From Thermoplasmatota archaeon (GTDB lineage Archaea > Thermoplasmatota > Penumbrarchaeia > Penumbrarchaeales > Penumbrarchaeaceae): a stretch of 22,780 nt of DNA. The stretch lies in assembly GCA_965234725.1 (NCBI GenBank), contig CBDDUX010000110.1:1-22780 (forward strand). Direction: 5' to 3'. The position numbers and the translations under genes are program-made. Shown in pieces: positions 1 to 22,780 of this stretch (the stretch's first letter is position 1; the number at the start of each line of letters is the position of its first letter). The notes beneath the pieces were generated by a model. It did not search any database, was not told where the DNA came from, and was given only the letters and a program-made list of their open reading frames with translations.

Positions 1-1837
1 CTTTTTTTGTTGGATCGATATAGGCAGAAAAAGTAATGTTCTCAAGGTATATCGCTCGATTCGGAATGAGATAAGATCCTTGATAGATCCCTGTATTTAT
101 ACCGGTTTCTCTTAGTGTCCTGGTAATAAATTCCGGTTTGCTCTTGCTGAATGAAATGTTGACCCTCGCTCTATCGATTTTGGTTGCATTGCTATCCAAT
201 CCCATCATTTCCACATGTACCAAATCACCAATATCTGCAAAATTAATATCATCACCCTGACCATTTTGGACATCGAGATTATATATCTCGAGTGGTTCTG
301 AAAAACCCACCCCGGGGATCAAATAGGTCTGCCCAGAAATATTTCCACCTTCGTCATTACCAGATGCTCCAATTATGATATCATCACATCCATCTCCGTT
401 CATGTCTCCCGCACCTGAAACCGACCTTCCAGAATAATCATACGCTCTCTCCCCAATGAAAGATGCATCTATGGAAGATAAATCAGTATCCATTGCCCAC
501 CCAGAGGCCTTTCCAAGGATCAGGTATGTCTGACCAGCATTTACTCCTCCTTCATCATTTCCATTAGCCCCAATAATAATATCATCATAGCCATCACTAT
601 TTACATCTCCAGCTCCTGCAACGGGCGATTTGGTAGAAGCTCCTCCTGCGTCCTCTCCCCAGAAAGAGGCGTCAGCGTTTGACAGGTCCGTGTCCATTAC
701 CCATCCCGATGCCTTTCCAAGGACCAGGTAAGTCTGTCCAGCACCGGAACCGCCATCCTCGTCACCATACGCTCCGATGAGTATGTCATCGTATCCGTCT
801 CCGTTCACGTCCCCAGCCCCAGATACAGAGCAACCGGAAATATCATCAGCATCCTCACCCCAGAACGATGCATCTGCGTTTGATAGATCAGTGTCCATTG
901 TCCAACCTGAGGCCTTACCTAAGATCAGGTACGTCTGGCCAGCATACACGCCTCCATCATCATTTCCATTAGCCCCAATAATAATATCATCATAACCATC
1001 ACTGTTTACATCACCACATATCGATATTGAACCACCTGCTCTATCGAGAATGGACTCACCGATGAAAGAGGCGTCCGATTGGGAAAGGTCAGTATCCATC
1101 GCCCAACCTGAAGATTTTCCAAATATTAAATAAGTTTTTCCTACCGCTTCATTACCACCTATATACCCTTCTGTGGTACTGATTATAATATCATTATATC
1201 CATCTCCATTTACATCACCAGTACAAGATACTGATTCTCCAGCATAATCACGTGCCGTTTCACCCAGGAACGAAGCATCCGCGTTGGACAGGGTCGTGTC
1301 CCTGGCCCAGCCCGAAGCTTTTCCAAATATTAGATATATTTGACCAGCAGCATTTCCATTTTCATCATTACATCTACTACTAATTAGAAAATCATCATAT
1401 CCATCGCCATTGACATCCCCTTCACCACAAATCACTTCGCCCGCTTCATCACCTTTGGATTCTCCAATGAAAGAAGCATCAGCTCCGGAGAGGTTAGTAT
1501 CGATTGTCCATCCAGATTCACTACCGAAAATCAAATAAATTTTACCCCGTGGTGTTATACCCATTCCTAAATATTCAAGGGCAGTGATTAAAACATCATC
1601 ATATCCATCACCATTTACATCACCTGCTCCTGATACTTTACAACCTGCTCGTTCGTTAGAGCCCTCTCCTATGAAAGACGCAAATGAAGCATCAGAGATG
1701 TTCATGTCCATCTCGAAATCACCAAACCCCCTTGTTTTCATTTGGGCAGTCACTTTGATGTCAATATTATCAGTTAAAATAGAGAAAGATCCGATTATAA
1801 GAAGAATAGAAATAAGCGTTATTGTAGATTTATTCAT
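1..1837 (-). CDS. Secreted FG-GAP (integrin-alpha-like) repeat protein, 7 repeats; 3'-partial, runs off the window
   Basis: Hand translation from ATG 1837 gives a signal-peptide-like start (MNKSTITLISILLIIGSFSIL). Seven ~68-aa repeats follow, with GD[VM]N[GS]DG[YC][DN]D..I cores near 1610, 1405, 1205, 1000, 800, 595 and 395, linked by YL..GK.SGW..DT.LS..DASF.GE segments. After them comes a domain with an ETGINTGIY motif. The frame is open at the window edge (...RAIYLENITFSAYIDPTKK). GGGGAA SD-like sequence lies upstream. An in-frame upstream ATG exists at 1969. Confidence 0.92.
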   Translation of the reverse strand, partial: MNKSTITLISILLIIGSFSILTDNIDIKVTAQMKTRGFGDFEMDMNISDASFASFIGEGSNERAGCKVSGAGDVNGDGYDDVLITALEYLGMGITPRGKIYLIFGSESGWTIDTNLSGADASFIGESKGDEAGEVICGEGDVNGDGYDDFLISSRCNDENGNAAGQIYLIFGKASGWARDTTLSNADASFLGETARDYAGESVSCTGDVNGDGYNDIIISTTEGYIGGNEAVGKTYLIFGKSSGWAMDTDLSQSDASFIGESILDRAGGSISICGDVNSDGYDDIIIGANGNDDGGVYAGQTYLILGKASGWTMDTDLSNADASFWGEDADDISGCSVSGAGDVNGDGYDDILIGAYGDEDGGSGAGQTYLVLGKASGWVMDTDLSNADASFWGEDAGGASTKSPVAGAGDVNSDGYDDIIIGANGNDEGGVNAGQTYLILGKASGWAMDTDLSSIDASFIGERAYDYSGRSVSGAGDMNGDGCDDIIIGASGNDEGGNISGQTYLIPGVGFSEPLEIYNLDVQNGQGDDINFADIGDLVHVEMMGLDSNATKIDRARVNISFSKSKPEFITRTLRETGINTGIYQGSYLIPNRAIYLENITFSAYIDPTKK

Positions 1838-1874
1838 ATCGATTCCCCAGAACCCAATATTGAATGATCTATAG

Positions 1875-1888
1875 AGAATAAAAAGGTT
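1875..1888 (-). promoter_or_regulatory. Putative BRE/TATA element for the FG-GAP gene
   Basis: Minus strand AACCTTTTTATT about 40-50 nt upstream of ATG 1837. The same motif occurs upstream of the epimerase (GGAACCTTTTTATC) and the beta-helix gene (GAAAAGCTTTTTATC). Confidence 0.5.
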
Positions 1889-1889
1889 G

Positions 1890-1907
1890 GGGCCCCCGAA
1901 GGAGCCC
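1890..1907 (-). other. GC-rich hairpin with cUUCGg tetraloop, terminator-like
   Basis: Minus strand GGGCTCC-TTCG-GGGGCCC: a 7-bp stem with one G-U pair, followed after 5 nt by TTTTT. Confidence 0.55.
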
Positions 1908-2021
1908 TTTTTCCTTTTCTTCTGCTTCTGATCATCTCTCTTGAAGGCATCCAGAAGAGATCCTTCCATTACCCCCCAAAAAAGGTATTTTGAAAACACC
2001 CCTTTATTTAGATCCTCAAGG

Positions 2022-2451
2022 GTTTTATTAAAATAAAGGAGAAAAATGATGTGATTTTCCGCTTTCAACACGTTTTTGGAAAATTGTGATCTTATTAGTA
2101 TTAAAACCTATTGTAACGAAAAATATGGAACGGATCTATTCGAATCGAGTTAATCCTACATCTGAGACACACATAGGGTCCTCGATGCTTATCCATGCGG
2201 AAGGTCTGGCGAGGTCCTTCGATCCGAAAGAGGTCATCAGGTCCGCTACACTGATAATAGATCATCCATACGGAAGGATAGCATCCATCAAGAGAAGGAT
2301 CTCTGAAATTGAGGACCTAATTGAATAACCCTGAAAACAGTCCCTACATCGACTGGGCAGAGATCAGAGAAAAATACTCCAGACTAGAAGAGTCCTTTTC
2401 CGAAGATGGAGACCACAAATATGCATCAATGCGGAAGAGGTCCTCTCTGAA
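2022..2451 (+). pseudogene. Decayed direct duplicate of the upstream region and 5' end of the ABC-F gene (copy of ~3217-3819)
   Basis: Collinear with 3217-3819; ATG 2185 corresponds to ATG 3373. It carries a 180-nt in-frame deletion removing Walker A (about 3453-3633), a +1 frameshift near 2321 (stop at 2326-2328), a 1-nt deletion near 2431 and scattered substitutions. Confidence 0.93.
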
Positions 2452-2562
2452 TGTCAATTGTTACATATGCTCCATTGGAATCAACTCATCCATTTGTGAT
2501 TCCCTCAGATGATCGCCCAAGAAAATATTAGTTTTTGATACCATTTCAATATGAACCAAATT

Positions 2563-2697
2563 GGGGTATCCACTTAGCTCCCAAAGACACATGAAATCTG
2601 CAATTACAAAGATATTTATATATCAATATATTTTAGATAATATCTGCCGTTATATGCCATTATATCATAAAACTTTTAGGAGTAAAGTGGATACCCC
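2563..2697. mobile_element. 135-bp MITE-like element with GGGG...CCCC TIRs and 14-bp TSD
   Basis: Left end GGGGTATCCACTTAGCTCCCAAA (2563-2585); right end reverse-complemented GGGGTATCCACTTTACTCCTAAA (2697-2675). The first 13 nt are identical, 20/23 overall. The immediate flanks ATATGAACCAAATT (2549-2562) and ATTTGAACCAATTT (2698-2711) match 12/14 as direct repeats. Excision extends the wHTH ORF in frame. Confidence 0.8.
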
Positions 2698-3005
2698 ATT
2701 TGAACCAATTTATGATCGCGCTCCAGATTCAAGATGAATTTTCTATCCCCCAACGAATATTCCAATATGAAAGATTCGATCTGCGATCGAAAATATTTTG
2801 TTTTACCACCATTGTCATGATAAGAATGGTCTTCTTCCATTAAATTCAGATCTTGAAGGGTTTTTACTATTCGATAGCACTTAAACCTAGGAATCTTAAG
2901 ATTATCAGAAATGTCTCTTACAGATCTCGATGTCCCTGAAGTGTAATATAAGATCGAGAGATACCTATTATCTGTGAGATATTTCCATAATTGACTTAAA
3001 TCCAT
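2676..3005 (-). CDS. Winged helix-turn-helix transcriptional regulator (archaeal ArsR/HTH_20-like), C-terminus replaced by MITE sequence
   Basis: HTH-like RSVRDISDNLKIPRFKCYRIVKTLQDLNL plus wing GGKTKYFRS. Aligns by eye with 11893-12231. AGAGGT SD upstream. The last 7 codons (MGYPLYS) and the stop come from the element's right end. Confidence 0.85.
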   Translation of the reverse strand: MDLSQLWKYLTDNRYLSILYYTSGTSRSVRDISDNLKIPRFKCYRIVKTLQDLNLMEEDHSYHDNGGKTKYFRSQIESFILEYSLGDRKFILNLERDHKLVQMGYPLYS

Positions 3006-3372
3006 GGTCTACCTCTTAAATTCTATAGAAGATATTGTTCTTATCAATATCATTAATAATATACTAATATCCACTTCAATGTTTATTATATATTGTGTGC
3101 ATATTCCATACATATCATAGTATTATGTTCAGCATTAAACTGATGTTTTATACTATTATGCATAATTAATACGCATCATTTATAAATATGCGAATCTCAA
3201 TATTAAGCCATCAGACGTTTTATTGAAATAATGGAGAAAAACGATGCGATTTTCAACACGTTTTTAAAAAATCCTTGTTTGTTTGGTATTTGAACCGATT
3301 GTAAAGAGAAATATGTACCAAAACTTTGCGAATTGAGATAATCCTATATCGGAGACCCACATAGGGTCCTCG

Positions 3373-5175
3373 ATGCTTATCCATGCGGAAGGTCTGGCGA
3401 GGTCCTTCGGTCCGAAGGAGGTCATCAGGTCCGCTACACTGACCATAGATCAAGGCGACCGGATAGGTTTCGTTGGGTCCAACGGATCAGGTAAGACCAC
3501 CCTTATCCGGTTGCTCATGGGGGAGCTCCGTCCCGATTCAGGGGACCTCACAAGGAGAACCGATTCCATAGGCTACCTTCCCCAGTTCCCTGATTTTCCT
3601 CCAAATGCCAAGGTCTCTGATGTCATAGGGACCCCATACGGAAGGATAGCATCCATCAAGAGAAGGATCTCTGAAATTGAGGACTTGATGAATAACCCTG
3701 AGAATAATCCCGACATGGACTGGACAGAGATCGGTGAGGAATACTCCAGACTACAGGAGTCCTTTTCCGAAGAGGGAGGCCACAAATATGCATCAATGGC
3801 GGAAGAGGTCCTCTCTGAAGTGGGTCTGGAAGGATCCTTCCTCCCGAGGAAGCTGAAGGACCTTTCCGGAGGAGAAAGGGGAAGGATCTTGCTGGCAAGG
3901 GTCATTGTACAGGCAAAGGACGTGGACCTCCTGTTCCTTGACGAACCAACCAATCATCTTGATGTGGAGACAATGGAATGGCTGGAGGAATACCTCCACG
4001 ACCTCAACACATCCATTCTGATGATATCGCACGACAGATACTTCCTCGATAGTACCTGCAATAAAACCATGGAGATCGAAAAAGGGAAGGTTAGGACCTA
4101 CAACGGAAATTATTCAAAGTACCTGATAGCCAAAGAAGCCGAGTTCATGATAAGATCTGCAGAAGCTGAACACAATAGAATAGAGAGGAACAGACAGTCT
4201 AAGGTAATTGAGGAACAGCAGAGGAAATGGGGGTACAAGACCACGTTCAAGACCAGACAGAAACTGCTGGAAAAAACGGAAATCGTTCAAGCCCCGACAA
4301 AAGAGCATGGTATAACTATGAGAATGGATACCACCGACCGCTCGGGAAAGAACCTGATCATGATTAAGGATATGAAGGTCCTCCGAGAGGGGAGACTTGT
4401 CATTGACGATATCAATCTGGATGTGGATAAAGGGGACATCATTGGAATATTCGGACCCAACGGATCAGGGAAGACCACGTTCCTCAATACTCTCATCGGT
4501 GAACTACCCCATACCGGTGATCTCTGGGTTGCACCGGGGGCAAGGATCGGGTACTTCTCTCAGGGACATGAACTGCTGGATATGGACATCACACCCGAGG
4601 AACAGCTGCTCAACGCAGTTGGAAAGGATAACAAGGCCCTTGCAAGGGGGATACTGGCCAAGTTCCTCTTGACCGGTCACGACGTGGAAAGGGAGATATC
4701 GACCCTTTCAGGTGGCGAGAAGGCCAGGGTCGCTCTTGCTCTTCTCATTGCTGAAAGAAGGAACCTGCTACTTCTGGACGAACCTACCAATCATCTGGAT
4801 ATCAGGTCAAGGACTGCGATCGAGTCCGCTCTTTCAGCATACAAGGGAACCATCGTCATGGTGACCCACGACCGCTATCTTTTGGACAAGCTCTGCACCA
4901 GGATGGCCTTCATAAAGGATGGGAAGATGGTCGTTCTGAACGGTACTTATTCTCAAGTTAAAGGTGACAGGTCCCTTCAATCCGTGATCGAACAGGCGGA
5001 AGCCTACAGGGTCGTCTCAGCTTTCACGGATTGGAAGACAAGGACCAGATACAGGTCAGGTGACAGGGTCCTGATAGCCGACAGTGAGATGGAAAGGTTT
5101 GAAGAGGCAATAGACAAAGGATTCCTCAAGCGTATAAGGGGAAATGAGAAGAAGAAGGTGGATCGACCTCTTTAA
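3373..5175 (+). CDS. ABC-F family ATP-binding protein (ribosome-associated; Uup/YdiF/EttA-like)
   Basis: Two ABC domains (GSNGSGKT, LSGGE, LFLDEPTNHLD, SHDRYFLD; GPNGSGKT, LSGGEKAR, LLLDEPTNHLD, THDRY), a helical arm insert, a YNGNYSKY-initiated interdomain linker and no TM segments. Confidence 0.96.
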   Translation: MLIHAEGLARSFGPKEVIRSATLTIDQGDRIGFVGSNGSGKTTLIRLLMGELRPDSGDLTRRTDSIGYLPQFPDFPPNAKVSDVIGTPYGRIASIKRRISEIEDLMNNPENNPDMDWTEIGEEYSRLQESFSEEGGHKYASMAEEVLSEVGLEGSFLPRKLKDLSGGERGRILLARVIVQAKDVDLLFLDEPTNHLDVETMEWLEEYLHDLNTSILMISHDRYFLDSTCNKTMEIEKGKVRTYNGNYSKYLIAKEAEFMIRSAEAEHNRIERNRQSKVIEEQQRKWGYKTTFKTRQKLLEKTEIVQAPTKEHGITMRMDTTDRSGKNLIMIKDMKVLREGRLVIDDINLDVDKGDIIGIFGPNGSGKTTFLNTLIGELPHTGDLWVAPGARIGYFSQGHELLDMDITPEEQLLNAVGKDNKALARGILAKFLLTGHDVEREISTLSGGEKARVALALLIAERRNLLLLDEPTNHLDIRSRTAIESALSAYKGTIVMVTHDRYLLDKLCTRMAFIKDGKMVVLNGTYSQVKGDRSLQSVIEQAEAYRVVSAFTDWKTRTRYRSGDRVLIADSEMERFEEAIDKGFLKRIRGNEKKKVDRPL

Positions 5176-8100
5176 ACGTCCCAGCTCTCTGCTTCTTCTA
5201 CGGTCTCTTCATCGAATGATAACACTTCTTCCTTTGTCTTTCCTCTCCTGACGGCAATGAAAACAGCTGCCAGCACAATAAGGAGAAGAAGGATCGATCC
5301 GATCACCAATGCGTAGATCATCCATCCGTCAAAGGAATTCTCATTCTCCTCATCCTCATGGATCGGTGTCACGGTGATCGTAGTGGCTGATTTGGCCCAG
5401 TTTCCGAACTCATCCAGGACCTCCAGGTCGATCTGGTAATCACCAGTTTGATCGGGCGTATAATCCAACTGGATCCCATATCTCTCATCCTTGGAACCGT
5501 CCGGTTTGATTATGGTCCATTTATACTCTACAATTTCCGAATCATCCGTAGAACCGCTTGCATCTAGTGAAAGTACCTGTCCCGAACCGATATTGGTCAG
5601 ATTCGCTTTGAGATCTGCAACAGGCTCGATATCATCTGTTATCTCATAGAAGAACTCATACCAGGCTAAATTCCCTGCCTCATCAGAAACTGAGAAGTTC
5701 AATATCCATCCACCTGTACCAGGTGCTTCAAAGGATGCTTCCGATCCCAGACCTAAAACAGGCGTCAAGGGAAGTTCCTTCATGTCAACTGTTCGATCCG
5801 GATTGCTACGGTACCATTTTGCCATTGGTTCGGTCCAGCCGACATTATCTGTGATCGTCACTCTCAATTCATATGTCTCAGAGAGTTCGATCTCATCCGG
5901 TCGTTCCACAAACACCACACTTGGAGGTGTCTTATCTATCAGGTCCAGTGTAATACTTGTCTCCGCGGAGTTGTTGCCGTCAGTGACCCTGACATGCAGG
6001 ACCGGGTGATCGGAAGGGAAAGAAGAGTCCATGAAAACATGGACTATCAGGAAACTGATCCCAAGCTGATAGTTGAAGGAAGCATCCGGATGATCCTGGA
6101 TCCAGGCGTTCTTTTCGGTAATACCAACATTATCGGTGACATGGAAAATATAACTCTCAAAGGTATCGGTTCCGATATCAATATTCCCTTCATCAAAATG
6201 AATCTCTGGCTTGTCATTATCCACAAGGGTGATCTCGGTCCATCCGGATGTGTAATTATTCCCTGACCTGTCCACGACTATTAGTCTGTATTCCACTTGA
6301 CCCGTCCGATTTCCAGGCATCTCGATATCAACAGAGGTATTGAAATCTCCAAATGGCGTAATCGAAAGCCTATCCTTGGTAAGTGCATATGATCTGATTT
6401 CAATTGTTCCGGGGAATAGAACCTCGGCATACATCTCTGAGATCACATCATTATCAGTTACAAGGGCAACCAGGTTGAATGTCTCACCCGTAGTAACTTC
6501 TGATACAAGGTCCCCTGTGAGGTTCTGAGCAGCGAAACCGAATTCAATGACCTCTGGTAGAAGTTCATCCACCACGGATATGTTCCTATACCATGTTTCA
6601 AACACATTCCCCGATAGGTCCTCGATCTCGAAATGGTAGATCAGTTCATTTGCAGAACCGGGAGCTGTCATCTCGATGAAGTATGTGGATGACCTTGAAC
6701 CCTTTGAAAGGACCTGTGATCCAGAATCCCCATCTATGAATAATCTGACCTCTTTAATACCCAGATTATCCCCCGCGATGATCTCGAAACGCAGGGAACC
6801 AAGGCAGTTGACCTCTTGAGGTGTCATGTCCTCGATGAGTTCAGGCATGTCGTTGTCTATCAACTCCAGCAAAATCTGCTCGGATGAGATCGAATTCCCC
6901 GCAGCGTCAGTGACGATCATGGTTATCGAGGTATTCCCGACCATGGAGGAAGGGGTTGTGAATTCGATTTCCCATTTGTCGGTGGTTGAATTGAATATAC
7001 CAATTGCGATCTCCACCGGTCCTTCGGGATACTGGATGCTGGCTCTGACATCGGATGTCCCGATGTTGTCATCAGTGGATATCTCGAACTTCTGGGCATC
7101 TCCTGTCGTAAGTGAGGTTGGTATGACCATTCCTGTTATGGATGGCAATTCATCATCTTCAATGAAGGTATCCACCTCATTTGTGTGCACCTGATTCCCG
7201 GTCAGATCAACAATGAAGAAATGATAGCTCACCGGATTTGATCTGTCCGATGGCATATCAATAGTGTAAGTGAAATTGGTATCATCCGTCGTTGTCATGG
7301 AGTGATTCCTAAGGGCCTGTCCCTCCTCCTGATATATCAGCCTGACCTGGGATATTCCGACATTATCCGAAGCGATCATATGGAAGATCGTGGAATTTCC
7401 AGTTCGTGGTGGTAACACTGTAAGGTCTGAGACAAGTCTTGGAGCATCGTTGTCCGTAATATCCATGTAGAAATTGCCCGTTATGTTAACGTTCCCTGAG
7501 GTATCACTCAGGTTGAAATGATATCTTATGTATCCATCTTCATCTTCAGGCACTATAAAAACAAGCGATCTCTCATTTCCGGATCCCATCATAAGAATGG
7601 TCTGCCATATCAGATCATCAAATGTATAGTTCAGATAGACATCATTAGTGCCAATATTATCAGTTAGATGGCACCCGAACCTAACAGGATCGCCTGTTGT
7701 TGCAGTTAATGATGTGTTATCTTGCAAGAATTCCGGTTTGTCATTGTCAGTTATATCCCTCTTCGTCCATGATGTGTGGTTCCACTGGCCTACCGCATCC
7801 TCTGCTCCTATCGAGAACCAGAACGGATCAAGTGAACCGATGGGATGGATCCCGTTGAATACCCAGGAAGGAGCACTGTTGAGCATTGTCACATTGGTTG
7901 GTGTCAAAGGTTGTGACTGGCCCCATCCAAATTCTATGGTCACATTCGTCACTGCAACGTTATCCGTAACGAAAGCGTTCACCTGGAAGATGTCTCCGGT
8001 GGACCACTGGCCTCCAAGTGATATCATGCCCATCTGCGGAGGTTCACTGTCATGTCCAACATTGACAACCTTTGTGAGAGGTTTGAAATTGTTCTTGGTG

Positions 8101-10217
8101 ACGGTCAACTGCATTTGCATTGTCAGAGATGGCATATTGATGGTCGCCTTTCCCTGAGCATCTGTTACTCCCTCTGCCCAGAATGTTGTTCCGTTCATCA
8201 AACAAACAACCGCACCCTGGACCGGATTACCGGAACCGTCCTTGACGGTAAACTGGCAGTTGCCTGGTGTTGGTATAGGGTCCGAGAATGCCACATTGAA
8301 TGCAGAAGGTGTCTGACTCCAGATCGGTACCTCCGGATCGCCCATCAGATTGTATTGAAGAAGATTCTTCCATGAATAGAGATCATGAGCTCCCTTATCA
8401 CTGATATAATCCGAATGTGAAAGGGCAAGTGTCTTCCCCGGTTGATAGGCACCGTTGAAGAACTGCTCCCAGAACCGGTAATCATGTCCCTGATTATACC
8501 AGCCGCCATCGGTTCCTTTTGTCCAACCCACTGCATACCAGGATACCCTGGCCGCACCTACACAACCTATGCCCACATCTCTAAGTATGTCTTCGGTCAG
8601 ACAGAAGGTTGAGTCAAAGTTACCATTATTGCAGGCATCGTTGTAGAAGAGGGGTTTCATAGCCCCGTTCGATGGAGATGATGAAGTCGAGAAATACGGT
8701 GTATCCGAGTACTCTCCACTGTCGCAAAGACCGTTGCTGTTGGTATCGGAGTTCCAGATCCTCCTGTAGATCCCCGTATTGCTTCCATGCCCTGCGAGGT
8801 TCACCATGAAGGCACCTGGGGTGATAGCGTTAACGAGATTGGTCGTGGAGAGCGATGTATTGTAAGGGAAGATGGAAGGCCAAATACCTGCTCCCTCGTA
8901 GAGGGTATAAGAATTGTAGGATGGTCCAGCCAGGAAATCCTTCCTGATCTCGTCCTTCATCCTGCCCTCATCCGTTGTATCGTTATGGGATGAATTTGTC
9001 CTGTAATTGGAATATGCCCCAGCCATGACCGACCTGTTATACCAACCTCCGGAAGGTGGGTTCTTCTCGTAGGAGAGAATATTGTTGACCAATGAGGTCA
9101 TTGCAGAACTTGTTGTAGCAGACAGCCTTCCAACGTATACCTCCAGAGAAAGATCGATACCATCCACGGAGAATTCTCCGAAATAACCGTCATTGTCACC
9201 GTCCCAATCATAGGGAGTATGCCCCGATCCGGCGATATCACCGAAATATGCATCCGCAGGAACATAGGCGCCATCTGATCCAGTGTCACCGTAACCGTCC
9301 GGGACATATGCCATCCTGGATGGAACAATGGAATGGTCCCCTCCGATTATGACCCACTGGAGGCTCTCATTGGAATAGAAGTCCTTTATGCAGTTCCTTA
9401 TCTTCTCCTGGTTGTCCACACCGTTCCAGTTGGAATAGATATAGGAGGTCTCAATCACTTTTGTGTACACTCCCCTTTGTGTCTTCCAAGCTGCCAGAGG
9501 CTGAAGTGAGGAGTTCATTGCCGAATCCGTTATTATCAAGCACTCAACAGGAGGGGTCTGATTGTGATAGACGGCCCCGGGAGAAACTGATATCGACGGA
9601 AGGACCTGAGGTTCCCATAGGGGTCCTTGATCATCAATGACATCCACAGTGGGATCGGAAAGACCTTCCGGGACCTGGATCCTCCCGATATACGACGCGT
9701 GGTCCAATCCCAGTTTGACAGAAACTGACTCAGGATAGATCATATGGTCCGATACTACCTCAAAGGGTGATAACCTCAACATGAGATACAGATTACCTCT
9801 CACCTGGATGACACCGAGGTTCTCAATTATCTTCGAGGTCTCTCCCTCTCCTTGTCCTGTGATCATTCCATCGGTTCCGGGATAAGGGACCTTACCGATC
9901 TCACCGGCGATGGATAGTGACCCAAAACTAGTTCTTTCAACGGAATTGATATTCGGTGATTCACCTTTCGGAATGGGGATATAGAAGGTCCTCTCAGGCA
10001 AGATCAGGCCTCCCGGAACCGAGGAGGTCCCCCATCCTTCGATGTAAGGTATCACGATATTATCCTCGATCAGGAGGTCCGGAACGGGAATTGAAAAGAC
10101 CAGTTCCACGGAATTCTTCTCCCTCAAAGCTCCTGAATATTCCAGGTATGGGATAACGGATGCAGCCAAAAGTGATACTAGGACAATAGCTGTCCATTTA
10201 TTGGAGGTCAAGGTCAT
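5172..10217 (-). CDS. Membrane-anchored peptidase C25 (gingipain-like) with ~8 Ig-like repeats, PKD domain and C-terminal TM
   Basis: Signal peptide and propeptide region (PGGLILPERTFYIPIP). C25 motifs: LAAWKTQRG, VIIGGD..IVP, DAYFGD, VYVGRL, ILSYEKNP, catalytic AGHG and DACNNG, YNLMGDP. Repeats of D.D.P...DN.G..., PKD-like LDASGSTDDSEIVEYKW, TM IYALVIGSILLLLIVLAAVFIAV-RR. Start placed at ATG 10217 (GGGGT SD); the ORF track starts at 10244. Its stop overlaps the ABC-F stop (TTAA, 5172-5175). Confidence 0.93.
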   Translation of the reverse strand: MTLTSNKWTAIVLVSLLAASVIPYLEYSGALREKNSVELVFSIPVPDLLIEDNIVIPYIEGWGTSSVPGGLILPERTFYIPIPKGESPNINSVERTSFGSLSIAGEIGKVPYPGTDGMITGQGEGETSKIIENLGVIQVRGNLYLMLRLSPFEVVSDHMIYPESVSVKLGLDHASYIGRIQVPEGLSDPTVDVIDDQGPLWEPQVLPSISVSPGAVYHNQTPPVECLIITDSAMNSSLQPLAAWKTQRGVYTKVIETSYIYSNWNGVDNQEKIRNCIKDFYSNESLQWVIIGGDHSIVPSRMAYVPDGYGDTGSDGAYVPADAYFGDIAGSGHTPYDWDGDNDGYFGEFSVDGIDLSLEVYVGRLSATTSSAMTSLVNNILSYEKNPPSGGWYNRSVMAGAYSNYRTNSSHNDTTDEGRMKDEIRKDFLAGPSYNSYTLYEGAGIWPSIFPYNTSLSTTNLVNAITPGAFMVNLAGHGSNTGIYRRIWNSDTNSNGLCDSGEYSDTPYFSTSSSPSNGAMKPLFYNDACNNGNFDSTFCLTEDILRDVGIGCVGAARVSWYAVGWTKGTDGGWYNQGHDYRFWEQFFNGAYQPGKTLALSHSDYISDKGAHDLYSWKNLLQYNLMGDPEVPIWSQTPSAFNVAFSDPIPTPGNCQFTVKDGSGNPVQGAVVCLMNGTTFWAEGVTDAQGKATINMPSLTMQMQLTVTKNNFKPLTKVVNVGHDSEPPQMGMISLGGQWSTGDIFQVNAFVTDNVAVTNVTIEFGWGQSQPLTPTNVTMLNSAPSWVFNGIHPIGSLDPFWFSIGAEDAVGQWNHTSWTKRDITDNDKPEFLQDNTSLTATTGDPVRFGCHLTDNIGTNDVYLNYTFDDLIWQTILMMGSGNERSLVFIVPEDEDGYIRYHFNLSDTSGNVNITGNFYMDITDNDAPRLVSDLTVLPPRTGNSTIFHMIASDNVGISQVRLIYQEEGQALRNHSMTTTDDTNFTYTIDMPSDRSNPVSYHFFIVDLTGNQVHTNEVDTFIEDDELPSITGMVIPTSLTTGDAQKFEISTDDNIGTSDVRASIQYPEGPVEIAIGIFNSTTDKWEIEFTTPSSMVGNTSITMIVTDAAGNSISSEQILLELIDNDMPELIEDMTPQEVNCLGSLRFEIIAGDNLGIKEVRLFIDGDSGSQVLSKGSRSSTYFIEMTAPGSANELIYHFEIEDLSGNVFETWYRNISVVDELLPEVIEFGFAAQNLTGDLVSEVTTGETFNLVALVTDNDVISEMYAEVLFPGTIEIRSYALTKDRLSITPFGDFNTSVDIEMPGNRTGQVEYRLIVVDRSGNNYTSGWTEITLVDNDKPEIHFDEGNIDIGTDTFESYIFHVTDNVGITEKNAWIQDHPDASFNYQLGISFLIVHVFMDSSFPSDHPVLHVRVTDGNNSAETSITLDLIDKTPPSVVFVERPDEIELSETYELRVTITDNVGWTEPMAKWYRSNPDRTVDMKELPLTPVLGLGSEASFEAPGTGGWILNFSVSDEAGNLAWYEFFYEITDDIEPVADLKANLTNIGSGQVLSLDASGSTDDSEIVEYKWTIIKPDGSKDERYGIQLDYTPDQTGDYQIDLEVLDEFGNWAKSATTITVTPIHEDEENENSFDGWMIYALVIGSILLLLIVLAAVFIAVRRGKTKEEVLSFDEETVEEAESWDV

Positions 10218-10262
10218 GATACTACCCCGTAAGCCGGAATTCATTCCTATATGAACAATATA

Positions 10263-11138
10263 TCATTTTTCACCTGTACCTCTAATATGGGAAAAAAAGG
10301 ATTTTTCACCGAAGATCACACCTCTCCAGACCAATGCGAGGATCACAAGGCTTGCTAATACCATGGATCCTTGTATGATATCCACAAGAATATATCCCAG
10401 GGCATCCTCCATCTCGAGTATAAGAAAGAAGAATCCCTGGATCCCGTTGTTCATTGTATGGAAAATGATGGAAATGAAAAGGAGTATTGATGTGATCTTC
10501 ACCTTTCCCGACCAACCATCACGACCAATTCCTCCAGAGGCCACACCAGTATATACGGCATGTACCGACACTCCAAGGATCACTCTCCAAAAAAATGCAT
10601 CCATATACTGGAGGGTGGGACCATTGATAATGATCTCCTCCAGGGCAATGGAAAGATACCCTATCGATTCCACCAGTCCGAAAACCGCGCCGGAGAAAAT
10701 GCCTGCTATGATCCCGACCTTTACCTTATCGTATCCTTTTCGAAGTCCCCCATGGGTAAGCAAGATGATCAGGTAGACAACTATGGCCGACAGTAGCTTC
10801 ATCACCTCCTCTATTGGGCCCGCAGAAGCTACCCCAAGGGTCTGGGCCAAACCGCTTTCGACACCAAGGACAAGCACGATAGGTACAATGAAAAGGACCT
10901 CCATCACCGCAGATGCAGGGATGGAAACCAATATCGATAGGTGGACCAATATCTGTGAAAAGGAGAGGGAGGCATCCTTTTTCCATCGCTCTTTATTCTT
11001 AAGGAACAGGACCTTTCCAATTATCTTCGGGAAACCTGGTAGAAGAAAACCTAAGAGTATGTACCAAACGAATGCTGATAGGAAAGGGAGGATAACGGCT
11101 AAAAGGACGATCATGAGATAGATCGGGTACGTCGTCAT
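10263..11138 (-). CDS. PrsW-family intramembrane protease
   Basis: Multi-TM protein with PrsW motifs AGPIEEVMK (EExxK), FGLVE (FxxxE), SVHAVYTG and FHTMNN (HxxxN). Start set at ATG 11138, which has a GGAGGAGAGG SD and an ATGA overlap with the upstream gene. Confidence 0.9.
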   Translation of the reverse strand: MTTYPIYLMIVLLAVILPFLSAFVWYILLGFLLPGFPKIIGKVLFLKNKERWKKDASLSFSQILVHLSILVSIPASAVMEVLFIVPIVLVLGVESGLAQTLGVASAGPIEEVMKLLSAIVVYLIILLTHGGLRKGYDKVKVGIIAGIFSGAVFGLVESIGYLSIALEEIIINGPTLQYMDAFFWRVILGVSVHAVYTGVASGGIGRDGWSGKVKITSILLFISIIFHTMNNGIQGFFFLILEMEDALGYILVDIIQGSMVLASLVILALVWRGVIFGEKSFFSHIRGTGEK

Positions 11139-11647
11139 CTCCTCTCCTCCTTGACACCCATGATGGTGAGGATCCCACCCATCATAAGGAGAAGGAATGA
11201 CAACATGCCTGTGACCAGAATTCCGCAACAGGTCAGGAGTACCGACCCCCCGGTGGACCTTATCTCGATATCAAGGTCATCCGTTCCAGAATTAACTGAA
11301 AGAACCTCGATCTCGATACTGAGGCTTCCGGCCTTTTCTACGGTCACCTGGCCGTTCAAGGGAACTTTTCCCCTATTGCTATGAATAGTCCTTCCACCTG
11401 GACTCCGAACCTTGATGGAAACCCTAAGATCATCATCGGAATCGATCGAATATTGGACCACTCCAGGCAGGTCATTTTCAATAGTTATGACAATTACGTC
11501 CCCGTCAATTCCAAAATCGCTTTCATCGTAGAGGACCTGGTCCGAATACCTCATACCGGATATCAGGATCACTACTGTTATCATGATCAAAATGGATGAG
11601 GCAGTGACCAATATCAACCCATATCTGGTCTTTCCCCTGGCCCTCAT
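11135..11647 (-). CDS. Hypothetical membrane protein: two TM helices flanking a ~100-aa beta-rich domain
   Basis: N-terminal TM (YGLILVTASSILIMITVVILISG), alternating hydrophobic beta pattern, C-terminal TM with CC. Start at ATG 11647 is a guess (TATA-like sequence ~25 nt upstream). Confidence 0.75.
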   Translation of the reverse strand: MRARGKTRYGLILVTASSILIMITVVILISGMRYSDQVLYDESDFGIDGDVIVITIENDLPGVVQYSIDSDDDLRVSIKVRSPGGRTIHSNRGKVPLNGQVTVEKAGSLSIEIEVLSVNSGTDDLDIEIRSTGGSVLLTCCGILVTGMLSFLLLMMGGILTIMGVKEERR

Positions 11648-11892
11648 CGAATAATAAAATACTGGACCTATAATTATAGTTCTCATTCCATGTATCAAGA
11701 AGTTAGGTTACATCTGTCTATCAGATCCGATAATCGGTTGTGACATTAGGTACAACGAAGGACCACTATGATAAAGATGGAGAAAGGCTTAAGTAAACTC
11801 CCAATGGATGTTTGTATCATCCCAGGTTATAGGATAATATGTCCTGATAGGAACTGTCCCAAATGATATTGAAATGGAAAGGTGCGTAGGAA

Positions 11893-12231
11893 ATGAACCC
11901 TCTGGCTGTAACGAAATTGCTGAGTGATGAATACACTGTCAAGATCCTCACTGCAACCTTCAAGATGCCCAGATCGGCCAATTATCTATCGGTCAAGTTC
12001 AACATTCCAATTGCGGCCTGTTATCGAAGGATCCGGGAATTGGAGAAGATGGGACTCCTTCATATCACAGAGAAGATCCTTACACCCAGAGGAAAGAGGG
12101 TCTCACTTTATCAATCCAACTTAAAATCCGCTTACCTGACATTCGAGAACGGAAAGCTGAAAGCACTTATGGAGCTTTCCGGCCACCAGGATGGAGAAGA
12201 GGAAGAGGTCTGGAACGTTATCGAGAACTGA
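11893..12231 (+). CDS. Winged helix-turn-helix transcriptional regulator (archaeal ArsR/HTH_20-like)
   Basis: LSDEYTVKILTAT...PRSANYLSVKFNIPIAACYRRIRELEKMGLL...RGKRVSLYQS. AGGTG SD upstream. Confidence 0.9.
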   Translation: MNPLAVTKLLSDEYTVKILTATFKMPRSANYLSVKFNIPIAACYRRIRELEKMGLLHITEKILTPRGKRVSLYQSNLKSAYLTFENGKLKALMELSGHQDGEEEEVWNVIEN

Positions 12232-12319
12232 ACCATTTTTTCGCACTTTCGGTCCTCTTACTTCAGTGTAATTAAAATATTTTGCCGGCCTAAGGAGACC
12301 TTGTTTGGAGGTCTTTCGA

Positions 12320-12757
12320 TTGTTGATAAGCATCGGTTCCGATCATGGCGGTTTCGAACTGAAACAGGAACTAGTCAGACGTTTGAACGATTCCAACCAC
12401 AAGGTCTTCGATAGGGGCTGCAGCTCACCCGACCCGGTAGACTATCCGGACATCGCCTCGTTGGTGGCTTCGGATATCAGATCTGGAAAAGCCCAGCTGG
12501 GCATCCTGATCTGTGGAACAGGAATAGGTATGTGCAACGCGGTCTCCAAGATCGACGGTATAGTTTCAGCCCTATGCACAAATTCATATATGGCAAGGAT
12601 GGCGAGACTGCACAATGATGCAAACATTCTTTGCCTTGGCGGAAGGGTTGTTGGATCGGAGCTCGCTGCCGACATCGTGGATAGTTTCCTACTTAATCAA
12701 CCCTTGATGGATGAGAAGTACATAAGAAGAAGGGAAAAAGTTACAAAGATGGAATGA
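12320..12757 (+). CDS. rpiB: Ribose-5-phosphate isomerase B (RpiB/LacAB family)
   Basis: GSDHGG, DYPD, ICGTGIG, ARLHNDANILCLGGRVVG. TTG 12320 lies 7 nt after GGAGGT. Confidence 0.93.
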   Translation: MLISIGSDHGGFELKQELVRRLNDSNHKVFDRGCSSPDPVDYPDIASLVASDIRSGKAQLGILICGTGIGMCNAVSKIDGIVSALCTNSYMARMARLHNDANILCLGGRVVGSELAADIVDSFLLNQPLMDEKYIRRREKVTKME

Positions 12758-12769
12758 GGAGGTTCAAAG

Positions 12770-13729
12770 ATGCAGGAGATCTGGACAGAGAAATACAGAC
12801 CTGATAAACTGGATGAGCTGGTCGGTCAGAAGGAGATTGTCCAGAGGTTGATAGCAATCGTAAAGAGCGGAAACATCCCACATTTCCTTTTCACCGGACC
12901 GGCAGGTACCGGAAAGACCACCTCCGCCCTTGCCCTTGCCAGAGAGCTCTTTGGAGATGATAAGTGGCGGGACAATTTCCAGGAGCTGAACGCTTCGGAT
13001 GAGAGAGGCATCCAGATAGTCAGGACAAAGATCAAATCATTTGCCAGGGCAGCACCTTTGGGAGGTGCCGAGTTCAAGGTCATCTTCCTTGACGAGGCTG
13101 ACTCGCTCACTTCTGATGCCCAGGCGGCACTGAGAAGGACCATGGAGAAGTATTCCACTACCTGCCGGTTCATACTCTCATGCAATTATTCATCCAGGAT
13201 CATTCCCCCGATACAATCAAGATGCTCGGTTATGAGGTTCGCCCCTCTCAAACCGGAGGATATCAGGGAATATCTGAAGAGGATCGAAAAAAGTGAAGGC
13301 ATCGAGATAAGCGATAGCGGATTCGATGCACTTCTCTATATATCCCAGGGGGACATGCGAAAAGCCGTCAACATCCTCCAGGTCGCCGCTTCATTTTCAA
13401 AGAGGATCGATTCCGATACTCTTTTCACCAGCTCAGCACTTGCCAGGCCGGAGAACATTTCCGAACTGATAACCCTTGCTCTGAAGGGTAAGTTCGGCGA
13501 TGCAAGGGAACGTCTGGAAGATCTGATAACAAGGGGTGGACTGGCCGGAGAGGATATCCTCGGACAGATGCATCGGGAGCTTTTCAACATCCCCATGGAA
13601 GAGGATATGAGGGTAAGGGTACTCGATGCGATCGGTGAGGCTGATTTCAGACTGGTTGAAGGAGCAGATGAGAGAATACAGATCGAAGCCCTTCTTGCCC
13701 GCATTCAACTTCTTGGCATGAAAAGATAG
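12770..13729 (+). CDS. rfcS: Replication factor C small subunit
   Basis: WTEKYRP, GPAGTGKT, ELNASDERG, FLDEADSLT, IQSRC, GDMRKAVN. No intein. Confidence 0.98.
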   Translation: MQEIWTEKYRPDKLDELVGQKEIVQRLIAIVKSGNIPHFLFTGPAGTGKTTSALALARELFGDDKWRDNFQELNASDERGIQIVRTKIKSFARAAPLGGAEFKVIFLDEADSLTSDAQAALRRTMEKYSTTCRFILSCNYSSRIIPPIQSRCSVMRFAPLKPEDIREYLKRIEKSEGIEISDSGFDALLYISQGDMRKAVNILQVAASFSKRIDSDTLFTSSALARPENISELITLALKGKFGDARERLEDLITRGGLAGEDILGQMHRELFNIPMEEDMRVRVLDAIGEADFRLVEGADERIQIEALLARIQLLGMKR

Positions 13730-13734
13730 GTCCA

Positions 13735-14190
13735 TCAAATGTCCATAGAGAGGGTTTGACCTTCCCTTTTAAAACCGGATGATTCGAAGAATTTGAATGT
13801 CATATCCCGAGCTTTTACCAGATCAATATGTAAATGTTTCAGACCTCTATATTTGGAGAACCTGGCGATCTCACCCAATCCATTCTTCCCTACTCCTTTC
13901 CCTCTATACTGCCTGAAGATCCCCATGTCAAGTATCCTACCCCTATCGGTATCTATGACCGAAATTGCAGCAAATCCCAGATTGGTCTGTCCGCGTCTGA
14001 TCCATATGAGATAGTTCATATCTGGTTCATTCCAGAACTTGGATAGTTGATCATCCCGCCCGGTATTGCCATGCTCAATACCCTGTGACATCAGCTCCAT
14101 CCTGTGGGCCATATACATGGCAAGGAAATCCTTTTTCTCACCCATGGATACGAGCTTCAAGGTTATGGGACCTTCCTCTCCATCGTTCAT
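13735..14190 (-). CDS. GNAT-family N-acetyltransferase
   Basis: Motif A-like MGIFRQYRGKGVGK and motif B-like FKFFESSGFK. Start uncertain (14190 or 14202). Confidence 0.75.
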   Translation of the reverse strand: MNDGEEGPITLKLVSMGEKKDFLAMYMAHRMELMSQGIEHGNTGRDDQLSKFWNEPDMNYLIWIRRGQTNLGFAAISVIDTDRGRILDMGIFRQYRGKGVGKNGLGEIARFSKYRGLKHLHIDLVKARDMTFKFFESSGFKREGQTLSMDI

Positions 14191-14221
14191 AGTATTCACC
14201 AACGATCTAAGGTCTGAATAC

Positions 14222-14238
14222 TCTTTTTAACCTTTTCA
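14222..14238 (-). promoter_or_regulatory. Putative BRE/TATA element for the GNAT gene
   Basis: Minus strand GAAAAGGTTAAAAAGAG ~30-45 nt upstream of ATG 14190. Confidence 0.45.
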
Positions 14239-14312
14239 TCAAATTATCAGCAAGTGATGAACCATCTTTGTTCGGGAGTATCTTATTTTAAGTCTCTGAC
14301 CATGAATGGAAG

Positions 14313-15050
14313 ATGTGCTTCAATATCTCCCTTGCAAGACCCGGAGAAGATGTCTCCGATAGGTTCGATGCAGTATTCGACAGGGAGATCGTTTTCGATC
14401 CAATTTATCATTCCTCCGCTTTCGACATTCCAAGACATCCCGTCATTTGTATGGATGAACCTGGCCGATTGAAATGGCTGTCCTGGGGGCTCATTCCAAG
14501 ATGGATCGGTAATGATACCGAAGCAAAAAATATCAGATTTAGGACATTGAATGCAAGATCGGAGACAATTTTCGAGAAACCATCCTTCAAGCAAGCGATC
14601 ATGGAGAACAGATGCTTGATACCTGTAACAGGATTCTTTGAGTTCAGAGAGGTCAACGGAAGGAAGTATCCTTACCATATCAGACCCTTTGATGGCAGGA
14701 TCCTATCTCTGGCGGGTATCTTTGAGGATTGGAGGAACGGATCTGGCAAGGACATAAGAACATTTTCCATCGTCACAGTAAAAGCCAACCCTTTGATGTC
14801 GAGGATACACAATACCAAGATGAGGATGCCTGTGATCCTGAAAATAGAAGAAGAATCGATCTGGATGAACAGGGGATCATCCCGTGATGACCTTGTATCG
14901 ATCATGAAACCCTACCCGGATGATGACCTGGAAGCTTTTCCTGTCTCCAAGGCCCTTACCAAGAGAGAGGTTGAGACCGATCTTCCGTTCATTATTGAAC
15001 CATTTGACTACCCCGAACTCAGGTTCAAGGAATTGGAATCCTTTGGATAG
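14313..15050 (+). CDS. SRAP domain protein (HMCES/YedK family, abasic-site processing)
   Basis: N-terminal Met-Cys, WGLIPRW, LNARSET, RCLIPVTGFFE, LAGIFEDW, TFSIVT, IHN..RMPVIL. Confidence 0.95.
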   Translation: MCFNISLARPGEDVSDRFDAVFDREIVFDPIYHSSAFDIPRHPVICMDEPGRLKWLSWGLIPRWIGNDTEAKNIRFRTLNARSETIFEKPSFKQAIMENRCLIPVTGFFEFREVNGRKYPYHIRPFDGRILSLAGIFEDWRNGSGKDIRTFSIVTVKANPLMSRIHNTKMRMPVILKIEEESIWMNRGSSRDDLVSIMKPYPDDDLEAFPVSKALTKREVETDLPFIIEPFDYPELRFKELESFG

Positions 15051-15071
15051 CGGCAGGATATTGAAAGATCG

Positions 15072-16196
15072 ATGACCGAGCATATTATCTCTGAAGAAGG
15101 CCTCCTGTCAATAGAGGTGTTTGATCTGGACCTTTACGAATTGGGCTGGAATGATTTCTTCGAAGAACAGGTGGCCTCCCTTGGTCTCGAGGGAGTATTT
15201 CCCGGAAGGGTTGCAAGAACCGCTTCAGGATCCGTGGAGCTCTTCACAGAAAAAGGAGAGATCGAGGCCAGGATATCAGGTAGGTTGAAACAGAGATCGT
15301 CCACAGGTTCAGAACTCCCGGGCATTGGGGACTGGGTCCTTGTCAAGACAATGGATTCCGGAAATGTCGTCTTCTTGGTCCTGAACAGGTCCTCGAAGAT
15401 ATCGAGGAAGGTGCCTGGAAAGGGAACAAGGGAACAGCTGATAGCTGCCAACATTGACATGATCTTTGTCGTGATGGGGATGGACCATGATCTAAATATC
15501 AGGAGATTGGAGAGATATCTGACCATGATCTCCGGTTCGGGGGCTCTACCGGTTGTCATTCTGAACAAAGCGGACCTTGTAGAAGATCAGGATCCCAGAT
15601 TTGATGAGGTGAAAGGGATCTGTGGAGATGTTCCATTACTCTTGATATCAGCCCTTGAAGGGAAAGGTTTGGAGACAGTCAGAGACCTCCTTGGGAAAGG
15701 GAGGACCATTTCCCTTGTTGGATCATCAGGATCCGGGAAATCAACCCTCATCAATGCACTTTTGGACCGTCAGGTCCAGAGAACCGAGGAGGTCCGAAGG
15801 AATGATAGCAAGGGGAGACACGTCACAACATCAAGAGAACTCTTCATCATTCCGGGAGGGGGCCTGATAATAGACAATCCCGGGATCAGGGAGATCCAGC
15901 TATGGGGAGAGACAGCTGATCTCGATGCGGCATTCCCAGACATATGTGAACTTTCGCTTGATTGCAAGTTCAAGGACTGCAGACATATTTCAGAACCTGG
16001 TTGTGCAGTGAAGGAAGCGATGGAGAAGGGGACCCTCAATCAGGAAAGATATGGTAACTACCAGAAGATGCGAAAGGAGCTCGAGGTCCTTTCCATCAGG
16101 TCCGATAAGAGTTCAGAGGCTGTGGAAAGGGATAGATGGAAACCTATTATGAAGGGTTTTAAGAACTATTACAAGTTCAAGAAAGAGGGAAGATGA
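15072..16196 (+). CDS. rsgA: Ribosome small subunit-dependent GTPase A (circularly permuted GTPase)
   Basis: OB-fold region with GDWV, QLIAANID, G4 NKAD before G1 GSSGSGKST, GRHVTT, DNPGIRE, Zn finger CKFKDCRHISEPGC. The true start may be further downstream. Confidence 0.96.
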   Translation: MTEHIISEEGLLSIEVFDLDLYELGWNDFFEEQVASLGLEGVFPGRVARTASGSVELFTEKGEIEARISGRLKQRSSTGSELPGIGDWVLVKTMDSGNVVFLVLNRSSKISRKVPGKGTREQLIAANIDMIFVVMGMDHDLNIRRLERYLTMISGSGALPVVILNKADLVEDQDPRFDEVKGICGDVPLLLISALEGKGLETVRDLLGKGRTISLVGSSGSGKSTLINALLDRQVQRTEEVRRNDSKGRHVTTSRELFIIPGGGLIIDNPGIREIQLWGETADLDAAFPDICELSLDCKFKDCRHISEPGCAVKEAMEKGTLNQERYGNYQKMRKELEVLSIRSDKSSEAVERDRWKPIMKGFKNYYKFKKEGR

Positions 16197-16220
16197 GCAT
16201 CGGTCATTACACACATGTAC

Positions 16221-16237
16221 CGAAAAGCTTTTTATCG
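16221..16237 (+). promoter_or_regulatory. Putative BRE/TATA element for the beta-helix surface protein
   Basis: CGAAAAGCTTTTTATCG ~50-65 nt upstream of ATG 16287. Confidence 0.55.
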
Positions 16238-16286
16238 TCCAGCGATAAGTCCATATGGTCCTTGGGAAGGAGGGGGCCTTTGTATT

Positions 16287-19200
16287 ATGGATCGGAGCTT
16301 TCAAGCTATCGTTCTCATTGTGTTGCTTTCTTTTTCTATTATCGATGTCGTTTCCGCTTTCCCAGAAGAAGATTCCAAGAACAAACTATGTAAGTCTCGA
16401 TCTTCCGGACCAATACTTATCAATGGAGACCAGGAACTTGAGAATACTTCAACATTCTTAAGTTGGCAAGGAAATGGAACCAAGAATGATCCATACATCA
16501 TGGAAGGCATGACAATAGATGGGATGGGGGGTGCCTTCTGCCTGCACATTACAAATACGGCAAGCCATCTAATGATAAGGAACTGCAACTTCGCCAATAC
16601 TTCTATTTCTAATAACATTGCGGGAACAGGCTCTGCTATCTTTCTTGATTCTATGAATGTGATGATCACTTCAAATTCCATTTCAAAAAGCGGGATCGGG
16701 ATCCGGATCGATCCTCAGAGTTCTGATCTGAATATCACAGACAACACCATCTCAGGATGCGGATATGGTTTGGTGATTACTGGAAATGGTTTGAATAAGA
16801 ACATCTATGGAAATATAATTAAGGAAAGCACATCGGACGGCATTCACCTCGATGATATCAGTAATCTGAACCTGGCTGACAACAATATATCCACATCAGG
16901 TGGAAGCGGCATAACACTGAACCAAGGTCGTGATAACACATTCCGATCAAATCAGCTTTATTTGAACGAAGAAAGCGGCATCCGTATCAACCACTCGTTC
17001 AATAACAGGTTCTATTCGAATGAAATGACCCGAACCGGGATCTTTCTGATGCAGGAGATGTATGGGGATCCAAATATCATAACTACCAATAATACAATTA
17101 ACGGGAGATCGATCCATTTCTTCTCTGGAAGGGACCTTAGAGACGTGGATCTGCCCAAGGAAGGAGGGCAGATCATATTTGAATCATGTTCTTACGGAGA
17201 ATTGAAAGGATCCAATATATCACACACCTATTATCCGATCCAGATGGCATTCTGCAATCAGATGATTGTCAAGAACTGCCACCTCATGGATATTCTGGGA
17301 TGTAGTATCACCATGGTGGACTCCGAGTCTGTAATCATCGAGGATTGTACCCTGGAAAATTGTAATGATGGAATTATTACGAAGAATGATCAAGGGGTCA
17401 TTTACAATCAGGCCATTTTCATACAGGACAATACCTTCTCCGAGATCGAGGGAAGTGCTCTGGTGATGAACGGAGGAATAGGAAACAAGGTCCTAAGGAA
17501 CGTTGTGGATCAAGCAGGAGTTGCTGGCTTTCATCTAACCAACACAAAGAACACAACGGTGATCTCAAATCTCATTTCCAATTCCGGTAAGGGTGTTCAC
17601 CTATCACATTCAGATAGTATCAGATTGATGGACAATGCGTTTTACCGTTGTGATGTCGGCCTCCTCGAGGATTCGGGTAACGGGTGCTCAAGCATTTACA
17701 ATAATATTTTCAGTGAGAACACGGGTTATTCCATCCACCTGGGTCCTTTTTGCAGTGGAGATAGGATATACAGCAATATATTTTCATCAAATAACGGAGT
17801 AGGGGTCGATCTTGATCCCAACCAGCTACAGGTCAAGGATGAGGGATGCCTTGGAATGTGGTATCATGAAGATGGATACGGCAACTACTGGAGCGATATG
17901 ATCTGTCCGGACTCCAATAAAGATGGGATGGTGGACCACCCATACCCGATTTCAGATGATTGCAAGGATGAATTTTCACTGGTGAACCATCCCTTTGAAC
18001 ATATTGCCCGACCCGGTAATTTAAAGGTAACATCTGGAAATGGATTCGTAAATATGGAATGGACAGAACCTGTTAGGAATATGGATTCCATTCACATTGG
18101 ATACAGGATATACAGGGAAAATGAAACGGAAACCTGGGATCTTATTAAGGAACTGGGACCTGAGGTACATTCTTACAATGACACAAAGATAGAAAACGAT
18201 GTTGACTACTGGTATTCCATCCGTTCCGTAAACAGGTTCGGCGAGGGAGGGAGATCAGGACCATGGCACGGAACTCCTGACGGGCAACCTCCGCTCATCG
18301 AAATTATTTACCCCAAGGATGGAACCTATATCGATTCTGTACATTTCAACGTGAAATGGAATTGTTCTGATAATGCAAGCGGGATCGGATCACTGATGGT
18401 CCAGTTGGACAATTTCTCCTGGGTTCCATTGGATGTGGGAAAGAAAACCCACCTATTTTCTCTTGTCAGTGAAGGTTCCCATGTCATCAGGATCCATGTT
18501 GTCGATAACGTTGGCAATCAGAATTCCCAAGAGGTCCATTTTATTGTTGATATTGACCTGCCTTGTCTGGAGATAGAGGTTCCGGCCAGGAATGGATATG
18601 AAAAAGGACCCAGCATCAACTTGACCTGGAAAGGTTGGGACGTTACTTCCGGAATAAGAAATTTCGATATAAGATTGGACAACGAAACATGGTTATGGGC
18701 GGGAACCGGACAATATTTCATCATCTCCGACCTGGACATGGGCCATCATTGGATAGATATTAGAGCTACCGACCAGGCGGGAAATATTCAGGTGGAAGGT
18801 GTTCCCTTTGAAATTGACTACATTTCACCGGATATACACATTATCGAACCAATTAATGGCTCCCGGTTCAACAGGGATAATCTGTTACTCAGATGGGGAT
18901 CCTCGGATATCGGTTCAAGGATCGGAGAAACAAGGGTCTATTTCAATATGGAACTTGTGAACCGTTCCGAGAATGGTCTGGAGCTTTTCATGGATGACCT
19001 TCAGCACGGATGGTATGAGATCAGAGTGGAGGTGGAAGACCTTGCAGGCAACCTAGATGTGGAAACTGTGATCATAATGATCGATCTGGTCTCCCCAACC
19101 ATATCACCGATCAACCCATTGGGGAGCAATGTGGCCCTCGACTCCAACATCACATTCTCCCTTTCTGAGCCAATGGATTGGTCAACCGTAATGGTCCTTC

Positions 19201-19949
19201 TCGATGGTGCTCAGTTGGATTGGTATAGGGACGGTTTGGTTATTTCGGCCGATAGGGACGTTGGTCTTTCCTTCGGTAGAACTTACAAGGTTGCTGTTGT
19301 GGGAAGGGACCTGGCAGGAAATGAAATTGAAGAAGGCACCTGGTCATTCGGTACAGATTTCAACTGCTCGGTAATTGTTCAAATTATTAACGAAAAGGGA
19401 TCCCCTCTGCCTGGAGCTCGGCTTACATTCAACACAGGAGAGGGATTTATTGCAGGACCTAACGGAAATGTAACCTTCACGGTACCATCCGGAGATTATG
19501 GAGTGACGTTATCAATGGAGGGATACAAGGAAAGAGTGATCATGATCACCCTTCTGCCCGGGGTCTTGAACGAACTTGATCCTATCGTGCTTGAAAGGAA
19601 TGAGGAGAAAATGGACGGCATCCTCAGCGGAACTGGAAAAGGACACATCTCATCAGGCTTGTTGGTGATCCTGGTGATATCATTGATACTGATATCAGCG
19701 ATCCTGATTATTTTGATCCTTATAATGAAAAGAAGAAACAACGGGCTCATAGGTGAAAAGGTAATTGATCCCTTCGAAGAAGTGGAGCAAATGAGATATG
19801 TGGCCGCTATAAAAGGGATCGATATCGCCACAATAGAATCCGATTATAAAAGGTCAGTTTTCCTAAGGAATGCTGGCCGGATGGAAGAAGCGGATATGGA
19901 GCTCAATAACTACAAGGCGATCCTAAGAGAATATATTGCAGAAAGATAA
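16287..19949 (+). CDS. Membrane-anchored surface protein: right-handed beta-helix (NosD-like) + FN3 + Ig-like repeats + carboxypeptidase-regulatory-like domain + TM
   Basis: Signal peptide from ATG 16287 (GGAGG SD), PILINGD...GNGTKNDPYI, many N.I.NN.I repeats, GNYWSD...DSNKDG.VD.PY, FN3 (WTEP..GYRIYR..YND..YWYSIRSVN..GEG), Ig repeats (D..P.I.I..P; D.AGN), TM LLVILVISLILISAILIILILIM-KRR. Confidence 0.9.
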   Translation: MDRSFQAIVLIVLLSFSIIDVVSAFPEEDSKNKLCKSRSSGPILINGDQELENTSTFLSWQGNGTKNDPYIMEGMTIDGMGGAFCLHITNTASHLMIRNCNFANTSISNNIAGTGSAIFLDSMNVMITSNSISKSGIGIRIDPQSSDLNITDNTISGCGYGLVITGNGLNKNIYGNIIKESTSDGIHLDDISNLNLADNNISTSGGSGITLNQGRDNTFRSNQLYLNEESGIRINHSFNNRFYSNEMTRTGIFLMQEMYGDPNIITTNNTINGRSIHFFSGRDLRDVDLPKEGGQIIFESCSYGELKGSNISHTYYPIQMAFCNQMIVKNCHLMDILGCSITMVDSESVIIEDCTLENCNDGIITKNDQGVIYNQAIFIQDNTFSEIEGSALVMNGGIGNKVLRNVVDQAGVAGFHLTNTKNTTVISNLISNSGKGVHLSHSDSIRLMDNAFYRCDVGLLEDSGNGCSSIYNNIFSENTGYSIHLGPFCSGDRIYSNIFSSNNGVGVDLDPNQLQVKDEGCLGMWYHEDGYGNYWSDMICPDSNKDGMVDHPYPISDDCKDEFSLVNHPFEHIARPGNLKVTSGNGFVNMEWTEPVRNMDSIHIGYRIYRENETETWDLIKELGPEVHSYNDTKIENDVDYWYSIRSVNRFGEGGRSGPWHGTPDGQPPLIEIIYPKDGTYIDSVHFNVKWNCSDNASGIGSLMVQLDNFSWVPLDVGKKTHLFSLVSEGSHVIRIHVVDNVGNQNSQEVHFIVDIDLPCLEIEVPARNGYEKGPSINLTWKGWDVTSGIRNFDIRLDNETWLWAGTGQYFIISDLDMGHHWIDIRATDQAGNIQVEGVPFEIDYISPDIHIIEPINGSRFNRDNLLLRWGSSDIGSRIGETRVYFNMELVNRSENGLELFMDDLQHGWYEIRVEVEDLAGNLDVETVIIMIDLVSPTISPINPLGSNVALDSNITFSLSEPMDWSTVMVLLDGAQLDWYRDGLVISADRDVGLSFGRTYKVAVVGRDLAGNEIEEGTWSFGTDFNCSVIVQIINEKGSPLPGARLTFNTGEGFIAGPNGNVTFTVPSGDYGVTLSMEGYKERVIMITLLPGVLNELDPIVLERNEEKMDGILSGTGKGHISSGLLVILVISLILISAILIILILIMKRRNNGLIGEKVIDPFEEVEQMRYVAAIKGIDIATIESDYKRSVFLRNAGRMEEADMELNNYKAILREYIAER

Positions 19950-19975
19950 ATGTGGCAGCTTAAAAAATGGGGAGA

Positions 19976-20302
19976 CTATCTGACCATTGTATATCTGTCG
20001 AGGAGCCTGCAGAGCTTCTTATGGGTCTCATCCGTCAGCTCTTTTTTATCAACCATCTCATCAAGGTAATCCTTTGCATCCGAGATGGACCTCTGCCGTG
20101 CTTTGGCTATTATCGAGGCTTTCAGAGATGGTTTGAGGTCATCTTCGATATCAGATGATTCCACTATCTCGTTGAGATCGTATTTGAAGTAATCAAGCTT
20201 TCCAAGGTGAAGCATCGGTTTACGGAGCCTCTCTCCGGGATTCTTCTTCTTTGTTGTGTATGATCCTTTCTTACCACCTTGATACTTCATTCTTCTGGCC
20301 AA
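19976..20302 (-). CDS. Small hypothetical protein with a Lys/Arg-rich N-terminal tail and a helical domain
   Basis: Fills the intergenic gap, TTG start with GGAG SD, protein-like composition. Confidence 0.8.
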   Translation of the reverse strand: MARRMKYQGGKKGSYTTKKKNPGERLRKPMLHLGKLDYFKYDLNEIVESSDIEDDLKPSLKASIIAKARQRSISDAKDYLDEMVDKKELTDETHKKLCRLLDRYTMVR

Positions 20303-20383
20303 ATCAAGAACTCCAAGGATTCAAAAGGGACGGTATTACTTATACATTTCTGAAATCTTGAAATCCGTGTCCTCGATCGTTGG

Positions 20384-21343
20384 TCACTCCAGCTCGGATA
20401 TGATCTCCCGAACGGCCTTTTCAAGTGTCTGTCTGGAATTCAGAACGTACATCCAACCCGTTGAGATCATCTTATCAACAGAAAGGGACATGAACTTTAC
20501 ATCACCTTTCCAACCAGCGCCTTTATGGCCTCCGGTATAGACCAATTCAACATCCTCCAAACCCATAGCCTCTGTAACTATGTTTGGTATCTCCCTGATA
20601 ACCACATGGTCCTTAGTCCCTAGATTGTAGTATTCGAAAGGCGTGGATTGCGTCCTTGTCGCATGGATGACCCCCTTAACACAGTCGGATACATGGATGT
20701 AGGATTTCCTCTGGTAACCATCCCCCAATATCTCAAGACGATTGGGGTCCTTCTTCAATTTGTGGTAGAAATCAAATAATATTCCATGGGTGGACCTAGA
20801 ACCCACCACGTTTGCAAATCTGAAGACCGATGATCTGATGGAGAAGTTATCAGAGAACGCTGAGATAAGGGCCTCCGCAGCCAGTTTGGATGCGCCATAT
20901 TGAGAAATGGGCATGAGAGGACCGTAATCCTCAGGGGTTGGAAGAACACTTGCATTTCCATATACAGTGGATGTCGATGTGAAAGTAAATGAAGCTGGAT
21001 CTCCGGGTCTTGCCTTCCTGATGGCTTCCAGGAGATTGTATGTTGCCAGTATGTTCTGCTCAACTGATACCCAGGTATTATCTGCTCCCACCCTGACATC
21101 CGGGTTAGCTGCCACATGATACACATGGTCCTTGTCCTTGAGAACCGAGATTAGGTCCTTATCAGAAACAAGGTCCCTCTGGAAGAAAGCAATATCATTC
21201 ATACAATGGGCCAGGAACTCCTTCTTCCCGCTGGAAAGGTCATCATAGACAGCCACCTCATGACCTTCTTTGAGAAGCGCATCCACCAGATGGGACCCGA
21301 TGAATCCAGCTCCGCCTGTCACCAGAATTTTCAGAGATTCCAT
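20384..21343 (-). CDS. NAD-dependent epimerase/dehydratase (UDP-glucose 4-epimerase-like extended SDR)
   Basis: TGGAGFIGSH, HVAANPDVR, STSTVYG, YGASK, RFANVVG, GDGYQRKSYIHVSD. Confidence 0.95.
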   Translation of the reverse strand: MESLKILVTGGAGFIGSHLVDALLKEGHEVAVYDDLSSGKKEFLAHCMNDIAFFQRDLVSDKDLISVLKDKDHVYHVAANPDVRVGADNTWVSVEQNILATYNLLEAIRKARPGDPASFTFTSTSTVYGNASVLPTPEDYGPLMPISQYGASKLAAEALISAFSDNFSIRSSVFRFANVVGSRSTHGILFDFYHKLKKDPNRLEILGDGYQRKSYIHVSDCVKGVIHATRTQSTPFEYYNLGTKDHVVIREIPNIVTEAMGLEDVELVYTGGHKGAGWKGDVKFMSLSVDKMISTGWMYVLNSRQTLEKAVREIISELE

Positions 21344-21363
21344 GAACGAAACTGGTCCGTATG

Positions 21364-21378
21364 TGATAAAAAGGTTCC
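21364..21378 (-). promoter_or_regulatory. Putative BRE/TATA element giving a leaderless epimerase transcript
   Basis: Minus strand GGAACCTTTTTATCA with the TATA-like part ~23-30 nt upstream of ATG 21343; no SD present. Confidence 0.55.
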
Positions 21379-21394
21379 TTCGATGTTCATGTTC

Positions 21395-22654
21395 TTAAGA
21401 ATTTTGTTCCTCATTAATCTTGGATACTTCCTTTGCTTTTTTCTTTGGATAGAGCTTTTCGATCTCCCCTCCACCCTTGATAAGGACCTTGCCCGCACCC
21501 TCCCAACCAGCCCTTGTTCCTTTGATACCTTCCCTTGTCAGAGAGGTGGCCAACTGGAACGATTGTGTGGTGGCCTTCTCACCAAAGGCCATGGTCCTAT
21601 CTACTGCCCCCTCTGCAATGTCATGGGCCTTGTCGATCTGTTTCCTTGAGAATTCCTTGGTATCCTTCTTCAGCTTCTTTCCGTCCTTTCCCATGAGCTC
21701 CATGGGCATGGTTGCTATCTCCAATCCGATATCGGTAAGGGTTCTGTTCCCTTCACGCATCAGCATCATGGATTCCCTGGTTCCCTTTAGCGCGAAATTG
21801 GTAGCCTTCCTCCTCTGTTCCTCTGCAATATCAAGGGCTTTCTCAGAAACATCAAGGGCCTGGGAGATCACCTTTGTCGTCTTCATCGCAGCCATTTTCG
21901 GATTCCTTATTGTGTAGACAATGAATCCGATTGCGATCAGAACGGCCACGAATTGAAGAATGTTCAGGTTCGACAGGAAGTAGATAACAGGGTTATCAGC
22001 CCCTAATATCCTTGTGAGCTGTTCGGAAAGTAGTGCAAATCCCGTTGATCCGATCGAAGATCCTATCGCTACAGCAAGTAGCACCTTGTATGGGGGAAGG
22101 CCCACGATCCTTCCGAAGACTGTCCCTCCCACACCACCGGAACCACTGAACGGGACAAATACGACAAATGTGGTGAGGAAGAAAGTCGCCTTTCCGAACC
22201 ATCTTGTCTTCGCAACCTTCTCCTTACCTTTTGCCTCGGTCCTTTCCAGGGATGGGCCCACGATCGGCAGCTTCTTCACCCAATCATAGTTCCAGATAAG
22301 AAAAAGGGAAACACAGATATCAATTGCTGATGTGGACATACCTGCCATCAGCCCCGGGACGCCATTTGAGACAGCCTTCGGGATCAGGGTTTCCTTTCCC
22401 GCAGGGGGAAGGGTATAGAACACCCATATATTGATCAGCTCCTTACTGACATCCCACCCCATCCAGATCGAGAGGAATGTCACTGTTGAAACAGCAATGA
22501 TAAGGAACAGGACCCAGGGGAAGAAGAAATGGAAAATCTTCGTGGTCCTGTCCTTCTTGTCAAGGTCTGTCTCAAGGAGTCTCCTCCACCAGGGCACAGG
22601 TCTTAGGGGCTTTTCATACCCCTGATCCTCAACCGGTGGAACGAACCCTTCCAT
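21395..22654 (-). CDS. Small multidrug export-like (COG2426-type) membrane protein fused to a long helical C-terminal region
   Basis: PPAGKETLIP, FVVFVPFSGSGGVGGTVFGRIVG and several TM helices, followed by ~170 aa rich in A/K/E/T. Confidence 0.7.
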   Translation of the reverse strand: MEGFVPPVEDQGYEKPLRPVPWWRRLLETDLDKKDRTTKIFHFFFPWVLFLIIAVSTVTFLSIWMGWDVSKELINIWVFYTLPPAGKETLIPKAVSNGVPGLMAGMSTSAIDICVSLFLIWNYDWVKKLPIVGPSLERTEAKGKEKVAKTRWFGKATFFLTTFVVFVPFSGSGGVGGTVFGRIVGLPPYKVLLAVAIGSSIGSTGFALLSEQLTRILGADNPVIYFLSNLNILQFVAVLIAIGFIVYTIRNPKMAAMKTTKVISQALDVSEKALDIAEEQRRKATNFALKGTRESMMLMREGNRTLTDIGLEIATMPMELMGKDGKKLKKDTKEFSRKQIDKAHDIAEGAVDRTMAFGEKATTQSFQLATSLTREGIKGTRAGWEGAGKVLIKGGGEIEKLYPKKKAKEVSKINEEQNS

Positions 22655-22780
22655 AACGGTTCAGAAGAAGGGAATTATTAATGATTATCGTAGGGAAGTC
22701 CCCAATTATCCATTCGATCTGAAGTTTCTAAATTCAGTACTTCACTAACTTTTTGAATCGATGTAAGGTACACTGGCCCA

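Follow-up and report, generated by a model that had tools for sequence, protein, structure and literature searches.

An IS1595-derived MITE with an 8-bp target-site duplication in a Thermoplasmatota archaeon

A 141-bp element at positions 2560-2700 of a Thermoplasmatota archaeon contig can be assigned with high confidence to the IS1595-derived MITEs, as a non-autonomous derivative of the IS1595 family. Positions are those of the window, by which we mean the whole stretch of 22,780 nt that was analysed (contig CBDDUX010000110.1 of assembly GCA_965234725.1, forward strand). The element is flanked by an 8-bp target-site duplication, recurs elsewhere in the same genome, is absent from the same site in a related strain, and has its ends in common with a transposase-bearing IS1595 element of the same genus. 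A first-pass annotation had read it as a candidate mini-casposon of 135 bp with a 14-bp target-site duplication. The main value of the present analysis lies in correcting that reading, under which the element would have ranked as the first non-autonomous derivative of a casposon. What remains is an archaeal MITE family for which a parent element and an exact empty site are available and a T-N6-A target pattern is suggested; it is of use in annotating these uncultured marine-sediment archaea and in masking repeats that break their assemblies.

Borders, ends and composition of the element

The element and its immediate flanks comprise the following features.

2560..2700, plus strand: MITE, ATTGGGG...CCCCATT, non-coding, 141 bp; defined by its copies and by related-strain contigs that skip 2552-2700
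2552..2559, no strand: left copy of the 8-bp target-site duplication, TGAACCAA; defined by a joint at which 8 letters fit both sides
2701..2708, no strand: right copy of the 8-bp target-site duplication, TGAACCAA; defined by the flank repeats and the empty-site joint
2560..2585, plus strand: left terminal inverted repeat; defined by the inverted-repeat arms and by ends common to IS1595 elements
2675..2700, minus strand: right terminal inverted repeat; matches the right end of the IS1595 element of genome G023 at 26 of 27 positions

The inverted-repeat arms, at 2559-2585 and 2675-2701, are 27 nt long and 85% complementary. The inverted repeats originally reported at 2563-2585 and 2675-2697 are real and fall inside these arms, with their 13 terminal nucleotides perfectly matched, and the description of the interior as AT-rich is borne out by a GC content of 0.305 for 2560-2700, compared with 0.457 for the whole window. 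The borders first given (2563-2697, 135 bp) have to be moved outward, as the three A/T bases beside GGGG and CCCC belong to the element; matches between copies end 3-4 bases beyond the GGGG/CCCC runs rather than at the Gs. The two 14-mers that had been taken for a target-site duplication are indeed present at 2549-2562 and 2698-2711 and agree at 12 of 14 positions, but they are composed of three flank bases, the 8-bp duplication and the 3-nt tip of the element, and the true duplication is 8 bp long.

Folded as RNA, the MITE forms a single long hairpin (-42.1 kcal/mol, z = -5.64), a strength of folding that lends some support to the idea that the repeat is immobile and retained because it serves the host as a structured RNA or a regulatory hairpin. 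Such a hairpin is formed, however, by any element with inverted ends. The copies described below are flanked by their own 8-bp duplications and an empty site exists, both of which argue for a mobile element, and in an Rfam search with the MITE no family came near threshold (the best score was 22.8 bits, the gathering score being 120), the matches being plant microRNA hairpins only and far below threshold. We therefore regard a host-function hairpin as highly improbable and treat the feature as an IS1595-derived MITE.

A related strain carries the empty site

The insertion could be read directly from contigs of two sequencing runs, X2 and X3, in each of which one contig joins position 2551 straight to position 2701, skipping 149 bp, with 8 letters at the joint that fit both sides. 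The two contigs cover the window from 2413 and 2373, respectively, to 2551 and resume at 2701. Mismatches to the window flanks number 7 in 139 and 28 in 424 positions for the X2 contig, and 11 in 179 and 15 in 289 for the X3 contig, which indicates that both come from a related strain. X2 and X3 represent one sample, from a study other than that of a third run, X1, and count as a single independent observation. The skipped 149 bp equal the 141-bp element plus one copy of the 8-bp duplication, and thereby fix the borders at 2560-2700 and the duplication at 2552-2559 and 2701-2708 independently. The empty-site allele that the first-pass annotation had proposed to look for is thus present in related-strain contigs.

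Of the words sampled from window positions 2100-3300, 92% occur in run X1 and small shares in X2 and X3. Loose ends in X1 at 2558/2559 and 2700/2701 run into other flanks, as other copies of the element would give.

Copies in the genome

The host genome (G000) comprises 3.54 Mb in 114 contigs and is 97.65% complete. It contains six near-identical copies of the MITE (92-100% identity), five of which, including that of the window, are identical, and all six lie in different flanks. A mismatch-tolerant scan followed by inspection added three diverged full copies and a partial one, so that the whole-genome tally stands at nine full copies and one partial copy, again with all flanks different. The copies outside the window are these.

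C3:7038-7181: MITE copy, 100% identical, from a search of the own genome
C3:66-208: MITE copy, 100% identical, from the same search
C88:2171-2313: MITE copy, 100% identical, from the same search
C40:67562-67703: MITE copy, 100% identical, from the same search
C59:13441-13583: MITE copy, 92% identical, from the same search
C26:90938-91080: diverged full MITE copy, from the mismatch-tolerant scan and inspection
C64:17857-17999: diverged full MITE copy, from the same scan and inspection
C50:730-869: diverged full MITE copy, from the same scan and inspection
C38: partial MITE copy, from the same scan and inspection

The other copies that the first-pass annotation had proposed to look for exist; they are small and non-coding, each in its own flanks. 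Six near-identical copies, together with an empty-site allele, place the feature far beyond chance. That five copies are identical suggests a recent burst, a timing deduced from this identity.

Several observations concern the surroundings and abundance of the copies. The copy at C3:66-208 lies 65 nt from a contig end. Genes of the AbiEi/AbiEii toxin-antitoxin type (C59:11682-13215) are located directly upstream of the copy on C59, and a second AbiEii gene is found on C106 (C106:12341-13264). In run X1 the summed contig k-mer depth over the MITE (2551-2714) is about 30-40 times the flank depth, a value that sums all organisms in the sample and is not a copy number; the excess over the six near-identical assembled copies may come from copies that were not assembled or that belong to other organisms.

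The target-site duplication is 8 bp long

Duplications were assessed by a systematic comparison of all tip lengths across 15 elements of the family. Nine have an exact 8-nt duplication in strict register with 3-nt tips: the window element (TGAACCAA), both C3 copies, those on C88, C59, C64 and C50, the copy on contig C88 of genome G010, and the full-length element of G023. Two more (those of G022 and C26) show a duplication with a 1-nt offset in AT-repeat flanks, and a recognisable duplication is missing from the remaining four (C40, G010:C12, G017:C11 and the G021 insertion sequence). When the 14-nt frame of the earlier reading is laid over the elements, the inner eight positions match 8/8 in 9 of 14, and the outer six match at 0-5 positions (at most four in 13 of the 14 elements), which is the level expected by chance.

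The exact 8-bp targets are TGAACCAA, TAATATAA, TAATATGA, TATATCTA, TTCTTTTA, TAAATGAA, AATTTTAT, TTTGATTA and TATGTTAA. Eight of these nine archaeal duplications start with T and end with A, and a preference for T-N6-A targets within AT-rich DNA is thereby suggested. At the C64 copy the outermost bases of the duplication are swapped (A..T rather than T..A) and yet are duplicated, and these bases accordingly belong to the target and not to the element. A 6-bp duplication around a 143-bp element was also considered and is ruled out, because the repeats all extend one base further on each side, that of C64 included, and because 8 letters are common at the empty-site joint.

Transposase-bearing elements in the same archaeal family

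A pattern search for the end motif in 24 genomes of the family revealed inverted pairs 1,029 and 1,041 nt apart (GGGG to CCCC) in two genomes of the same genus, G023 (contig C1) and G022 (contig C11). The G023 element spans 1,035 nt (1498-2532 of locus L036), is flanked by the duplication TATGTTAA and contains an intact ORF of 311 aa. This ORF matches PF12762 DDE_Tnp_IS1595 over the full model (1.5e-31), PF12760 Zn_ribbon_IS1595 (1e-11) and NCBIfam NF033547, IS1595 family transposase (4e-58), each above the curated cut-off. The G022 copy is decayed and broken by stops. In a third genome, G021, the element encodes a protein 78% identical, has no clean duplication and carries the end variant GGGGTATCAGYTT, as do the MITE copies on C26 and C64. 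Two further genera of the family (genomes G010 and G017) also have end pairs at a MITE-sized spacing.

The right ends of the MITE and the G023 element are identical at 26 of 27 positions, and 16 nt are common to their left ends. The MITE interior (about 90 nt) is unrelated to the G023 element, only the ends of about 26 nt being held in common, and an origin of the MITE by simple internal deletion of a full-length element is not shown by this comparison.

The first-pass annotation had stated that no mobilising enzyme lies in the window, and this is correct. In the host genome, an IS1595 transposase was sought with the G023 protein, by tblastn (best E-value 2.5) and with PF12762, and none was found by any of the three, while the PF12762 control matched in Haloferax volcanii. 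Across the order, 5 of 26 genomes have a transposase match, with an intact copy in G023 only; in a sample of the phylum, 6 of 401 genomes have a match at E <= 1e-20, four of them in the window's own family. Copies within the family are close (74-100% identical over intact stretches, and 54% for the decayed G022 copy), and the two phylum matches outside it, at 34-37% identity, are more distant than the bacterial relatives described below. TBP genes are present in the host genome, which identifies it as archaeal; the TBP control matched only the four archaeal control genomes. The MITE copies in this genome are now probably orphans, the assembly containing no cognate transposase.

Bacterial relatives and the probable kind of mobilising enzyme

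With one genome taken per species, tblastn confirmed 617 stretches related to the transposase, and the best 80 of these are all bacterial, with 51-61% identity. Among the 27 relatives listed with their ends, all 27 have ends of the type nn[A/G/T]GGGTATCC or close variants. Judged by eye, 21 of the 27 are flanked by an exact 8-nt direct repeat (20 with 2-nt tips and one with a 3-nt left tip), three by a near repeat with 1-2 mismatches, and three by none. Most of the bacterial duplications listed start with T and end with A, like those of the archaeal elements. Among plasmid sequences, the best matches came from Ralstonia, with genes that bear the annotation 'IS1595 family transposase' and are 57-59% identical; one of them is named ISRama1.

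An enzyme of another kind has to be weighed at this point. Five MITE copies are identical, yet the assembly contains no IS1595 transposase, and the element might thus have been moved by a different DDE transposase of this genome, its likeness to IS1595 ends being convergent. Convergence would have to account for the 26/27 identity to the end of the G023 element and, in addition, for the first 19 nt from GGGG at the MITE left end, which are identical to those of a bacterial IS1595-family element (locus L098). The 8-bp duplication is typical of the IS1595 family, members of which are described in a passage of PMC8101967 as 'usually flanked by 8-bp TSDs' and as having the domains Zn_Tnp_IS1595 and DDE_Tnp_IS1595. 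Furthermore, all 12 exact matches to GGGGTATCCACTT in the genome are the paired ends of the six MITE copies, and no GGGGTATCCACTT pairs at least 1 kb apart were seen there. Mobilisation by an unrelated DDE transposase is accordingly very unlikely, and derivation from the IS1595 family is the reading that we retain.

We put forward, tentatively and as somewhat less probable than its contrary, a scenario in which an IS1595 lineage reached one archaeal family from bacteria, after which the MITE was amplified and the transposase was lost or is unassembled. Its grounds are that close copies in the phylum sample are confined to this family and that bacterial copies share up to 19 terminal nucleotides with the archaeal ends. 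Were this the case, the genome would carry a burst of identical orphan copies that any incoming relative could mobilise again.

The interrupted ORF and its surroundings

The insertion concerns a winged-helix-like ORF that lies on the minus strand and now ends within the element.

2676..3005, minus strand: winged-helix-like ORF of 109 aa, the last 8 codons and stop of which come from the right inverted repeat of the MITE
2461..2551, minus strand: displaced former 3' end of the winged-helix-like ORF, 29 codons and stop; the MITE lies between the two parts

In-silico excision of the MITE lets the frame run to 131 aa, which indicates that the insertion truncated an ORF. The first-pass annotation had placed the insertion within a protein-coding gene, and the MITE does occupy the 3' part of an ORF. 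The empty-site contig spans the displaced 3' end in one piece, and with the variants listed for that contig the frame is open at 131 aa, several variants of the contig being unlisted. In the same incomplete list, 8 variants are synonymous and 12 non-synonymous, with no clear sign of purifying selection. The 109-aa ORF has a weak TrmB match (E = 2.2e-4, below the Pfam cut-off) and, elsewhere in the genome, a single weak paralogue carried by C54 (31% identical, E = 1e-6); a search of a collection of 5.8 billion proteins, confined to 'near' lengths, returned only the query itself. It is uncertain that the winged-helix-like ORF is a working gene.

The surrounding DNA is itself partly duplicated. 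Window positions 2022-2264 and 2266-2451 are together a partial copy, now decayed, of the 5' part of an ABC-F ATPase gene and of the region upstream of it; the intact gene lies at 3373-5175 and the duplicated region at 3217-3819. The two stretches are 83% and 90% identical to the ABC-F region, with 181 bp missing between them. The 765 bp between the duplicate copies (2452-3216) have a GC content of 0.25-0.34 and contain the winged-helix ORF and the MITE. A search of five genomes of the genus for the orthologous locus recovered nothing but the duplicated stretch that lies upstream of the ABC-F gene; neither an orthologous winged-helix gene nor an empty site was found among them.

The casposon reading and a resident casposase-like Cas1

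According to a hypothesis of the first-pass annotation, the GGGG ends would be used by a Cas1-family casposase that generates a 14-bp duplication. In favour of this, the genome contains a gene for a solo, casposase-like Cas1 (G000:C59:6-1229, 407 aa), the best solved relative of which is 6opm_A (E = 1.3e-117, full length); the string 6OPM occurs twice in a Methanosarcina mazei casposase paper (PMC6977970). The gene is located 1.1 kb from the 3' end of a tRNA-Leu(CAG), and the presumed element end at this tRNA, GGGGTATTATAC, has its first 7 nt in common with the MITE end GGGGTATCCACTT. Beyond these seven bases (GGGGTAT), however, a comparison by eye finds one identity in the next 12 positions of the two ends. 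The MITE duplication is 8 bp long, against 14-15 bp for casposons, and its targets are varied AT-rich 8-mers with no preference for tRNA 3' ends or CGCA. The same ends, moreover, flank an IS1595 transposase gene in G023, in G022 and in bacteria; the occurrence of these inverted repeats on an ordinary IS transposase element had been set in advance as the test of the casposon link, which, with the duplication at 8 bp, no longer stands. We consider it most improbable that the element is a mini-casposon, and retain its assignment to IS1595.

The resident Cas1 genes are of interest in their own right. There are two in the genome, on C106 and C59. On C106 the gene is a Cas4-Cas1 fusion with Cas2, Cas3-like and GSU0053/GSU0054-family genes as neighbours, and this region (G000:C106:251-11404, locus L061) is an ordinary CRISPR-Cas locus, Cas3-like helicase included; a tandem-repeat search of C106 for a repeat array detected none. 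On C59 the Cas1 gene stands at the contig start (locus L062, C59:1-2460) and is followed by a 315-aa ORF that has no Pfam match and then by the tRNA gene.

C59:2370-2456, minus strand: tRNA-Leu(CAG), with its 3' end beside the C59 Cas1 region

Read inward, GGGGTATTATAC starts fourteen bases beyond the tRNA-Leu body. A second copy of this 32-nt end is present on C55 (242-305), beside a CGCA-containing tRNA-like fragment. In a search for the other end of the C59 element, only this second end of the same type on C55 was found, the opposite end being unassembled. Passages of PMC6977970 and PMC4779613 give casposon duplications of 14-15 bp for Aciduliprofundum boonei; for M. mazei the length is 14 bp, at tRNA-Leu and with a CGCA motif. 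The layout on C59 and C55 agrees with this published pattern, in which the 14-bp duplication overlaps the 3' end of tRNA-Leu and CGCA is present, and the C59 locus is thus probably a family-2-type casposon, or the remnant of one, cut by the contig end. For those interested in casposons, the casposase-like gene beside tRNA-Leu is the better lead. On C38 (4789-4975) two short stretches on the opposite strand resemble portions of the C59 Cas1 gene (74-81% identity), and may represent a decayed second casposase gene.

Proposed mechanism and comparison with known systems

The proposal that the element is a MITE mobilised in trans stands insofar as a non-autonomous element, its copies and its empty site are concerned; the mobilisation itself we infer. 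The terminal inverted repeats of about 26 nt (ATT/AAT followed by GGGGTATCCACTT...) would serve as the binding and cleavage sites of an IS1595 transposase possessing a zinc ribbon and a DDE domain, which would act in trans. Such a transposase would presumably cut the target in a staggered manner, with the cuts 8 bp apart, and repair of the gaps would in turn yield the 8-bp duplication TGAACCAA. Insertion in the 3' part of the ORF cost it its last 29 codons, in place of which stand 8 codons and a stop supplied by the element.

The parent element of G023 resembles the IS1595 family in its domains (Zn_ribbon_IS1595 and DDE_Tnp_IS1595), its length of about 1.03 kb, its single ORF and its 8-bp duplication, and the ends are likewise of the nnnGGGTATC type. 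These ends may belong to the ISSod11-like sub-group (ISfinder). Among named relatives, the closest one seen was ISRama1 of Ralstonia mannitolilytica, and the Ralstonia copies noted above are those whose proteins lie at 57-59% identity to the G023-type transposase. The archaeal elements differ from their bacterial relatives in their host, an archaeon, and in that their ends have one more base before TATCC than most bacterial ends (ATTGGGGTATCC compared with atAGGGTATCC).

The TIRs of the MITE start with a G run, as do those of the family 2 casposons of M. mazei and A. boonei, and both kinds of end are present in this genome. Family 2 casposons, as described in the literature cited above, are large, encode Cas1, and insert at tRNA 3' ends or CGCA sites with duplications of 14-15 bp. 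The MITE, by contrast, is 141 bp long, has an 8-bp duplication, occupies varied AT-rich targets and carries the ends of an IS1595 element.

Among archaeal elements, the closest counterpart in description is an IS1595-derived MITE of Haloquadratum walsbyi related to ISHwa6, for which Table 4 of PMC3852290 gives a length of 165 bp, 7 copies, an inverted repeat (IR) of 25 and a direct repeat (DR) of 8. Judged by that table entry, the two are alike in being archaeal and non-coding, in size (141 compared with 165 bp), in having inverted repeats of about 25 nt and in their 8-bp direct repeat. The element described here differs in belonging to another host phylum and in that no parent is assembled in its genome, and the two are likened by description rather than by sequence.
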